Shown here one piece after another: positions 1 through 64,000 of a stretch of DNA of 64,000 nt. The notes beneath the pieces are model-generated. The model searched no databases. It had not been told where the DNA came from and saw only the letters and a list, made by a program, of their open reading frames with translations. The translations under genes and the position numbers were made by a program. The stretch lies in the NCBI GenBank assembly GCA_025061985.1, contig JANXAW010000023.1, positions 13,168 through 77,167 of the forward strand. Direction: 5' to 3'. The DNA is from Fimbriimonadales bacterium. Its GTDB lineage: Bacteria > Armatimonadota > Fimbriimonadia > Fimbriimonadales > GBS-DC. Each line of letters opens with the position of its first letter. Within the stretch, counting starts at the first letter, position 1.

Positions 1-350
1 AAGCTCACGCGCTCTTCCCACCCCATCTGGCGCAGGATTTGGCAAATGATGCGTTGCCCTGCCTTCTCGTGGGCGACAAGGTCGAATAGGCTGGCGCATT
101 CGGGGGTAGCGTATTCCAAGTGGCTGCCAACCGCATCAATGTATAGGCGCCCTCCGTTAATGAGGAATCCGCCGCTGCGGGCAGGTTCAAACGCTTCGTC
201 GCGGGCAGTAAGGTCAATCAGTCCTAAGCGGGCTTTGTGGAACACATAGTTTTTGACGGCTTCTACAACGGTCTCAGCGGTTCCGATGCGCTCGTCACGT
301 ACGAAGCAGCCGAATTCGGTCTCAATCCCGAACACGCGGCGCCCAATCAT
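1..350 (-). CDS. pafA: Pup--protein ligase PafA-like protein (Pup ligase/deamidase family), N-terminal 116 codons only; gene runs off the left edge
   Basis: Not in the ORF track because it has no stop inside the window. Hand translation of the minus strand from ATG (348-350) gives MIGRRVFGIETEFGCFVRDE...SGGFLINGGRLYIDAVGSHLEYATPECASLFDLVAHEKAGQRI, with no stop down to position 1. This matches the PafA N-terminal signatures RRI.GIETEFG and NGARLY.DVGSHPEYAT.EC, and it lacks the long insertion Dop carries between them. An SD-like GGGGGAG lies just upstream. Confidence 0.7.
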   Translation of the reverse strand, partial: MIGRRVFGIETEFGCFVRDERIGTAETVVEAVKNYVFHKARLGLIDLTARDEAFEPARSGGFLINGGRLYIDAVGSHLEYATPECASLFDLVAHEKAGQRIICQILRQMGWEERVS

Positions 351-413
351 CACTGGCTCCCCCTACTCCAACACTACGCTATTATACACGATTCCGCGAG
401 TTGTGGTTCCGTT

Positions 414-1082
414 TTAGCCCTGACGCGCGTAGCGGAGTGCGTGGTCGGCGGGCACCAAAGCGACTTGAGCACCCTGTTGCCATGCGCGTTCGGGCGAATC
501 GGTCTGAAGCACCACGCCCGTGCGACGATATTGCGCTTCTGGAAGCAGCGTCTGTAGGGTAAGGCTATCGTCGGGCAGCAATATCACCTCGAAAGCGTCA
601 TGAAGCCGCCACAGCGCAAGGATGTGCAAGGGGTTGCCCAGCACTGCTAATCCGATTGCGCCTACTTGCCCCTCCTGACGCGCCACTTCTAACGCTTCTA
701 AAGCGCCACTGAGCTGCGCTTCGTTGGGCGTTTCGCGGATCCCCAGGAAATAGTAGTCCACTTGGGTGCGCCCGATCGCGCAGAACACCTCAATAAGGTG
801 CGATTGCACCAAGTTCGCAGCGATTCGGGCATCTGCCGCGGAGAGAATGAGTTCGGGTTGCGATACGACCGCCACTTGGAGGTGGTTGGGCACTTCGCGT
901 AAGAAGCGCCCCCACAGTCCAACGGCGGGCGTGATATCCAACGTTTCGATGGGCGATTCCAAGAGGGCGTGCATGAGGCGTTCGGCGCGCTCTTCGGCAG
1001 AGCCTTCGCCTGCAAGATGCCCTCGTGCCCAAATGGGATACACCATGCGGTTTGTTCGCCCGAAGCGGATGCGTGTGGTCAT
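414..1082 (-). CDS. aldo/keto reductase-like protein (catalytic motifs degenerate) / hypothetical
   Basis: 222-aa ORF. The blocks VDYYFLGI and ALEVARQEGQVGAIGL are spaced as in the AKR superfamily, but the D/Y/K/H catalytic tetrad is not recognisable. Its start overlaps the upstream gene stop by 4 nt (1079-1082). Confidence 0.35.
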   Translation of the reverse strand: MTTRIRFGRTNRMVYPIWARGHLAGEGSAEERAERLMHALLESPIETLDITPAVGLWGRFLREVPNHLQVAVVSQPELILSAADARIAANLVQSHLIEVFCAIGRTQVDYYFLGIRETPNEAQLSGALEALEVARQEGQVGAIGLAVLGNPLHILALWRLHDAFEVILLPDDSLTLQTLLPEAQYRRTGVVLQTDSPERAWQQGAQVALVPADHALRYARQG

Positions 1083-2752
1083 TTGCCCCCTATACGCGCC
1101 AATAGTTGAATATACCCCGCGTGAGCAAGCGGTTGACTGGGGTCATAGTCGCCTGCCACGGCTTGGGCGAGCTGGCGAGCGCGTTCACGCCAGTGCCCCT
1201 CGCCTGAAGCGTTGGCATACTCCCACATCGCCAGTGCCAGCAAAGCGTTATCTCCTGGAAGGGAGTCATCGCTGCCAACACGCACGGGGGCGACTCGAAG
1301 CGTGCCCCATTGCTCACTACGCGCGATGTCATAAAACCCTCCCGTTGGGTCGGCGTGTTCTTGCCAGATGTACTCCAGCAGCGAACGCGCCAGTTGAAGG
1401 GCGTTGGGATCGCGCGTAAGGTAATACACGCGCACGGCGGCGCGCACCGTTAGTGCCATGTCGGGGAGCCAATCGCGAGCGGCGCGTAAGGAGCTGTGGA
1501 ACAGGTCGCCATACCGCGTGCGCATAGCTACCAAGGTTTGAAGCACGCGCGGCGCGGTCTGTCGTGCCCAGTATGCTTGCGGGTCCAGTAATCCAAAGGT
1601 TTCTAGATAGTCTGCAAGTGCGATCACGGCGTAGGCGTTGGCGTCGGTGTAGAGCGCAAGGTCGCGCTGCGGAATGCCAGGCAGATGGGTAAGCACGGAT
1701 TGTAGCTTTGGTGAGGCTAAGGTTGCTATGAAGCCTGCGGGGCGCTCGCGATAGTAGCGAGTGCGCAAGGTATTGGCTAAAGCGTGGGCGATTTCGCCCA
1801 GCTCAGGCTCAAAGCGTGCGGCGCGGCTGTACAGGCTCAGCAAACGCGCTTGGTCAATCAATCGCTTGCCGCCGATGGGCTTGCCCTCAGGGTCTACGCC
1901 CTCTTCCACCGCGTGCACGGCTTGTGTTCGCAAGCACCAAAGTGGGCTATTCGGCAGCGACTGCAAGCGCGCACGTAGTATCCGCTGGGCACGCGCATCG
2001 CCCCGCTCGGCGATCGACAATAGCGCTTCCAACACGCTAAGGTTGTAGCTACTCTCAGGCGACAACTCCGCTGCTTGGAGGAACGCTTCTATGGCGCTCG
2101 GTTCTGGTATGGCGAAGCGCGCGGCACGCACCCAACGCGCGTTCCACGCTTGCTCTAGCTGTGTAGCCAGTTGCGCAACCTGCTCTGGGCGGTTGCGGAA
2201 GAGGTGGCTCAGCTCCTCTAGGTGGCGCATGAGTTCGGCGCGTGTGTCGGGCGCCACGGCGCGCACAGGCTTGCCATCGGGCGTGAACCATACCAAAACG
2301 GGATAGCGCGCAGGGTAGCCTTGCAATGCCGCCAACTGACGCGCATAGCGTGCTAGCTTAGGCATCGATTCGGCGTCCACCTTCGCCGCTATAAACTCGC
2401 GGTTGATAAGGTCTGCTACCCCCGAATCTGAGAACGCTTCGCGTCCTAACCGCTGGCAACGCCCTGACCAGTATGCCCCCACTTCCACTAAGACCAAGCG
2501 ATCGCGCCGTTGTGCCTGCTCAAATGCTTTTTGGAGTGAAGGCTGCCAGTTGACCAACTGGTACTGTCCGCTGCGTAGGTAAGCCTCAGAAGCATCCTTG
2601 AGTGCGTTGGGATGTTGCGCTCGTTCCAAGCTCCGCAGCAAGATACCTAGCCATGCCATCAGCACAATAAGCATACACACGCCGCTGAGCGCCGTAAGGC
2701 GTGGGGCATACCGCTCGACTACCGCGTGGTATTCGGGCGTAAGCCAGCTCAC
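1079..2752 (-). CDS. thioredoxin-fold DUF255/YyaL-like protein with N-terminal membrane anchor
   Basis: 557-aa ORF. It has an N-terminal TM helix (LSGVCMLIVLMAWLGILL). A thioredoxin-like block follows (RLVLVEVGAYWSGRCQRL...INREFIAAKVD...YPVLVWFTPDGKP), then a long alpha-helical repeat region typical of the six-hairpin part of this family. Confidence 0.6.
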   Translation of the reverse strand: MSWLTPEYHAVVERYAPRLTALSGVCMLIVLMAWLGILLRSLERAQHPNALKDASEAYLRSGQYQLVNWQPSLQKAFEQAQRRDRLVLVEVGAYWSGRCQRLGREAFSDSGVADLINREFIAAKVDAESMPKLARYARQLAALQGYPARYPVLVWFTPDGKPVRAVAPDTRAELMRHLEELSHLFRNRPEQVAQLATQLEQAWNARWVRAARFAIPEPSAIEAFLQAAELSPESSYNLSVLEALLSIAERGDARAQRILRARLQSLPNSPLWCLRTQAVHAVEEGVDPEGKPIGGKRLIDQARLLSLYSRAARFEPELGEIAHALANTLRTRYYRERPAGFIATLASPKLQSVLTHLPGIPQRDLALYTDANAYAVIALADYLETFGLLDPQAYWARQTAPRVLQTLVAMRTRYGDLFHSSLRAARDWLPDMALTVRAAVRVYYLTRDPNALQLARSLLEYIWQEHADPTGGFYDIARSEQWGTLRVAPVRVGSDDSLPGDNALLALAMWEYANASGEGHWRERARQLAQAVAGDYDPSQPLAHAGYIQLLARIGGK

Positions 2753-2812
2753 ATAGGCAGTGTACCCTGCGCAAGCCTACAGGGTGCCACTTTCAAAATC
2801 GCTGGTATAGGG

Positions 2813-2818
2813 TATGAT
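2813..2818 (+). promoter_or_regulatory. -10-like box TATGAT, 9 nt upstream of folE2 ATG (leaderless-type arrangement)
   Basis: A TAnnnT hexamer with no room for an SD before ATG 2828. Confidence 0.4.
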
Positions 2819-2827
2819 TCGCGCGGT

Positions 2828-3631
2828 ATGACATCCTTTGTGTCGCTACCTGATGTCGCCTCCGAAAAGGATCTGCGCGGTGTTGCGTTGCATGCAGTGG
2901 GCATCCGCGGGTTGCGCTTACCAATACTTTTGCGCGCGCCTTCTGGCAAAGAGCAGCAAGTTGTTGCGACTGCCAGCTTGAGCGTAGATGTGGAAGCCAC
3001 CCAACGCGGCATCCACATGAGCCGCCTTGTAGAGTCGCTTTACGAGTGGGCAAGCGTGCCTCGAACGCCTGGTGAGGTGCGTGCCTTGCTGACCCACGCG
3101 CGCGATCGCCTCAACAGCCGTGCTGCACAGCTACACCTGCGCTTCCCTTACTTCGTAGAACTGCCTGCCCCTGTAACCCGAGCCCCTGGCTGGCTGGATG
3201 TGGAAGTGGAATGGGAGTGCAAGCTCAACAACGGGGCCTCGCATGCGGTTAGCCACTTTGTGTTCCCAGCGATGACGCTATGCCCTTGCAGCAAGGCGAT
3301 TTCTGAGTACGGCGCGCACAATCAGCGCGCGCTGGTGCGCCTGTGGCTTCAAACTAAAGACAAGCTCCCGCGTCTACCCGATGACTACCTGTCCCTTGTT
3401 CAAGAGTCAGTCAGCTCGCTGGTCTACCCTGTGCTCAAGCGCCCTGACGAAAAGTATGTCACGGAGTACAGCTACGAGAACCCGCGCTTTGTGGAGGATG
3501 TAGCACGTGAGCTGACCCTACGTCTTGCCGCGCGCGAGGAAATCGCGTGGTTCCGCGTGGAATGCGAGTCGATAGAATCGATTCACAACCATAATGCGTT
3601 CGCGATGTACGAATCGCCTCGCCGCAAGTGA
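2828..3631 (+). CDS. folE2: GTP cyclohydrolase IB (FolE2/MptA family)
   Basis: Carries MTLCPCSKAISEYGAHNQR and ESIHNHNAFA, the FolE2 metal and active-site motifs. The track ORF starts at 2726, but that start overlaps the divergent gene. ATG 2828 (M35, MTSFVSLPDV) is preferred and sits 9 nt after a TATGAT box. Confidence 0.85.
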   Translation: MTSFVSLPDVASEKDLRGVALHAVGIRGLRLPILLRAPSGKEQQVVATASLSVDVEATQRGIHMSRLVESLYEWASVPRTPGEVRALLTHARDRLNSRAAQLHLRFPYFVELPAPVTRAPGWLDVEVEWECKLNNGASHAVSHFVFPAMTLCPCSKAISEYGAHNQRALVRLWLQTKDKLPRLPDDYLSLVQESVSSLVYPVLKRPDEKYVTEYSYENPRFVEDVARELTLRLAAREEIAWFRVECESIESIHNHNAFAMYESPRRK

Positions 3632-3639
3632 GGTGTGCG

Positions 3640-4362
3640 ATGTGCTTGGTGAGTGTTTCTGAGTTGCAGGTGGTGCTGGGCGGGCGAACTGTGCTGGACG
3701 GCGTTTCCTTAAAAGTCAACGCAGGCGAAACGGTTGCTGTGATTGGTCCCAACGGCGCGGGTAAGACCACGCTTTTGCGTGTGCTGCTTGGGCTACTGCC
3801 GTATCGCGGGCGCGTGCAGGTGTTGGGCAAGCCGCCCGAGCGGCTTACGCCCGCCGACCGCCGATTGATTGGCTACGTGCCCCAAGCGTTGGAGTTTGAT
3901 CGGACGATGCCGATGCTCACGCGCGAGCTGCTGTGGGCGATTCTGGGCGAGCGCGCTCGCCAACGCACGCAACTGCTCCAAGTGTTGGAAGCCGTCGACG
4001 CCACGCACTTGCTAGATAAGCCCTTGCGCACGCTCTCTGGGGGCGAGCTGCAGCGAGTGATTATCGCTGCCGCGCTGGCGTTGCAGCCAAAGCTCCTGTT
4101 GCTGGACGAGCCTGCCACGGGGATTGATGCTGGCGTGCGCGTACAGTTCTATGAGTTGATTGAGCAGTTGCGCGTGGAGCAGCAAGTCGGCACGCTGATG
4201 GTTTCGCACGACCTAAGCGTGGTTAGTCGGTATGCCACGCGGGTAGTATGCATTCACCATCGGTTGGTATGTGCAGGCTCGCCCCAAGAGGTGCTACAGA
4301 TGCCCCTTTTGGACGAGCTTTACGGACACCCTGTGGGCGTTTATCGGCACACGCATGATTAG
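3640..4362 (+). CDS. ABC transporter ATP-binding protein, ZnuC-like metal-uptake type
   Basis: Walker A GPNGAGKTT, signature LSGGELQRV, Walker B LLLLDEPATGID and H-loop SHDL are present. The length and the C-terminal YGHPV..YRH tail resemble the ZnuC/MntB class. Start is 3628 (GTG) or 3640 (ATG after GAGGTG). No permease or binding protein is adjacent. Confidence 0.75.
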   Translation: MCLVSVSELQVVLGGRTVLDGVSLKVNAGETVAVIGPNGAGKTTLLRVLLGLLPYRGRVQVLGKPPERLTPADRRLIGYVPQALEFDRTMPMLTRELLWAILGERARQRTQLLQVLEAVDATHLLDKPLRTLSGGELQRVIIAAALALQPKLLLLDEPATGIDAGVRVQFYELIEQLRVEQQVGTLMVSHDLSVVSRYATRVVCIHHRLVCAGSPQEVLQMPLLDELYGHPVGVYRHTHD

Positions 4363-5333
4363 CGCGTGCCCTGTATAATCAAGCCCTCTATCGGCTTGCC
4401 TTCTACAAACCGCCGCAGGTTTTCCACCAGCGCTTGAGAGATGCGTTGTTGCGCACCGCGCGTGATGCCTGCTCCATGCGGCGTCAAGATCACATTCGGC
4501 AGTTGCAGCAGCGGATGGTTCGCAGGGATCGGCTCCTCCCAGTAAACATCAATTGCAGCGCCGCCTAGGTGCCCCTGTAATGCCTCTATGAGCGCTTGCT
4601 CGTCAACTAATCCTGCGCGTGCTGTGTTGATGAGGAACGCGCCCTGCTTCATCGCAAACAGCCGCTCGCGGTTGATGATCCCGCGCGTCTCTGGAGTGAG
4701 TGCAAAGTGCAGCGTCACGAAGTCGCACCTAGGTAGCATCTCATCTAGCTCCATGTAGGTGACGCCGAACTGCGCCTCTTCTTCAGGCGACAGGCGCACC
4801 ACATCGTAGTATAGCTTGGTGACCCCAAAGGGCTGGAGGCGCGTAGCTACCGCGCGCCCTGTGTTGCCCATCCCGACGATGCCAACCGTCTTGCCGTACA
4901 GGTCGTCTGCGTATCCCATCCAGTACGAGTAGGGCCATTGCCCTTGCTTGAGCGCGTTGTGCACGTGGATTAGCCCGCGCCGCAGCGCTAGCATCACCAT
5001 AATCACGTGCTCTGCCACGCTAATCGCTTGGACAGCAGGCAGCGACGCTACTGTAATCCCCAGCTCACGCGCCGCGTCCAAGTCCACATGGTCAATTCCT
5101 GCTCCTGCCACTTGGATCAGCCGCAAGCGAGGTGCGCGTTCCAACATTTCGCGCGTGACTGGCACAAAGACGACGGAAATCAGTATCTCCGTCTCTGGCA
5201 TGCAAGCCATCAACTCGTCGGCATCTGTCGCCACTTCCACGCTGAACTCGTGGAACAGCGAGCGCACTAACGCCTTGTACTCCTCAATCTGCTCCATTTT
5301 TGGAAGAACAACAGTAAGTTTCATTATTCGCAC
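4359..5333 (-). CDS. D-isomer-specific 2-hydroxyacid dehydrogenase (NAD-binding), paralog A
   Basis: Rossmann motif GIVGMGNTGRAV, catalytic-region motifs INTARAGLVDEQAL and AAIDVY..EP, and ILTPHGAG are present. SD GGGAGGTG lies upstream. Confidence 0.85.
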   Translation of the reverse strand: MRIMKLTVVLPKMEQIEEYKALVRSLFHEFSVEVATDADELMACMPETEILISVVFVPVTREMLERAPRLRLIQVAGAGIDHVDLDAARELGITVASLPAVQAISVAEHVIMVMLALRRGLIHVHNALKQGQWPYSYWMGYADDLYGKTVGIVGMGNTGRAVATRLQPFGVTKLYYDVVRLSPEEEAQFGVTYMELDEMLPRCDFVTLHFALTPETRGIINRERLFAMKQGAFLINTARAGLVDEQALIEALQGHLGGAAIDVYWEEPIPANHPLLQLPNVILTPHGAGITRGAQQRISQALVENLRRFVEGKPIEGLIIQGTR

Positions 5334-5409
5334 CTCCCTTTTGCCAGCTTCGGGGCAGGGAAGGGTATTCCCACTGGACTTTCGCCCAAATGCGTAGTAT
5401 TTTGCGGAA

Positions 5410-6375
5410 TCAGCGCGTGCCTTGCACGATCACATCTGCCAGCGGCTTGCCCTCCATAAAGCGCAATATGTTCTGGATAACGCCTTGTGCGATCCGCGCT
5501 TGCGCCTCTTGCGTCACGCCTGCGCCATGAGGCGTTAGCACTACATTCGGCAAGCGCAACAGCGGATGGTCAGGGGGTGGCGGCTCGGGTGAGAACACAT
5601 CAATCGCTGCTCCACCTAAGTGCCCTTGCAGGGCTTCAATCAACGCCTGCTCGTCAACCAGCTCCGCACGCGCCGTGTTGATGAGAAACGCGCCTTGCTT
5701 CATGGCAAACAGCCGCTCGCGGTTGAACATCCCGCGCGTTTCGGGCGTAAGCGGCATATGGAGCGTAATTAGGTCGCACTCGGGGATTAGGGCATCCAGC
5801 TCCAAGTAAGTCACGCCGAGGCGCGCCTCTTGGTCAGGGGGTAAGGGGTGGATGTCGTAGTAGAGCGTCGTGACGCCAAACGGCAGCAAACGCGCAGCTA
5901 CCTCGCGCCCAATTCGCCCCATCCCGACGATACCCACGGTTTTCTCCTGCAAGTCGCGGGCGTGCGTCATCCAGTAGGGTAGCGACCACTGCCCTTGCGC
6001 CAGCATATTGTGCGCAGGGATTAGCCCTCTTAGCAACGCCAGCGCAACCATGACCACATGCTCGGCGACACTGACTGTATTTGCGCCCGTTACGGCAGCT
6101 ACGGTGATGCCTAACGCGCGCGCCGCTTCAATATCCACATGGTCTACGCCCACGCCCGCCACTTGGATGAAGCGCAGGCGCGGGGCTTGCTCCAACATTT
6201 CGCGCGAGAGAGGCGTGAACGCTGTGGAAATCAACACCTCCACATCAGGCAAGTGGGGCGTCAGCTCTTCTGCACTCGTCGCTAACTCCACAGTATGCCC
6301 GCTGAACAACGCACGCACCATTCCTATCTGTGCCTGCACCCGTTCCGAGGGCGGTAAGACAGCGACAATCTTCAT
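5410..6375 (-). CDS. D-isomer-specific 2-hydroxyacid dehydrogenase (NAD-binding), paralog B
   Basis: Same motif set as paralog A (GIVGMGRIGREV, INTARAELVDEQAL, LTPHGAG). The true start is ATG at 6375 (M129 of the 449-aa track ORF), preceded by GGAGGT. The longer ORF extension overlaps the divergent ABC gene. Confidence 0.85.
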   Translation of the reverse strand: MKIVAVLPPSERVQAQIGMVRALFSGHTVELATSAEELTPHLPDVEVLISTAFTPLSREMLEQAPRLRFIQVAGVGVDHVDIEAARALGITVAAVTGANTVSVAEHVVMVALALLRGLIPAHNMLAQGQWSLPYWMTHARDLQEKTVGIVGMGRIGREVAARLLPFGVTTLYYDIHPLPPDQEARLGVTYLELDALIPECDLITLHMPLTPETRGMFNRERLFAMKQGAFLINTARAELVDEQALIEALQGHLGGAAIDVFSPEPPPPDHPLLRLPNVVLTPHGAGVTQEAQARIAQGVIQNILRFMEGKPLADVIVQGTR

Positions 6376-6432
6376 AGCGCGGTTACCTCCTGCTGCGGGA
6401 GTTCGGCACGCTTCCCTATATTCCTGCGCGGG

Positions 6433-6438
6433 TACACT
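6433..6438 (+). promoter_or_regulatory. -10-like box TACACT, 9 nt upstream of the double-NBD ABC ATPase ATG
   Basis: A TAnnnT hexamer at a fixed short distance from ATG 6448, with no SD. Confidence 0.4.
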
Positions 6439-6447
6439 ATACGCGCG

Positions 6448-8043
6448 ATGCACCCACAGCCTGCGCCTACGCAAAGCGAGACGCCTTTGGAAAGCCGCGT
6501 TGCGCCGCTGATTGAAATGCGCGGCATTACGAAGCGGTTTGGCACGCTCACGGCTTGCGATTCGGTGGATTTGCAAGTTGCCCCCGCTACCCTGCATGCG
6601 ATTATGGGCGAAAACGGCGCAGGCAAGACCACACTGATGCGCATTCTCTACGGCTACTACACTCCCGACGCAGGCGAGATTTACCTCAGGGGCAAGCGCG
6701 TGCATTTGCGTAGCCCTGCCGACGCAATCGCCCACCACATCGGTATGGTCAGCCAGCACTACAGCATCATTCCTGAGCTGAGCGCGTTAGACAACCTGAT
6801 TTTGGGCGCAGAACCGACTTACCCGCTTGGCTGGCTCAATCGGCGCGCCGCCCTGCAAAAAGCCGAGCAACTGGCGCAGATGCTGGACTTCCAGCCCGAT
6901 TGGAACCGCCCCGCTGCGGAACTCAGTGTCGCTGCTCGCCAAAAGCTGGAGATCCTCAAGCTGCTTTGGCGCGACGCGGAGATTTTGATTTTGGACGAGC
7001 CTACGGCGATGCTCTCGCCGCGCGATGTGGACGCGCTGTTTGAGACCTTGCTACGCCTCAAGGCGCAGGGGCGCACGATTTTGCTGGTGACGCATAAGCT
7101 CAACGAGGCGCTGAACTATGCAGATTATGTGACGGTATTGCGCAACGGGCGCAAAGTCGCCGACGCGCCGATTGCAGCAGTGGACGCGCCGACCCTCACC
7201 CGCTGGATTATCGGCGAAGAGGCGGATGACAGGGCTACCTCGGTTGCCTTAGCCACGCCCGCAGAACGCCCGCAGGGAGAGGAGGTGCTGTCGGTGCGCC
7301 ATCTGTATGTCGCTTCAGACCGTGGGGGCTGGGGCGTGCGTGACCTGTGCCTTAGCGTGCGCGCGGGTGAAATCGTGGGGATTGCGGGCGTAGACGGCAG
7401 TGGACAGCTGGAGCTGATGGAAGCCCTTGCAGGGTTACGCCCCGTTGCCAAGGGCGAAATCCGTCTGCAGGGGCAGCCCATTCACCGCTGGAGCACCGCC
7501 CGCCGAATCCAAGCAGGCATTCGCTACCTGTTTGATGACCGCTTCCGACGGATGATGGCGCCGCAGTGGAGCGTGCTGGAGAACGCGATTTTGGGAGCGC
7601 AGCGCGACCCTGAGTTGCATCTGCTGGGCTGGTTCAAACCCCGTGCGCTTCGCCAGCGCGCTGAGTCGCTCATCCAACGGTTCCAAGTCAAGTTACCTTC
7701 CTTACGCGCGCCCATCGTGCAACTATCGGGGGGCAACCAGCAGCGGTTGGTCGTGGCACGAGCGCTGCACGGCAACCCGCGCTTGCTGATTGCCTACGCC
7801 CCCACGCGCGGGCTGGATATCCGCGGCGCGCAAGCCACATACGAGGCAATCCGCCACGCTTGCAACAATGGGATGGCAGCGCTGATTATCGCCTTGGACC
7901 TTGATGAGCTGATGGAGCACTGCGACCGCATCGCAGTGCTGTTCAAGGGCGCGATAGTGGCGGAGTTCACGCGCGAGCAGTTCTCGCGTGAGGCGATCGG
8001 CGCCGCGATGGTCGGCGCCACTCTGCAGGAGACCCCCATATGA
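6448..8043 (+). CDS. ABC transporter ATP-binding protein with two fused nucleotide-binding domains (sugar/nucleoside CUT2- or BMP-type)
   Basis: First NBD: GENGAGKTT, LSVAARQKLEI, ILILDEPT. Second NBD: GIAGVDGSGQ, LSGGNQQRL. The 531-aa length is typical of this class. No permease or binding protein is nearby. Confidence 0.85.
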   Translation: MHPQPAPTQSETPLESRVAPLIEMRGITKRFGTLTACDSVDLQVAPATLHAIMGENGAGKTTLMRILYGYYTPDAGEIYLRGKRVHLRSPADAIAHHIGMVSQHYSIIPELSALDNLILGAEPTYPLGWLNRRAALQKAEQLAQMLDFQPDWNRPAAELSVAARQKLEILKLLWRDAEILILDEPTAMLSPRDVDALFETLLRLKAQGRTILLVTHKLNEALNYADYVTVLRNGRKVADAPIAAVDAPTLTRWIIGEEADDRATSVALATPAERPQGEEVLSVRHLYVASDRGGWGVRDLCLSVRAGEIVGIAGVDGSGQLELMEALAGLRPVAKGEIRLQGQPIHRWSTARRIQAGIRYLFDDRFRRMMAPQWSVLENAILGAQRDPELHLLGWFKPRALRQRAESLIQRFQVKLPSLRAPIVQLSGGNQQRLVVARALHGNPRLLIAYAPTRGLDIRGAQATYEAIRHACNNGMAALIIALDLDELMEHCDRIAVLFKGAIVAEFTREQFSREAIGAAMVGATLQETPI

Positions 8044-8645
8044 GACCCGCCCGCTGGACAACGCGAATGGTGTTTTTGTTCTACTCGCGCCCTGTGTTTC
8101 GGGCGTGGGAGGTGTTTTGTAATCACACGGCGCGCCTCATCGCCCACAAAGAGCGGATGCGTTCGTTGCAGTTTTCCCGCGAGTGGGCACGACTGAACCT
8201 GTGGCGGATGGAAATCCAGCGCGGGCTGGGCAAAATCAGCGATAGCCATGCCCATGTGTGCGCTGCATGTGGGTACTGTTGCAAGGGCACGCGCGAGCGC
8301 GACGCCTTCTTAGACCGCGTGATGCAGAACCCCCGTACAGAGCATCTCGGGGCACGCCGTCGCAGGGGCGAGATGGTAGGTATTGTGCTTGCCCGTGCGG
8401 AAGGGCGTCTGCTGCATCTTGACGCGCCGAAGGCACAGGGTTGCTGCAACGAGCTGACTTGCCACGGCTGTCGCCTGCCGCGCGAGCTGCGCCCGATGCA
8501 GTGCCTAGCCTACTTTTGCGGCGCCGCCGTTAAAGCCTTGAGCCAAGAGGAATGCGAAGAGGGCATCCGATTGCTCAAAGAACTGCTCAAGCTCCAGTGG
8601 GCAGCGGTCAAACTAGCGCTGCGCTCCCGCTGGGCACGCTCGTAA
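8040..8645 (+). CDS. YkgJ-family (CxxCxxCC) zinc/iron-chelating domain protein
   Basis: Contains CAACGYCC (the CxxCGxCC motif) and a downstream Cys cluster CCNELTCHGC..RPMQCLAYFC. Its ATG overlaps the ABC gene stop (ATATGA at 8038-8043), which suggests translational coupling. Confidence 0.55.
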   Translation: MRPARWTTRMVFLFYSRPVFRAWEVFCNHTARLIAHKERMRSLQFSREWARLNLWRMEIQRGLGKISDSHAHVCAACGYCCKGTRERDAFLDRVMQNPRTEHLGARRRRGEMVGIVLARAEGRLLHLDAPKAQGCCNELTCHGCRLPRELRPMQCLAYFCGAAVKALSQEECEEGIRLLKELLKLQWAAVKLALRSRWARS

Positions 8646-8662
8646 AACCTTCGGAGGTGGCT

Positions 8663-10531
8663 ATGCCAACCCGACAGTTTCACCCTATCTCGCTGGCGCA
8701 TGTGGACATCACCGACTCGTTTTGGCTTAAGCGCCAACGCACGCTTCGCACCGCCACCTTGCCCCACCTCTTCAGCGAGTTGGAGCGTGCAGGCAACATC
8801 CCCAACCTGCGCTTAGCCGCCGAGCGCAAACGCGAGGGCTATCAAGGACCCGTGTACATGGACTCCGACCTCTACAAGGCGCTGGAAGCCGCTGCCTATG
8901 TGCTACACAAGCACCCCGAAGACCCCGTCCGCGCCAAAGTGGATGAGGTGATTGACATTCTGGAGCGTGCGCAGGAACCCGACGGCTATCTGAATAGCTA
9001 CTTCCAGGTGGTTGCGCCCGACAAGCGATGGACGAACCTGCGCGACTGGCACGAACTATACTGCGCAGGGCATCTTATTGAGGCGGCTGTTGCGCACTAT
9101 GAGGCAACGGGCAGCCCGCGCCTACTGAACATCGCCAAGCGCTTTGCTGACTATATCGACTCTGTGTTTGGCGATGCGCCTAACAAGCGCTTGGGCTATT
9201 GCGGGCATCCAGAGATTGAACTCGCGCTGTTTCGCCTTTACCACGCTACAGGCGACGTGCGGTACGCCAAACTAGCGAGCTTCTTCCTGCTGAACCGCGG
9301 CAAGAAAGTCTTCGCGCAGGAACACAACATCCCGCTGGAGCAGTATGACGGCACGATTTGGCAAGACAACCTGCCCCTGCTAGAGCAGCGCGAGATTGTG
9401 GGGCACGCAGTGCGGGCGTGCTACCTGTTTGCAGGCGCAACCGACTTGGCGATGGAGACCGATGATCCCGTGCTGCGCCAGCAGCTCATTACGATGCTCC
9501 AGCGCGTGTGGGCGAACGCCCTCAACCGACGCACTTACATCACAGGGGGCGTCGGCAACGAGCCAAAGCACGAGGGCTTCACCAAAGACTACGAGCTGCC
9601 CAACCGCACGGCGTATCAAGAGACCTGCGCTTCCGTCGCGCTGATTTTCTGGGCGCATCGGATGGGGCAGCTGTTTGGTGAGGCGCGCTATTACGATGCC
9701 CTTGAACGCGCGCTGTACAACGGGGCGTTGGCGGGCATCTCGCTGGATGGCATGCGCTTTTTCTATGTGAACCCGCTGGAAAGCGACGGCTCTCATCATC
9801 GTCAGCCGTGGTATGGGTGCGCCTGCTGCCCGCCCAACATCGCCCGCCTGATTGCCTCGTTGGGCAGCTACATCTACGCGCGCAGTAAAGATGCACTGTA
9901 TGTGAACCTTTACATCGGCAGTCGGCTGCGTCTGGAGTGGCAGAGCAAGCCCCTCGTCGTGGAGTTGCAAACGGGCTACCCGTGGCACGAATCCGTTGCG
10001 GTTCGGATTGCCGAAAGCGCGTCGCCGCGCTTCAAACTAATGTTGCGCTTGCCCGCGTGGTGCGAAGCGCCTGAGCTGCGCGTAAACGGCGCGCCTGTAG
10101 CAATCCAGCGCGAGCGCGGCTACGCTGTGGTGAAACGCAACTGGGCACCAGGCGACATCGTGGAGTTGCGCTTACCGATGCCCCCTGTGCTAATGGAAGC
10201 GCACCCGCGCGTAGAGGCTGACCGCTGGCAGGTCGCTATTCAGCGCGGCCCCATCGTGTACTGCTTGGAAGAGCACGATCAGCCCGCGCCCCTGACGCAC
10301 CTTGCCATTCGGCGCGACCACCCGCTCCACAGCCGATGGGAAGCAGAACTGCTGGGGGGCGTGGTGGTTGTGGAAGGGATGGCGGAGGTGCTGGAGAGCG
10401 ACGAGGCATGGGGCGATACCCTCTATCGCCCCTTGCGCGAGCGTGCGCTCAAACCGTTCCGCGCCATCCCCTATTATGCGTGGGATCATCGCCAACCCAC
10501 GCCGATGCGCGTATGGATGCCAGGTGTCTAA
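8663..10531 (+). CDS. glycoside hydrolase family 127 (DUF1680, beta-L-arabinofuranosidase-like)
   Basis: Contains HELYCAGHLIEAA, QETCASVA and the Cys cluster WYGCACCPPNIAR typical of GH127. Start is ATG 8663 (M38 of the track ORF), just downstream of GGAGGT. Confidence 0.8.
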   Translation: MPTRQFHPISLAHVDITDSFWLKRQRTLRTATLPHLFSELERAGNIPNLRLAAERKREGYQGPVYMDSDLYKALEAAAYVLHKHPEDPVRAKVDEVIDILERAQEPDGYLNSYFQVVAPDKRWTNLRDWHELYCAGHLIEAAVAHYEATGSPRLLNIAKRFADYIDSVFGDAPNKRLGYCGHPEIELALFRLYHATGDVRYAKLASFFLLNRGKKVFAQEHNIPLEQYDGTIWQDNLPLLEQREIVGHAVRACYLFAGATDLAMETDDPVLRQQLITMLQRVWANALNRRTYITGGVGNEPKHEGFTKDYELPNRTAYQETCASVALIFWAHRMGQLFGEARYYDALERALYNGALAGISLDGMRFFYVNPLESDGSHHRQPWYGCACCPPNIARLIASLGSYIYARSKDALYVNLYIGSRLRLEWQSKPLVVELQTGYPWHESVAVRIAESASPRFKLMLRLPAWCEAPELRVNGAPVAIQRERGYAVVKRNWAPGDIVELRLPMPPVLMEAHPRVEADRWQVAIQRGPIVYCLEEHDQPAPLTHLAIRRDHPLHSRWEAELLGGVVVVEGMAEVLESDEAWGDTLYRPLRERALKPFRAIPYYAWDHRQPTPMRVWMPGV

Positions 10532-10548
10532 GTGTTGCAGCGATTGGG

Positions 10549-10554
10549 TATAAT
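10549..10554 (+). promoter_or_regulatory. -10 box TATAAT, 9 nt upstream of the mature 5' end of tRNA-Leu
   Basis: A perfect TATAAT in the 32-nt spacer between the GH127 stop and the tRNA. Confidence 0.5.
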
Positions 10555-10563
10555 ACAGGCGGG

Positions 10564-10652
10564 GCCGGAGTGGCGGAACTGGTAGACGCGCCGGTCTCAA
10601 AAATCGGTCTGGGGCGACCCAGGTGTGGGTTCGAGTCCCACCTCCGGCACCA
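10564..10652 (+). tRNA. tRNA-Leu (anticodon CAA), CCA encoded
   Basis: Acceptor stem GCCGGAG/CTCCGGC. Anticodon arm CCGGT-CTCAAAA-ATCGG gives anticodon CAA. A long variable arm (class II) and T-arm GGTTCGAGTCCCAC are present, followed by discriminator A and CCA. Confidence 0.9.
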
Positions 10653-10704
10653 AACGCGCTTTTGAACCTCGCTGCGGGCGCAGTGCGTGAGAGAGGGAGA
10701 CCTT

Positions 10705-11505
10705 ATGCAACGTCGAGCCGCTGTCTCAATGATCCCAGAGCAGTGGGTGCAGTGCATCAAGTGCAAAAAAATCTTGTTTCGCCCCGACTTTGAGCGAGCG
10801 TTGCGTGTTTGTACTCACTGTGGGTATCATCACCGCCTAAGCGCACGCGAGCGGATCTTGTACACCGTAGACCCCGATTCGTTCCGTGAAACGGATGCCG
10901 AGTTGCGCTCGGCTGACCCGCTTGGCTTCCCCGAATACGCCGAGAAACTGCGCAAAGGCGTAGCCACCTCAGGCGAGCAAGAGGCGATTATCACAGGCAC
11001 TGCTACGCTCAACGGCTACGAGATTGTGATTGGCGTGATGGATTTCGGCTTTATGGGCGGCAGCATGGGGTCGGTTGTAGGCGAGAAGGTGACGCGCGCG
11101 TTTGAGCGGGCTGCCGAGCGCAAGCTACCCGTGATTATGTTCTGCGCCTCAGGAGGCGCGCGGATGCAAGAGGGGCTAATCTCGCTGATGCAGATGGCGA
11201 AGACCACCGCTGCAGTAGGCAAGCTCCATCGCACCCGCATGCCCTATATCGCCGTGTTCACCGATCCCACAATGGCGGGCGTGCTGGCAAGCTTTGCTTC
11301 GCTGGCGGATGTAATCCTCGCCGAGCCGGGCGCGTTAGTGGGTTTTGCAGGGCAGCGCGTCGCCGCCCAAGCTGGCGTCAGCAAAGCTCCCGCCAACTTC
11401 CAAACCGCCGAGTTTCAGTACGAACACGGCATGATTGACCTCATCGTGCCCCGTCGCCAAATCCGCCCCACATTAGCGTATCTGCTGGAGATGCTGCTGC
11501 CATAA
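10705..11505 (+). CDS. accD: acetyl-CoA carboxylase carboxyltransferase subunit beta
   Basis: Has the N-terminal Zn ribbon CIKCKKILF...CTHCGYHHR and FGFMGGSMGSVVGEK. ATG 10705 follows GGGAG; GTG 10687 is an alternative start. Confidence 0.9.
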   Translation: MQRRAAVSMIPEQWVQCIKCKKILFRPDFERALRVCTHCGYHHRLSARERILYTVDPDSFRETDAELRSADPLGFPEYAEKLRKGVATSGEQEAIITGTATLNGYEIVIGVMDFGFMGGSMGSVVGEKVTRAFERAAERKLPVIMFCASGGARMQEGLISLMQMAKTTAAVGKLHRTRMPYIAVFTDPTMAGVLASFASLADVILAEPGALVGFAGQRVAAQAGVSKAPANFQTAEFQYEHGMIDLIVPRRQIRPTLAYLLEMLLP

Positions 11506-11525
11506 GCGCGGGAGGGCATACAGCG

Positions 11526-12485
11526 ATGATGACCATCTTTGAGATCGAGAAGCCCATCAACGAGCTGGAAAGTGCAATCGCCGAGCTGCGCCAGCTGGCA
11601 CTGGAGAAGGGCTTAGACCGCTCACGCGAAATCGCCGAGCTGGAAGCGCAGCGCGAACGCTTGCTTAGGCAGATTTTCGAGCACCTTAGCGCGTGGGATA
11701 AGGTGCTATTGGCACGCCACCCCAAGCGCCCCTACGCCTTAGACTACATCCGCCTGATGTGCGAGAGCTTTATGGAGCTGCACGGCGATCGGCTCGGCTT
11801 TGATGACCCTGCGATTGTAGCAGGGCTAGGCAAAATGGGGGGCTACAAGCTGGTCATTGTGGGGCAACAGAAGGGGCGCGATCTCAAAGAGCGCCAGCAG
11901 CGCAACTTCGGCATGGCAAAGCCCGAAGGCTACCGCAAAGCGATGCGGATGTTCCGCCTCGCCGAAAAGTTTCGCTTGCCCGTGCTTACCTTAGTAGACA
12001 CGCCCGCCGCTGACCCCGGCGTGGAGTCAGAGTCGCGCGGGATTAGCGAGTCGATTGCGCAGTCTATGCTGACGCTGTTTGAACTTACCGTGCCCACGAT
12101 TGCCGTAATCATAGGCGAGGGGGGCAGTGGTGGAGCAATCGCATTGGCTGCCACCAACCGCGTGTTGATGCTGGAGTACGCCATCTACTCGGTCATTCCG
12201 CCCGAAGGCTGTGCAGCCATCCTGTACCGAGACCCCAACAAGGCGCCGCAAGCCGCTGAGGCGCTCAAGCTCACTGCCGACCGCGCGCTGGAGCTGGGGC
12301 TAATCGACGGCATCATCCCAGAGCCGCTGGGCGCGGCCCATCGCGATCCGCAAACCACTGCGCTCAGCATCCGCGCCGCCGTGCTGCAGCAACTGGAAAC
12401 GCTGAGCCAACTCTCTCCAGAGGAGCTGCGCGAGCAACGCTATCAGCGGTTCCGCAACATCGGCGTCTTCCAAACGGCGCAGTAG
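11526..12485 (+). CDS. accA: acetyl-CoA carboxylase carboxyltransferase subunit alpha
   Basis: Contains RHPKRPY, LVDTPAADPG and IGEGGSGGAIALA. It lies immediately downstream of accD. Confidence 0.9.
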   Translation: MMTIFEIEKPINELESAIAELRQLALEKGLDRSREIAELEAQRERLLRQIFEHLSAWDKVLLARHPKRPYALDYIRLMCESFMELHGDRLGFDDPAIVAGLGKMGGYKLVIVGQQKGRDLKERQQRNFGMAKPEGYRKAMRMFRLAEKFRLPVLTLVDTPAADPGVESESRGISESIAQSMLTLFELTVPTIAVIIGEGGSGGAIALAATNRVLMLEYAIYSVIPPEGCAAILYRDPNKAPQAAEALKLTADRALELGLIDGIIPEPLGAAHRDPQTTALSIRAAVLQQLETLSQLSPEELREQRYQRFRNIGVFQTAQ

Positions 12486-12494
12486 CCCACCCTT

Positions 12495-13295
12495 ATGACC
12501 GTAGCAATTATCGGGCTGGGCAGTATTGGCGCGTCAGTGGGGCTGGCATATCAGCACTCGGTGCTCACCGACGCCGTGATTGGCTACGACATAGACCCCG
12601 AAGCCCTACGCGGCGCGTTGGAGCAAGGCGCGATTGACCAACCTGCCGACTCGGTAGCTGCCTGCGCCGATGCCGAGCTGATTGTAATCGCTACACCCCC
12701 GAAGGCTGTGCCCGAAGTGTTCCAGCATTTAGCCCCTCACCTGCGCCCAGAGAGCGTGCTAACCGATGTGGTCAGCCTCAAGCAGCCCGTGCTGGCGTGG
12801 GCGAGTGCGTACTTGCCGTATCCAAACCGTTTCGTAGGCGGGCATCCCATCGCAGGCACAGAACAAAGTGGCTACTTAGCCGCGCGGGCAGACTTGTTTC
12901 AGGGCGCGCAGTGGGCACTTACCCCCACCCCCAAGACCGACGCAGACGCCTTAGAGTGCGTGGAGCAGTTCGTGCGAGCATTGCGGGCAATCCCCATCCG
13001 AATCAACGCAGCGCAGCACGACCGCGAGTTTGCGTTGCTTAGCTTTCTACCGCACTGCGTCGCCTTTAGCCTTGTCGCACTGCATAGGGCGCACCCTACG
13101 CAGCTGCGGGGCGGGGGCAGTTGGCACTCTGCTACGCGCGTGGCTCAAAGCGACCCCGAGCTATGGGCGCAGCTGCTGAGCTTGGGGCGCGAGCCAACTG
13201 CGGAGTGGCTTACCAAGCTGATTGCCCATCTGGAGCGGTTTCGCAACGCCCTCCAACAGGGCGAGCCAGAAGTGCTCCGTGCCTTGCTACGGTAG
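12495..13295 (+). CDS. tyrA: prephenate/arogenate dehydrogenase
   Basis: Has the N-terminal Rossmann motif VAIIGLGSIGASVG and the GGHPIAGTEQSG catalytic His block. Confidence 0.8.
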   Translation: MTVAIIGLGSIGASVGLAYQHSVLTDAVIGYDIDPEALRGALEQGAIDQPADSVAACADAELIVIATPPKAVPEVFQHLAPHLRPESVLTDVVSLKQPVLAWASAYLPYPNRFVGGHPIAGTEQSGYLAARADLFQGAQWALTPTPKTDADALECVEQFVRALRAIPIRINAAQHDREFALLSFLPHCVAFSLVALHRAHPTQLRGGGSWHSATRVAQSDPELWAQLLSLGREPTAEWLTKLIAHLERFRNALQQGEPEVLRALLR

Positions 13296-14873
13296 CGACG
13301 AGGTATCATAGCGCGGCGCAGCGAGATAGAACCGCTTGCCCAACGCCGTTGCCTCACCCACTACAAACACTTCCTCGCGTTGCACAAACGCCGTGTCGGT
13401 CGTAAGGCAGTACGCCCCTGTGCGTTGCATCTGCTTTAGGGCGACTGTAGCATCGTCTGTCTGTGCGAACTTGCCTTTGCGATAGAACTGCAAGCTCGGA
13501 TAGCCGGGGCGCACGCGATAGAGAATAAGCGTTCGGTAGGGCGGCGCCTTGAGCGCAAGCTCGCGTACGGGCTGCAGAGCGAGGCGGTCATAGCCTGTTA
13601 GCGCACCGTTCCAACCTATCAGCAAGGCAAGCACGCCTGCCCAGCGCAGGTGAGGCGATACCTTCGGAATCGCTAAGGCAAACGCGCATAGCGGCGCACC
13701 CACTGCCAGCGCAATAGCCCACGGCGCGTGCTGCCACAGCGGGGTGAATATGGCTACCGATGCCCACACTGCCGCACCCACCCCCACCAGCACCATCATA
13801 CCTCGCCCCATCCGATAAGGCAGGGCAGTGCCACTTGCCTCTGCACGCGTCGCCATTGTGCATTGCGCCACCAGCAACGCCAGCGCAGGCATCATCGGAA
13901 AAATGTACGCGGGCAACTTGGTGAAACTCAGCGTAAACAGCCCAAACACCAGCCACAGCCATCGCTGTAGGTATTGCCCCACTGGTTCGCTAGCCCGCTG
14001 CCAAAGCACGCTTACTGCGCTCATCATCGGCAACCCGCCAAGCCATAGCACCACCACATAAAACAGCAGATACACTGCAATACCCGTGAGAACACGCCCA
14101 ACCTCGCCACTCTGGAGCAGTGGCAACACCGAATGCGCCATATCGCCCCCTGCGAAGCGCAGCAAGTTCTGACGCACCACGAACTCGTTGAAAAACGCCG
14201 CCCCATGCTGCTGATAGACCCCCACATACCACGGCAAGGCAGTCAGCACCGTTGCTATCAGCGCAAGCACTACCCAGCGAAAGCGCAACCCCAGCGTGTG
14301 GAGCATCCGCGCGTTCCACAAGTAAAGCAGTGCAATTAGCCCCAACCCCAAGGGTCCCTTCGTCAGCACTGCAAGCCCCAGTGCAACCCCACCAAGCAGG
14401 CTCCAGATCGCCGCCTGCCACATGCGCGGGGCATTCGCCACCTCCCACAGCGCAATCAGGCTTACCAGCAAGAAGAAGGTGAGCGCCATATCGGTAATCG
14501 CCAACCGCGCAAGGAGGAGGCTCAAAGGAGCGACCCCAAACAGCACAGCTGCCCATTCCCCCACGCCTTTGCCCAGTCGCCGATTGCCCCACCACAAAAG
14601 CAAAAGCATTGTGAGCGCGTAAAGCACTGCCGAGGGCAGACGCAACGCGAACTCATGTTCCCCAAAGGCGCGCATGCTCAGCTTCATCAGCCAATACAGG
14701 AGGGGGGGCTTCTCAAACCACGGCTGTCCCATAAAAGTGGGCGTGTGCCAGTTGCCCGACTGACGCATCTCCCACGCTACGGAAGCGTAGAAGCCCTCAT
14801 CCAAGTCGGTCAAGCCGAAGGTGCGCAGGTCGATCAGCGCAAACAGCACCAGCACCCACAGCAAGCCTCGCAT
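13287..14873 (-). CDS. glycosyltransferase family 39 (ArnT/PMT-like, polyprenyl-phosphate sugar dependent)
   Basis: 528-aa polytopic membrane protein. The first loop carries DEGFYASVAWEM...WFEKPPLLYWL, typical of ArnT-like GT-C enzymes. Confidence 0.8.
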   Translation of the reverse strand: MRGLLWVLVLFALIDLRTFGLTDLDEGFYASVAWEMRQSGNWHTPTFMGQPWFEKPPLLYWLMKLSMRAFGEHEFALRLPSAVLYALTMLLLLWWGNRRLGKGVGEWAAVLFGVAPLSLLLARLAITDMALTFFLLVSLIALWEVANAPRMWQAAIWSLLGGVALGLAVLTKGPLGLGLIALLYLWNARMLHTLGLRFRWVVLALIATVLTALPWYVGVYQQHGAAFFNEFVVRQNLLRFAGGDMAHSVLPLLQSGEVGRVLTGIAVYLLFYVVVLWLGGLPMMSAVSVLWQRASEPVGQYLQRWLWLVFGLFTLSFTKLPAYIFPMMPALALLVAQCTMATRAEASGTALPYRMGRGMMVLVGVGAAVWASVAIFTPLWQHAPWAIALAVGAPLCAFALAIPKVSPHLRWAGVLALLIGWNGALTGYDRLALQPVRELALKAPPYRTLILYRVRPGYPSLQFYRKGKFAQTDDATVALKQMQRTGAYCLTTDTAFVQREEVFVVGEATALGKRFYLAAPRYDTSSLP

Positions 14874-14887
14874 GCGCCACTCGCCTT

Positions 14888-15637
14888 TTAGCCTATGGGG
14901 CGGAGTGCAAGCGTTTTCTCGCGCAGACGCTTGTACGCCAGCCCTGCCAAGGGCTTGAGGTTCACAACATCCTCACGGTTGTAGCGGAGCAGCGTTTCTA
15001 GTGCCGCGTTGTGCCCTAGCCGGTACGCTCGCCACAGCAGCACCGCCTCGCGCCCGCTAAGACCCTCCAAGTCAGGGTCGCGTATCAGCCCCAGCTGCTG
15101 CTCAATCCGCTTTAGCCCGCCGCGCAGCCCCAGCCGACGCAGCGTCGGGCACAAATCCAAGTGGAACTGATCCAGCACCAGCTCAGGGAAGGTGCGCTGA
15201 ATCAGCGGGATATCAAAGCTCAGCCCGTTGAAAGTCACCAGCATCGCGAACTCTTGAATAAACTCTGGAAACTCTTCTAAGTTGTCGCCGCGCACAAAGT
15301 GATACACTTCCACGCCATCGTACACGCCGATTACGGTGATGCGTTGGTCTTCATCGGTCTCAACGTCTAAGTAAGCGGTTTCGTGGCGGAACTCTTCGTA
15401 GGCGCGCCAATGCTCGCGCAAGGGGAGCCTACGCGCAAAGTAGGCATAGTCGCCTTCCTCGAAAGCTTCAATGGAGGTCTTGGCTCCTTGCAGCACGGCG
15501 CTAAGGTATAGCTCGCCGATGCGCCATTTCTTGGGGGTTTGGAGCAGGGTGTACCAATCCGTCGCGCCCTGGAGCCACAGTTCGCGCTCAATAGGTTCTG
15601 TAATCTCAGGGATGTGGATGTAGGTGCGCGTTAGCAC
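14888..15637 (-). CDS. RNase H-like 3'-5' exonuclease domain protein (YprB/PolB-exo-like)
   Basis: Exo motifs are YLDVETD, TFNGLSFDIP and YNREDV. The GTG start lies 9 nt after a TAGAAT box and there is no SD. Confidence 0.6.
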   Translation of the reverse strand: MLTRTYIHIPEITEPIERELWLQGATDWYTLLQTPKKWRIGELYLSAVLQGAKTSIEAFEEGDYAYFARRLPLREHWRAYEEFRHETAYLDVETDEDQRITVIGVYDGVEVYHFVRGDNLEEFPEFIQEFAMLVTFNGLSFDIPLIQRTFPELVLDQFHLDLCPTLRRLGLRGGLKRIEQQLGLIRDPDLEGLSGREAVLLWRAYRLGHNAALETLLRYNREDVVNLKPLAGLAYKRLREKTLALRPIG

Positions 15638-15646
15638 AGTGGCGCA

Positions 15647-15652
15647 ATTCTA
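15647..15652 (-). promoter_or_regulatory. -10-like box TAGAAT, 9 nt upstream of the exonuclease-like gene GTG
   Basis: Lies in the 26-nt spacer after the rhomboid stop, with no SD. Confidence 0.4.
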
Positions 15653-15663
15653 CCTCAGGATGG

Positions 15664-16812
15664 CTAAGGAGCCTTGGGGCAACGCGTGCTATGGAGCTGC
15701 GCGATCATCGCCTGAGGCGAGTCGGGATACTCGGTGAGGATTTGCTGGAACACGGCGCAGGCGGCATCGGGCTGTCCGTGTTGGCGCAGCAAGCGTGCGT
15801 GGAGCAGGAGCCATTCGGGGCGTTCCGGCAGTTCGGGATGGCGTGTGAGCGTCTCCAGCCAGCGCAAGGCACGCTTACTATCGTGATGGCGCTCGGCGTG
15901 CTGGAACAGGGCGCGCAGCATCGAAGCGGGAAGCGCGTGGAGCTGTCCGAGTTGCGCCAGCTGGTCGGCTGCTTGCGCTGCAAGGGCATAGGTGCGTTGG
16001 TGGAGGGCATTTTGGAGGGCATGCAAGAAGGCAGTTCGCGCTTCGTCTGTGTCGCCCAACATCGTCCACGCAACGCCCTTAAGGTAGAGCCAGTATGGGT
16101 CGGGGCGTGGGGTGTTCGACAGCGGTTCTAAGTAGCGTAGGGCATCGCCTGCAGCGCCTTGCTGGAGCGCTTGCTCGGCTTGGTGAAGGGTGTATTCGCG
16201 TTCGCCTGCTGCGCCCGCGCCCCACATCAGTGCAAGCGTTAGCCCCGTGGCAAAGCCGCCCAAGTGCGCCCAATAGCCTACTTCTGAAGGAGTGGGCTGC
16301 CCCGCATCCAAAATCGCGCCAACGCCTTGCAAGATCACCCACAACACCACCCCGACCCACATCGGGATCCCAACCCCCCAGCGGCTGGGCGAAGCCCACA
16401 GCAGACGCACCCGATGGCGGTAAAAGCGCAGCGCAAAGTAGCCCACCAGCCCCGAAATCGCACCCGATGCCCCCACCAACCCTTCGTGATACAAAGCAGG
16501 TTGAATCGTCAAGCTCATCGCCCAGTGGAGCCCTATCGCCCCCAAGCCACTTAGCACATAAAGCACCAGCCAGCGATACCACCCCAACACCCGCTCCACA
16601 TACCAGCCAAACAACACCAAAAAAAGTGCGTTCTTGAGCCAGTGGAGCCACCCCATGTGCACCCCCATGCTGGTGAAGGCACTCACCAGCGAGGGATGTG
16701 CCGGCACAAACCCCCACGACTCTACTGACTCCGCGCGGTTTGATACCCAGAGCAAGACAGCGGTGTTGACCCCCACCATAGCGAGGGTCGCAATGGGGAA
16801 GGCGACGCGCAT
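15664..16812 (-). CDS. rhomboid family intramembrane serine protease with C-terminal TPR-like region
   Basis: Catalytic GASGAISGL and AHLGGF motifs sit in a multi-TM core. The C-terminal roughly 170 aa are helical repeats. Confidence 0.8.
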   Translation of the reverse strand: MRVAFPIATLAMVGVNTAVLLWVSNRAESVESWGFVPAHPSLVSAFTSMGVHMGWLHWLKNALFLVLFGWYVERVLGWYRWLVLYVLSGLGAIGLHWAMSLTIQPALYHEGLVGASGAISGLVGYFALRFYRHRVRLLWASPSRWGVGIPMWVGVVLWVILQGVGAILDAGQPTPSEVGYWAHLGGFATGLTLALMWGAGAAGEREYTLHQAEQALQQGAAGDALRYLEPLSNTPRPDPYWLYLKGVAWTMLGDTDEARTAFLHALQNALHQRTYALAAQAADQLAQLGQLHALPASMLRALFQHAERHHDSKRALRWLETLTRHPELPERPEWLLLHARLLRQHGQPDAACAVFQQILTEYPDSPQAMIAQLHSTRCPKAP

Positions 16813-16830
16813 TGCTTGCCTAACCCGCTC

Positions 16831-17577
16831 TTACGAGACGCCCGCCAATACTTCGTCGGGAATGTCGAAGTTGGCGTAGGTGTTTTGCACGTCGTCGTGT
16901 TCTTCGAGGGCTTCCAGCAGGCGCATCAGTTTTTGGGCGGTTTCACCTTCCACGCGCACAGTGTTGAGGGGCACCATCTCCAGACGCGCTTCCGCAATCG
17001 GCAAGCCACGCCCTTGCAAGGCTTCACGCACTCGGTGGAAATCCCCCACAGCCGTGATGACGCGGAAGAACTCCTCGTCGCGCGTGACATCCTCCGCGCC
17101 TGCCTCTAAGGCAACTTCTAACAGCTCATCCTCGCTAATCGCTTCAGCGGGAATGGTGATTACGCCTTGGCGCTTGAACTGCCATGCTACACTGCCCGAT
17201 TCGCTGAGGTTCCCCCCGTGCTTGGAGAACAGGTGGCGCAGCTCGGCGACTGTGCGGTTGCGGTTGTCGGTTAGGCACTCCACCATAATCGCCACGCCGC
17301 CTGGACCGTAGCCTTCGTAGACGACCTCCTCGTAGTGGGTGCCCTCGAGCTCGCCCGTGCCACGCTGAATGGCGCGCTTGATGTTCTCCATCGGCATGGA
17401 GTGTTCCCGCGCCCGCTCAATAGCAAGACGCAGACGTGGGTTCGCATCTGGATTGCCGCCCCCCAATCGCGCAGCGACGATAATTTCGCGCGTTAGCTTG
17501 GTGAACAGCTTGCTGCGCAGCGCGTCTTGCTTGCTCTTGCGAATGCGGATGTTGTGCCATTTAGAATGTCCCGCCAT
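16831..17577 (-). CDS. yebC: YebC/PmpR family DNA-binding transcriptional regulator
   Basis: Begins MAGHSKWHNIR, the canonical family N-terminus. This is M12 of the track ORF, preceded by GGAGGGAG. Confidence 0.9.
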   Translation of the reverse strand: MAGHSKWHNIRIRKSKQDALRSKLFTKLTREIIVAARLGGGNPDANPRLRLAIERAREHSMPMENIKRAIQRGTGELEGTHYEEVVYEGYGPGGVAIMVECLTDNRNRTVAELRHLFSKHGGNLSESGSVAWQFKRQGVITIPAEAISEDELLEVALEAGAEDVTRDEEFFRVITAVGDFHRVREALQGRGLPIAEARLEMVPLNTVRVEGETAQKLMRLLEALEEHDDVQNTYANFDIPDEVLAGVS

Positions 17578-17611
17578 AGGTGCTCCCTCCACTGAGTTAA
17601 GATACCCCAAC

Positions 17612-18673
17612 TTAGGGGGTTTCCACTAAGCTGCTATCGCCCAGCATCAGGCGCATCGTGCGAGGGCGTCTCGCCCCGCCACGCACGACCACATTTTTGC
17701 CCAGCAGGCTGCCTTCAATTCGCGTTTCCACATGTTCTACGCAGCTGCCGTCCAGAATGATGCTGTATTCCACTTCGCAGCTCACTAAGCGCACGCCATC
17801 GCCAATAGAGGTGAATGAGCCGATATAGCAGTCCTCTAAGTAGCAGTTGGCGCCGATGATCGCGGGTCCGCGCACGATGCAACGCTTGAGCACGCTGCCT
17901 GCGCCGATTGCCACACGCCCGTGCAGTTGGGTCTCTTCCAGCGTGCCGTAGTTGTAGGGTTGCAAGTCCTCCAACACAAGGCGGTTCGCATCCAGCAGGG
18001 CATCAAGGCTGCCCGTATCCTTCCACCAGCCAGAGATTTTCTTCCACTCCACGGTGTAGCCGTGGTCGATGAGGTATTGGATGGCGTCGGTGATCTCCAG
18101 TTCGCCGCGCCATGAGGGTTTGATGGCGCGCGCCGCCTCAAAAATGTGCTTGTCAAACAGGTACACGCCCACCAGCGCGAGGTTGCTAGGCGGTTGCTTA
18201 GGCTTTTCAACAAGGCGCACGACGCGAGCGCCCTCTAACTCTGCCACGCCGAACTCCTGAGGATTGGGCACTTCCGCCAGCAAAATCAAAGCGTTGGGTT
18301 TGCGCTGCTCAAACGCCTCGATAAGGGGCTTGACGCTGGAGGTGACGATGTTGTCGCCTAAGTACATCAGGAACGGCTCCTCTTTGAGGTAGGGTTCGGC
18401 GGTGAGCACAGCGTGTGCCAGTCCCAACGGTTCGGGTTGGGGGATGTAGGTGACGTGCACGCCCCAGCGGCTGCCATCGCCTACCGCACGCTGAATCTCG
18501 GGCGCCGTGTCGCCCACAATCATCCCCACCTCGCGGATTCCTGCTTCGGCAACCGCCTCCAGCACGTAAAACAGCACGGGTTTATTGGCGACGGGTACTA
18601 GCTGCTTCGCCATGCTGAAGGTGATTGGGCGCAGGCGCGTGCCCTTACCTCCTGCCAAAATCAACGCCTTCAT
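17612..18673 (-). CDS. glucose-1-phosphate thymidylyltransferase-like sugar nucleotidyltransferase (long form with left-handed beta-helix C-terminus)
   Basis: N-terminus is MKALILAGGKGTRLRPITFSMAKQLVPV. At 353 aa it has a hexapeptide-repeat-like tail. Its start overlaps the upstream gene stop by 4 nt. Confidence 0.8.
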   Translation of the reverse strand: MKALILAGGKGTRLRPITFSMAKQLVPVANKPVLFYVLEAVAEAGIREVGMIVGDTAPEIQRAVGDGSRWGVHVTYIPQPEPLGLAHAVLTAEPYLKEEPFLMYLGDNIVTSSVKPLIEAFEQRKPNALILLAEVPNPQEFGVAELEGARVVRLVEKPKQPPSNLALVGVYLFDKHIFEAARAIKPSWRGELEITDAIQYLIDHGYTVEWKKISGWWKDTGSLDALLDANRLVLEDLQPYNYGTLEETQLHGRVAIGAGSVLKRCIVRGPAIIGANCYLEDCYIGSFTSIGDGVRLVSCEVEYSIILDGSCVEHVETRIEGSLLGKNVVVRGGARRPRTMRLMLGDSSLVETP

Positions 18674-19770
18674 TGCAGTTTAGGCACAAGATAGCCGCTG
18701 AGGGTAGCTGTGAGTTCGCGAAAGAAAGCCGCCATAGCAGGCAAAAGCGCTTCGATTCGTGCTGCCAGCTCGCGCCACCCCTCCCAGCGCAAAAGCCAGT
18801 CACGCCAAGTGGAGGTGCTTTGCTTACCCTTCAGGTGGGTCTGCAGCCACTGCAGCACCTCGCTGGTTACGGTGAACCACTCGGTAGGTGGGGGCACGTG
18901 CCCGCCCTTGTACCACACAATCTTTTTCGGCTCGCTGGCTGCTGCGTGGAGCGCTTTGTTGGAGTCCACGGGCACAATATCGTCAGCGTCCCCGTTGACG
19001 AACAGCACGGGGCGTGGTGCAATTCGCCTAACCCAATGCACGGGGTCTACCACATCCATCACGCGTACCGCCTCTTCAATCTGCTTGGGGTTATCGCGAG
19101 CGACATCGCGCCAAACAGAAAGGGTGCTTTTCTCTATCAGGATTTTCCAGTTGCCGCCTGCCACCAGCAACACGGGGGCTTTGACTCGCTCATCCACCCC
19201 CGCAAAGATTGCCCCGATGATCCCGCCCATGCTCGCACCGATGTAGCCGATGCGGTCGGGGTCTATCTCCTTGCGCGTTTGGAGGTAGTCTAGCCCACGG
19301 CGCAGGTCGATCACGGTTTGAATTAGTGCATCACGGGCACGATAGGGGTACATTCCGAAAAGGGGTAAGTCGTCATTCGGTTTGCGCTCGCCGTGGTACT
19401 GGGCATCAATCGCGAACAAGGCATAGCCCGCCTGCGTCAGCGGGCCCCAAAGCATTTGGAACATCCGCTTGTCGCTTCCCAAGCCGTGCATTAGGATCAC
19501 GCACGGCAGCCGCTCTTCGCCCCGATTCTTGGGCAAGATCAAAAGGGCAGGCACGCGCTGGTCGCGCGCACTGCGATAAGTGACCTTGTACACTTGGTAC
19601 AGCGCTGTCTCCTCAATAAGGCTCTCCTGGGGGCTAAGCGGCAGGTTCTTATCATAGCCAAAGATGAGGTCAGCGTCGTACTTAGGGGCGTTTGTGGCTG
19701 TTTGGGCACAGCCTGGAGGCAACAGCACCAGCAACCCGCTTAGCGTCAACGCTCGCCATCTGTATCGCAT
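18670..19770 (-). CDS. secreted/lipoprotein alpha/beta hydrolase (dienelactone hydrolase / S9-like)
   Basis: Real start is M148 of the 513-aa track ORF: MRYRWRALTLSGLLVLLPPGC, a signal peptide with a lipobox-like Cys. Nucleophile elbow GASMGG, NGDADDIV and a GGH triad are present. Confidence 0.7.
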   Translation of the reverse strand: MRYRWRALTLSGLLVLLPPGCAQTATNAPKYDADLIFGYDKNLPLSPQESLIEETALYQVYKVTYRSARDQRVPALLILPKNRGEERLPCVILMHGLGSDKRMFQMLWGPLTQAGYALFAIDAQYHGERKPNDDLPLFGMYPYRARDALIQTVIDLRRGLDYLQTRKEIDPDRIGYIGASMGGIIGAIFAGVDERVKAPVLLVAGGNWKILIEKSTLSVWRDVARDNPKQIEEAVRVMDVVDPVHWVRRIAPRPVLFVNGDADDIVPVDSNKALHAAASEPKKIVWYKGGHVPPPTEWFTVTSEVLQWLQTHLKGKQSTSTWRDWLLRWEGWRELAARIEALLPAMAAFFRELTATLSGYLVPKLQ

Positions 19771-19787
19771 GGCTAATAGGATACCTG

Positions 19788-20541
19788 TCAAGCGAGGCTT
19801 TGCGCGAGTGGGGCAAACAGCAGTGGAGGTGGCTCGCGATAATCCACCCACCTCGGCGTACGCCCCGTCTTCATAGCACTGATTGAGTATTGCTTGTAAG
19901 TCTAAGGCAACCACGCCCTCGCCGATTGCCAGCGGGATAGGGATTATGGGCAGCCGCTCGCGCACTGTGCGTGGGTACAGCAGGAAGTGTTCAGGTTCAT
20001 CCGCGCGGCTGATGCTAATCAGATAATGCCACGGCTGGCGCACCTGCTCACGCAGGCGACTCAACGGTGCAGCAAGCGTGTACTCGCCATCGCGTAGCAA
20101 GTCTATCTCCACAAGATGCACATCGCTTTTGAGAGTTTCAGCTTGCTTGCGCAGGTACAAGGTGTGCCCTGCGGAATGGGGGGTCTTTATTGGTGGGGCT
20201 GAGAACCTCAATCACTGTTACAAGACGCATTCCATGGTCTCGGTCAAGAATGTGGATGTAGCCCTCTGTATGGAGGCGCTCCTCAACCTGTAGCACCAGG
20301 GGTGGGTCGTAGGTGGCTTCCAGCACGGCAACGTCGCCCATGCGTGGCTCTAACCGCCGTCGCAGCGACACGTCGGGTTTGATTTCGCGCAGCGACTGCT
20401 CCACATAGACACGCTCAAAGTAGCGGGGCGCAAAAGTCGTTGCAAGGTGTTTGCGATGTAGGTAATCAGCCTGTGGTGAACGCCTTCCCACAGGCTCCTG
20501 CGCTCCAAGTAGGGGTTCATGCCGGGGAATGGGTTCGACAT
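19788..20541 (-). pseudogene. DUF4058 family gene disrupted by three frameshifts
   Basis: Pieces on different minus-strand frames join into one DUF4058 protein. They are MSNPFPGMNPYLE..WEGVHHRLI, then PRYFERVYVEQSL..PDVSL..VTVIEVLSPTNK, then HLVEIDLLRDG..RLPIIPIPL..LDLQAILNQCYEDGAY, then the tail DYREPPPLL ending at TGA 19788-19790. Two of the shifts fall in C4/C6 runs. Confidence 0.7.
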
Positions 20542-20564
20542 TGCCTGTGCCTTCTCCGCTGTGA

Positions 20565-21701
20565 TTATACCGAACTTGTGCTTAGCGCAGCCAGCACGCT
20601 TTCCAAGCGGATGCCGCACGCCTCCAGCGTTTGGCGAAGGAGCGCATCGCGCTCAGCGCGGGTATCGGCGCGTATGGTGATGTGCCCCAGTTTCCTGCCA
20701 GGGCGGGGGGATTTGCCGTACAGGTGCAAGTGTGCGTTCGGAATGCGCAGTACCGCCTCTATAGGGGGCAGCTCGCCAATAAGGTTCACCATCGCAGAAT
20801 ACCCGCGGAGTGCCACGCTGCCAAGGGGCAAGCCCGTAATCGCGCGCACATGGTTCTCGAACTGGCTGGTTTCTGCGCCCTCAATGCTCCAATGCCCGCT
20901 GTTATGCACGCGCGGGGCGACCTCGTTCGCCAGCAGCTGCGTGCCCACTTGGAACATCTCTAACGCCACGACGCCTACGTACTCCAGTGTCTGCAACAAG
21001 CGTGTGAGGTAGTCGGTCGCGGTACGCCACAGGGCATCATCGGTAGGGGTTTCTGGTGGGTTCACGATGGAGACGCGCAAAATACCCTCCCGATGATGGT
21101 TTTCCACTAGCGGATAGAACGCCAGCTCGCCGCTCAAGCTGCGCACGCCAAGCACCGACACCTCGCGGTCAAACGCCACAAACGCTTCGGCAATCAGCGC
21201 GTGCGGTTGCAGCTGCTGAAGGAGTGTGTGGAACTCCTCGCGGGTGCGTGCCACGCCTTGCCCTTTGCCATCATAACCGAATCGGCGCGTTTTGACCACG
21301 CACGGCAAGCCCACCACCTCTAATGCAGCCTCAGGGCAATGCGGATCCACTGGTGCAAAGGCGGGGGTGGGCACGCCGATGGAGTTCAGAAACTGCTTCT
21401 CATACAAGCGGTCTTGGAACAACTCTAAGGCGCGTGGGGTGGGACGCACGGGAATGCGCTCGGCAAGCCAACGAGCGGTTTCTATAGGCACGTTCTCGAA
21501 CTCATACGTGATGCAAACCTTGCCCTCTGCAAGTCGGGCAAGGGTAGCGTGGTCATCGTAAGGTGCGCTAAGCAGCGACGCGACTTGCCCTGCGCAGGCG
21601 TCAGGGCTGGGGTCGTATAGCTCCGCTTGAATCCCCAGCGGGTAGGCTGCCAGCGCCAGCATCCGTCCCAGCTGCCCACCACCTAAGATGCCGATTTTCA
21701 T
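20565..21701 (-). CDS. purK: 5-(carboxyamino)imidazole ribonucleotide synthase
   Basis: Begins MKIGILGGGQLGRML with an ATP-grasp core, and lies adjacent to purE. Confidence 0.9.
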   Translation of the reverse strand: MKIGILGGGQLGRMLALAAYPLGIQAELYDPSPDACAGQVASLLSAPYDDHATLARLAEGKVCITYEFENVPIETARWLAERIPVRPTPRALELFQDRLYEKQFLNSIGVPTPAFAPVDPHCPEAALEVVGLPCVVKTRRFGYDGKGQGVARTREEFHTLLQQLQPHALIAEAFVAFDREVSVLGVRSLSGELAFYPLVENHHREGILRVSIVNPPETPTDDALWRTATDYLTRLLQTLEYVGVVALEMFQVGTQLLANEVAPRVHNSGHWSIEGAETSQFENHVRAITGLPLGSVALRGYSAMVNLIGELPPIEAVLRIPNAHLHLYGKSPRPGRKLGHITIRADTRAERDALLRQTLEACGIRLESVLAALSTSSV

Positions 21702-21703
21702 AC

Positions 21704-22210
21704 TTAGCCTGCCTCGCGAGGGTCAGGATGTTCCAGCACTGCTTGGGTCTGTTTGGCACGGTAGGCTTCCAGCGCCGCGCGGAACTGGGGATATTTGTTG
21801 GCTAAGATAGCGGTTGCCAACAAAGCTGCGTTGATTGCGCCCGCTTTGCCGATTGCCAGCGTGCCCACAGGCACGCCAGCAGGCATTTGCACAATCGAAA
21901 GCAGGGAATCCAGCCCCTTGAGCGCTTGGGATTCGATCGGCACGCCCAGTACGGGTAAGGTGGTCTTGGAGGCGGTCATGCCAGGCAGGTGCGCTGCGCC
22001 GCCAGCGCCTGCGATGATTACCTCCAGCCCGCGCTGCGCAGCAGTGCTGGCATACTCAAACATCTTATCAGGAGTGCGGTGAGCGGAGATGATTTGTACT
22101 TCGTAGGGCACGCCGAGCTGCTCTAAGGTCTCAACTGCATGGCGCATCGTTTCCCAATCGGAGCGCGACCCCATTATCACGCCCACCAGCGGTTGCATTG
22201 CCGCCTCCAC
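21704..22210 (-). CDS. purE: 5-(carboxyamino)imidazole ribonucleotide mutase
   Basis: Contains [17 protein letters not shown] and [11 protein letters not shown]. The alternative start M5 is at 22198. Confidence 0.9.
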
Positions 22211-22213
22211 GCC

Positions 22214-23011
22214 TTAGTAGCTGCCTCCTCCGCCAAAGTATTGCTCGAAGAACTTGCGCCCCATCTCAATCATTTCGCGCTGTTGTTCTGGAGGAAGCGT
22301 GAACCAATATTCCAAAGATAGGCGCATGCCCTCGAAAATCATTTGATTGCGGATGGCAGGGTCGGCGTTCATCCACATTTGGAAGCTGGCTTCCAACGCG
22401 CGCCGTCGCTCTTCGGGGGTCATGCGGCTCATTAGCTCCAGCATTTGGCGTTGCAGCTGGGCAAACTGGTCTAAGCGAGTGCCGCGCAGCTGCACTACGG
22501 GCTGGGGCGGGCGCGGGTTGAAAATCACGTACACTGGCTTAGCGTTGAATGGGGGCTGCATCTGCTCCAAAGTAGACTCTAAGTCGGAGGGCGCAGGGTA
22601 GTTCGCCACAAATGAGTGGAGGGTTGCCGAGCGTGGGTTGACCATAATCACGCCGCCGAGCTCAATACTCATAAGCGCGCGCACGGCGCTTAGAATCTGC
22701 TCAGGCTTTGGCTCCACGCCCAACAGCTTGTTGGTATACACCTTGCGCCACGTACTGCTTGGCACTTGAGCAGCCAGCTCATCGAGCGCTTGCTCTAGGG
22801 TAGTGGCTTTGGGGAGGCTAACGCGAGCCTCCAAAGTCGGGTCCAACACGATTTGTGCTTTGAACTTTTGGGCAAGCTCCTGAACAGCTTGACTGAGGGG
22901 AATGCGCCCATCATCTTGGGGGGCGGTGCTTCGTGGAGCGCGCCCGCTGGTCTGCGCCCCGCTCAGGGTTACAACCAACCCCAGCCCCATCAGCCAAAGA
23001 ACTCCTCTCAT
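22214..23011 (-). CDS. hypothetical secreted protein (C-terminal helical LTxxQ-like region)
   Basis: Start M20 (MRGVLWLMGLGLVVTLSGAQT, a signal peptide) is preceded by GGAGG. I recognise no family. It is the first gene of a unit with purE-purK (3-nt gap). Confidence 0.5.
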   Translation of the reverse strand: MRGVLWLMGLGLVVTLSGAQTSGRAPRSTAPQDDGRIPLSQAVQELAQKFKAQIVLDPTLEARVSLPKATTLEQALDELAAQVPSSTWRKVYTNKLLGVEPKPEQILSAVRALMSIELGGVIMVNPRSATLHSFVANYPAPSDLESTLEQMQPPFNAKPVYVIFNPRPPQPVVQLRGTRLDQFAQLQRQMLELMSRMTPEERRRALEASFQMWMNADPAIRNQMIFEGMRLSLEYWFTLPPEQQREMIEMGRKFFEQYFGGGGSY

Positions 23012-23092
23012 AGGTCGCCTCCGATGAGGTGGCAGGAGTGCATGCCAACCTCGCGAATATTGTACCATACCATCTGCGAGGTTCGCGCATGC

Positions 23093-23098
23093 TATAAT
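23093..23098 (+). promoter_or_regulatory. extended -10 (TGcTATAAT) promoter of the pilB-pilT-pilC-pilD unit
   Basis: TATAAT is preceded by TGc. A roughly 52-nt leader with AGGAG runs to ATG 23151. The divergent TACAAT (23059-23064, minus strand) serves the hypothetical-purE-purK unit. Confidence 0.5.
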
Positions 23099-23150
23099 AT
23101 CGAGTGCGAACTGTTGCAGCTGGCAGGGACAAGGGTAGGAGTGAGCATCG

Positions 23151-24917
23151 ATGGCAATGACACGACGAACGGCAGGCGACTACCTGCTGGAGAAGGGGAT
23201 TGTCACGCGCGAGCAGCTTGAGGAGGCGCGCCGCATCCAGCAGTCCACAGGCAAAGACTACCTGCGAGTGCTCATCGACCAGACGATTGTGAGTGAGCGC
23301 GATGCGTACGAGGCACGCGCCTACGAGCTGGGGATGCCTTTTGTAGACCTTGACCGCGTGCAACCCGACCCTTCTGCCGTAAACGTCGTCAAAGAACACA
23401 TCGCCCGACGCTACAACGTCATCCCCGTCAAGAAAGAGGGCAACATCCTTTACTTGGCGATGGCAGACCCCAGCAACGTAATGGCGATTGAAGACGTGCG
23501 TGTGAACTCCCGTTGCGTGGTACGCCCTGTAATCGCTGCACCTGGCGCAATTGAGGACGCTATCCGAAAGGCATATGGAGGCTCAGCAGTCGCTACCGAC
23601 GGCGCCACCCCCGCTACAACTGAGGGGGGCGCTCCCGTGCGCCAGCAGGACTTCAAAGGCTCAGTGATGGCGGATGTCGCCGTCTACGGCGTGCGCGAAG
23701 AGATGGAAGAAGACGAGAAAGCCGTCCTGCGCGAGGTCGAAGAAGGTCCCATCGTGCGCGTGGCGGATATGATCATCCGCCAAGCCATCAACGAGCGCGC
23801 CAGCGACATTCACGTGGAGCCGCAAGCGCGCAACCTGCGCATCCGCTTCCGTATCGACGGCGTGCTGCACGAGATTTTGACCCTGCCTAAGTATGTGCAA
23901 GCTCCGCTCATCTCCCGCTACAAAATCATGGCGGATATGAACATCGCCGAAAAACGCCTACCCCAAGACGGTCGCATCCCCATCCGCCATCAAAACAAGG
24001 AGTACGACTTGCGCGTGTCAACGATCCCCACACCCCACGGCGAGAAGATCGTAATGCGCATTCTTGATAAAAGCAGCGTGCTACTGGGCTTGAACAAGCT
24101 GGGCTTTACGCCCGAAACCCAAGCACGCCTGGAAGAGCTGATTATGCAGCCTCAGGGGATGATACTCTCCACAGGCCCCACAGGTTCAGGCAAAACCACC
24201 ACTCAGTATTCAATACTTCACAAGCTCAACTCCGTCGAAAAGAACATTCTAACCATAGAGGACCCGATAGAGTATCAGCTGCCAGGAATTTCGCAGGTGC
24301 AAGTAAACCGCAAAGCAGGGCTGACCTTTGCGAATGCGCTGCGTGCGTTCTTGCGCCAAGACCCCGACATCATCATGGTGGGCGAGATGCGTGACCTAGA
24401 GACGGCAGAGGTTGCCATCGAAGCTGCTCTCACAGGGCACTTGGTGCTGTCCACGCTGCACACCAACGATGCCCCCTCTGCTGTGATCCGCTTGATCGAT
24501 ATGGGCGTAGAGCCGTACTTGATTGCAGCGACCGTAACAGGCGTGCTGGCACAACGCTTAGCACGGCGCGTCTGCCAGCATTGCAAGGAGCCGCGCGAGA
24601 TTCGTGCTGCTGACCTGCGCGCCTTCGGCTTCCAAGTAGAAGACCCCGACCAAGTGGTCACCATTTGGGAGGGCGTGGGTTGCGAAGAATGTCGCTACCG
24701 CGGCTACAGCGGACGCATTGGAATTTTTGAGCTGATGGTAGTAAACGACGAAATCGCTGAGCTAATCGTGCGCCGCGCACCCCTTGCCGACATCAAAGAA
24801 GCCGCTAAAGCCAACGGCATGAAGGAGCTGCGCGAAGACGGCTTGATCAAAGTATTGGAAGGCATCACAACGCCTGACGAAGTGCGACGCGTAGTCTTCA
24901 CCGCAGGACACTACTAA
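23151..24917 (+). CDS. pilB: type IV pilus assembly ATPase PilB (GspE family)
   Basis: Has an N-terminal MshEN-like domain, Walker A GPTGSGKTTT, an Asp box and the tetracysteine CQHC...CEEC. Confidence 0.9.
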   Translation: MAMTRRTAGDYLLEKGIVTREQLEEARRIQQSTGKDYLRVLIDQTIVSERDAYEARAYELGMPFVDLDRVQPDPSAVNVVKEHIARRYNVIPVKKEGNILYLAMADPSNVMAIEDVRVNSRCVVRPVIAAPGAIEDAIRKAYGGSAVATDGATPATTEGGAPVRQQDFKGSVMADVAVYGVREEMEEDEKAVLREVEEGPIVRVADMIIRQAINERASDIHVEPQARNLRIRFRIDGVLHEILTLPKYVQAPLISRYKIMADMNIAEKRLPQDGRIPIRHQNKEYDLRVSTIPTPHGEKIVMRILDKSSVLLGLNKLGFTPETQARLEELIMQPQGMILSTGPTGSGKTTTQYSILHKLNSVEKNILTIEDPIEYQLPGISQVQVNRKAGLTFANALRAFLRQDPDIIMVGEMRDLETAEVAIEAALTGHLVLSTLHTNDAPSAVIRLIDMGVEPYLIAATVTGVLAQRLARRVCQHCKEPREIRAADLRAFGFQVEDPDQVVTIWEGVGCEECRYRGYSGRIGIFELMVVNDEIAELIVRRAPLADIKEAAKANGMKELREDGLIKVLEGITTPDEVRRVVFTAGHY

Positions 24918-24937
24918 GAAGGAGGTCTCAACAAGCG

Positions 24938-26131
24938 ATGAATATGCAACCAAAACCCTATAACCCAGCAAACGGAGGTAGCACACCTGCAGCGCCTGCA
25001 GCCCCCTCCGTTGGGCAACCGCGTAGTCTTGACGATATTCACATCGACGAGCTACTCTACATCGTAACGGAAAAAGGCGCGTCAGACCTGCACCTGTGCC
25101 CGTACGTGGAGCCAGTCATTCGCGTCGACGGGCAACTTATCCGCCTCAACTACGAAAAAGCAACACCTCAACACACTCAACGACTCATCTACGACATCCT
25201 TACCGATGAACAAATTCAGCGGTTTGAAACCAATTTTGAGTTGGATTTCTCCTACAGCCTTTATAAGGTCGCGCGTTTCCGCGTGAATGTGTATAAGGAC
25301 AAGGGGGCTGTGGCCGCGGCGTTCCGTCTAATTCCTGCCCGCGTGCCCACCATCCGCGAGCTGAACCTACCCCCAATTCTGGAAGACCTGACTCGTCGCC
25401 CTCGCGGACTGATTTTGGTGACTGGTCCTACGGGTTCAGGCAAGTCCACCACGCTTGCTGCGATGGTCAACCAAATCAACTCCGAACGCAGCGCGCACAT
25501 TATTACCATCGAAGACCCCATTGAGTACCTGCACCAGCATAAGCTTAGCATTATCAACCAGCGAGAGCTTGGGCAAGACACCAAATCGTTTGCGGCGGCG
25601 CTGCGCTCCGCTTTGCGAGAAGACCCCGACGTTATCTTGGTGGGCGAGATGCGCGACCTGGAAACGATCCAGTTAGCCATTACCGCAGCCGAAACAGGGC
25701 ACTTGGTGTTGGCGACCTTGCACACAAACAACGCCGCCGAGTCCATTGACCGCATCGTGGACGTGTTCCCGCCCGGGCAGCAAGAGCAGATTCGCATTCA
25801 GCTAGCGAACAACCTGCAAGCGATTATTAGCCAGCAACTGCTGCCGCGTGCAGGACAACCAGGACGCGTGCCAGCAGTGGAGGTGATGATCGCTACGCCC
25901 GCTATTCGAAACCTCATTCGCGAAAACAAGACTCACCAAATCCACACCATCATTCAAACCAGCGGGCAGTTAGGCATGCAGACGATGGATCAATCGTTGC
26001 GCGACCTCTACCTCAAAGGTTGGATCACCTACGAGGAAGCGATGTCGCGCGCAATCAACCCCGACGAGCTGCGCAAGATGATTGCGCCCACAACGGGCAC
26101 GACCAGCCCCGTGCCCCCACGAATGCGCTAA
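24938..26131 (+). CDS. pilT: type IV pilus retraction ATPase PilT
   Basis: Contains GPTGSGKSTT, AHIITIEDPIEY and GHLVLATLHTN, plus a roughly 35-aa Pro/Ala-rich N-terminal extension. Confidence 0.9.
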   Translation: MNMQPKPYNPANGGSTPAAPAAPSVGQPRSLDDIHIDELLYIVTEKGASDLHLCPYVEPVIRVDGQLIRLNYEKATPQHTQRLIYDILTDEQIQRFETNFELDFSYSLYKVARFRVNVYKDKGAVAAAFRLIPARVPTIRELNLPPILEDLTRRPRGLILVTGPTGSGKSTTLAAMVNQINSERSAHIITIEDPIEYLHQHKLSIINQRELGQDTKSFAAALRSALREDPDVILVGEMRDLETIQLAITAAETGHLVLATLHTNNAAESIDRIVDVFPPGQQEQIRIQLANNLQAIISQQLLPRAGQPGRVPAVEVMIATPAIRNLIRENKTHQIHTIIQTSGQLGMQTMDQSLRDLYLKGWITYEEAMSRAINPDELRKMIAPTTGTTSPVPPRMR

Positions 26132-26146
26132 GGAGGCGAGTAGGAC

Positions 26147-27370
26147 ATGCCGTATTTCAACTACACTATTCGGGACGCAAGCGGTCAAACCCGCTCGGGC
26201 AGGGTGGAAGCGCCTAATGCCGAAGAGCTGCGCAAGCGGCTTCAAGCAGAGGGCTACCAGGTAGTGGAAATCAGCGAAGACCGCAAAGCACCGCGTGTAC
26301 CCCCTGGAGGTTATGGGCGAGTCAAGCTCAGCGACCTAGCAATTTTTGCCCGCCAGTTCGCCACGATGTTGGATGCAGGCGTGTCGCTCATTCGCTGTTT
26401 AGACGTGCTCCAAGCGCAAACCAACAACGCTCGCCTGCGCAAGATTTTGATAGACCTATCCACGCGCGTAGAGTCGGGCGAGAGCCTCTCGCGCGCCATG
26501 TCACGCCATCCCAAAGCGTTCAACCAGCTGATTATTGGTCTTATTCGCGCCGGTGAAGTGGGTGGCGTGCTGGAAGAGTCGTTGCAGCGCATCGCCGCGT
26601 TCCTTGAGAACGACTTGCGACTGCGCCGCAAAATCCGCTCTGCGATGACTTACCCTGTTATCGTGTTGCTGGTGGCAATAGGGATTGTGATTTTCTTGGT
26701 GTCGTGGTTGGTGCCTAAGTTTGCCGAACTGTTTAGAGAGTTGGGCATTAGGGACCTGCCTGCGCCCACCCAGTTCTTGGTGGACCTTAGCGCGCTGTTT
26801 ACCCAGCGCTGGTATGTGCTAATCATTGCGGTAGTAGCGATCGTCGTCGCGTACAAGCTGTTTGTAAGCACGCGTGTGGGGCGGCGCGTAGCTGATCGGG
26901 TCAAGCTACGTGTGCCCGTGTTTGGACCGTTGCACCACAAAATCGTGATGGCGCGCTTTAGCCGCACGATGGGCACGCTGCTAGCGTCTGGCGTGCCAAT
27001 TTTGCAAGCGCTGGAGACAGTGGCGGGCGTGGTGGGCAACGCCGTGGTCGCAGATGCGGTTATGGAATCGCGCTCACGCATTCGTGAAGGGGAACGTATC
27101 GCCGACCCCCTGCAACGGAGCAAGATGTTCCCACCTATGGTTGTTCACATGGTCAGCGTGGGCGAAGAATCTGGCTCGCTGGATCACATGCTCAACAAGA
27201 TCGCCGACTTTTACGAGAACGAGGTCGAGATGACGGTCGCTAGCCTCACGGCTGCGATTGAGCCAGTAATGATCGTGATCCTGGGCTTCATCGTGGGCTT
27301 TATCGTAATCTCGATGTTTTTGCCGATGATTGAGGTCATCCAGAAGCTGAGCCAGCAGCAAGGCGTTTAG
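26147..27370 (+). CDS. pilC: type IV pilus platform protein PilC (GspF family)
   Basis: 407 aa with two GspF repeats (FARQFATMLDAGVSL / FSRTMGTLLASGVPI) and three TM segments. Confidence 0.9.
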   Translation: MPYFNYTIRDASGQTRSGRVEAPNAEELRKRLQAEGYQVVEISEDRKAPRVPPGGYGRVKLSDLAIFARQFATMLDAGVSLIRCLDVLQAQTNNARLRKILIDLSTRVESGESLSRAMSRHPKAFNQLIIGLIRAGEVGGVLEESLQRIAAFLENDLRLRRKIRSAMTYPVIVLLVAIGIVIFLVSWLVPKFAELFRELGIRDLPAPTQFLVDLSALFTQRWYVLIIAVVAIVVAYKLFVSTRVGRRVADRVKLRVPVFGPLHHKIVMARFSRTMGTLLASGVPILQALETVAGVVGNAVVADAVMESRSRIREGERIADPLQRSKMFPPMVVHMVSVGEESGSLDHMLNKIADFYENEVEMTVASLTAAIEPVMIVILGFIVGFIVISMFLPMIEVIQKLSQQQGV

Positions 27371-27377
27371 ACCCTCG

Positions 27378-28400
27378 ATGTTGCCCAGCTGGAGCCTTGT
27401 GTTTGGCATCGTGTTCGGGGCAGCGGTCGGCAGCTTTTTGAATATGCTGGTCTACCGCCTGCCCCGAAATCTTTCGATAGTGTTCCCGCCGTCGCATTGT
27501 CCTGCGTGTGGGCATCGGCTAGGTGTGCTGGATCTTGTGCCACTGCTAAGTTACCTCTTTCTGCGTGGTAGGTGTCGCTATTGCCGCGCGCCTATCCCCA
27601 TTCGCTACTTTCTGGTGGAGGCGTGGAATACAGCGCTGTGGGCATGGCTATGGCATCAGTGGCTGATTGCAGGCGACTTACCCCTACGCTTCGTGATTTA
27701 CGCCTTTGCTAGCTCTGTGCTGATTGCTATCTTTTTTATTGACCTTGAGCACTATCTTATCCCCGACGAGTTGAATGTGGCGCTGCTGATTTTGGGCTTG
27801 CTGCATGCGGGGCTACTTGCAGGAGCTGCTACGGACTGGAGCTGGGCGTCGTTAGGGGTGCTAAGTTTCCGAAACGCTGTGTTAGGCGCGTTGGTGGGGG
27901 CAGGGCTGTTGAGCCTGATTGCGATTTTGGGGCGCGTAGGGCTACGCAAGGACGCGATGGGGCACGGCGACATCAAGTTAGCGCGTGGGATGGGCGCACT
28001 GCTACTTGCTCCGGGAATGCTTACCGCTTTTGCGCTGGCGATTGCGCTGGGCGCAACCATAGGTGGAATATGGACGCTGCTCCGCTACCGTAAGGCGCCC
28101 GCTAACGCATCCACGTTGGAGCTGCCCGAGCCTGAACCTGAGCCTATAGCGAGCCTTGTCCTTGCGTGCGCTCTGTATATGCTGTGGGTAGACGCCCTGC
28201 TTACGCTTTTGCCACAGCGCGTGCAACAGCGCGTATATGCCTTGTTAGGGCAAGCAGAAGAGGTAGAGGAGCCGTTTGTAGAAACACCTCATACGCTACC
28301 GTTTGGCCCGTTTCTGTCGCTGGGTACGCTAATGGTTCTGCTGTTTGGCGAGGTGTTTGCGGGGTGGGTGCGGGCTTACTTGGAGTGGGCGGGGCTGTGA
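27378..28400 (+). CDS. pilD: prepilin peptidase / N-methyltransferase PilD (A24 family)
   Basis: Contains CPACGH..CRYC, IDLEHYLIPD, GHGDIKL and LPFGPFLS. It carries an extra roughly 60-aa segment before the last motif (see findings). Confidence 0.85.
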   Translation: MLPSWSLVFGIVFGAAVGSFLNMLVYRLPRNLSIVFPPSHCPACGHRLGVLDLVPLLSYLFLRGRCRYCRAPIPIRYFLVEAWNTALWAWLWHQWLIAGDLPLRFVIYAFASSVLIAIFFIDLEHYLIPDELNVALLILGLLHAGLLAGAATDWSWASLGVLSFRNAVLGALVGAGLLSLIAILGRVGLRKDAMGHGDIKLARGMGALLLAPGMLTAFALAIALGATIGGIWTLLRYRKAPANASTLELPEPEPEPIASLVLACALYMLWVDALLTLLPQRVQQRVYALLGQAEEVEEPFVETPHTLPFGPFLSLGTLMVLLFGEVFAGWVRAYLEWAGL

Positions 28401-29203
28401 GCGCGCTGCACCAATACTACACGCACCTGCTCAAAGTTTACCGCTGGGCGCACCCATGCCTTTTTGACGGAGAACTGCCGGTCCAGCCACACGGCTTCTA
28501 CTGTGCCGATTGGGATATCGGGTGGGTATTTGCTGCCCAGCCCTGCAGATACGACTTGGTCGCCAACTTGCACAGGGGCTTCGGGCGGGACGAAGTTGAG
28601 TAGTAGGCGACTTTCGCCGCGCCCCTCACACACCCCCAAACTTACCTTCTGGGGGTTGAGCACCTTTACGCTAACTGCCATGCGAGGCGCAGAGAGCAAG
28701 CGCACGATAGCGCGGTCGCGATCAGCCCATGCCACCACGCCTAGTAGTCCTGCCCCCGCTACGACGGGCGCGCCTGCGATGACCCCGTCGCGCGTGCCAC
28801 GGTCAATGATGAGCGTCTGCTGAGCAGGCTGGGGGTAGGCAGCGATTACGCGACAACCAAGCCACTGGTGGGGCAGCCGGGCGCGCAGATCAAGTAGCTG
28901 GCGCAAGGCTTCGTTTTCGGCAGCAAGCGCACGCAGCTGCTCCACCTCCTGCCTAAGACGCGCATTTTCAAGGGCTAAATGGTCGTACGCGCGCAGCGCC
29001 TCACGAGCGCGGATAAGCATCGCAGCAAATTCACTGGCTCTGTCGGTAGCGTGTTGCGCGCCTCGCTGCAAGGGGATGATTAGGCTTCGCACAAGCGCCG
29101 TAAGTGGATTGGCACCGCCTCGCTGCACCACATGGTTGTGGTAGATTCCCAGCAGCAGTCCCAGCGTAGCCAACACCAGCCACACCCAGCGCCGACGCTT
29201 CAA
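28376..29203 (-). CDS. mreC: rod shape-determining protein MreC
   Basis: Has an N-terminal anchor, a coiled coil (LENARLRQEVEQLRALAAENEALRQLL) and a beta-barrel C-terminus ending GSKYPPDIPIGTV. It lies directly downstream of mreB. Confidence 0.85.
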   Translation of the reverse strand: MKRRRWVWLVLATLGLLLGIYHNHVVQRGGANPLTALVRSLIIPLQRGAQHATDRASEFAAMLIRAREALRAYDHLALENARLRQEVEQLRALAAENEALRQLLDLRARLPHQWLGCRVIAAYPQPAQQTLIIDRGTRDGVIAGAPVVAGAGLLGVVAWADRDRAIVRLLSAPRMAVSVKVLNPQKVSLGVCEGRGESRLLLNFVPPEAPVQVGDQVVSAGLGSKYPPDIPIGTVEAVWLDRQFSVKKAWVRPAVNFEQVRVVLVQRAHSPAHSK

Positions 29204-29209
29204 TTACTC

Positions 29210-30265
29210 TCACCTCTTGCGCGGCGATTGCGCGGTCTGCAACACCTTACGCAGCATCGGGTTGGTTTCCAGCTCTTCCAAGACTTTGCCCGTGCCAAGC
29301 ACCACGGCGGAGGTTGGGTCGTTGGCTACGTACACAGGCATCTGCGTCTCATGCTGGATCAGCTTGTCCAGCCCGCGTAGCAGCGCGCCGCCCCCACATA
29401 GCGCAATCCCTTGCTCCATGATGTCTGCTGCCAGTTCGGGTGGGGTGACCTCCAAGGTTTGCTTGACCGCTTCCACAATCGCATGCACAGGTTCCGCAAT
29501 AGCTTGGCGAATCTCTTCTGAGGAGACGACGATGCTGCGTGGCAAGCCCGTGATGAGATCGCGCCCTCTGACCTCCATCTCCAGCTCTTCGTCTAAAGGG
29601 AACGCAGAGCCGATTTGTATCTTCACCTGTTCAGCGGTGCGCTCGCCGATGAACAGGTTGTAAGTGCGGCGGATGTAATTGGCAATGGCTTCGTCGATCT
29701 CGTCGCCTGCGATCCGAATGGAGCGGCTGGCGACAATGCCTGCTAGCGAAATCACGGCGACTTCGGTTGTGCCACCGCCGATATCCACCACCATTGAGCC
29801 GGTAGGTTCCGCCACGGGTAGCCCAATGCCGATTGCAGCTGCCATTGGCTCCTCAATCACATAGGCTTCGCGCGCTCCTGCTCGCAACGCCGCTTGGAGC
29901 ACAGCGCGGCGTTCTACCTCCGTCACACCACTGGGGATGCCCACTACCATGCGGGGAGGAATCCAGCGGTTGCGCGACACCTTGCTGGCATAATGCTGAA
30001 GCATCTTTTCGGTTTGCTCAAAGTCGGCAATCACCCCGTCTTTGAGCGGGCGCACTGCAATGATGTTCGCGGGCGTGCGTCCTAACATGCGCTTGGCTTC
30101 CTCGCCCACTGCCAGCACGCGGCGCGTCTCTTGGTCGATCGCAATCACTGACGGCTCGCGCAGCATAATCCCCTTGCCGCGCACGTGCACCAAGGTGGTC
30201 GCTGTGCCTAAGTCAATCCCCAAGTCGCGTCCAAACCGCCCAAACAGCTTGGAGAAGAAGAACAC
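29210..30265 (-). CDS. mreB: rod shape-determining protein MreB
   Basis: Contains [22 protein letters not shown] and [14 protein letters not shown]. Confidence 0.95.
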
Positions 30266-30369
30266 GCTCCTTTGAACCTCCCAGTATTTAGTGTACCCGT
30301 TGGGGAAGGCATTGGGGGCAAAGGGCAGCCTTAGCTCCTCCGCGACCTTGCGAAAGAAGGCACAGCTTC

Positions 30370-30399
30370 TTGCATCCGTCCTACGCTTTCAGGTACAAT
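30370..30399 (+). promoter_or_regulatory. sigma70-type promoter TTGCAT-N18-TACAAT upstream of ctaB
   Basis: Both hexamers are visible. The predicted TSS is near 30406, which is itself an in-frame GTG. Confidence 0.45.
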
Positions 30400-30453
30400 A
30401 CCAGCGTGAAGACTGCCCTACGCCTATCAAGCGCATCGGTATGTACAACAGCT

Positions 30454-31311
30454 ATGCAAAAGTTGCGTGCGTATTGGTTACTTAGTAAGCCGCGCGTCAC
30501 GCTGTTGGTCTGGCTCACCACCGTCGCGGGCTTTGTGCTGGGGGGCTGGGGGCAGCCACTGCAAGGTGGGCTGGTTGCAGCCACGCTGATAGGTTCGTGG
30601 CTGGTGATAGCCTCCGCGAACGCGCTCAACCAAGCAATTGAATGGCGTCAAGACGCGCTGATGCCGCGCACAGCGATGCGCCCCATTGCCTCTAAGCGAA
30701 CTGCCCCATGGGAGGGATGGCTAATCGGAACGCTTTGGGGCGTTGCGGGGGTGCTGAGTTTGGCACTGTGGGTCAACCTACCTGTAGCAGTGTTGGGGGC
30801 AGTCTCAATCATTCTGTATGCCTTTGTGTATACCCCCCTCAAGCGATATACGCATCTTTGCACAGTGGTCGGCGCGATTCCTGGGGCAACGCCCCCACTC
30901 GCAGGCTGGGTTGCCGCACAGGGTAGCTTCTCCGTAGAGGCATGGCTGCTGTTTGCGCTGCAATTCGTGTGGCAGTTCCCACACTTTTGGGCAATTGCGT
31001 GGCTTTACAACCGTGAGTACGCTCAGGCAGGGTTCCGCATGCTTCCTTACGAAGGCGCTTCAGCTGAGGCAACAGCGTGGTTAGTGCTGCTGTACACGCT
31101 GGGAATGGTCGCGTTGAGCTTGCTGTTTACGCCGTTCCTTGAGCGGGCATGGCTGTACGCAGCAGGCGCACTGACGTTGGGGCTATGGGCAGTACGTGCC
31201 GCCTACCGCTTCTTGAAAACCCCAGAAAACTTGCAGACGGCACGCGGGGTACTAGTTAGCTCCTTGGCGTACCTGCCGCTGTTGTTGCTTTGGCTGATTG
31301 TAAGTGCGTAG
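30454..31311 (+). CDS. ctaB: protoheme IX farnesyltransferase (heme O synthase)
   Basis: UbiA-family polytopic protein with YWLLSKPRVTLLV, NQAIEWRQDALMPRTAMRP and YTPLKR. The alternative leaderless GTG 30406 lies 6 nt after a TTGCAT-N18-TACAAT promoter. Confidence 0.85.
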   Translation: MQKLRAYWLLSKPRVTLLVWLTTVAGFVLGGWGQPLQGGLVAATLIGSWLVIASANALNQAIEWRQDALMPRTAMRPIASKRTAPWEGWLIGTLWGVAGVLSLALWVNLPVAVLGAVSIILYAFVYTPLKRYTHLCTVVGAIPGATPPLAGWVAAQGSFSVEAWLLFALQFVWQFPHFWAIAWLYNREYAQAGFRMLPYEGASAEATAWLVLLYTLGMVALSLLFTPFLERAWLYAAGALTLGLWAVRAAYRFLKTPENLQTARGVLVSSLAYLPLLLLWLIVSA

Positions 31312-31432
31312 CATCGGCATCTTGCCGGTGGTGGAAAGGCGTGGCGGCGAAGCCGTCTTATGCGAGCCGGGCTTGGTCGTATAGCCGTTCATGCGGTCGG
31401 CGTTGCGCCGACGGCAGCTAAAGGAGCATTCT

Positions 31433-32068
31433 ATGGCGAAGCTCAAGTCGCGCCCCCAGATGCGTGGTCGCGGAGTCAGTGAGACGAACCCGCCCCCGCC
31501 CTACCGAGGCGATGAAGGTGGGGAGAGCGAGCAACCACACGACTTTCAATTGGCGCGTTTGGGACTGTACATCTTCTTGGGCGCGCTGACGATGATGTTT
31601 GGCGCGTTGGCGTTGCTGTACCTGCTGCGCACCCCGATGCAAGAAGCGTTCGCGTTTCAGCTGCCTAGACTTAGCTGGCTTAGCACAGCGGTAATCCTGC
31701 TCAGTAGCATTCCGTGCCAAATGGCGCTCAACGCTGCGCGAGCAGGTTCTGTGGTAAGCGTGGCACGCGGGACTGCACTAACCTTTGGGCTAGGCTTGCT
31801 GTTCCTTGCCATGCAAGCGGGTAGCTGGAGCGAAGTGGCTCAACAACTGCAAGGTGCGCCCGTGCACTTCTTCTCTGCGATGTTTTACGTCATCAGCGCA
31901 GTGCACGGCTTGCACTTACTGGGCGGATTGGTGTTTATGGGCTACCTGCTGTATCAAGCCTTTGCGCTGCGCATAGTGAACCCGCAAGTAGTGGAGCTAG
32001 GCGCGATTTACTGGCACTTTCTGGGCGTGTTGTGGGCAGCCTTGTTTGCAGTAATGCTTGTCAAGTGA
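31433..32068 (+). CDS. heme-copper (cytochrome c) oxidase subunit III family protein
   Basis: Five TM helices with FYVISAVHGLHLLGG and YWHFLGVLW motifs. The ATG follows AAGGAG. Confidence 0.7.
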   Translation: MAKLKSRPQMRGRGVSETNPPPPYRGDEGGESEQPHDFQLARLGLYIFLGALTMMFGALALLYLLRTPMQEAFAFQLPRLSWLSTAVILLSSIPCQMALNAARAGSVVSVARGTALTFGLGLLFLAMQAGSWSEVAQQLQGAPVHFFSAMFYVISAVHGLHLLGGLVFMGYLLYQAFALRIVNPQVVELGAIYWHFLGVLWAALFAVMLVK

Positions 32069-32073
32069 GGCGT

Positions 32074-32685
32074 ATGTCGATGCGTGTTGCGACGCTTTTC
32101 GCATGGGGACTGCTGGTGCTAGCGCTTGGAGCGCTCGTGTTCGCCCTTATGAGCCGTCAAGCTGCGCTTAATCAAGCAGAGTCGCTGCCCATACTGGGCG
32201 TAGTGGATACTTCTTTCCGCCTTACGAACCAGTGGGGCGAAACGGTGACGCGCGAGCAATTCAAAGGCAAGGTATGGGTGGCGTATTTCTTTTTCACGCG
32301 CTGCCCCAGCGTGTGCCCCATTATCAACCGCAACGCTATCACCATCCAGCGAGCTTACGCTGACAACCCCGATGTGTTCTTGGTGGGTTTCTCGGTCGAT
32401 CCCAAGCACGACACGGTGGCGGTGCTGCAAAAGTGGTCTCAGCGGCACGGCGCGATCAAGGGGAAGTGGCACTTCCTAACAGGTGAGCGCGAGGTAATTT
32501 ACAACCTTTCGCGCAAAACCTTCAAATTAGGCGTAGACCCCGGCGATGCCCAGCATCCTATCGTTCATAGCGACCGCTTTGTGCTTGTTGACCGCCAGGG
32601 GCGGATTCGCGGCTACTATTCGGGGATGGATCCCGCAGCAGTGCAGCAACTGATTGCCGACATTCAGCGCGTGCTGAAAGAGTAG
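32074..32685 (+). CDS. SCO1/SenC copper chaperone
   Basis: Has a TM anchor, a thioredoxin fold with CPSVCP (CxxxC) and a downstream HSDRF histidine. Confidence 0.85.
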   Translation: MSMRVATLFAWGLLVLALGALVFALMSRQAALNQAESLPILGVVDTSFRLTNQWGETVTREQFKGKVWVAYFFFTRCPSVCPIINRNAITIQRAYADNPDVFLVGFSVDPKHDTVAVLQKWSQRHGAIKGKWHFLTGEREVIYNLSRKTFKLGVDPGDAQHPIVHSDRFVLVDRQGRIRGYYSGMDPAAVQQLIADIQRVLKE

Positions 32686-32939
32686 CCCAGCTACTGAGGC
32701 AATTAGCAGCTGTGTTCCCTGTGGGCTTCCTCGGCAAGTGAGGGGAACCGAAGGCTACAACCTCGGTTTCCACTCCGAATGGAGAGGAGCCATCGCGTTT
32801 GCAGTGAGACGGTGCCTGTGCTGATCACAAGTCTCTCCGAGGGGTGCCCTTGGGCGTATGTATAGCTTCTATTTCTGTCGCAAAAAGGGTAGAATTGGCA
32901 GGGGCGACATAGCTCCCCATCGCAGCAGAAAGGAGGTGT

Positions 32940-34445
32940 ATGGCGATGACGCGACTGCGCAGAGTGGCTTTAGTGTGTGCGTTGATTGCTGGCACGGCGC
33001 TGGCGCAATCCCAAGTGGTCATCAACGAGTTTGTATACGACGATCAAGGCACCGACAACCGTGAGTTCGTGGAACTCTACAACGCTAGTGGGCGTGAGGT
33101 AAACATAACAGGTTGGAAGCTGATGGCTGGTGACCGCTCAGACTACGATGACAACAACCCTGATTACGTCATCGGCGACACAAATGGCGATGGCACCCCC
33201 GACACGACAGTGATTCTCGCTCCTGGCGCGTTTTATGTGATTGGCACTAACACGGGCTTAGTCCCGAATGTCAACCAGCCAGTAGGTGCAAACGACTTGT
33301 GGGAGAACGATAATGAGTGGCTTGCCCTCGTAGATACGAACAACCAGATTGTTGATGCAGTAGCATACGAGGTATTTCGGGGACAGAACTTCCCTGCTGA
33401 AGTCAATGCTGCAGCAGGTCCAGGCATTTGGGGTGAGCTAATGGCGACGGAGGGTGGTCAGACCGACGCTACGTACCAATCGTGGTCGCGCTATCGGGAT
33501 GGCGCAGATTCCAACAACAGCGCTCGTGACTTTGTGCTGGTACCTGCTACGCCGGGTGCGCCTAACAATGTGCCTGCTCCGCCTAGCTCCCGAATCTCGG
33601 AGAACTTCGACAACCTCGCCGTTGGCGCAGCCGTTCCCGATTGGACAGGCTCCTTCCGCAATCCGCGCGTGATTGACCCCACTCAAGTGGGCAATCCTGC
33701 CATCAATCCAAACGCGATCCCTGCTTCGCCTCAAGGCGGGAATGCAATGATTGCGTGGGATTGGGCAGGCGGTGGCAACCAAGCAGCGCTCAACTACGTG
33801 TATGACCGCGCCGCGGGCTACACCATGCTGGTGTATATTGACCCAACACGGCGTTCGCGCACTGACGAAGACGAAGCATGGGCAATCGGCGTGTTGGGAA
33901 CATCAGATACGTTCTTCCGGACGCCATTTCGTACCAATGCGTGTGGGATTACAGGCGTTGCGTGGGTGTTCTACCGCTCCAGCAGCGTATCACGGCTTCA
34001 GTTAGTAGATGCTGGGGATGGTGGCGACAGCACCGACTCCCCAGCACCGCGTCGCTGGCAAGTGCTGCAGACGATTGACCTGTCTTCGTACAGTCCGGGT
34101 TGGTACCGCCTCTCGCTGGTGGTGCGCAATGGCGTAATCCGCGCCAAGTTTGACAACATCAGCGTGTGCGGTACCACTGAACCACGTGTGGGACAGGTCT
34201 ACATTGGCTACCGCGAGTTCATCTATGATAACTCGACCACGCGCCCGCCCACAATCGATGACCTAACGATCTTCGTGCCTATAGAGGGCGATGTGAACTA
34301 CGACGGCGTAGTGAACAACGCCGACTTGCTGGAGATCCTGTTCAACTTCGGCAGCACTGCCTGCAGCGACGCGGATCTCAACGGCGACGGCACGGTGAAC
34401 AACGCCGACCTGCTTACCGTGCTGTTCAACTTCGGACGCAGCTAA
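32940..34445 (+). CDS. secreted protein: lamin-tail-domain (LTD) N-terminus, unknown central region, dockerin-like C-terminal double repeat
   Basis: Signal peptide is MAMTRLRRVALVCALIAGTALAQS. The LTD pattern is VVINEFVYDDQG..EFVELYN..ITGWKL...DNEWLALVD..NQIVDAVAY. The tail is GDVNYDGVVNNADLLEILFNFG..DLNGDGTVNNADLLTVLFNFG. SD AGGAGG lies upstream. Confidence 0.6.
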   Translation: MAMTRLRRVALVCALIAGTALAQSQVVINEFVYDDQGTDNREFVELYNASGREVNITGWKLMAGDRSDYDDNNPDYVIGDTNGDGTPDTTVILAPGAFYVIGTNTGLVPNVNQPVGANDLWENDNEWLALVDTNNQIVDAVAYEVFRGQNFPAEVNAAAGPGIWGELMATEGGQTDATYQSWSRYRDGADSNNSARDFVLVPATPGAPNNVPAPPSSRISENFDNLAVGAAVPDWTGSFRNPRVIDPTQVGNPAINPNAIPASPQGGNAMIAWDWAGGGNQAALNYVYDRAAGYTMLVYIDPTRRSRTDEDEAWAIGVLGTSDTFFRTPFRTNACGITGVAWVFYRSSSVSRLQLVDAGDGGDSTDSPAPRRWQVLQTIDLSSYSPGWYRLSLVVRNGVIRAKFDNISVCGTTEPRVGQVYIGYREFIYDNSTTRPPTIDDLTIFVPIEGDVNYDGVVNNADLLEILFNFGSTACSDADLNGDGTVNNADLLTVLFNFGRS

Positions 34446-34459
34446 ACACTTTGTAAGCT

Positions 34460-34491
34460 CCGTAGCGTCGGCAGCTTCGCCGGCGCTACGG
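34460..34491 (+). terminator. GC-rich hairpin 15 nt after the LTD/dockerin gene stop (no U-tract)
   Basis: CCGTAGCGTCGGC-agcttc-GCCGGCGCTACGG forms a 13-bp stem with one G-U pair. Confidence 0.4.
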
Positions 34492-34651
34492 GCAAGGAAA
34501 CCGCAGTTTGCCTCGGTACCTTAGCGGTGTGCTTCGCAGCGAGTTCAGACGCAGCTTCGCACGGGGGTTAGTAGGCGGAGCGCATAGCACCATAGCCGCA
34601 TGGGCAACGCCACAGTCGGTATCAGAGCGACATTGGCACTGCTGTCGTATT

Positions 34652-35401
34652 TTAGGGGGGCGCTAACCAGTTTGCTCTCAAGCGTGGCAGCTCTTTGCAG
34701 AAAAAGTCAGTAAACCCCATTACGTTCGTCTCTTTAGGAAAACGATTGCGCTTGATTGGATCTCGCACTACCAAGTAAACGTTTTGGGCATTCAAACTAC
34801 TCACTTTTTCTGAGGTTATGTCACGTTGAGCTTCCTCTTCTGTTTCAGTGACCATAAGGTACACAGTCAGCCCTCGCGTAATGCCCAGCTCTTCGAAGAC
34901 TTGCTTGTACCGCTCGCGTAAGGAGCGCTCGACCGAAACAAGCGTGCATCGGCGTCTGTCTTTTTCTCACATTGCACGACTGGGGAAAGGAAAGTCCACT
35001 GTGCTATTCAACTTCTGCTGCATCTCGTATTGCCCCTTGTATCCCAATGCATCTAGCACGTATGCGATGTGGTACTGAGCGCTGCCCCCTGCGCGAGTTC
35101 TACGGCTCTGAGCGAACGCCTCGCTAATAAGTTTGTACAGGTCTACCAGCGAGGTACCTGAACCGCAGAAGGGATCCAACAGCGTCCCCTCACTGCGCCC
35201 GTAGAGCCGAATTAATCGCCGTGCCACCTGCGGGATCATCATCGCGGGGTAGATGTGGTAGCAGTGGGTGTGCGTTTTGGTGTCGGCGGTAGCATAGTCC
35301 CAGTCCTCAGGCTCCCCCTCGGCGGATGCCTGCGCGAAAGTGAACGACAATTGCTCCCTGACTCTGTCAACTGCAGTCGTTACAAAGCCCTTTGGTTCCA
35401 T
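34652..35401 (-). pseudogene. DNA (N6/N4) methyltransferase remnant; single frame of 250 codons interrupted by an in-frame TGA at 34967-34969
   Basis: The N-terminal 85 aa carry motif X/I of amino-methyltransferases (HCYHIYPAMMIPQVARRLIRLYG..GTLLDPFCGSGTSLV). No (D/N/S)PP(Y/F) motif follows. Track ORFs 34967..35401 and 34652..34864 are in the same frame. The 3' part is about 43-45% G+C by hand count. Confidence 0.5.
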
Positions 35402-35438
35402 AAGCCACAGATTTTGCTTCTGCGGCGTTTACAGGTCT

Positions 35439-37700
35439 TTACTCGGCTCGTCGTGACTCGTACTGCTTCAGTATTTGCTCGGCTTCGGCGCGAGTGATCA
35501 ATACCTGTCGGGGTTTGGCGCCGTCCAGCGGTCCTACGATGCCGCGGCGCTCCATCAAGTCTAGCAAGCGCGCCGCACGCCCGTACCCGATCTTGAAACG
35601 CCGTTGCAGCATAGATGTGGATGCTTGCCCGTGCGCTACTACAAGGCGTACGGCAGCGGGATAGAGTTCGTCATCTTCCTCGTCTTCGTCCCCGCCACTT
35701 CTTGTGGGCGCATCGAAGTCAGTGGGGCTGAGGAGGTATACGGGCGACTCCTGTGCGCGCCAGAAGTCCGCCACTGCTTCAATCTCCGCTTCAGAGACAT
35801 AGCAACCTTGAATACGTATGGGTTTAGAGGCGTCAATCGGCAGATACAGCATATCGCCGCGCCCTAGCAAGCGCTCTGCGCCTGCCATATCCAAAATCGT
35901 GCGGCTGTCCACTTGGCTGGAGACCGCGAAGGCGATACGGCTAGCGATGTTCGCCTTAATCGTGCCCGTGATGACATCCACAGAGGGGCGCTGGGTGGCG
36001 ATCACCAAGTGGATGCCCGTAGCGCGCGCCAGTTGCGCCAGCCGCGCAATAGAAGTCTCTACCTCTGAAGCGGCTTGCATCATTAGGTCTGCCAGCTCAT
36101 CGATAATGACCACTACGTAAGGCAACCGCTCGTCTTCGGGCACGCGCTCGTTGTAGCCTTGAATGTTGCGAACGCCTGCATTTGCAAACAGGTCGTAGCG
36201 TCGATCCATCTCTTTGAGCACGGCACGCAGTGCCCCCGCAGCAAGCTTAACATCGCGCACGACGGGACACATCAAGTGCGGGATGCCATCAAAAAGCGTT
36301 AGCTCCACACGCTTAGGATCAATCATCACGAAGCGCAGTTGGCGTGGAGTTGCCCGAAATAGCAGCGAGGTAATCAGCGAGAGCAAGCACATGCTTTTGC
36401 CTGAGTTCGTAGCACCACCAATCAGCAGGTGAGGCATGCGCGCAAGGTCAGCGTACTTAGGCGTACCTGCCACGTCCTTGCCCAACGCGAACGTAAGTAG
36501 GCTCGGGGCATTCCAGAACTCTGGGTTCTCCATCACCTCACGCAAGGTAACAATCTGGGGGTGGTCGTTAGGCACCTCAACGCCAATAGCGTTCTTGCCA
36601 GGAATGGGGGCTTCCACGCGCACGGCGATCGCTGCGAGCGCCATCGCCAAGTTATCGGCAAGGTTGACCACGCGGTTGACCTTAATGCCAGGCGCCAGCT
36701 GGATTTCGTAGCGCGTGACGGTCGGTCCGTGTGCGACCTCCACTACGTTCGCCTCGATGCCAAAGTCTTGCAGCGTCTCTTCCAGTTTAGCGATTTTTTC
36801 GCGGATTTCAGCTTGGCTACGGCGCGGCGGTGCAGGCGGCTCTTTGAGGAGCGATAAGGGTGGCAAGGTATAGTTGCCAGAAACAGCGGGTGCTGGCAGT
36901 GGTACTTTAGGCTTTTCGGAAGTAGCAGGGGCGGAAACCTTCGGTTCTTGGCGCTGCGTAGCGGTTTGCGGGGCGGAGGTCGTTTCGCGCGATTCAGCAG
37001 GTTTAGGGCTGCTTGCAGGGGCAGGGCGGGTGTCGGCTTGCGCGCGGCGTCGCTCGGCTTGGCGTTTAACTGCCTCCGCTGCGCGCGAAGCGGTTTCCGT
37101 AGCTGCGGAGGCGATGGCTTTGGAAGCAACAGCGGTACCCCGCCAGCCTGCTTGCAAGGCACGGACAAGCCCGCGCAGCACTTGAGCTAACGGTAGGTTG
37201 AACATCATCAGCAGCCCCAACAGCACCAGCATGCCCAACACAACCGTGCGCCCCTGCCCAAGCGCCATGGAAAGCAGGAAGCCCACTACTGCGCCCAGAT
37301 AGCCCCCTGACGCACGTAGCATATCCGCCTGGAACCAGTCGCCTGAAGAACCAGGTTTTGCCATCCAACCCAGCACCGCAAGGAACACCAATAGCCCACC
37401 CCCTACCACCTCGGGTAAGGAGAGTTTGCCGTAGCCAAACACCAGCGCGCCCGCTGCCAGCCATAACACTATGGGCAGCAAGAACGCCCCATTGCCAAAC
37501 AAGAGCCTTAGCCCGTCGCGGAGGGTCGCGCCCAACGCACCACTGTTGGGCACGGTAAGGCTAATCAGAACTATTAACCCCAGCAACGCCAATCCGATAG
37601 CAACTCGGTCGTAGAATTGCTGGGAACGCGGTTTCGAATCTGTCGTGATCCTTCGCCTCTTCGATGCGTGTTTATTCCCACTCCGCTTCGAGTTTGCCAT
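35439..37700 (-). CDS. ftsK: DNA translocase FtsK/SpoIIIE
   Basis: Has N-terminal TM helices, a Pro/Ala/Ser linker, a motor domain with GGATNSGKS and IDELADLM, and a C-terminal gamma winged helix (STSMLQRRFKIGYGRAARLLDLME). Confidence 0.9.
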   Translation of the reverse strand: MANSKRSGNKHASKRRRITTDSKPRSQQFYDRVAIGLALLGLIVLISLTVPNSGALGATLRDGLRLLFGNGAFLLPIVLWLAAGALVFGYGKLSLPEVVGGGLLVFLAVLGWMAKPGSSGDWFQADMLRASGGYLGAVVGFLLSMALGQGRTVVLGMLVLLGLLMMFNLPLAQVLRGLVRALQAGWRGTAVASKAIASAATETASRAAEAVKRQAERRRAQADTRPAPASSPKPAESRETTSAPQTATQRQEPKVSAPATSEKPKVPLPAPAVSGNYTLPPLSLLKEPPAPPRRSQAEIREKIAKLEETLQDFGIEANVVEVAHGPTVTRYEIQLAPGIKVNRVVNLADNLAMALAAIAVRVEAPIPGKNAIGVEVPNDHPQIVTLREVMENPEFWNAPSLLTFALGKDVAGTPKYADLARMPHLLIGGATNSGKSMCLLSLITSLLFRATPRQLRFVMIDPKRVELTLFDGIPHLMCPVVRDVKLAAGALRAVLKEMDRRYDLFANAGVRNIQGYNERVPEDERLPYVVVIIDELADLMMQAASEVETSIARLAQLARATGIHLVIATQRPSVDVITGTIKANIASRIAFAVSSQVDSRTILDMAGAERLLGRGDMLYLPIDASKPIRIQGCYVSEAEIEAVADFWRAQESPVYLLSPTDFDAPTRSGGDEDEEDDELYPAAVRLVVAHGQASTSMLQRRFKIGYGRAARLLDLMERRGIVGPLDGAKPRQVLITRAEAEQILKQYESRRAE

Positions 37701-37848
37701 ACTCTCACCCAGCGGTTGCGTGGAACATTTGTTTCCACGCTACTGATTGTACCCTATCGCTAAGAGCCACGCGGTTTCCCCCTTGGAGAAGGGGGCCTTG
37801 CAGAGGGGGCTTTTGGGTGGGCGAGGCTAGGCGCCGTTTCGTTGCAGG

Positions 37849-37854
37849 TATAAT
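37849..37854 (+). promoter_or_regulatory. -10 box TATAAT, 12 nt upstream of meaB ATG
   Basis: A perfect hexamer with no SD between it and ATG 37867. Confidence 0.45.
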
Positions 37855-37866
37855 CGTGCCAAGACT

Positions 37867-38826
37867 ATGCCCACCATAGGCATTTACTCTACCGTTGAGG
37901 AACTGGCGCAGGGAGTGTTGCGTGGGGAAGTGCGCGCGATCGCGCGCGCGATTACGCTAGTGGAATCGCGCTCTGAGGCGCGACTGGAGCTACTGGAGCG
38001 GTTGTTCCCTCACACGGGGCACGCCTTCAAGGTGGGGATCACGGGCGCGCCCGGTGCGGGCAAAAGCACGCTCACCTATCAGCTGATCCCTCACTTCAAG
38101 GCGCAGGGTTATCGCGTGGGTGTGCTGGCGGTCGACCCCACCAGCCCTTTTAGCGGCGGGGCAATCTTAGGTGACCGCGTCCGCTTTGATGAGACGCTGG
38201 ACGGGGTTTACATCCGAAGCCTTGCCAGTCGTGGGAGCATCGGCGGGCTGTCGCGCGGGGTGCCTCCAGCTATCCGCGTGTTAGAGGCAGCCGGCTTCAA
38301 TCTAATCCTTATCGAGACCGTTGGGGCAGGGCAGCTTCAGGTCGATGTGCGCTTTGTGGCGGACACAGTAATACTTGTTCTCGTGCCCGAGTCGGGCGAT
38401 GTGATCCAGGCGATGAAGGCGGGCATCATTGAGATTGCCGACATCTATGTCGTCAACAAAGCCGACCGCGAAGGGGCATCTCGCATGCGCATAGATTTGC
38501 GCAACGCCCTAGAACTGGGTGGCAAGCCCAAGGGCTGGAACCCGCCGATTCTGCTGACCGAAGCCATCCATGGCAAAGGCATTGATGAACTGGCGAAATT
38601 TATTCACGAGCACAAGCAGTACCAGCAGCAGTCAGGCGACTGGGATAAGCGGCGCCTGCAACAGATAGATTGGGAGCTGCGCTCACTAATTCACGATGCG
38701 CTAGAGCAGCAAGCCCGCAATGTAGCCTCGCAGCTGTTTAGCCCTAGCGCGCTGCAAAACGTGCTGCAGCGCACCGAAAACCCCTATCCCATCCTACGGG
38801 CGTGGCTGGCGAGCCAGCCTAATTAG
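37867..38826 (+). CDS. meaB: methylmalonyl-CoA mutase-associated G-protein chaperone (MeaB/ArgK)
   Basis: Contains GITGAPGAGKSTL, IETVGAGQ and VVNKADR. No mutase gene is in the window. Confidence 0.85.
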   Translation: MPTIGIYSTVEELAQGVLRGEVRAIARAITLVESRSEARLELLERLFPHTGHAFKVGITGAPGAGKSTLTYQLIPHFKAQGYRVGVLAVDPTSPFSGGAILGDRVRFDETLDGVYIRSLASRGSIGGLSRGVPPAIRVLEAAGFNLILIETVGAGQLQVDVRFVADTVILVLVPESGDVIQAMKAGIIEIADIYVVNKADREGASRMRIDLRNALELGGKPKGWNPPILLTEAIHGKGIDELAKFIHEHKQYQQQSGDWDKRRLQQIDWELRSLIHDALEQQARNVASQLFSPSALQNVLQRTENPYPILRAWLASQPN

Positions 38827-40754
38827 GGCGAGGAGCGCTGGCGCATTAGCGGCTCGTTGCGTCGACCGCCCACACGAAAGCCTGTACCTTCCTCGCCCAG
38901 CACGTGCAGGAATACCAAGCACATTTCATCCTGCGTGCGTTCACCCCACGTGACATCCTTGGGCGGGCGGTTCGGGTTATTCGGGTTCTTCTCAGAGTTG
39001 TCGTAGTAGGCATAAACGACCACCCGCGTGCCTCGTGGGAGCTTCACAGGCGTTTTGTAGTGATAGGTGTCTTGCCACTTGAAATCCCAGTCGTTGATCC
39101 AAATCAGCACTTTCTGGGAGCCATCGGGCAGCTCGGCGACTACCTTCATCTCGCGCCCTAGCAAGTGCATATGCGGAGTGATCGCCACCACCTCCACATC
39201 GCGTGGAGCGATCCACATTGCACGCACTTCGTGGCGCTCAGCACCCGCAGGGATTCGGAACAAGGGGTTGAGGATCCATACGATGCCCACAGGGGTGGGG
39301 TTGGGCGACTTTTCGAGATAGATACCCACGCGCGTGCGGTCCCTTTCGGGCTTCCCCGTGCGGTAGTAGTGGATTTGTAGCACCACATCTGCCCCTTTCG
39401 GTAGCCGATAGCCTGTGCCAGGGGGTAGCACGCTGGGTGAGAAGCCCGGTGCCCAACCGCCCAGCATGCCTGCAGGCACAAAACCAGGCCATCCGAACGC
39501 TGCATAGCCTGGCTTGGGGTCCGCTGCGTCCAGTCGCCGCGCCGTGCCCGTGGTGTCCACAAACACAAGCACGTGGTGAACGGTATTGCGATTGCCGGGT
39601 TGGATATCTATCGCCCGCACAAACACATCTCTGTCGAAGTTGGTCGGAATGACGAAGTGGCGGTATTCATCATCGCCCGTGGGACCGACCTCGTACTCTT
39701 CGGGCATTTCGAACACGATGTCAGGCTCGCCCAGCCTCCAGCCACTGGGGAACTGCTTGGGGGGTGGCAGGTCTTTCGGGTCGCCAAGGGGCGCGCCGAG
39801 TTCCACCCACTTCCGGATTAGGGCGATCTGTTCCTCGGTGAGTCGTCGTTCGCCTTGGAACTCGCCGTAGCCCGGTAAGGGCTTCCATGGAGGCATCTGC
39901 CGTGCCTCCACCACTTTGGCGATTTCCTTGCGCCAAGTGTAGACATCACGGTAGGTCATCAGCGAGAAGGGCGCAACCTCGCCTGGGCGATGGCACGGTT
40001 GGCAATACTCTTGGATAATCGGTGCGATGTGCTTGGCGTAGGTGATAGGGGCTTCTTTAGTGGCTTCTTCGCGCAGGCGAATTGTGCAACCGAAAGTCTC
40101 AGCCGCTGCGACCTTTACGGGCTTACCTGCCAGCACCGCCTCCAACGCGTTTTTGAGGTAGTGCTCGCGCACGCGGTTCTCATAACGGTTGTCGTCGATC
40201 GCCCCGCGATAGCGCAGCAACATCTTTTGGTCTATCACAATCGCTTGCGGGGTCATCGTTGCACCTAAGGTGCGTGCCAGCAGCCCTTCGGAGTCGTGGA
40301 TGATGGGCGGCTTCAGCTTATACTCGCGCTGATGCTTCTCAATAGCTTCGCGCGTGTCATCGTAGTTGGAGTACACCAAAAACAGCGAAACGCCACGCTT
40401 GCGATAGATTTCATAGAGCTGGTTGATGCGTACAGCATACCGCTGGGCGGCAGGGCACTGAGTGGCAGTAAAGATGAACACCACAGGGGCGCGCTTCACG
40501 AGTTGGCTTAGCGTGTAGCGGTGCCCTTGCAAGTCGCTAAACTCTACATCAGAAACACGTCGGTTGACCTCGCCTGAGCGAGGCGCTTCGGTTAGCACAC
40601 GGTGTTTCAACGACACAACTTTGTCGCCCAATAGTTGCTGACTCGCGGGAGTGGCGTACCAGCCCCCTGCAATCAGCCCGCTAAGTATGCCCACCATCCA
40701 GATAGCTCTCGTATGGCGCCGCACTTGGCTCGAGGGGTCACGCATGTGTATCAC
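38823..40754 (-). CDS. membrane-anchored fusion protein: redoxin-like domain + CxxCH heme c motif + PHM/DBH-like type II copper monooxygenase domains
   Basis: TM anchor at aa 17-34. Redoxin block is VVFIFTATQC(100)PAAQ. The heme motif is C251-QPC-H255 in the context IAPIIQEYCQPCHRPGEVAPFSL. Cu ligand motifs are VH393H394VLVF, LQIH462YY, TPH528MH530LLG and DEM611CLVF. The GTG start lies 9 nt after a TATACT box. Confidence 0.7.
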   Translation of the reverse strand: MIHMRDPSSQVRRHTRAIWMVGILSGLIAGGWYATPASQQLLGDKVVSLKHRVLTEAPRSGEVNRRVSDVEFSDLQGHRYTLSQLVKRAPVVFIFTATQCPAAQRYAVRINQLYEIYRKRGVSLFLVYSNYDDTREAIEKHQREYKLKPPIIHDSEGLLARTLGATMTPQAIVIDQKMLLRYRGAIDDNRYENRVREHYLKNALEAVLAGKPVKVAAAETFGCTIRLREEATKEAPITYAKHIAPIIQEYCQPCHRPGEVAPFSLMTYRDVYTWRKEIAKVVEARQMPPWKPLPGYGEFQGERRLTEEQIALIRKWVELGAPLGDPKDLPPPKQFPSGWRLGEPDIVFEMPEEYEVGPTGDDEYRHFVIPTNFDRDVFVRAIDIQPGNRNTVHHVLVFVDTTGTARRLDAADPKPGYAAFGWPGFVPAGMLGGWAPGFSPSVLPPGTGYRLPKGADVVLQIHYYRTGKPERDRTRVGIYLEKSPNPTPVGIVWILNPLFRIPAGAERHEVRAMWIAPRDVEVVAITPHMHLLGREMKVVAELPDGSQKVLIWINDWDFKWQDTYHYKTPVKLPRGTRVVVYAYYDNSEKNPNNPNRPPKDVTWGERTQDEMCLVFLHVLGEEGTGFRVGGRRNEPLMRQRSSP

Positions 40755-40763
40755 CCTGCGTGA

Positions 40764-40769
40764 AGTATA
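40764..40769 (-). promoter_or_regulatory. -10-like box TATACT, 9 nt upstream of the redoxin-heme-monooxygenase GTG
   Basis: A TAnnnT hexamer on the minus strand, with no SD. Confidence 0.4.
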
Positions 40770-40802
40770 CCCCTACGAGGAAACAAACCAAGTATGCCTT
40801 GA

Positions 40803-40841
40803 CTGGGCGGCGGGGCGTTTCGGAGCATCCCTGCCGCCCAG
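40803..40841 (-). terminator. hairpin just downstream of the dockerin-tail gene 40853..41854
   Basis: CTGGCGGC-type arms CTGGGCGGC / GCCGCCCAG form a perfect 9 bp, extendable by GGGG/CCCT. There is no U-tract. Confidence 0.35.
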
Positions 40842-40852
40842 CAGGATAGACT

Positions 40853-41854
40853 TTAGCAGCCTTGACCGAAGTTGAACAGCACTAGCAGCAGGTCAGCGTT
40901 GTTGACCGACCCGTCGCTATTCAAGTCTGCTGGTCTAAACGGGCCCTGTTGACCGAAGTCAAACAACACTTGCAACAGGTCGGCGTTGTTCACGCACCCA
41001 TCGAGATCGACGTCCCCTTCGTTGAAGCCAGTAATCAGGATGTTGTCAACAGCAAGGATGTTCCCAGTGGCTTCTCCAGTACCACCACCCACGAACAAGC
41101 GGAACGCTGTTGGGTTCTGACGGCTGGGGTTGTTATAGTTCACAAGGTACCAATACGGGAAGCTCTCTGTTGGACCAACTCGCGTAGCTGCCAGTTGACC
41201 TGTGGTCAAATCGCGGATTCCAACCTTGACCAACACGCCGTTTTCCAGATCGAATGCAACGTACCGTCGGTACCAGCGGTTGATTTGCAGCCCATGGAAC
41301 GGGTTAGGGGGCGTGAAGGTCACCAAGAACGTGTCGCTGCCTGCTGCGTTTGTGACGACCCACCCTGCACGCCAGCCATCATCAGGGTTCCCGGGTACCT
41401 CACCTGATGGTGTAACCCACTGGAATAGATCAATAAAGTACCGCGTAGGGGCAGTGGCTGGCTGCAACGAGAAGGAACCGATATTGTTGGCGTTCATTCC
41501 AGGCTGGCCGCTGTAGCTCACGTACACGTCATAGCCGACTAACCAGCGGGTACGTTGGCTGAAGTCGAAGTCGCGCTGAGCACGTGGAAAGAGGCCAACG
41601 GTGTCCTTTATCGCTCCAGCCATCTGGGTACCACCGTTTGGGTTAGCAGTAATGCCCAGCGGGTTGTTTGCGTACGAGTAGACGAACCATGGGGTAGAGC
41701 CTGCAGGCAAGGGCAAGAACCAATTGTTCTGACCCGACAGCGGAAAGCCTTCGCGGTAAGGTGGCTCAAACCCGTCGTTGTACGACTGCGCCAAGACTGC
41801 ACCAGGCAGTACCACCACTATCGCAGTAACCGCAAGGGCTCTGCCTAGTCTCAT
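40853..41854 (-). CDS. secreted hypothetical protein with dockerin-like C-terminal double repeat
   Basis: Signal peptide is MRLGRALAVTAIVVVLPGAVLAQS. The tail is GDVDLDGCVNNADLLQVLFDFG..DLNSDGSVNNADLLLVLFNFG. SD AGGAGGT lies upstream. Confidence 0.55.
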   Translation of the reverse strand: MRLGRALAVTAIVVVLPGAVLAQSYNDGFEPPYREGFPLSGQNNWFLPLPAGSTPWFVYSYANNPLGITANPNGGTQMAGAIKDTVGLFPRAQRDFDFSQRTRWLVGYDVYVSYSGQPGMNANNIGSFSLQPATAPTRYFIDLFQWVTPSGEVPGNPDDGWRAGWVVTNAAGSDTFLVTFTPPNPFHGLQINRWYRRYVAFDLENGVLVKVGIRDLTTGQLAATRVGPTESFPYWYLVNYNNPSRQNPTAFRLFVGGGTGEATGNILAVDNILITGFNEGDVDLDGCVNNADLLQVLFDFGQQGPFRPADLNSDGSVNNADLLLVLFNFGQGC

Positions 41855-42024
41855 AGCATAACCTCCTTCAGTCCCTGCAAAGCATCAGATTAGTGGATTG
41901 ATTCATTATACCTCAAGATCTTTCTCAAACTGATAGAGCTCTCGCCCGCAGAAAGCAAAGCTCGCCGAAAACTTGTTGTGTCTGCAGCAGGCTTGGGCAT
42001 CCCTGTCGGGCGCTCAGCATCTGG

Positions 42025-42030
42025 TATACT
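42025..42030 (+). promoter_or_regulatory. -10-like box TATACT, 7 nt upstream of coaX GTG 42038
   Basis: Supports the shorter start, which gives the canonical CoaX N-terminus. Confidence 0.4.
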
Positions 42031-42037
42031 GCATGCC

Positions 42038-42808
42038 GTGCTGTTGGGCATTGATGTGGGTAACACGCACACGGTGCTGGGCGTGTACACTTCAGGGCGT
42101 TGGCACGCCTGGCGTGTGCATACGAACCCCGCCCGCACGGAAGATGAGCATTATATCCTGCTACGCACCCTGTTGGAAGCCGAGGGACTTAATCAGCCGA
42201 TCACAGGGGTGGCGATTTGTTCGGTTGTACCTGCTTTGGAAGAGCCGCTGCGTCAGTTGGCACGTCGCTGGCTGGGTTGTGAGCCGCTGTTTGTCTCTGC
42301 CGAGCTAGACTTAGGCATCAAGGTGGACTACAATCCGCCTTCGTCGGTGGGCGCTGACCGCCTTGCAAACGCCGTTGCGGGTGTCCACTACTTTGGGATG
42401 CCCGTCATTATAGTGGATTTTGGCACAGCAACTACGCTGGACGCTGTTTCGCGGGAGGGCGTCTACGTAGGTGGGGCAATCCTGCCTGGGGTAGAGCTGA
42501 TGCTGGAGTCGCTAGCAGGGCGCACGGCGCGCTTACCACGCATCGCCTTGGAGGGCGCGTGCCAAGCGATTGGCAAAAGCACGCCTGAGAGCCTGCGCAG
42601 CGGTGTCTTACTCGGCTCGGTAGGTGCGATAGAGTACCTCATCCAGCAGTTCAAGCAGGTGCTGGGTGAGCAAGCCCGCGTCGTCGCAACGGGTGGGCTA
42701 GCACCTCGTCTTGCCCCCCAATGTCCAAGCATCCAGCATATCGAGCCGATGCTCACCTTAGAAGGTTTACGCATTCTGTGGGAACGCTTGAATCGGGAGG
42801 CAGTATGA
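42038..42808 (+). CDS. coaX: type III pantothenate kinase
   Basis: Contains LLGIDVGNTHT, VGADRLANAVA and IIVDFGTATT. The track ORF starts at ATG 41978. In-frame GTG 42038 gives the canonical M-LLGIDVGNT N-terminus and lies 7 nt after a TATACT box. Confidence 0.85.
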   Translation: MLLGIDVGNTHTVLGVYTSGRWHAWRVHTNPARTEDEHYILLRTLLEAEGLNQPITGVAICSVVPALEEPLRQLARRWLGCEPLFVSAELDLGIKVDYNPPSSVGADRLANAVAGVHYFGMPVIIVDFGTATTLDAVSREGVYVGGAILPGVELMLESLAGRTARLPRIALEGACQAIGKSTPESLRSGVLLGSVGAIEYLIQQFKQVLGEQARVVATGGLAPRLAPQCPSIQHIEPMLTLEGLRILWERLNREAV

Positions 42809-43440
42809 GGCCAGAGATGCAGGAGGCATGGAGCCTTATTCGCGAGCGCGTGAAGCAAAAGGTCAGCGGGCGCACGCTTTACCGCGCATTGGATGCGCTG
42901 CAGCTAGTCACGATAGAAGGCGAGACGGTTGTGCTAGGGCTGCCCCACGAGGAGTACTCGCTGGCAGGGCACCTCAACGCTCCAACGGTGCGTCGAGCGC
43001 TGGAAGAGTGCATTCAAGAAGCCTATGCTTTCCGCCCGCGACTGGTGATTATCGACGGCACCACGCTGCACGATTGGCACCTTTACCAGCGCAAGTTGGA
43101 GGAGTTGCGTCGGCTTAGCGAACAAGGCATTCGCCGACGCGAGGTAGAGTCGCGCGCGCTCGCAGATTGGGACGCAGTCTACGAGCAGGTAGGGCGCAAG
43201 TTTGCTGAGACACACGGACGTAGCCTCGCTATCAATCGTGCCCGCTACCTAAACGAGGCGCTAGCGCTTGTACGCGAGGCGATGCGACGCCTGCCCCTCG
43301 AAACAGACGCCGATGAGCGCCAGCTCAACCGCATCGTTGAGCGTATCGCGACACACGCCGAGGTGCCCTCAGCACTGGTCGCTTGGCTCCTCCTGTACGG
43401 TGCGCCTTCACACAGCCATGAATCCGATCAAGCGTCGTGA
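42805..43440 (+). CDS. hypothetical protein (N-terminal region loosely DnaA-domain-I-like)
   Basis: ATG 42805 (M29 of the track ORF) follows GGGAGG and overlaps the coaX stop (ATGA). I recognise no family with confidence. Confidence 0.45.
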   Translation: MRPEMQEAWSLIRERVKQKVSGRTLYRALDALQLVTIEGETVVLGLPHEEYSLAGHLNAPTVRRALEECIQEAYAFRPRLVIIDGTTLHDWHLYQRKLEELRRLSEQGIRRREVESRALADWDAVYEQVGRKFAETHGRSLAINRARYLNEALALVREAMRRLPLETDADERQLNRIVERIATHAEVPSALVAWLLLYGAPSHSHESDQAS

Positions 43441-44566
43441 GCGACTCCTGATTGGCATACTGGCGGTAGTTGCGATGGTGGGTGTGCTTGCGGTTATCCG
43501 CTCACAACCGTGGGGGCGGGTAGACCTGCGCCTGCTAAAACCCAATACCCTCAACTGGATTGTATGTGTCCGCCTCAACGAAGACGGCTATGGCGACTTG
43601 ATGATGCTGTTGCCCGACGGCAAAACGCTAATGCTCACCGAAGACCCTTATGATGACCGTGACCCCGACTGGGCGCCTGACGGCAAAAAGCTGGTGTTTT
43701 CGTCCAATCGGCGCGACAATGTGTACCAGTTGTGGACAATAGACCCTGATGGCAAGGGGCTGAGCCAGCTAACCATCGGCGGCGGCGCCAAATTCGCACC
43801 CTGCTATGATCGTGATGGCACGCACATCCTGCATGTCGCCCAAGGCTTAGTAACCGACATCGATGTGAAGGGTGTGCACGCCACGCAACTCATCCCTTTG
43901 CCTGCACAGATGGTGCAGGTGCGTGAAGTTTACGGCCAGGTTGCGTTTCGCTATGCCAAACGCCCCATCCCCACCCTCATTGCAGCTGTGCAGCGGACTG
44001 ACGAGGGCGAGCAAGCGGTTTTGCAAGACCTTTCTACCGCTCAGCAACAGTTTGTGCTGCCTGTGCTGCTGGCGGGCGAGCGGGTGGACTTAGATTGGTC
44101 GCCGCAGGGGCAAAGTTTGGTGGTTGCGGGCACAGGGCTACTCATCCCTACGCCCCAAGGTGAGCGGCGAACAGGAGGGGTCATTCGATTTGATCTCAAG
44201 GAGGGCACCCGCGAAGTTGAGCCAATCCCCCTTTGGCTATCGCCTGATAACACTCAAGGAGCGGTTGAGGTCGTCTGGTCGCCTGATGGATCGCGAGTTG
44301 CGTTTGTGCTGGTGGAGCGTCGGGCTGATGGCACGCTCAAGCGACTGGCGTTAGCTAGCGTGCCTGAGGATGGGGGTGAGCCGACAGTAATCGTGCGGGG
44401 CGAGATTTATCATCCCCACTGGTCGCCTGACGGGCAATACTTGGTATTCGCAAAGGGGAAGCCGGGCAACCGCCAGATTTACACGGTGCGTTACGATGGC
44501 GCGGAGCTAACTCAGCGTACCCAGGCGGGTGATCACATTACCCCTCGCTGGTCGCCAGCACGCTAA
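43418..44566 (+). CDS. membrane-anchored TolB-like beta-propeller (PD40/WD40-like repeat) protein
   Basis: Begins MNPIKRRERLLIGILAVVAMVGVLAV (anchor). PD40 repeats are DPDWAPDGKKLVFSS, VVWSPDGSRVAF, HPHWSPDGQYLVF and ITPRWSP. Confidence 0.7.
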   Translation: MNPIKRRERLLIGILAVVAMVGVLAVIRSQPWGRVDLRLLKPNTLNWIVCVRLNEDGYGDLMMLLPDGKTLMLTEDPYDDRDPDWAPDGKKLVFSSNRRDNVYQLWTIDPDGKGLSQLTIGGGAKFAPCYDRDGTHILHVAQGLVTDIDVKGVHATQLIPLPAQMVQVREVYGQVAFRYAKRPIPTLIAAVQRTDEGEQAVLQDLSTAQQQFVLPVLLAGERVDLDWSPQGQSLVVAGTGLLIPTPQGERRTGGVIRFDLKEGTREVEPIPLWLSPDNTQGAVEVVWSPDGSRVAFVLVERRADGTLKRLALASVPEDGGEPTVIVRGEIYHPHWSPDGQYLVFAKGKPGNRQIYTVRYDGAELTQRTQAGDHITPRWSPAR

Positions 44567-44853
44567 GAAGCGAGTTGCTCGCGTTCCAGCTGTGCTTGGG
44601 CTGCTTGAAGCACTGCTTCGGGAATAGGGGCATTGAGCGCGCGCTCTAGGCTTTTGCGCTTGCGAGCGAGCCGAAAACACTCGGCGTTGGGGCATAGATA
44701 GGCGCCCCGCCCTGGCAGACGCTGCGAAGGGTCAAACGCCACCTGACGGGTTTGGGGGTCACGAACGAAGCGGAGCAAGGTATGCTTGGGAGCGGTGCGC
44801 CGACATGCAGCGCACCGCCGAATTGGGCTATGCAGACTTTTCTTTTTCGGCAC
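44563..44853 (-). CDS. ylxR: YlxR/RnpM family RNA-binding protein (DUF448)
   Basis: Contains PIRRCAACRR..PKHTLLRFV...GRGAYLCPNAEC. The likely GTG start at 44853 (MPKKKSL) overlaps the nusA 3' end by 26 nt. The track ORF is extended to 44919. Confidence 0.8.
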   Translation of the reverse strand: MPKKKSLHSPIRRCAACRRTAPKHTLLRFVRDPQTRQVAFDPSQRLPGRGAYLCPNAECFRLARKRKSLERALNAPIPEAVLQAAQAQLEREQLAS

Positions 44854-45925
44854 GGGCGATCTCTTCCTCCGAGCGCACTTCCAGCTTCCACCCTGTGAGC
44901 TGCTCGGCAAGGCGCACATTCACGCCCCCGCGCCCTACGGCTTGGCGCAACTGATTGTTGGGCACCACAACCAGCGCGCTCTTATGCGCCTTATCTAAAA
45001 TCACCCGATTGACGCGCGCAGGGCTAAGTGCATCCCGAATGAACTGCGCAGGGTCACTACTCCACTCGATGATGTCAATATGTTCACCGAAAAGCTCGTT
45101 GCTGATCGCTTGGACGCGCATCCCACGCTGTCCTAAGCACGCGCCCACGGCATCAACAAGCGGGTTTTTGGAATGCACCGCAACTTTAGTGCGTTCGCCC
45201 GGCTCGCGCGCGATCGCTTTGATTTCCACGTCGCCGCTAGCGATCTCAGGCACCTCGTGTGCCAATAAGCGGGCAACCAGCTGGGGCTCCGTGCGTGAGG
45301 CGATTACCTTCATGTCGCGCAGGCGCGGTTCGCGTCCGCGCTCCGTAGGGGGAATGCGTACCTCCAACACCAGTACCTTGATCGGCTGTCCTATTTCATA
45401 GGTGTCGCGCGGGCTTTGGTGCTTCTCTGGCAGCAGAACATCGATGCGCCCGTACGAAAGTAGCACACGGGGTCCGATAAACCGCTCCACGCGCGCAGTA
45501 ATGATGTCGCCCACGCTGCGGTTTAGTTCGCGCAGGGCATGCTCACGCTCCAGTTCACGCAAGCGCTGCGTCAGCACCTGAAGCGCATTTTGCACCGCAA
45601 TCCGCCCGAACTCCTCAATAGAGGCTTCCATCCGCACTGTATCACCGACTTCCAGCGTAGGGTTGAGCCTACGCGCCTCCTCTAAGGCGATTTGCGTGGC
45701 TTCGTCGGTGACGATACCTACGACTTCCTTCTCAACGAAAATCTGAAAGCAGTGCGGCTTGTCTGGGGCGAACTTTGCGTACACACGCGCACTGGGAGGT
45801 AGGCGCATTTGCTTACGATAGGCGTTAGCAAATGCCCCTTCTAGCGTCGCCATAAGTTCATTAAGCGGGATGCCCCGCTCACGCTCCAACTGTTTCAACA
45901 CCTCAATGATTTCGTTGCAGTGCAT
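44828..45925 (-). CDS. nusA: transcription termination/antitermination factor NusA
   Basis: Has the N-terminal domain, S1 (GDIITARVERF) and two KH domains (GACLGQRGMRVQAISNEL, QAVGRGGVNVRLAEQLTGW). Confidence 0.95.
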   Translation of the reverse strand: MHCNEIIEVLKQLERERGIPLNELMATLEGAFANAYRKQMRLPPSARVYAKFAPDKPHCFQIFVEKEVVGIVTDEATQIALEEARRLNPTLEVGDTVRMEASIEEFGRIAVQNALQVLTQRLRELEREHALRELNRSVGDIITARVERFIGPRVLLSYGRIDVLLPEKHQSPRDTYEIGQPIKVLVLEVRIPPTERGREPRLRDMKVIASRTEPQLVARLLAHEVPEIASGDVEIKAIAREPGERTKVAVHSKNPLVDAVGACLGQRGMRVQAISNELFGEHIDIIEWSSDPAQFIRDALSPARVNRVILDKAHKSALVVVPNNQLRQAVGRGGVNVRLAEQLTGWKLEVRSEEEIARAEKEKSA

Positions 45926-45955
45926 TGCGCTTACCCCCTTTGGGGCACTTGCGGT

Positions 45956-45989
45956 ATAAAGAAAAGAGTGGGCGTATACACCCCACTCT
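45956..45989 (-). terminator. intrinsic-terminator-like hairpin plus U-tract inside the nusA 5' leader (putative attenuator)
   Basis: The minus-strand RNA reads AGAGUGGG-GUGUAUACG-CCCACUCU, an 8-bp stem (five G-C pairs) with a 9-nt loop, followed directly by UUUCUUUAU. It lies between a TATACT box (46015-46020) and the nusA SD/AUG (45925). Confidence 0.5.
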
Positions 45990-46014
45990 CTTCCCGCCCT
46001 TGCCGCCCGCCCAT

Positions 46015-46020
46015 AGTATA
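46015..46020 (-). promoter_or_regulatory. -10-like box TATACT for the nusA leader transcript
   Basis: Lies about 90 nt upstream of the nusA AUG and upstream of the leader hairpin. The inverted repeat GTCGAG-ac-CTCGAC (46025-46038) sits just beyond it, in the divergent region. Confidence 0.35.
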
Positions 46021-46074
46021 CCCCGTCGAGACCTCGACAGGAAATCCTAAAGCTCGGGGCGTACTTAAGCGCGG

Positions 46075-47151
46075 GTGACTCGAATGTATCGCAAGAGGCT
46101 TTTTTGGGGCATTCTCTTGATCAACAGCGTCGTCATATCAGCAACATTTGCACAGGTAGGCATGCGAAGCTACGTCGTGCGCAAGTTATATGAACCCGGT
46201 CAGAAGCAACGATTCAATGCCGTCTACTCGTTGCGAGGCGATGTACGCTCCTCGACCTTTGAGCAGAGCATGCCCATTGCGGTGGATGCGCAGCTGCGTT
46301 TTGACACAGAGGTGCTTCAAGTGCTGGAAAACGGGCAGGCGCGGATGCGCGTCTCCACCCGCTACGTCAAGCAGGTGATCGACTACTTTGCTGAGACTGA
46401 GTTGCCTCCGCCCTACACAGAGATTGTGCGCGTAACGCCTTCGGGCTTCCCCAGCGAGGATGACGCCGAACGGCTGGTCAAGCGCGTCAAGCGCAGCGAA
46501 AAAAAAGAAGACCAGCAAGAGCAGACAGAAGAGGAGGCTCCCGAGCTGGATTTTCTGTTGCCCCCGTCTTTCTTCCTGCAAATGATCGGGCTGAGCATCG
46601 TGCCTGGTCCGTTCGGGCCATTTCCCCAGCAAGCTGTGCGTGAGGGTGATGAGTGGCAAGTGCGCTATCCCACGCCGTTTATCGATACGCGCGGTGGCAA
46701 ACTCTCGCTGGAGCAGGCGACGGTTTACACCTACCCCGTTACGGTGCGTGTCATCGGCGCTAAAGAGATCAACGGGCGCCCCGTGCTGCACGTGAAGCTC
46801 ATCACCGACACTGAAATTGACATTCGCCTAGATGATTTTCTGCTTGCGATTACGCGCTTGCGCGACCGTAATGTCCCGCGGGGCACGCTAAAGGGCACCA
46901 TCAAGGGCGAAATAGACTACTATTTTGCCTTGTCAGATGGTGCATTGGTTCAGGCGTCGGGCTACGAGAAACTCAAGCTGCGCGCAGAGTATGACCCGCA
47001 AACCGTTCGCGAGTGGGAGCCTGAAGAAGCGTGGGCGGAGTGGGAAGCGCAAGCGACCTTCCGTCAGGTGCTAGCAGAGGAGCGTATCGCTCCTAAGCCT
47101 CAGCGCCCTACACGCGCCAACCCACGCTCTACACCTAGCCGACGCCGCTAA
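46075..47151 (+). CDS. hypothetical secreted protein
   Basis: Signal peptide is LFWGILLINSVVISATFAQ. There is a central acidic/Lys-rich linker (KRSEKKEDQQEQTEEEAPE). The GTG 46075 lies 7 nt after TACTTA; ATG 46084 is an alternative start. Confidence 0.5.
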   Translation: MTRMYRKRLFWGILLINSVVISATFAQVGMRSYVVRKLYEPGQKQRFNAVYSLRGDVRSSTFEQSMPIAVDAQLRFDTEVLQVLENGQARMRVSTRYVKQVIDYFAETELPPPYTEIVRVTPSGFPSEDDAERLVKRVKRSEKKEDQQEQTEEEAPELDFLLPPSFFLQMIGLSIVPGPFGPFPQQAVREGDEWQVRYPTPFIDTRGGKLSLEQATVYTYPVTVRVIGAKEINGRPVLHVKLITDTEIDIRLDDFLLAITRLRDRNVPRGTLKGTIKGEIDYYFALSDGALVQASGYEKLKLRAEYDPQTVREWEPEEAWAEWEAQATFRQVLAEERIAPKPQRPTRANPRSTPSRRR

Positions 47152-47182
47152 CCAGCACACACGCTCCTATCATCGTTCGCTT

Positions 47183-47219
47183 GGAGAGTCATCGCCCTAC
47201 CTGGTGGCGGTGACTTCTC
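47183..47219 (+). terminator. hairpin 32 nt after the stop of gene 46075..47151
   Basis: GGAGAGTCATCGCC-ctacctggt-GGCGGTGACTTCTC forms about 13 bp with one bulge, followed by a T-containing but weak tract (TTGGTGT). Confidence 0.4.
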
Positions 47220-47371
47220 TTGGTGTCATAGCTGCCGACAAGAGCGCCGTCGCCCTAGGTAGCGTTGGCGTTGCGGCTGACGATCCGCACCCGTGCCCCA
47301 CGCCCAATCGGGACAAATGTCCTATCAGATGCTATGGGCGCAGTGCGTAATGAGAAGTGGAGGTGCTTCCC

Positions 47372-49276
47372 ATGGCTCGCGAAGAAGTGCGCCAGGAGTT
47401 GGAGACAATAAAGGCGCAGCTAAGGCAGTTGTATGCTCGTGTGCAGGCGTTGGAACAGCAGCTTGCAGCAGAGAGGCAACGCCCAACCGAACCTCCTGCT
47501 CAGATGGAAGCGTCTTCGCAGAGAGGAGCAGTTCCTTCGTCAGAAGTGCAGCCTACCTCGCTTGGTGCATCGCTTCGAGTACGCGCGGTCGTGCCGACAC
47601 CCGAAGCGGAGCTTGTTCAGCCTGTATTAGAGGAGGAAGCTGCCTCGTTCGAACGCACCTTAGGTGGCAAGGTTGCTCTTTACACAGGGGTTACCCTTCT
47701 GTTTTTGGCGGCTGCGTTCTTCTTGAGCTGGGCGTGGGCAAAGCTGCCTCCTGTGGGTCGCCTAGCATTGAGCTACTTAGGTGGCTTCGCCCTGATTGGC
47801 ATAGGCGGATTAGCCCGCCACCGCTCGGAAGGCTGGTTTGTAGATGGCTTGATGGGGGCAGGCTTAGCCGTGCTATACCTTAGCACGTGGGCAGGTTGGG
47901 AGCGCTACGCGCTAATGGGCTTCGCCCAAGCGTTTGCATCAGCAGCATTCATCACGGTATTCGGCGTGATATCGGCGGTGTGGCGCAATTCGCAGACGCT
48001 GGCAGTGGTTGCTACCGTAGGCGGCTTTAGCGCGCCCGTATGGCTGCGCGGGGAAGGTGGCGGCGGTAGCCCCCTGAACTTTTTCAGCTACCTTACTGTG
48101 CTCAATGCGGGCATGTTGTCGGTAGCGGTTTGGCGGAAGTGGGAGGGGCAGAAGGCAACCTGTCTCGCTGCGACGATAGCGATTCTCGGGGGATGGATGG
48201 TGGCAAGTTATCAGCCTAAGTTCGCTGCGCTTGCGCTGGGGTTCATTACGCTGAACTATGTGGTGTTTGGTCTTGCGTACCTGCTGCCTAATGCCTTGCG
48301 GCGCCAGCCTACTAAGGAGTTAGAGCTGGTGCAATTTGCAGTGGCATCCTTAGGGTATCTGCCTACAAGCTACGCGCTGGCGCGCCAGGGATTGCCAGCA
48401 GACCCCGGCGTGTGGTTGGCTGGGGCAGGCGTGGCGTATGTTCTCGTGAGCGGGCTAAAGTACCGCCTGCGGGATGCGCCCGCAGCTGCTACCTTGCTAA
48501 CGTTAGGTGTCGCATCTTTAGTGGCTGCTGTTGCGATTGAGTTCCAGCGCCCGGTTCAAGCCGTACTGTTCAGCCTGATTACAGCAGGGTTGCTGATTAC
48601 TAGCCTGCGCTACCAGACCAAGTCGCTCTACGGCTACGGTGTGGTGCTAGCGCTGGTGGCGGCGGTAGTGGTTATGGTAGTGTTGTTTGAGCCGATTCGC
48701 ATGCCCCGTGTAGTGCTGAACGAGCATGGTATAGCGCTGCTGGCGTGGTTGCTGGGCTTGGGCGCGACTCAGGCAGTCCTGTACCGGGATATGCGTTTGC
48801 AGCGCGTGTCACCGCTGGATGGGGTGTTTCCGCGTGAGGTGCTTGCTGCAACGGGCGCGCTGGGGGTTGTGTTCGGCGCACTGTGGTTTAGCACAGAGCA
48901 AACCCTGTACGCCTTTGAGCTGGTGGGGCGTAAAGGCGCACCTGCGGCTCATCTGCTGGTCTCGTTGGAGTGGACGCTTCTCGGCGCAGCGCTGCTCATC
49001 AGTGGGGTGCGTGTAGCAATCCGCGCCCTGCGCCTGATGGGGTTGGGCACGCTGGCGCTCACGGTAGGCAAGCTATTTTTGTACGACCTAAGCTTTCTGG
49101 AGATGCCCTACCGTGTGTTCAGCTTTGCAGGGCTGGGGCTAACGCTGATTGGCGTGGCTTGGCTCTACAGTCGGTATGGCGGCGCAGACACCCACGCTCC
49201 TACGGCACAATCAGCGACACCCCCAACAGGCTCTCCAGCACATGCAGCACCGCCATCAGCCCCCACGCCCCGATAA
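47372..49276 (+). CDS. DUF2339-like polytopic membrane protein
   Basis: Has an N-terminal coiled coil (ELETIKAQLRQLYARVQALEQQL) followed by about 16 TM segments. ATG 47372 follows GGAGGT. Confidence 0.55.
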   Translation: MAREEVRQELETIKAQLRQLYARVQALEQQLAAERQRPTEPPAQMEASSQRGAVPSSEVQPTSLGASLRVRAVVPTPEAELVQPVLEEEAASFERTLGGKVALYTGVTLLFLAAAFFLSWAWAKLPPVGRLALSYLGGFALIGIGGLARHRSEGWFVDGLMGAGLAVLYLSTWAGWERYALMGFAQAFASAAFITVFGVISAVWRNSQTLAVVATVGGFSAPVWLRGEGGGGSPLNFFSYLTVLNAGMLSVAVWRKWEGQKATCLAATIAILGGWMVASYQPKFAALALGFITLNYVVFGLAYLLPNALRRQPTKELELVQFAVASLGYLPTSYALARQGLPADPGVWLAGAGVAYVLVSGLKYRLRDAPAAATLLTLGVASLVAAVAIEFQRPVQAVLFSLITAGLLITSLRYQTKSLYGYGVVLALVAAVVVMVVLFEPIRMPRVVLNEHGIALLAWLLGLGATQAVLYRDMRLQRVSPLDGVFPREVLAATGALGVVFGALWFSTEQTLYAFELVGRKGAPAAHLLVSLEWTLLGAALLISGVRVAIRALRLMGLGTLALTVGKLFLYDLSFLEMPYRVFSFAGLGLTLIGVAWLYSRYGGADTHAPTAQSATPPTGSPAHAAPPSAPTPR

Positions 49277-50369
49277 GGATTTGCACGAGGCCGCTGTTGA
49301 GTAAGCGCAAGCCAAGGGAGGGTGTGGCGCCGCTGTAAGGGCGCGCCTTGCGGAGCAGCTCTTCGCCCACGCGAATGGCATTGAGCAGCTGGCGCTCGGT
49401 GGGGGGCTTAGTGGTGGCAACCCACTGCAGAAAGCCCCCAAACGGTCGCCAAAGGATCAAAGTGAACAGCAGTGCCATCAGCAACGCGAAGTCGCGGGCA
49501 TCCTCATCGGACACGCCGAACTGAAACACTTTGGCAAGCCCTAAAAACAGGGCAATTCCTGCCACAAGGTTCGTACCGCAGCGCGGATGCACCCGCGGCA
49601 TGCGTCGCACCACCTCCAACGTGAGCGGCTCACCGCGTTCAATCGCATGTACCACCATGTGCTCTGCCGCGTGCGTGCCTGCAATAGGCAAAAGGCGAAT
49701 CAGCACTAAGAACACCACAAAGACCGAGCTGCGCAGCACCAGCCCCATCACGTCCGAGAATAAAAACCACTGCCCCGCAAACGGCGAGTTGTAGTAGCTG
49801 TAGAGGGGGATGCCGAACTGATGTTGCGCCCACCACATTCCACCCACGACTAACCAATTTGCTGCCAGAAAGAGGGCAAACAGCAGGGCGCCTGTGAGCA
49901 TTAGCCCGATGGTACCTGCGCCTGCGCTTACCATGCCGTTGGTGAGGTAGACACCTAAGGGAGTCGCCATCCCACCGATTGTGCCCACTTGGGGCAAGGT
50001 GAGCGGGCGAGCGACGAGACCTGCCAGCGAGACCACCCCCACGTAGCGCCCCCACGGGTCCACGCCAATCGCGGGCTGATTGGTGTAAGCAAGGGTTTCT
50101 ATTGCCTCTTCTATAGGCGCGTCAATGGGGATGCGCAAGAATGCCTCGTCCATCCATGCGGTGACGGGTTCCATCCAGTTTGCGCCTTGCTGCACGGCTT
50201 CGCGTAAACGTGCCTCTGTAAGTACGCCGACAGGCGTGCCCAGCTCTACAATCGGTAGCACGCCCGCTCCGCCTTGCGCTAACAGCTCGGCTGCCCTCAG
50301 AAGGCTATCCTCGGGGTAGGCGTAGGGCACCCGCTGCAGCTTGTCTGCTACGAATATTTTCTCAGCCAT
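49200..50369 (-). CDS. CBS-pair domain fused to DUF1385 (YqhQ-like) membrane domain
   Basis: The N-terminal roughly 120 aa form a CBS pair (VLPIVELGTPVGVLTE.., AIGVDPWGRYVGVVSL). The membrane part carries GTHAAEHMVVHAIE and VHPRCGTNL, which correspond to the HGAEHK and H.RCGT motifs of DUF1385. Confidence 0.55.
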   Translation of the reverse strand: MAEKIFVADKLQRVPYAYPEDSLLRAAELLAQGGAGVLPIVELGTPVGVLTEARLREAVQQGANWMEPVTAWMDEAFLRIPIDAPIEEAIETLAYTNQPAIGVDPWGRYVGVVSLAGLVARPLTLPQVGTIGGMATPLGVYLTNGMVSAGAGTIGLMLTGALLFALFLAANWLVVGGMWWAQHQFGIPLYSYYNSPFAGQWFLFSDVMGLVLRSSVFVVFLVLIRLLPIAGTHAAEHMVVHAIERGEPLTLEVVRRMPRVHPRCGTNLVAGIALFLGLAKVFQFGVSDEDARDFALLMALLFTLILWRPFGGFLQWVATTKPPTERQLLNAIRVGEELLRKARPYSGATPSLGLRLLNSGLVQILIGAWGLMAVLHVLESLLGVSLIVP

Positions 50370-50395
50370 GCCTGTGGAGGGTGTTGGGAGCGCTG

Positions 50396-51691
50396 CTATT
50401 CGCCACGCTTACCCAACATTAGAATCTGCTCTCGCGTGAGCGTGATCACCTTACGCACGCGCCGATATGAAACCTCGCGCGTGGGGTTCTCCACTTCGCG
50501 GCGCACCTCATCCGACACTTTGGCATACTTAGGCACCTCAACCGGTGCAGGCTTTTCGCGTACCTCCTCCAAGTAGCGCGCGTCATACATCCCTACACCG
50601 TCCGAGCCAATTCGTGCTTGAACGTTAGGCGAAGCGTAGCGCGGATCGAAGATAAACTCCACCTCGTACTCAGGCGCCTTGAACGGGTACATCTTCGGGT
50701 CTTTGCTCATATCGATCTCGCGGCGGAACTTCTCCTCGCGCACTGCCAGCGAGTCTTGCATATAGGTGAACTTCGGGTCAACCTCGAAGGTAAAGGTTTC
50801 AAGGGCTTTGGGCGAGTAGTTGATGGTTCTGCCTTTGTCGCGCAGGATGACCGTCACGCGCGCACCGATTGTGGGAATGCCAAGCCTGCCCTCTACTAGC
50901 AACACGCGCGGGCGAATCACTTTAACCGTCGCGTCGAAGCCCAAATCCACAGGAGGCTGAGTTTCTGGCTCAGGCCCATAGCGACGCAGAATGTCTAAAA
51001 TAGTGTCTTCCAAGTTGTTTTGGCGCACGTCGTATAGGTTGCTCGATTCCCAATCCTTGTGGCGCGTTTTTTCGGCATCCAAGAAGAGTTTTGCCCACCA
51101 ATCTACCGCGTCATCGAAGCGCCCCGATTTAAAGTAGGCGTGCGCCAGCAGGTGGCGCCGCGCAGGGATCATATCGGGGTGCTCGTTCGCAAGGCGCATC
51201 CACGGCACGGCATTCGTGGGATCTTGAATCTTGTGGAAGTACATCCAGCCCATCTCAAAGTACAGATCCCACACTGCGGGGTTGTTCTGGATGCCTTCCT
51301 CGAGGAACTTGAGTGCCAGCGGGATGTAGCGGCGGTCGGAGCGTTGAGATTCGTCAGTGAAGTTATAGCCCATGTGCCACGCGCCGGTGGCATAGACATC
51401 GAGGTTGTGGGGGTCAAGCCATGTTACAAGGCGCAGCATTGGCAAGACGGCATCGTAGTTGCCCGAATGGAAGAAGCCGTCTGCGCGCACCCACAAGATC
51501 GCTGCCAAAAATTCGCGAAAGCCTGCCACTGCAACCAACAGCTGGTCGGGCGACAAGCCAATCGGCGCCGCTTGCTTGGGCGCGTAGTTGCGCACCCACA
51601 GCGGGTAAATCCGCCACTGCAGCACCGCTTGCACAATCAGCAACACTACAACCAGAACCTTCAGACCTGCGTGGTTCCGCCTCATCCGCAT
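50396..51691 (-). CDS. membrane-anchored hypothetical protein (TPR-like helical N-half, beta-rich C-half), last gene of the ABC-2 operon
   Basis: Has an N-terminal TM (LKVLVVVLLIVQAVL) and helical repeats (DVYATGAWHMGYNF.., LYFEMGWMYF.., LLAHAYFKSGRFDDAVDWW). I recognise no family. Confidence 0.5.
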   Translation of the reverse strand: MRMRRNHAGLKVLVVVLLIVQAVLQWRIYPLWVRNYAPKQAAPIGLSPDQLLVAVAGFREFLAAILWVRADGFFHSGNYDAVLPMLRLVTWLDPHNLDVYATGAWHMGYNFTDESQRSDRRYIPLALKFLEEGIQNNPAVWDLYFEMGWMYFHKIQDPTNAVPWMRLANEHPDMIPARRHLLAHAYFKSGRFDDAVDWWAKLFLDAEKTRHKDWESSNLYDVRQNNLEDTILDILRRYGPEPETQPPVDLGFDATVKVIRPRVLLVEGRLGIPTIGARVTVILRDKGRTINYSPKALETFTFEVDPKFTYMQDSLAVREEKFRREIDMSKDPKMYPFKAPEYEVEFIFDPRYASPNVQARIGSDGVGMYDARYLEEVREKPAPVEVPKYAKVSDEVRREVENPTREVSYRRVRKVITLTREQILMLGKRGE

Positions 51692-51701
51692 ACCCCCCCC
51701 G

Positions 51702-52484
51702 CTACATCTCGCGCTGGTTGAAAATCAGCATGCTAAGCACCAGCAGCATTGTCATATACACCAACGCATACGCCAAGGTTTGCACCGTGTACGCCACAGG
51801 GTCTGTGATGACCTGCTCAGGGTTGATGATAGGGTTTTGCACATTGAAGTTGGAGAAGTTGGGCAGGATAAGCGTGAGTATCTGCACCGGGATGCGCGTA
51901 AGGGGCGTAACTTCGGGATTGCGCTGAATGGTTTCCAGAAAGCTACTGAGCAAGTTGCCCAGCAAAAACACACCGCCCGAAAGGAAGTAGTTTACCAACG
52001 GCGAGACAAAGGTAGAGAAGAAGAGCACCACTGCTGCTAGCAGCGAGCTTTGGAAGAAGAACATTATCAGCCCCGGTATGATGCGTGCATCAAACTCGCC
52101 TATCGCAAAGCGCGTGGCGATGAGAAACACGATTCCCATCATTAGGTACATGAAGCCAAGCGTACCAATCGCCCCAAAGAACTTGCCTAACACAAACTGG
52201 TAGCGTTGCACGGGTTTAGATAAAATCGTGTAAATCGTGCGTCGCTCGATCTCAGTGGGAATCATGGTGGTGCACATGATGATGGCGATAAAAGTGCCTG
52301 CCAGCTGGATCACGCCGAAGCCGAAGCTAATGATCATTGTGCGAGCGCCACGCCCACCTGCGAACGGCCCAAAAGCAGGGCTAATCAAGATAATCAGCAA
52401 CGCAATCAGCAAAATAACTATCAGGATACGCTTACGGATTGCCTCCCCGAAAGTTGCCCCTGCGATTGCCATTACTGCGTTCAT
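51702..52484 (-). CDS. ABC-2 type transporter permease
   Basis: 260 aa with six TM segments. Its start overlaps the ATPase stop by 4 nt. Confidence 0.75.
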   Translation of the reverse strand: MNAVMAIAGATFGEAIRKRILIVILLIALLIILISPAFGPFAGGRGARTMIISFGFGVIQLAGTFIAIIMCTTMIPTEIERRTIYTILSKPVQRYQFVLGKFFGAIGTLGFMYLMMGIVFLIATRFAIGEFDARIIPGLIMFFFQSSLLAAVVLFFSTFVSPLVNYFLSGGVFLLGNLLSSFLETIQRNPEVTPLTRIPVQILTLILPNFSNFNVQNPIINPEQVITDPVAYTVQTLAYALVYMTMLLVLSMLIFNQREM

Positions 52485-53413
52485 ACGCTCTTGCCTCCTT
52501 GGATGGTCTCCACAAACAGGTCTTCCAGTGTGCGGCGGTAGGGCTTGACGCTAATGATGTGCCCGCCTGCAGCGCGCACGATGTCAATGACGCGGTCTAC
52601 GGAGCCGTCATCGGGCTGCTGCACGATTAAGCGGCCGTCGTGCAGGCTCACCTTGCCGCCCAACTGGCGGATTGGCTCCACCACGTTGTCAGAGACCTTA
52701 TCAGCGATAATTTCCACGTGCCCGCCTGCCAGCAGCTCTTCGATTTTGCCGAGGCGCACCAGCATGCCCTTGTTGAGGATGGCGACGCGATCGCATACGC
52801 GCTCCACATCCGACAGCTGGTGAGAGCTGATAAAAAGCGTTTTGCCCTGATTGCGCAGCTCCAAAATGAGGTCGCGGATGTCGATGTGCGCGATCGGGTC
52901 TAACCCTGCGGTTGGCTCGTCTAAGATGAGCAGTTCGGGGTCGTTGATGAGGCATTGCGCCAACCCAATGCGTTGCAGCATTCCTTTAGAGTAGGTGCGG
53001 AGGGGCTGGTCTGCTGCGCGCGACAGCCCAACGCGATCTAGTAACTCCTCCACGCGCTTGCTGCGCTCTGGCTCGGGAATGCCAAATAGACGAGCGTAGA
53101 AAGTTAAAATCTCGCGCCCAGTCATGTAGTCGTAAAAGTAGGGGTTTTCGGGTAGGTAGCTGATTTTGTAGTGGTTTTTGGGGTCGCCCGCGGGCTTGCC
53201 CAGCACATATGCTTCGCCTTCCGTTGGGTAGATGATGCCAAGCAGGATCTTGATGGTGGTCGTCTTTCCTGCCCCGTTCGGGCCAAGAAAACCAAAGATT
53301 TCGCCCCGATAGACTTCTAAGTTGAGATTTTTGACTGCATCTACAGGATGCTTGCTCCACAGCCCCGAGTAGCGCTTAGTTAGGTTGACCGTCTTGATGG
53401 CTATGTCGCTCAT
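52481..53413 (-). CDS. ABC transporter ATP-binding protein (ABC-2/DrrA-like exporter class)
   Basis: Contains GPNGAGKTTT, YSKGMLQRIGLA and LLILDEPTAGLD, plus a C-terminal accessory domain. SD GGAGGT lies upstream. Confidence 0.9.
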   Translation of the reverse strand: MSDIAIKTVNLTKRYSGLWSKHPVDAVKNLNLEVYRGEIFGFLGPNGAGKTTTIKILLGIIYPTEGEAYVLGKPAGDPKNHYKISYLPENPYFYDYMTGREILTFYARLFGIPEPERSKRVEELLDRVGLSRAADQPLRTYSKGMLQRIGLAQCLINDPELLILDEPTAGLDPIAHIDIRDLILELRNQGKTLFISSHQLSDVERVCDRVAILNKGMLVRLGKIEELLAGGHVEIIADKVSDNVVEPIRQLGGKVSLHDGRLIVQQPDDGSVDRVIDIVRAAGGHIISVKPYRRTLEDLFVETIQGGKSV

Positions 53414-53457
53414 TACGACCTCCTATGATGGCGAGAGTGCAGGAGAGATTATACCCG

Positions 53458-54150
53458 TTAGAACAGGCGCATCTCTTCGGTAAGCGTAATCGGCTCGATT
53501 AGCGAAGGGTCGTCGTTAGCGGGGTTGTTCACGCGTGTGCTGACGGGGTAGGCGATTAGTAAATCATTGGGGGCGGGCTTGAGTAAGGCATCCAGCTCGC
53601 TGGGCTTAGCGTCGGGGCTGAGCCAGAGAGCATACGCTTCAGGAGGCAGCACCACTGCCATGCGGTTGTGCAGGGGCTGGATAGTGGCGTTGGCATCCGT
53701 GGTAATGATGGTGCAAGTGTGCAGTTCGCTTCCGTCGGGGCTGTGCCACACTTCCCACAAGCCCGCCAGTCCCATTGGGAGATTGTCTGCTGCCCGCACG
53801 AAGTAGGGCTGCTTAGTGCGCCCTACCTTTTTCCACTCGTAAAAGCCGCTAACGGGCACGATGCAGCGACGATAACGGTAGGCGTTGCGGAAGGCGGGTT
53901 TTTCGCGAAGCGTTTCAGCGCGGGCGTTGATCATCCGATTGCCGATGCTTGGGTCTTGTGCCCAAGCGGGTACCAGTCCCCAAATCAAGTGCGTCCATTC
54001 GCGGGCGTTGGTGTCTGGGTTGTAGCGCAGCGCCAAAATCGGTTGGCTGGGGGCGATGTTGTAGCGGGGCACTATGGGGTGGGGCACTGGTACGCCGAAA
54101 CGCCGCGTTAGTTGCTCGCTGTTTGCGTAAAGCGCATAGCGTCCGCACAT
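53458..54150 (-). CDS. SOS response-associated peptidase (SRAP/YedK/HMCES family)
   Basis: Begins MCGRYAL with the catalytic Cys2. NIAPSQ, NARAETL and RRCIVPVSGFYEW are present. Confidence 0.9.
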   Translation of the reverse strand: MCGRYALYANSEQLTRRFGVPVPHPIVPRYNIAPSQPILALRYNPDTNAREWTHLIWGLVPAWAQDPSIGNRMINARAETLREKPAFRNAYRYRRCIVPVSGFYEWKKVGRTKQPYFVRAADNLPMGLAGLWEVWHSPDGSELHTCTIITTDANATIQPLHNRMAVVLPPEAYALWLSPDAKPSELDALLKPAPNDLLIAYPVSTRVNNPANDDPSLIEPITLTEEMRLF

Positions 54151-54156
54151 CGTGGT

Positions 54157-55134
54157 TCACCCCATCCGCTCGCCAACTTGGGGGCGATAGCCGTTGATGA
54201 AGGCGCGCACTTCCATCCGCACGCGGTTTTCAGGTTGCACCTCCAGCAGGCGCAGCGCACCCTGCCCGCAAGCGACCAAAAAGTGCTCTGGTGCAACCGA
54301 AAGAATAGTGCCCGGCTCCGCAGGGGGTGCATCGGGCACAGCGACCGCTTTCCAAAGCTTAAGCAGTTTGCCGCGCCATGTGGTGAACGCGCCTGGTTTT
54401 GGTGCGAAGGCGCGAATGCGGTTTTTGCAGCGTTCCGCAGGTTCTTCCCAACGCATGCGGGCATCGTCTTTAGTGAGCATCGGCGCGTAGGTGGCTTCCG
54501 CGTGGTTTTGGGGGGTGCGTGTGAGGGTGCCTGCTTCCAGTTGCGATAGCCCTTCCATAAGCAGTTCCGCTGCGCGTTTCGCCAAGCGCGCCTCCAAAGT
54601 GCCGTAGTCGTCCTCTGGGTAGATAGGTTCGGAAACCTGCAGATAAATGTCGCCCGCGTCCAGCTCGGCAGTCATCTCCATCAGCGTCACGCCCGTCTCG
54701 GTTTCGCCGTTTAGGAGAGCGTATTGGATCGGTGCTGCCCCGCGATACTTGGGGAGCAACGAGGCATGCAGGTTCCAGTTCCCCAACGGCGCCACTTCCA
54801 GCACGCTTTGAGGTAGGATTTTGCCGTAAGATGCCAGCACCAGCAAGTCAGGGGCGAGCGCACGCAAGTGCGCCAAAAACTCTGGGTCGCGCAAGCGTGC
54901 GGGCGTGAGCACAGGTAATCCAAGGGCTTCAGCGCGGGCGTGTACAGGGGTCTTTTGTAGGTGCATGCCGCGCCCCGCGGGCTTCGGCGGCTGGCTGACT
55001 ACTGCCAAAATCGGGTAGCCCGCAGTATAAAGCTGCTCTAACGCGGGTACAGCGAACGCACCCGAGCCGAAATAAACGATGCGTGGGCGGTTCAGATAAC
55101 CTCCTCCTCGTGCTCCGTGCGTGGATGTTCCCAA
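54157..55134 (-). CDS. fmt: methionyl-tRNA formyltransferase
   Basis: Contains IVYFGSGAFAVP, NLHASLLPKYRGAAPIQ and a C-terminal beta-barrel domain. It overlaps the def 3' end by 43 nt if ATG 55134 is used. Confidence 0.9.
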   Translation of the reverse strand: MGTSTHGARGGGYLNRPRIVYFGSGAFAVPALEQLYTAGYPILAVVSQPPKPAGRGMHLQKTPVHARAEALGLPVLTPARLRDPEFLAHLRALAPDLLVLASYGKILPQSVLEVAPLGNWNLHASLLPKYRGAAPIQYALLNGETETGVTLMEMTAELDAGDIYLQVSEPIYPEDDYGTLEARLAKRAAELLMEGLSQLEAGTLTRTPQNHAEATYAPMLTKDDARMRWEEPAERCKNRIRAFAPKPGAFTTWRGKLLKLWKAVAVPDAPPAEPGTILSVAPEHFLVACGQGALRLLEVQPENRVRMEVRAFINGYRPQVGERMG

Positions 55135-55634
55135 TAAAGCGTTTCGGGAATGGCTCGGTCAATGAACAGGATGCCGTCTAAGTGGTCAATCTCGTGCAGG
55201 GCGATGCGAGCGGCGTCGCCCTCTAAGGTCAGGCGGATGGGCTTGCCATGGCGGTTGAGACCGCGCACCACAATCTGCTTAGCACGCTTGACTTGCCCGA
55301 ACAACTGAGGGATGCTCAGGCAGCCTTCCAGCCCTATCTGCTCGCCCGCGCGCTCCAGCACTTGTGGGTTGATAATCACGCGCGGGGGTTGGTCTTCAGG
55401 CGCGATGATAATCAGTCGCTGCGACACGCCTACCTGCGGCGCTGCCAACCCCACCCCGTTCGCACGCTTCATCACGAGCATCATGTACTCAATTAGCTCG
55501 TGCAGTTCGGGTGTGATGCGTTGCACGGGCTTGGCGACTTTGCGCAAGAAAGGGTCTGGATACTTGACCAACCCATCCGCCCGTTCAAAGTAGATACGGA
55601 ACTCCTCAGGGATCTCAATCTCGCGCAGCTTCAT
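55092..55634 (-). CDS. def: peptide deformylase
   Basis: Contains GVGLAAPQVG, EGCLSIP and HEIDHLDG. Confidence 0.9.
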   Translation of the reverse strand: MKLREIEIPEEFRIYFERADGLVKYPDPFLRKVAKPVQRITPELHELIEYMMLVMKRANGVGLAAPQVGVSQRLIIIAPEDQPPRVIINPQVLERAGEQIGLEGCLSIPQLFGQVKRAKQIVVRGLNRHGKPIRLTLEGDAARIALHEIDHLDGILFIDRAIPETLYWEHPRTEHEEEVI

Positions 55635-55645
55635 TGCTAACGGCG

Positions 55646-55651
55646 ATTATA
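55646..55651 (-). promoter_or_regulatory. -10 box TATAAT, 11 nt upstream of def ATG
   Basis: A perfect hexamer on the minus strand, with no SD. Confidence 0.45.
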
Positions 55652-55736
55652 CCTTATTGCCCTTGAGCTACTTTTTCGGTTTTCTGCGTGCGCAAGGGGA
55701 GCCGAGCCTGGCTTGCTGGCTTCTCAAGGAAGAGCA

Positions 55737-57137
55737 TTACTTGCTCTTGAGCGCAGCGATGATTTGTTGCACCCCCTCGCGGGCATCGGCAAACAGCATT
55801 AGCGTGTTATCGGCAGCGAACAGCGGGTTGGGAATCCCTGCGAAGCCCGGGCTGAGACTGCGCTTGATGACTACTACGCTGCGTGCTTTATCCACATCCA
55901 AAATGGGCATGCCTGCGATAGGGCTGTTTGGATCGGTACGCGCTAAGGGATTGACCACATCGTTGGCACCGATGACGATTGCCACATCCACTTGCTCAAA
56001 GCGTGGGTTGATTTCGTCCATTTCCTTGAGGCGGTCGTAGGGCACATCGGCTTCGGCAAGTAGCACGTTCATGTGCCCTGGCATCCGCCCTGCCACGGGG
56101 TGAATGGCGAACTCTACGCGCGTGCCTTGCCGTTCCAACAGCTGCATCAGGTCGCGCACGGCGTGTTGCGCTTGGGCAACTGCCATCCCATAGCCGGGCA
56201 CAATCACCACATAGCGTGCCCCTTCCAGCAGCAGCGCCACCTCCTCAGGCGAGGCGGCTTTCACTTTGCCTGCGTAAATATCTTCTGCCTTTGGCCCCGC
56301 TTCGGCGGGCACCCACACTCCAAACAGCACGTTGCGCAGCGGGCGGTTCATCGCACGGCACATAATCGTGGTTAGGATAATCCCCGACGCGCCTACCAGC
56401 GACCCCGTAATGATGAGCGCGTTGTTGTTTAGCACAAAACCTGTGGCTGCCGCTGCTAGCCCAGAGTAGGAGTTCAGCAAAGCGATCACCACGGGCATGT
56501 CGGCGCCTCCGATCGGGATCACCAGCAACAAGCCCACCAGCGAAGCAACTGCCAGCAGCGCCCAATAGTAGCCTAACTGCACAGGATTGAGCGCAAGCAG
56601 CACCCCCAACCCAATTGCCCCCAGCAGTAAGACGCCGTTGATGTAATGCAGAAAGGTAACCTGCAGCGGATTTTCGCTAACTAGACCTTGTAGTTTCGCA
56701 AATGCCACCAGGCTTCCCCAAAAGGTCAGAGCACCAATCAGCCCCGAGGCAGCAGCAGCGATTACTAGCTGCGTCAGCGGAGCGGGAAGCTTTGCTTCGG
56801 GAAGCGTGCTCTCCACCAAGCTTGCGCCCGCCACCAAGGCAGAGGCAGCACCACCGAACCCGTTCAAGAGCGCGACCATCTGGGGCATTGCGGTCATCGC
56901 CACGCGCTGCGCCATCACCGCACCAATCAGTGAACCCACCACCAACCCTGCGATGATCCACTCATAACTTAGTATCTGGCGATCCAGCAGCGTGGCAACG
57001 ATCGCAATCAGCATGCCAGTCGCGCCCATCAAATTGCCTCGCACGGCAGTGCGAGGGTGCGACAGCCCTTTTAAGCCGAAGATGAACAGCGCTACCGCCA
57101 GCAAATACGCCAAGTTGATGATCGCTTCAGTGCTCAT
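55737..57137 (-). CDS. pntB: NAD(P) transhydrogenase subunit beta
   Basis: Polytopic N-half plus a C-terminal dIII domain (VVIVPGYGMAVAQAQH, FAIHPVAGRMPGHMNVLLAEA, IGANDVVNP). Start is M15 (57137) or M13 (57143). There is no pntA in the window. Confidence 0.9.
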   Translation of the reverse strand: MSTEAIINLAYLLAVALFIFGLKGLSHPRTAVRGNLMGATGMLIAIVATLLDRQILSYEWIIAGLVVGSLIGAVMAQRVAMTAMPQMVALLNGFGGAASALVAGASLVESTLPEAKLPAPLTQLVIAAAASGLIGALTFWGSLVAFAKLQGLVSENPLQVTFLHYINGVLLLGAIGLGVLLALNPVQLGYYWALLAVASLVGLLLVIPIGGADMPVVIALLNSYSGLAAAATGFVLNNNALIITGSLVGASGIILTTIMCRAMNRPLRNVLFGVWVPAEAGPKAEDIYAGKVKAASPEEVALLLEGARYVVIVPGYGMAVAQAQHAVRDLMQLLERQGTRVEFAIHPVAGRMPGHMNVLLAEADVPYDRLKEMDEINPRFEQVDVAIVIGANDVVNPLARTDPNSPIAGMPILDVDKARSVVVIKRSLSPGFAGIPNPLFAADNTLMLFADAREGVQQIIAALKSK

Positions 57138-57174
57138 CGGCATAAAGTGTACCTGCAGCGACGCCGTGCTTAGG

Positions 57175-57180
57175 TACAAT
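57175..57180 (+). promoter_or_regulatory. -10-like box TACAAT, 8 nt upstream of the C-N hydrolase ATG
   Basis: No SD. It lies in the 45-51 nt divergent spacer shared with pntB. Confidence 0.45.
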
Positions 57181-57188
57181 TTCGCGCA

Positions 57189-58094
57189 ATGGCGCGGGTT
57201 ACTTTGATTGCTGTTCAGATGGGCTACCGCTTGGTGGATTATCGAAGCGCGGAAGCATTTCGGGAGCGGATCTTGGGGTTGGTGCGCGAGGTGCGCAACA
57301 CTGCCCCTGTTGGCGAGCTGATCGTGGTCTTTCCTGAGGATGTGGGGTTAGGGCTTGTCTTCACGCAAGACTTCGAGCGCATTCAAACCAGCAAAACGAT
57401 GGTGGAGGCGGGGTTGCGCCTAATGGAGCGGTATCGCATCAACCCGCTCACGCTGGAGGGCGGCTTTCCCGCGGCGGTACGCGCGCTTTTACGCACACTT
57501 AGCCCATTCATAGAGCGCACCTACCACGAGGTGTTTGCCGAAGCGGCGCGAACTGCACGCGCCTGGATCGTGGCGGGGAGTGCCCCAATTGCTCAAAATG
57601 AGTGCGTATACAACACCACCTACGTATACAACCCTGCAGGCGAGCGCGTGTTAGTCCAGCGCAAGATCAACTTGGTGGACTTGGAGCGCGAGGTGGGGCT
57701 AAACCTTTGTCCTGCGCCTTGCGAGTTGCCCGCCGTGTTCACCCCTGCAGGTAAGTTGGGCGTGCTTATCTGCTTGGACGGTTTCCAGCACGAACTGATC
57801 GACCAGCATGCTAAGCAGGGAGTGCGGATACTGGCGATGCCCTCATATAACCCGCTACCATGGACCAAGGAGGAGGCGCAGGGTTGGGAAGGGGGCTTGT
57901 TAGCGGGCGTCCAGCGACATCCGCAGATGGTTGGGATCAACCCGATGGGTGTCGGAGGCTTTTTTGATGTACAAGCGGAGGGGCAGTCCTCCATCGTAGC
58001 CGCGCGCCGCCGCACCCCAGACGGCACAGGCTACCTCGCTCGCGCTAAGACTAAGGACCAAGAGGAGATAGTGGCTTACGCCTTGAAGGCATAA
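57189..58094 (+). CDS. carbon-nitrogen hydrolase (nitrilase superfamily) protein
   Basis: Putative E-K-C triad contexts are VVFPED, QRKINLV and VLICLDG. The ATG lies 8 nt after TACAAT and there is no SD. Confidence 0.65.
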   Translation: MARVTLIAVQMGYRLVDYRSAEAFRERILGLVREVRNTAPVGELIVVFPEDVGLGLVFTQDFERIQTSKTMVEAGLRLMERYRINPLTLEGGFPAAVRALLRTLSPFIERTYHEVFAEAARTARAWIVAGSAPIAQNECVYNTTYVYNPAGERVLVQRKINLVDLEREVGLNLCPAPCELPAVFTPAGKLGVLICLDGFQHELIDQHAKQGVRILAMPSYNPLPWTKEEAQGWEGGLLAGVQRHPQMVGINPMGVGGFFDVQAEGQSSIVAARRRTPDGTGYLARAKTKDQEEIVAYALKA

Positions 58095-58095
58095 C

Positions 58096-59382
58096 CTAAG
58101 CGGGTGCGGTTTCTGCCGCGCCAGAGCTCGCCCCGCCGTCTATGGTGGCTGGCAAGCGCACGCGGAAGGTGCTTCCTACGCGGTACTCGCTTTCCACTTC
58201 CACAGTGCCGCCGTGGGCTTCCACGATGTGCTTGACGATCGCCAATCCCAGCCCTGTGCCACCTGTCGCTCGCGAGCGCGTCTTATCCACGCGGTAGAAC
58301 CGCTCAAAAATCCGCGGCAGCGCCTCACTGGGGATGCCGATACCCGTGTCTTCCACCTCAATCACCGCCTGATCCTCTTGCAAATAAGAGCGCACAATGA
58401 CACGCCCATTCGGCTTATTGTAGCGAATAGCGTTGCTTAGCAGGTTCAGCACTACTTGCAAGATTTGATCGCGGTTAGCAAACAGTTTGAGGGGTTGTAG
58501 TTCCGCCTGCATGTGCACCTGGTGGCGTTGCGCCTCAGCTGCCATCTCTTGCATCGCTTGCTGAATAAGCGGCTCAAGGTCAAAGACCTCTTTCTCTGGC
58601 ACAGTGGACTCGACACGAGCAAGCGTTAGCAGGTCGTCCGCAATCCGTGTGAGACGGTCAGCTTCTTGAATGATAAGGCTTAGGAACCGCTGGCGTGTCT
58701 CTTGAGGCATTGAGGGGTCATCGTGGATGGTCTCTGCCAGCGAACGGATAGACGCTAGCGGCGTGCGAAACTCGTGCGACACGTTTGCTACAAAGTCGCG
58801 CCGCACCTGTTCTAAGCGAAGCAACTCGCTTTTGTCCAAAAGCGCGATCGCAAACAGGTGATGCGAGTCTGCTTCGCCCAAGTACCAGATGGTGACCTCC
58901 ACATGGCGCTCCTTCGGGAAGCTGAGGGTAACTTCGCCTGTCACGGTGGACATGCGGCGCGCGGCTTTGAGCATCAGCAAGTACAGGTCGTAACAGAAGG
59001 TGAGCGCTAGCAAGGACTTGCCTGTTATATAGCGGAAGCCAAACCACTCCAAGGCGACGCGGTTGACGTAGCGGAGCATCGCGTCTTCGTCGCAAATCAG
59101 CAACGGGATGGGCAATCCATCAATGAGGGCGAGGCGACGCCGCTGCTGGGCGGCAAGCTCAACGTTCAGTGATTCGAGCTGCTCATTCAGTTCATGCAGT
59201 TGTTGGCGCATTGCGCCCACTCGGTGGGCAAGACGATGCGCGAAGTAAATTGCAAGCAGCATACCCCCCAGCGCAGCAACCAGCAGCGCTTCGCGCCATG
59301 CCGATGGTAGCCTCGGCAGCGCCGTAAGCAGTAGCAGCCCTGCGCTCGCTAACAGCGACCAGGGCAGCCAGCGAGGGTTCAT
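58096..59382 (-). CDS. sensor histidine kinase (PhoR-like: 2 TM, PAS-like, HisKA, HATPase_c)
   Basis: Has H-box SHEFRTPL, N-box LLSNAIRYN, G-boxes DTGIGI and GGTGLGLAIV. Its start overlaps the response-regulator stop by 4 nt. Confidence 0.85.
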   Translation of the reverse strand: MNPRWLPWSLLASAGLLLLTALPRLPSAWREALLVAALGGMLLAIYFAHRLAHRVGAMRQQLHELNEQLESLNVELAAQQRRRLALIDGLPIPLLICDEDAMLRYVNRVALEWFGFRYITGKSLLALTFCYDLYLLMLKAARRMSTVTGEVTLSFPKERHVEVTIWYLGEADSHHLFAIALLDKSELLRLEQVRRDFVANVSHEFRTPLASIRSLAETIHDDPSMPQETRQRFLSLIIQEADRLTRIADDLLTLARVESTVPEKEVFDLEPLIQQAMQEMAAEAQRHQVHMQAELQPLKLFANRDQILQVVLNLLSNAIRYNKPNGRVIVRSYLQEDQAVIEVEDTGIGIPSEALPRIFERFYRVDKTRSRATGGTGLGLAIVKHIVEAHGGTVEVESEYRVGSTFRVRLPATIDGGASSGAAETAPA

Positions 59383-60098
59383 TTCTCCAGACGGTAGCCG
59401 CTCCCGCGCACAGTCTGAATGTAGCGAGGGCGATGTGGGTCTGGCTCGATCTTCATTCGCAACCAGCGGATGTGAACGTCAACAGTGCGTGGGCTAACGT
59501 ACGTTCCCAGCCCCCATATGTGGTCAAGCAGTTGGTCGCGAGTGAACACCTTGCCTGGGTGAGTTGCCAGTAGTGTCAGCAGGGCATACTCTTTGGGCGT
59601 CATCGGCACTTCCACACCGCCTTTATACACGCGACGCGCTTCCAAGTCTATCTCAATGTCGCCGAAGTGGATGCGGGCGGGCGGAGGTGGCTGAACGCGC
59701 CGTAGGATGGAGCGAATGCGCGCGATCAGCTCTGCCACGCTAAACGGCTTTACGATATAGTCGTCCGCCCCCAGTTCAAAACCGCGGATTTTGTCTTCTT
59801 CAGCAGCACGGGCTGTCAAGAACAACACAGGCGTTTGACTATGCTGACGGATGAGGCGACACAGGTCAAACCCACTCCGCCCAGGCAACATCACATCCAA
59901 AATCACCAAGTGGGGCTTGTGCTGATGGAACAGGCGGAGCGCTTCTTCTGCCGTGTGAGCTACCAACACGTGCAAGCGCTCACGCTGAAGGTTGTATTGT
60001 AGTGTCTCACACAGCACAGGGTCATCCTCCACCAGCAGAACGCGCGTGGTCTCGCCTGAGGGCACCTCCTTCTGCGGTGCTACTGTGTGCGCACCCAT
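59379..60098 (-). CDS. OmpR/PhoB-family response regulator
   Basis: Receiver domain motifs are LLVEDD, LVILDVMLPG and DDYIVKPF. The winged-helix output domain has VDVHIRWLRMKIE..IQTVRGSGYRL. Confidence 0.9.
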   Translation of the reverse strand: MGAHTVAPQKEVPSGETTRVLLVEDDPVLCETLQYNLQRERLHVLVAHTAEEALRLFHQHKPHLVILDVMLPGRSGFDLCRLIRQHSQTPVLFLTARAAEEDKIRGFELGADDYIVKPFSVAELIARIRSILRRVQPPPPARIHFGDIEIDLEARRVYKGGVEVPMTPKEYALLTLLATHPGKVFTRDQLLDHIWGLGTYVSPRTVDVHIRWLRMKIEPDPHRPRYIQTVRGSGYRLEK

Positions 60099-60100
60099 GC

Positions 60101-61231
60101 CTACTCCTCCGTGATAATCTCTACGTTAGCACGTGGCACCACAGCAATTGTACCGTCCTCAAGGCGGGCTTTGAGTACGCGGGCATAACTGCCCGATTCA
60201 AGCTCCACCAGTTCGGGAGGCAGCTCCACTACAGTGCCAATTCGCCCAAAGTATGGGGCGCGAATGATACGGACAATGCTGCCTACCTCTAAGGTTTGCG
60301 CTTCTCGCGCGGGCGGTGACTCAGGTAAGTCGCTCACATCCTCCAAGGGCACCACGAGTTCGGGACGGATAACCCCTGCGCGGATTTGGGTGGCGCCGTT
60401 GATGGAAGCCTGTTTACCGTCCAAGCTTTTGAGCAGGCGGAAGGTGCGCGTCGCCATGCGAATCGTGCCGAAACCCTCGGTGAGGATTATCGTGAGAGGG
60501 ATTTCTTCCGAGCCGGTGATTGCAACGCCGATGTCGCGCCCGAGGTAGCGAACCAAGTCGGTGTCACGGATGCCCCCAACTACGATGCCAACTGCGCCTA
60601 GTTCTGCTGCCCGCTGGATGGCGTCTGCTTCTACAGCAGCGCCTCCTACTAACACTTGCCCCGCTACATCAGAGGGAATGTGTTGAGCCGTAAGGGGCTC
60701 GTCGGGGGTGTCGACCAACACGCGCAAGGTACCGCGCCGCTCCCCTCCAACGCCGAAAATGCCTTGGATTAGCGCACCTCGCGTTTCAACCACTGCCCCC
60801 TCTTGGGGCAGAATCTTCACCACGCGCCCTTGCACATAGGCGTTGACGTCGATCACCGTAGGTGGCTGACGCACGCCCACATGCCCTGTCACGTCTGAAA
60901 TCAGCTCCACCGTGCCTGCTACGGGCGACTTACACACGCCTCGGAACAACCCAAATAGCCCCTTAGTCTCTGCGATGACTTGATCCTTCTCTACGGCATC
61001 GCCCTCCTTGACCTTCAGGACGTTGCGGATTTGCTTGGGTTCAATCCCTAGCGTTTGGGCTACGCGCACGGTGTGCAAGATGCCGGGCAGTAGCGCACGC
61101 GCCACAACTGTGTCGGGCTGAACAAAATCGCCTTCGCGTACCAACACCTCGCCCTTGATGGGCAGTCGGCGCGTCTTTAGAATAATCGTGTTTGCACTTA
61201 CGGTCAGTCCAGGGGTATATGCTGTTCCCAT
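60101..61231 (-). CDS. conserved-looking hypothetical protein (barrel-sandwich/lipoyl-like motifs N-terminal, KOW/SH3-like C-terminus)
   Basis: Two GD.V....VIA-type hybrid motifs are present (VREGDFVQPDTVVARA; VKEGDAVEKDQVIAE..SPVAGTVELI). The C-terminus is VGSIVRIIRAPYFGRIGTVVEL. I cannot name a family. SD GAGGTG lies upstream. Confidence 0.45.
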   Translation of the reverse strand: MGTAYTPGLTVSANTIILKTRRLPIKGEVLVREGDFVQPDTVVARALLPGILHTVRVAQTLGIEPKQIRNVLKVKEGDAVEKDQVIAETKGLFGLFRGVCKSPVAGTVELISDVTGHVGVRQPPTVIDVNAYVQGRVVKILPQEGAVVETRGALIQGIFGVGGERRGTLRVLVDTPDEPLTAQHIPSDVAGQVLVGGAAVEADAIQRAAELGAVGIVVGGIRDTDLVRYLGRDIGVAITGSEEIPLTIILTEGFGTIRMATRTFRLLKSLDGKQASINGATQIRAGVIRPELVVPLEDVSDLPESPPAREAQTLEVGSIVRIIRAPYFGRIGTVVELPPELVELESGSYARVLKARLEDGTIAVVPRANVEIITEE

Positions 61232-61254
61232 CGCACCTCGTCTCCTGTAGCGTT

Positions 61255-62052
61255 TTAGCGAGTTTCAAAGCGCAATGCTTGGCGTTGGCGACGCCGCGCG
61301 ATCCACGCCACTAGCGCAACACTCAAAAAGTACAAAAACACCATCGGTAGCCCGATTGCGACCATTGAGAAAGCGTCGCCCGAAGGGGTCAAAAGTGCCG
61401 ACAGCAACCCGATTATCAAAATCGCGTAGCGCCAGTGGCGCCACATCGCCTCGGGCGTAACGATGCCCACGTGGGCTAAAAATACCAGCACCACGGGTGT
61501 TTGGAAGCCCAGCCCAAAGGCGAACATCATTTTCACGACGAACATAATGTATTGTGCAGGATTTTGCAACAGCTGTGCGTCGGGATAGTCATCTAAATAG
61601 CTGAGAAAGAACCTGAATGCGGCAGGCAGGATATAGTAGCCCAGCGCCACGCCTCCAAAAAACAGGCAGAGGCTAAACGGGGCGATTAGCTTTACGGCGC
61701 GTCGCTCTTGGCGGGTCAAGCCGGGCGCTACAAAGCCCCATACCTCGCCCATAATCAGGGGCATCACAAGGATAAGCCCTAAGATTAGGGCGAGTTTGAG
61801 TTTGAGAAAGAACGGTTCAGTGGCGTGGGTGAACACAAACTTTGTGCCTTCGGGCTTGATTTGCAGCAGGGGCGTGGCTAAAAAGTCGTAAACATACGGC
61901 GTCAGTGCAAAAGCAACGACCCAGCCCAGCATGATGTAAAGCAAGGCGCGGAAGATGCGTCGGCGTAGCTCTTCCAGATGCTCCATAAATGTCGCCTTCG
62001 GTTCATCTTCACACGCCTCAGGCGGTGGTGTGAGGTTTGCCGGGCTGGTCAT
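61255..62052 (-). CDS. tatC: twin-arginine translocase subunit TatC
   Basis: Contains FMEHLEELRRRI and six TM segments with the typical PLLQIKPEG.KFVFT loop. The alternative start M23 is at 61986. Confidence 0.9.
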   Translation of the reverse strand: MTSPANLTPPPEACEDEPKATFMEHLEELRRRIFRALLYIMLGWVVAFALTPYVYDFLATPLLQIKPEGTKFVFTHATEPFFLKLKLALILGLILVMPLIMGEVWGFVAPGLTRQERRAVKLIAPFSLCLFFGGVALGYYILPAAFRFFLSYLDDYPDAQLLQNPAQYIMFVVKMMFAFGLGFQTPVVLVFLAHVGIVTPEAMWRHWRYAILIIGLLSALLTPSGDAFSMVAIGLPMVFLYFLSVALVAWIARRRQRQALRFETR

Positions 62053-62058
62053 CGCCGA

Positions 62059-63405
62059 TTAGTAAATCCCAATGAGGCGCATGTCGATTTCGCTCACATA
62101 GCGGTTAATAATGTTGCGTGCGCCTGTTTGAACGGCGCCCCCACCGAAGCCGCTCCGCACTCCACCGCCAGGGGCACCAGGCACGCTGAGGCCACCCATC
62201 GCTGGACCGCGCATGCCGCGGGGAGTGCGTGGCTCGCCTTCTTCATCCGCGCCAAGGCCGCCCCGCCCGCCGAAGCTTGGCGGTGCAGCTCCCGGCGTGC
62301 CAAAGCCGCCCCCAAACTGCTCTTGGCGCGTTGTGCCCTCTAACTGAAACGTGGTCGTGACGCGAATAACCTGTCCGATATCGTAAGCGAAGTACACGAC
62401 TCGGCGAATAGTGCTTTTGGCTTTTTCCACTCGCAAATCGCCCAAATCAATCGGGCGGTCAATGTTGCCGGTAAACTCATAGACAATCTTTGCGCATTTA
62501 TAGCCTTGCTCCCACTCGAAGCGCTCCAGTCGTGCGGCGACGGGGATCTTCAGCCCGATTTTGTTGATGTCCCCCGACTCTAGCGGGTTGCTCAGCACGA
62601 TCACTGCCCCCCATCGATCGCCGGGCTTGTATCGTCGGGGCGGGAGAAGAGGTAAGTCAGCGGTCCACACGTAGTAGACCTCTTGCTGAACGCTTTCTGC
62701 TCCGCGCGACACTTGATACAGCACTCGCCCCGTGGTTTCAACCTCTTGGTAAACGGGCACCATCCGCTCGGACGTGATCGTGTTGACCTGGTTGGGTGTG
62801 ACCTCTATAGCTGGTGGGATCGGGGTCCACGAGATCAGCCCAAGGTTATTGCGAAAGTCTATCACATTCAGTTCCCCGCGGAAGGTAAGTTCCCTCAGCA
62901 GGGTCTCTTCTGGAACCAGCCCTGAGTATTGGATTTCGTTGACCTGTTTGACAACGCCTCGGACTTGGTAGCGATACGTTTTGCCAGGCGTCCAGTTGTA
63001 GCGTAGGAAAATGCCTCCCGCGGGCACTTTGATCTCGTTTTCGACGCGCACGCGCACTGAGCTGCGGGCTAAAATACGTGCGCGCCCGCCTTCAGGGCTC
63101 TGGTAGAGTGTAAGCTCGATGGTGTGCTCACCATCAGGCACGTTTAGCTTTTTCGTATCCCAGCGGTAGATGTAGTGCCCACGGTCGCGATCAATCCCCA
63201 GCGCCGAGGGGGCAACCGCCTCCACAAACTTGCCGTCGATGGTGACTCCAATGAACCCACCTGGTGGTACGCTACGGATGGGGAATCGTATCTGCACAAC
63301 TTCGCGCACGCGTGCCCCATCTTGCGGTCGCACAATCGTGAAGGGAGCCTGTGCGTAGACCAACGCGCTCCCTAACATCAGCAGCCCAATCGCCACACGC
63401 CTCAT
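62059..63405 (-). CDS. hypothetical secreted protein (Ig-like N-domain, beta-rich middle, Gly-rich C-terminal segment)
   Basis: Signal peptide is MRRVAIGLLMLGSALVYAQA. The Gly-rich tail is FGGGFGTPGAAPPSFGGRGGLG...GAPGGGVRSGFGGG. SD GGAGG and a TACAAT box lie upstream. Confidence 0.5.
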   Translation of the reverse strand: MRRVAIGLLMLGSALVYAQAPFTIVRPQDGARVREVVQIRFPIRSVPPGGFIGVTIDGKFVEAVAPSALGIDRDRGHYIYRWDTKKLNVPDGEHTIELTLYQSPEGGRARILARSSVRVRVENEIKVPAGGIFLRYNWTPGKTYRYQVRGVVKQVNEIQYSGLVPEETLLRELTFRGELNVIDFRNNLGLISWTPIPPAIEVTPNQVNTITSERMVPVYQEVETTGRVLYQVSRGAESVQQEVYYVWTADLPLLPPRRYKPGDRWGAVIVLSNPLESGDINKIGLKIPVAARLERFEWEQGYKCAKIVYEFTGNIDRPIDLGDLRVEKAKSTIRRVVYFAYDIGQVIRVTTTFQLEGTTRQEQFGGGFGTPGAAPPSFGGRGGLGADEEGEPRTPRGMRGPAMGGLSVPGAPGGGVRSGFGGGAVQTGARNIINRYVSEIDMRLIGIY

Positions 63406-63459
63406 TGTCGCCTCCGAGATGATTGTACCCCATCGTAAGCGTGATTCCTGCAGGTGGGG

Positions 63460-63465
63460 TATAAT
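63460..63465 (+). promoter_or_regulatory. -10 box TATAAT, 9 nt upstream of GTG 63475
   Basis: A perfect hexamer. The divergent TACAAT (63422-63427, minus strand) plus GGAGG serve the five-gene tatC-containing unit. Confidence 0.45.
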
Positions 63466-63474
63466 CCCGCCGTT

Positions 63475-64000
63475 GTGGTGCGGCGCGGGTGGCTCGGACT
63501 TTTAGGGTTGTGGCTCACTGTTGGGCATACTCAGCCCACGGGGTTGCCTGATTACATGCGCGCGCCTGAGTTGGTAGTGCTCCTTTCTGCGCAACCGAAT
63601 GGCACCCAGTGGGTTTCATGGACCTTCAATCGGCGCGTTCCGCATGCTACAGTGCGCCACCGAGTAAAGCAACTGCAACGATGGAGCCAGCGCGCTGTTA
63701 GCCACCTTGAAATCCTCGACGACAGCCTCAAGCGCAACCCCAACCCCAACGAGCTGCTTACCGTTGCAAGCTTTCTCTCCAGTGGCCTGGTGAACCTGCA
63801 AGAAGGGACAGTCAACCTCACGCCAATTGTACGCGCCTGTGCAGACTTGAAAGTCATCCACGTATATGTGCTGCTTCCACGGCAGGTGGAATACGCTGGC
63901 TATTGGCACTATGCTTCGCCCCACCTTCAGATGTGGGCGGAAGCCCAGCCACACTTATGGCGGAGTGTGATTCACATCTACACCCCTGAGCCAACCTTGC
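63475..64000 (+). CDS. hypothetical protein, 5' part (runs off the right edge)
   Basis: Not in the ORF track because it has no stop. The frame is open from 63445 to the window end. GTG 63475 lies 9 nt after TATAAT and gives MVRRGWLGLLGLWLTVG (signal/anchor-like). ATG 63556 is the conservative alternative start. The third-codon positions are G+C-rich, unlike the overlapping minus-strand ORFs. Confidence 0.45.
   Translation, partial: MVRRGWLGLLGLWLTVGHTQPTGLPDYMRAPELVVLLSAQPNGTQWVSWTFNRRVPHATVRHRVKQLQRWSQRAVSHLEILDDSLKRNPNPNELLTVASFLSSGLVNLQEGTVNLTPIVRACADLKVIHVYVLLPRQVEYAGYWHYASPHLQMWAEAQPHLWRSVIHIYTPEPTL

Follow-up and report, generated by a model that had tools for sequence, protein, structure and literature searches.

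We find that the nusA leader in the window, the whole 64-kb stretch of DNA analysed here, carries an element that by its sequence is a member of the rimP-leader family, a published family of transcription attenuators found across phyla. We consider it likely that this element acts as a premature terminator of the rimP-leader type placed directly before nusA, where termination stimulated by NusA would produce negative feedback. The family itself and the accepted working model of NusA feedback are already known, and our finding is essentially explained by them. What is new is modest: a member in Armatimonadota, a phylum absent from the accessible lists of the 2010 survey (Naville & Gautheret 2010); the direct joining of a rimP-leader to nusA without rimP; a predicted clade-specific pairing (P1) between the 5' end and the pre-SD segment; and a small hairpin predicted to sequester the SD.

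The genes at the locus are as follows:

44828-45925, minus strand: nusA, 365 aa (Pfam NusA_N 2.9e-31 and KH_5 5.8e-29)
44563-44919, minus strand: ylxR (DUF448; Pfam YlxR 1.1e-26, match beginning at residue 34)
43268-44566, plus strand: PD40 beta-propeller repeat gene, convergent, next after ylxR
46162-47151, plus strand: divergent neighbour, a conserved hypothetical with no Pfam domain

The nusA start codon is the ATG at 45925 on the minus strand. The encoded protein is 73-94% identical to NusA of Fimbriimonadales/Armatimonadota (22 genomes), which places the window in this clade. The operon consists of nusA and ylxR only, with ylxR second and last, and its real start probably later than 44919; since the gene that follows it is convergent, infB lies outside the nusA operon. 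On the other side, the divergent neighbour probably starts at the ATG at 46162. The protein it encodes is 78-89% identical in relatives, whereas the antisense frame reaches only about 50%, and on this conservation we take the neighbour to be a real gene; a Pfam search with its protein gave no match. These identities bear out the initial annotation, which had described the neighbour as divergent and had seen no gene end at the hairpin. Its observation that rimP is missing before nusA also held: tblastn with five RimP proteins found none upstream of nusA or elsewhere in the 64-kb window (best E = 0.9). The weak matches near 16.3 kb fall within a rhomboid/TPR protein and were rejected as a RimP candidate. 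The genome may carry a rimP gene outside the window. The annotation had further taken about 90 nt as the entire upstream region, which is right for the leader below the -10 box (about 83-90 nt) and wrong for the intergenic region between nusA and the divergent gene (about 236 nt).

Read along the minus strand, the leader runs from GGGTATACT (46023-46015) through ATGGGCGGGCGGCAAGGGCGGGAAG, the hairpin, the U tract, ACCGCAAGTG, CCCC-AAA-GGGGG and TAAGCGCA to the nusA ATG. Its elements, all on the minus strand, are:

46015-46023, minus strand: -10 element GGGTATACT (TATACT at 46020-46015), conserved among Armatimonadota leaders
46006-46010, minus strand: predicted transcription start, about 46008, from the usual -10 to +1 distance
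45993-46008, minus strand: putative P1 5' strand from duplex energy (GG 46007-46006, GGCA 46004-46001, GCGG 45997-45994)
45990-45995, minus strand: A/G-rich tract GGGAAG, which can pair with the U tract and lengthen the stem
45982-45989, minus strand: hairpin 5' arm AGAGUGGG (DNA AGAGTGGG), read from the sequence and the fold
45973-45981, minus strand: loop GUGUAUACG (DNA GTGTATACG), 9 nt, read from the sequence
45965-45972, minus strand: hairpin 3' arm CCCACUCU (DNA CCCACTCT), read from the sequence and the fold
45956-45964, minus strand: U tract UUUCUUUAU (DNA TTTCTTTAT), 7 of 9 positions U, interrupted by C at 45961
45958-45992, minus strand: match to covariance model R1 (28.5 bits, E = 4e-4, full model length)
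45941-45955, minus strand: putative P1 3' strand from duplex energy (CCGC 45954-45951, UGCC 45947-45944, CC 45943-45942)
45932-45947, minus strand: small hairpin UGCCCC-AAAG-GGGGUA over the SD GGGGG (45938-45934), from the fold

The hairpin with its 9-nt loop and U tract is present base for base where the initial annotation had reported it. So are the TATACT box, which proved to be conserved among Armatimonadota leaders, and the CCCC-AAA-GGGG hairpin overlapping the SD, which folds as UGCCCC/GGGGUA.

Folding of the leader, a check that the same annotation had suggested, gave a stable terminator hairpin of -13.4 kcal/mol for the core. When the A/G tract pairs with the U tract and so lengthens the stem, the stability rises to -21.8 kcal/mol (z = -5.8 against shuffles), and the fold of 45955-45996 has 14 outer pairs with a further 2 pairs within the loop. 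The RNAalifold consensus of the Armatimonadota leaders shows a stem extended in the same way. For nascent RNA reaching from the predicted start as far as the U tract, the terminator hairpin is the only fold, and on these grounds we rejected an antiterminator built from the G-rich 5' segment. The predicted transcript arrives at the hairpin and U tract after about 20 nt, and a 30-nt gap separates the end of the U tract (45956) from the nusA ATG. The element thus has the shape of a Rho-independent terminator within the nusA 5' leader, downstream of a conserved putative promoter.

The bare hairpin pattern, at one per 64 kb, does not exceed chance. A strict terminator scan of the window returned the hairpin locus only, in 4 overlapping registers (shuffled windows gave 0-4), and a loose scan listed it among 4 sites in 3 kb where 3.0 are expected. 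Its significance comes instead from the fold z-scores, the conservation and the match to the family model.

The -10 box, hairpin, U tract and SD are kept in all 21 Fimbriimonadales/Armatimonadota genomes with upstream DNA. The relatives share a layout of GGGTATACT, 6-7 variable nt, a G-rich 5' segment, (A/G)G(A/G)GTGGG, a loop of 5-13 nt, CCCACTCTTTTCTTTA, a C-rich segment, AAGGGGGTA and ATG. We aligned 25 unique Armatimonadota leaders from 34 collected: GAGUGGG occurs in 24 of them, with GGGUGGG in the other (L021), the 3' arm CCCACTC is invariant, and CTCTTTTCTTTA is conserved in the U-tract region. Because the stem never varies in this clade, the clade itself provides no covariation. Both the upstream DNA and the gene upstream of nusA differ between groups of relatives, which indicates that the leader belongs to nusA. 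Metagenome contigs searched with the exact pattern GAGTGGG-N3-16-CCCACTCTTTTCTTTA yielded 41 loci, about 30 of them further Armatimonadota-type nusA leaders; all but 3 of the 41 were nusA/rimP loci or truncated contigs with leader sequence of those types. The hairpin and U tract that the initial annotation had proposed to look for upstream of nusA in related genomes are therefore found in 21 of 21 genomes and in some 30 metagenome contigs.

In its published description, the rimP-leader is a conserved terminator of short length in which an unusual GGGc...gCCC stem is followed by a U stretch; it lies 4-130 nt from the gene start and lacks an antiterminator (Naville & Gautheret 2010, Genome Biol 11:R97, PMC2965389). 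Published examples are AAAAGAGTGGGTTCCTGCCCACTCTTTT in Moorella and AGAAGAGTGGGAGATTCCCGCTCTTTTCT in S. aureus; in the longer form of the lists they read AAAAGAGTGGGTTCCTGCCCACTCTTTTATGTT for Moorella, AGAAAGAGTGGGTTTTCCCACTCTTTCTTGTT for Carboxydothermus, AGAAGAGTGGGAGATTCCCGCTCTTTTCTATT for S. aureus and GAGAGTGGG...CCCGCTCTTTTTT for Bradyrhizobium (PMC2965389), beside which we set the window sequence, GAAGAGAGTGGGGTGTATACGCCCACTCTTTTCTTTAT. The stem and U tract of the window, AAGAGUGGG...CCCACUCUUUUCU, match the published rimP-leader of Clostridia, Bacilli and Alphaproteobacteria, and the window arms AGAGUGGGG...GCCCACUCU fit the consensus AAGAGTGGGC...GCCCACTCTTTT drawn from 49 published members. 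Even the interrupted U tract has its counterpart in the S. aureus leader (CTCTTTTCTATTT). Like the family, the window element combines a 5'-leader position, a GGG(c)...(g)CCC core and a U stretch with the lack of any antiterminator or aptamer-like element, and it scores with the family model.

That model, R1, was built from an alignment (A1) of 49 trimmed published non-gammaproteobacterial leaders, none of them from Armatimonadota. In the A1 stem, 8 of 10 pairs show compensatory changes, and 91.6% of cells are paired, compared with 37-65% in slid registers. With filters off, R1 gave a single forward-strand match in the 64-kb window, the nusA-leader hairpin; its one further match there (12.2 bits, E = 2) comes from that hairpin read as its reverse complement. 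Over 496 kb of NusA loci from many phyla (L001-L080), R1 produced 53 matches at E <= 1, a count that includes reverse-complement matches to the same hairpins, with one site per locus. The sites lie 30-80 nt upstream of nusA where rimP is missing and 520-650 nt upstream where rimP lies between, and Pfam confirms RimP at L023 and L056. Outside the phylum, the exact-pattern search of metagenome contigs located the identical hairpin sequence directly before a NusA only 33% identical (L084, L099) and also before rimP-nusA in AT-rich organisms (L092, L114). With a loose regular expression run over more distant NusA loci, the hairpin also turned up in Bacillota, Christensenella, Clostridia, Ruthenibacterium, Petrotogales and Krumholzibacteriota.

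Together, the match to the published stem and the match to R1 indicate the same device as in Firmicutes and not an independent invention. The initial annotation had called the element analogous to known leaders and unrelated to them in sequence; the published stem and U tract and the R1 score overturn that view. Its reading of the element as an attenuator gains support from the terminator shape in the leader, the conservation and the placement in a published attenuator family. Rfam searches of the whole window, of 701 nt and of 86 nt gave no relevant match, either at the gathering threshold or at E <= 10, and those of 20 related loci gave none at the gathering threshold; the explanation is that RF01770 covers the rimP leader of Gammaproteobacteria only. 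No Rfam riboswitch, T-box or ribosomal-protein leader matched in the window. The Rfam searches gave only chance microRNA-like hairpin matches.

Immediately beyond the promoter, the two arms also make up a perfect inverted repeat of 8 bp, as would a DNA operator for a dimeric repressor, and CUCUUU resembles the core of the BoxA sequence GYTCTTTAANA, which would make the site a target of NusB/NusE. We consider both proposals extremely improbable. The arms are separated by anywhere from 5 to 13 nt in relatives, and a loop that varies in both length and sequence between two fixed arms argues for an RNA hairpin and against a DNA operator of fixed spacing. Moreover, one of the stem pairs is U.G in 18 of the 49 published family members, as suits an RNA helix but not a DNA palindrome. 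As for BoxA, the window sequence CACTCTTTTCT leaves G1 and the AA positions of GYTCTTTAANA unmatched, and a BoxA study placed BoxA upstream of suhB, nusE and nusB, not nusA.

Upstream of the hairpin, the -10 element GGGTATACT is invariant among the 25 aligned leaders except for AGG in one, and the DNA upstream of it differs from clade to clade. In relatives, TATACT is followed by 6-7 variable nt and then by a conserved GGGCGG block. With at most one mismatch, GGGTATACT occurs at 19 sites in the window against 5.4 expected, and such copies closely precede the tRNA at 10564 and SD-bearing ORFs. No consensus -35 box was found near the nusA -10 element, and none at a fixed spacing among relatives. 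We considered and rejected a further promoter lying between terminator and ATG, as the candidate TATACC (45958-45953) shows no conservation and has neither the final T nor the GGG. We also rejected a leader peptide starting at ATG 46013, a 27-codon ORF running through the hairpin: the ATG would sit 2 nt from the -10 box, and relatives have CACGGG, AGCGGG or other sequences in its place.

Downstream of the terminator, the read-through leader is predicted to pair 4 of the 5 SD G residues in the small hairpin with a probability of 0.80-0.97, the first G, in the loop, having a value of 0.02. This CCCC-(U/C)AAA-GGGG hairpin is kept in most relatives and is weak or absent in L017/L022/L120 and in L018-type leaders. 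The putative P1 pairing is the best duplex between the two segments in the window, at -18.5 kcal/mol (z = -3.0 against shuffles). Across 14 representatives, the cognate duplex has -11 to -23.5 kcal/mol (z from -2.2 to -4.4 against shuffles), and it outscored permuted partners in 20,000 of 20,000 permutations, a result inflated by sequence relatedness. The P1 helices differ by subclade and nevertheless stay complementary, for instance GGGCACAUGG/CCGUGUGUCC in L082, or CGCAGC/GCUGCG in L018 versus UGCAGC/GCUGCA in L081. RNAalifold on a MAFFT alignment of the Armatimonadota leaders recovered the terminator and not P1, since the subclades align in different registers; P1 accordingly stands on the duplex-energy tests. 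Its 3' strand overlaps the anti-SD CCCC that otherwise pairs with the SD. As this strand is made only after the terminator has been read through, P1 cannot be an antiterminator, and its role, whether in translation control or in 5'-end protection, is a matter of speculation.

A leader of this design might alternatively be the gene for a trans-acting small RNA of about 50 nt, with nusA expressed by read-through only. The homologous S. agalactiae leader does give a short RNA form (PMC4448216). We nonetheless think a small RNA gene highly improbable: conservation is confined to the hairpin, the roughly 20 nt before it varying between subclades; the 5' segment keeps its complementarity to the pre-SD segment of its own leader, pointing to a role in cis; and no nusA promoter is apparent downstream of the terminator.

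We return to NusA-responsive premature termination as the likely working of the leader. RNA polymerase would start about 7 nt past the -10 box GGGTATACT, near 46008, and after about 20 nt would transcribe the hairpin AGAGUGGG/CCCACUCU and the tract UUUCUUUAU. A fraction of complexes would release an RNA of about 50 nt, with predicted 3' ends at about 45956-45962. By homology, polymerase-bound NusA would promote hairpin folding and pausing, so that a rise in NusA would raise termination and lower nusA-ylxR mRNA, giving negative feedback. Since the leader offers no alternative antiterminator structure, the switch should depend on a protein factor. Transcripts that read through could hide the SD in the CCCC/GGGG hairpin, and those of most relatives could also pair their 5' end with the pre-SD segment. 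The SD hairpin and P1 may thus form a second layer, acting on translation or on stability.

A terminator in this position might also act without any feedback, as a constitutive dampener that ends a fixed fraction of transcripts at any NusA level and so combines a strong promoter with low nusA expression. The stem is strong, with 8 pairs and up to 14 when extended (-13.4 and -21.8 kcal/mol, respectively), and may terminate well without NusA; the nascent RNA has no alternative structure; and only 12% of intrinsic terminators in B. subtilis are independent of both NusA and NusG, so that dependence must be measured and not read from sequence. On balance we hold constitutive dampening to be unlikely. 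It needs no shared stem sequence across Clostridia, Bacilli, Alphaproteobacteria and Armatimonadota, it does not account for a motif specific to nusA operons, and NusA feedback is reported for homologous leaders (PMC12288461, PMC4448216).

If a protein does read the stem, the 2010 survey proposed NusA as the likely sensor and RimP as an alternative (Naville & Gautheret 2010, PMC2965389). RimP, a ribosomal protein or another RNA-binding factor would fit a stem whose sequence is conserved beyond what pairing needs. The rimP-less loci count against RimP: the motif sits directly on nusA without rimP in Armatimonadota, in Christensenella/Clostridia (L024/L025) and in L084/L099, and the 64-kb window contains no rimP. 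In these three contexts the motif follows nusA and not rimP, and we judge a sensor other than NusA to be improbable. That the motif tracks nusA when nusA and rimP separate favours NusA as the sensor.

An identical stem on nusA in three lineages without rimP at the locus further raises the idea that GAGUGGG/CCCACUC could be a recognition site for NusA itself. We put forward, as a tentative and rather doubtful extension, that Armatimonadota have a two-layer leader, in which P1 competes with the SD-hiding CCCC/GGGG hairpin, and that GAGUGGG/CCCACUC serves as a specific site for the S1 and KH domains of NusA and not for RimP. If true, recognition of the stem by NusA would settle the sensor question left open in 2010.

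Among known transcription attenuators the rimP-leader is the most widespread, and its range now takes in a phylum that has been little studied. From phylum to phylum the stem sequence is nearly constant, at NusA identities of only about 33-40%, and in the window it forms the only canonical intrinsic terminator in 64 kb by the strict scan, which together suggest strong selection. In the rimP-leader the sequence is conserved as well as the shape.

Among known systems, feedback by NusA on its own operon has a cited precedent in E. coli. The leader of metY-rimP-nusA-infB (RF01770) shares with ours the model of NusA-mediated feedback and, in its last terminator, a GGGC...GCCC stem followed by a U run. 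It differs in having tandem terminators, a potential antiterminator and an upstream tRNA gene, and its stem, CTGGGC...GCCC, lacks GAGU/ACUC; RF01770 itself did not match the window, either at the gathering threshold or at E <= 10, and a search of only 86 nt did not change this. In the 5' UTR of S. agalactiae gbs0413 (rimP-nusA-infB), two RNAs, one short and one long, begin at the same start site, and termination occurs 31 nt further on (PMC4448216). The geometry is the same, as the terminator here is likewise predicted to begin some tens of nt past the start site; the streptococcal case is backed by RNA-seq and ours is a prediction from sequence, and the streptococcal stems are of the GGGGCGG/GAGGCGG type.

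In B. subtilis, the nusA (ylxS/rimP) leader contains an intrinsic terminator at which NusA-stimulated termination brings about autoregulation (Mondal et al. 2016, as summarised in PMC12288461). Both leaders have an intrinsic terminator in the 5' leader and serve a short NusA without AR domains (365 aa here); NusA dependence is demonstrated in B. subtilis, where rimP is present, and predicted by homology here. Bacillus leaders (the Gka and Bli entries) carry a second, gene-proximal terminator in the 2010 lists (Naville & Gautheret 2010, PMC2965389), and the NusA-dependent terminator of B. subtilis could be either the conserved-motif hairpin or this second one. The closest counterpart is the rimP-leader itself (Naville & Gautheret 2010, PMC2965389), with which the window element shares the stem and U tract AAGAGUGGG-loop-CCCACUCUUUU, a place in the 5' leader of the nusA operon, and the lack of an antiterminator. 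In contrast to the published leaders, the first gene here is nusA and not rimP, since rimP is missing from the locus in this lineage; the operon ends without infB; and the leader adds the predicted P1 pairing and the SD hairpin.

Applying strict criteria to both strands of the whole window (a fully paired stem that is 6 bp or longer and includes 4 or more G-C pairs, then at least 6 T in 8), we found that the nusA leader hairpin is the sole canonical intrinsic terminator in 64 kb. Shuffled sequence contains about as many strict-criteria terminators as the real window, and textbook terminators are apparently not used at gene ends in this genome.

The hairpin precedes an operon that consists of nusA and ylxR alone, with the following features around it:

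44563-45925, minus strand: nusA-ylxR operon
43268-44566, plus strand: gene for a PD40 beta-propeller protein, convergent with the operon
46162-47151, plus strand: divergent neighbour of nusA, encoding 329 aa
46021-46040, minus strand: second inverted repeat, CCTGTCGAG-GT-CTCGACGGGG, directly upstream of the nusA -10 box and touching it

In most bacteria, infB and rbfA lie downstream of nusA; here, unlike in most bacteria, they do not, since the PD40 gene adjoins ylxR. The longest ylxR ORF overlaps the 3' end of nusA by 92 nt, and its Pfam match begins at residue 34, so the true ylxR start is probably later. The divergent neighbour is conserved at 78-89% beside nusA in many relatives, though not all. 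We found no Pfam domain in its protein, whose middle part is acidic and of low complexity and whose C-terminal tail is basic. The inverted repeat abutting the -10 box is not conserved among the relatives compared, and is therefore probably incidental or a local operator.

The element GGGTAYAMT, a -10 box with GGG directly ahead, is enriched in the window, with 19 sites versus 5.4 expected when up to one mismatch is allowed. Copies include:

10546-10554, plus strand
63457-63465, plus strand
1109-1117, minus strand
40764-40772, minus strand
53448-53456, minus strand

One copy lies 9 nt upstream of a tRNA gene at 10564, and others lie 25-35 nt upstream of ORFs with a Shine-Dalgarno sequence. No clear -35 element was seen with the sites of the window. 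Overall, GGGTAYAMT appears to be this lineage's housekeeping -10 element.

An identical hairpin is found about 18-20 nt ahead of nusA at three loci of a GC-rich lineage whose NusA is 33% identical (L084:1420-1449, L099:389-418 and L108:2744-2773). At these loci the upstream gene runs in the same direction as nusA, and the hairpin also lies about 40 nt past the stop codon of that gene; it could serve there both as the gene's terminator and as nusA attenuator. Christensenella and related Clostridia also carry the leader hairpin, TTATGAGTGGG...CCCACTCATAA, directly ahead of nusA and without rimP (L024:2940-2971, L025:2943-2963), followed by CTTTTAATTT instead of an immediate U run. The exact 23-base hairpin pattern also occurs on three AT-rich metagenome contigs (L104:2353-2389, L105:11138-11165 and L119:1079-1108), where neither nusA nor rimP is close by. 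Each of these sites lies a short distance past the end of another gene; they are either displaced copies or ordinary terminators that arrived at this sequence by convergence.

The leader U tract of the window contains TTCTTT (45959-45964, minus strand). This fits TTNTTT, the non-template motif that PMC8060035 reports for terminators of B. subtilis at which pausing depends on NusG, and S. aureus rimP-leaders have a similarly interrupted U tract.
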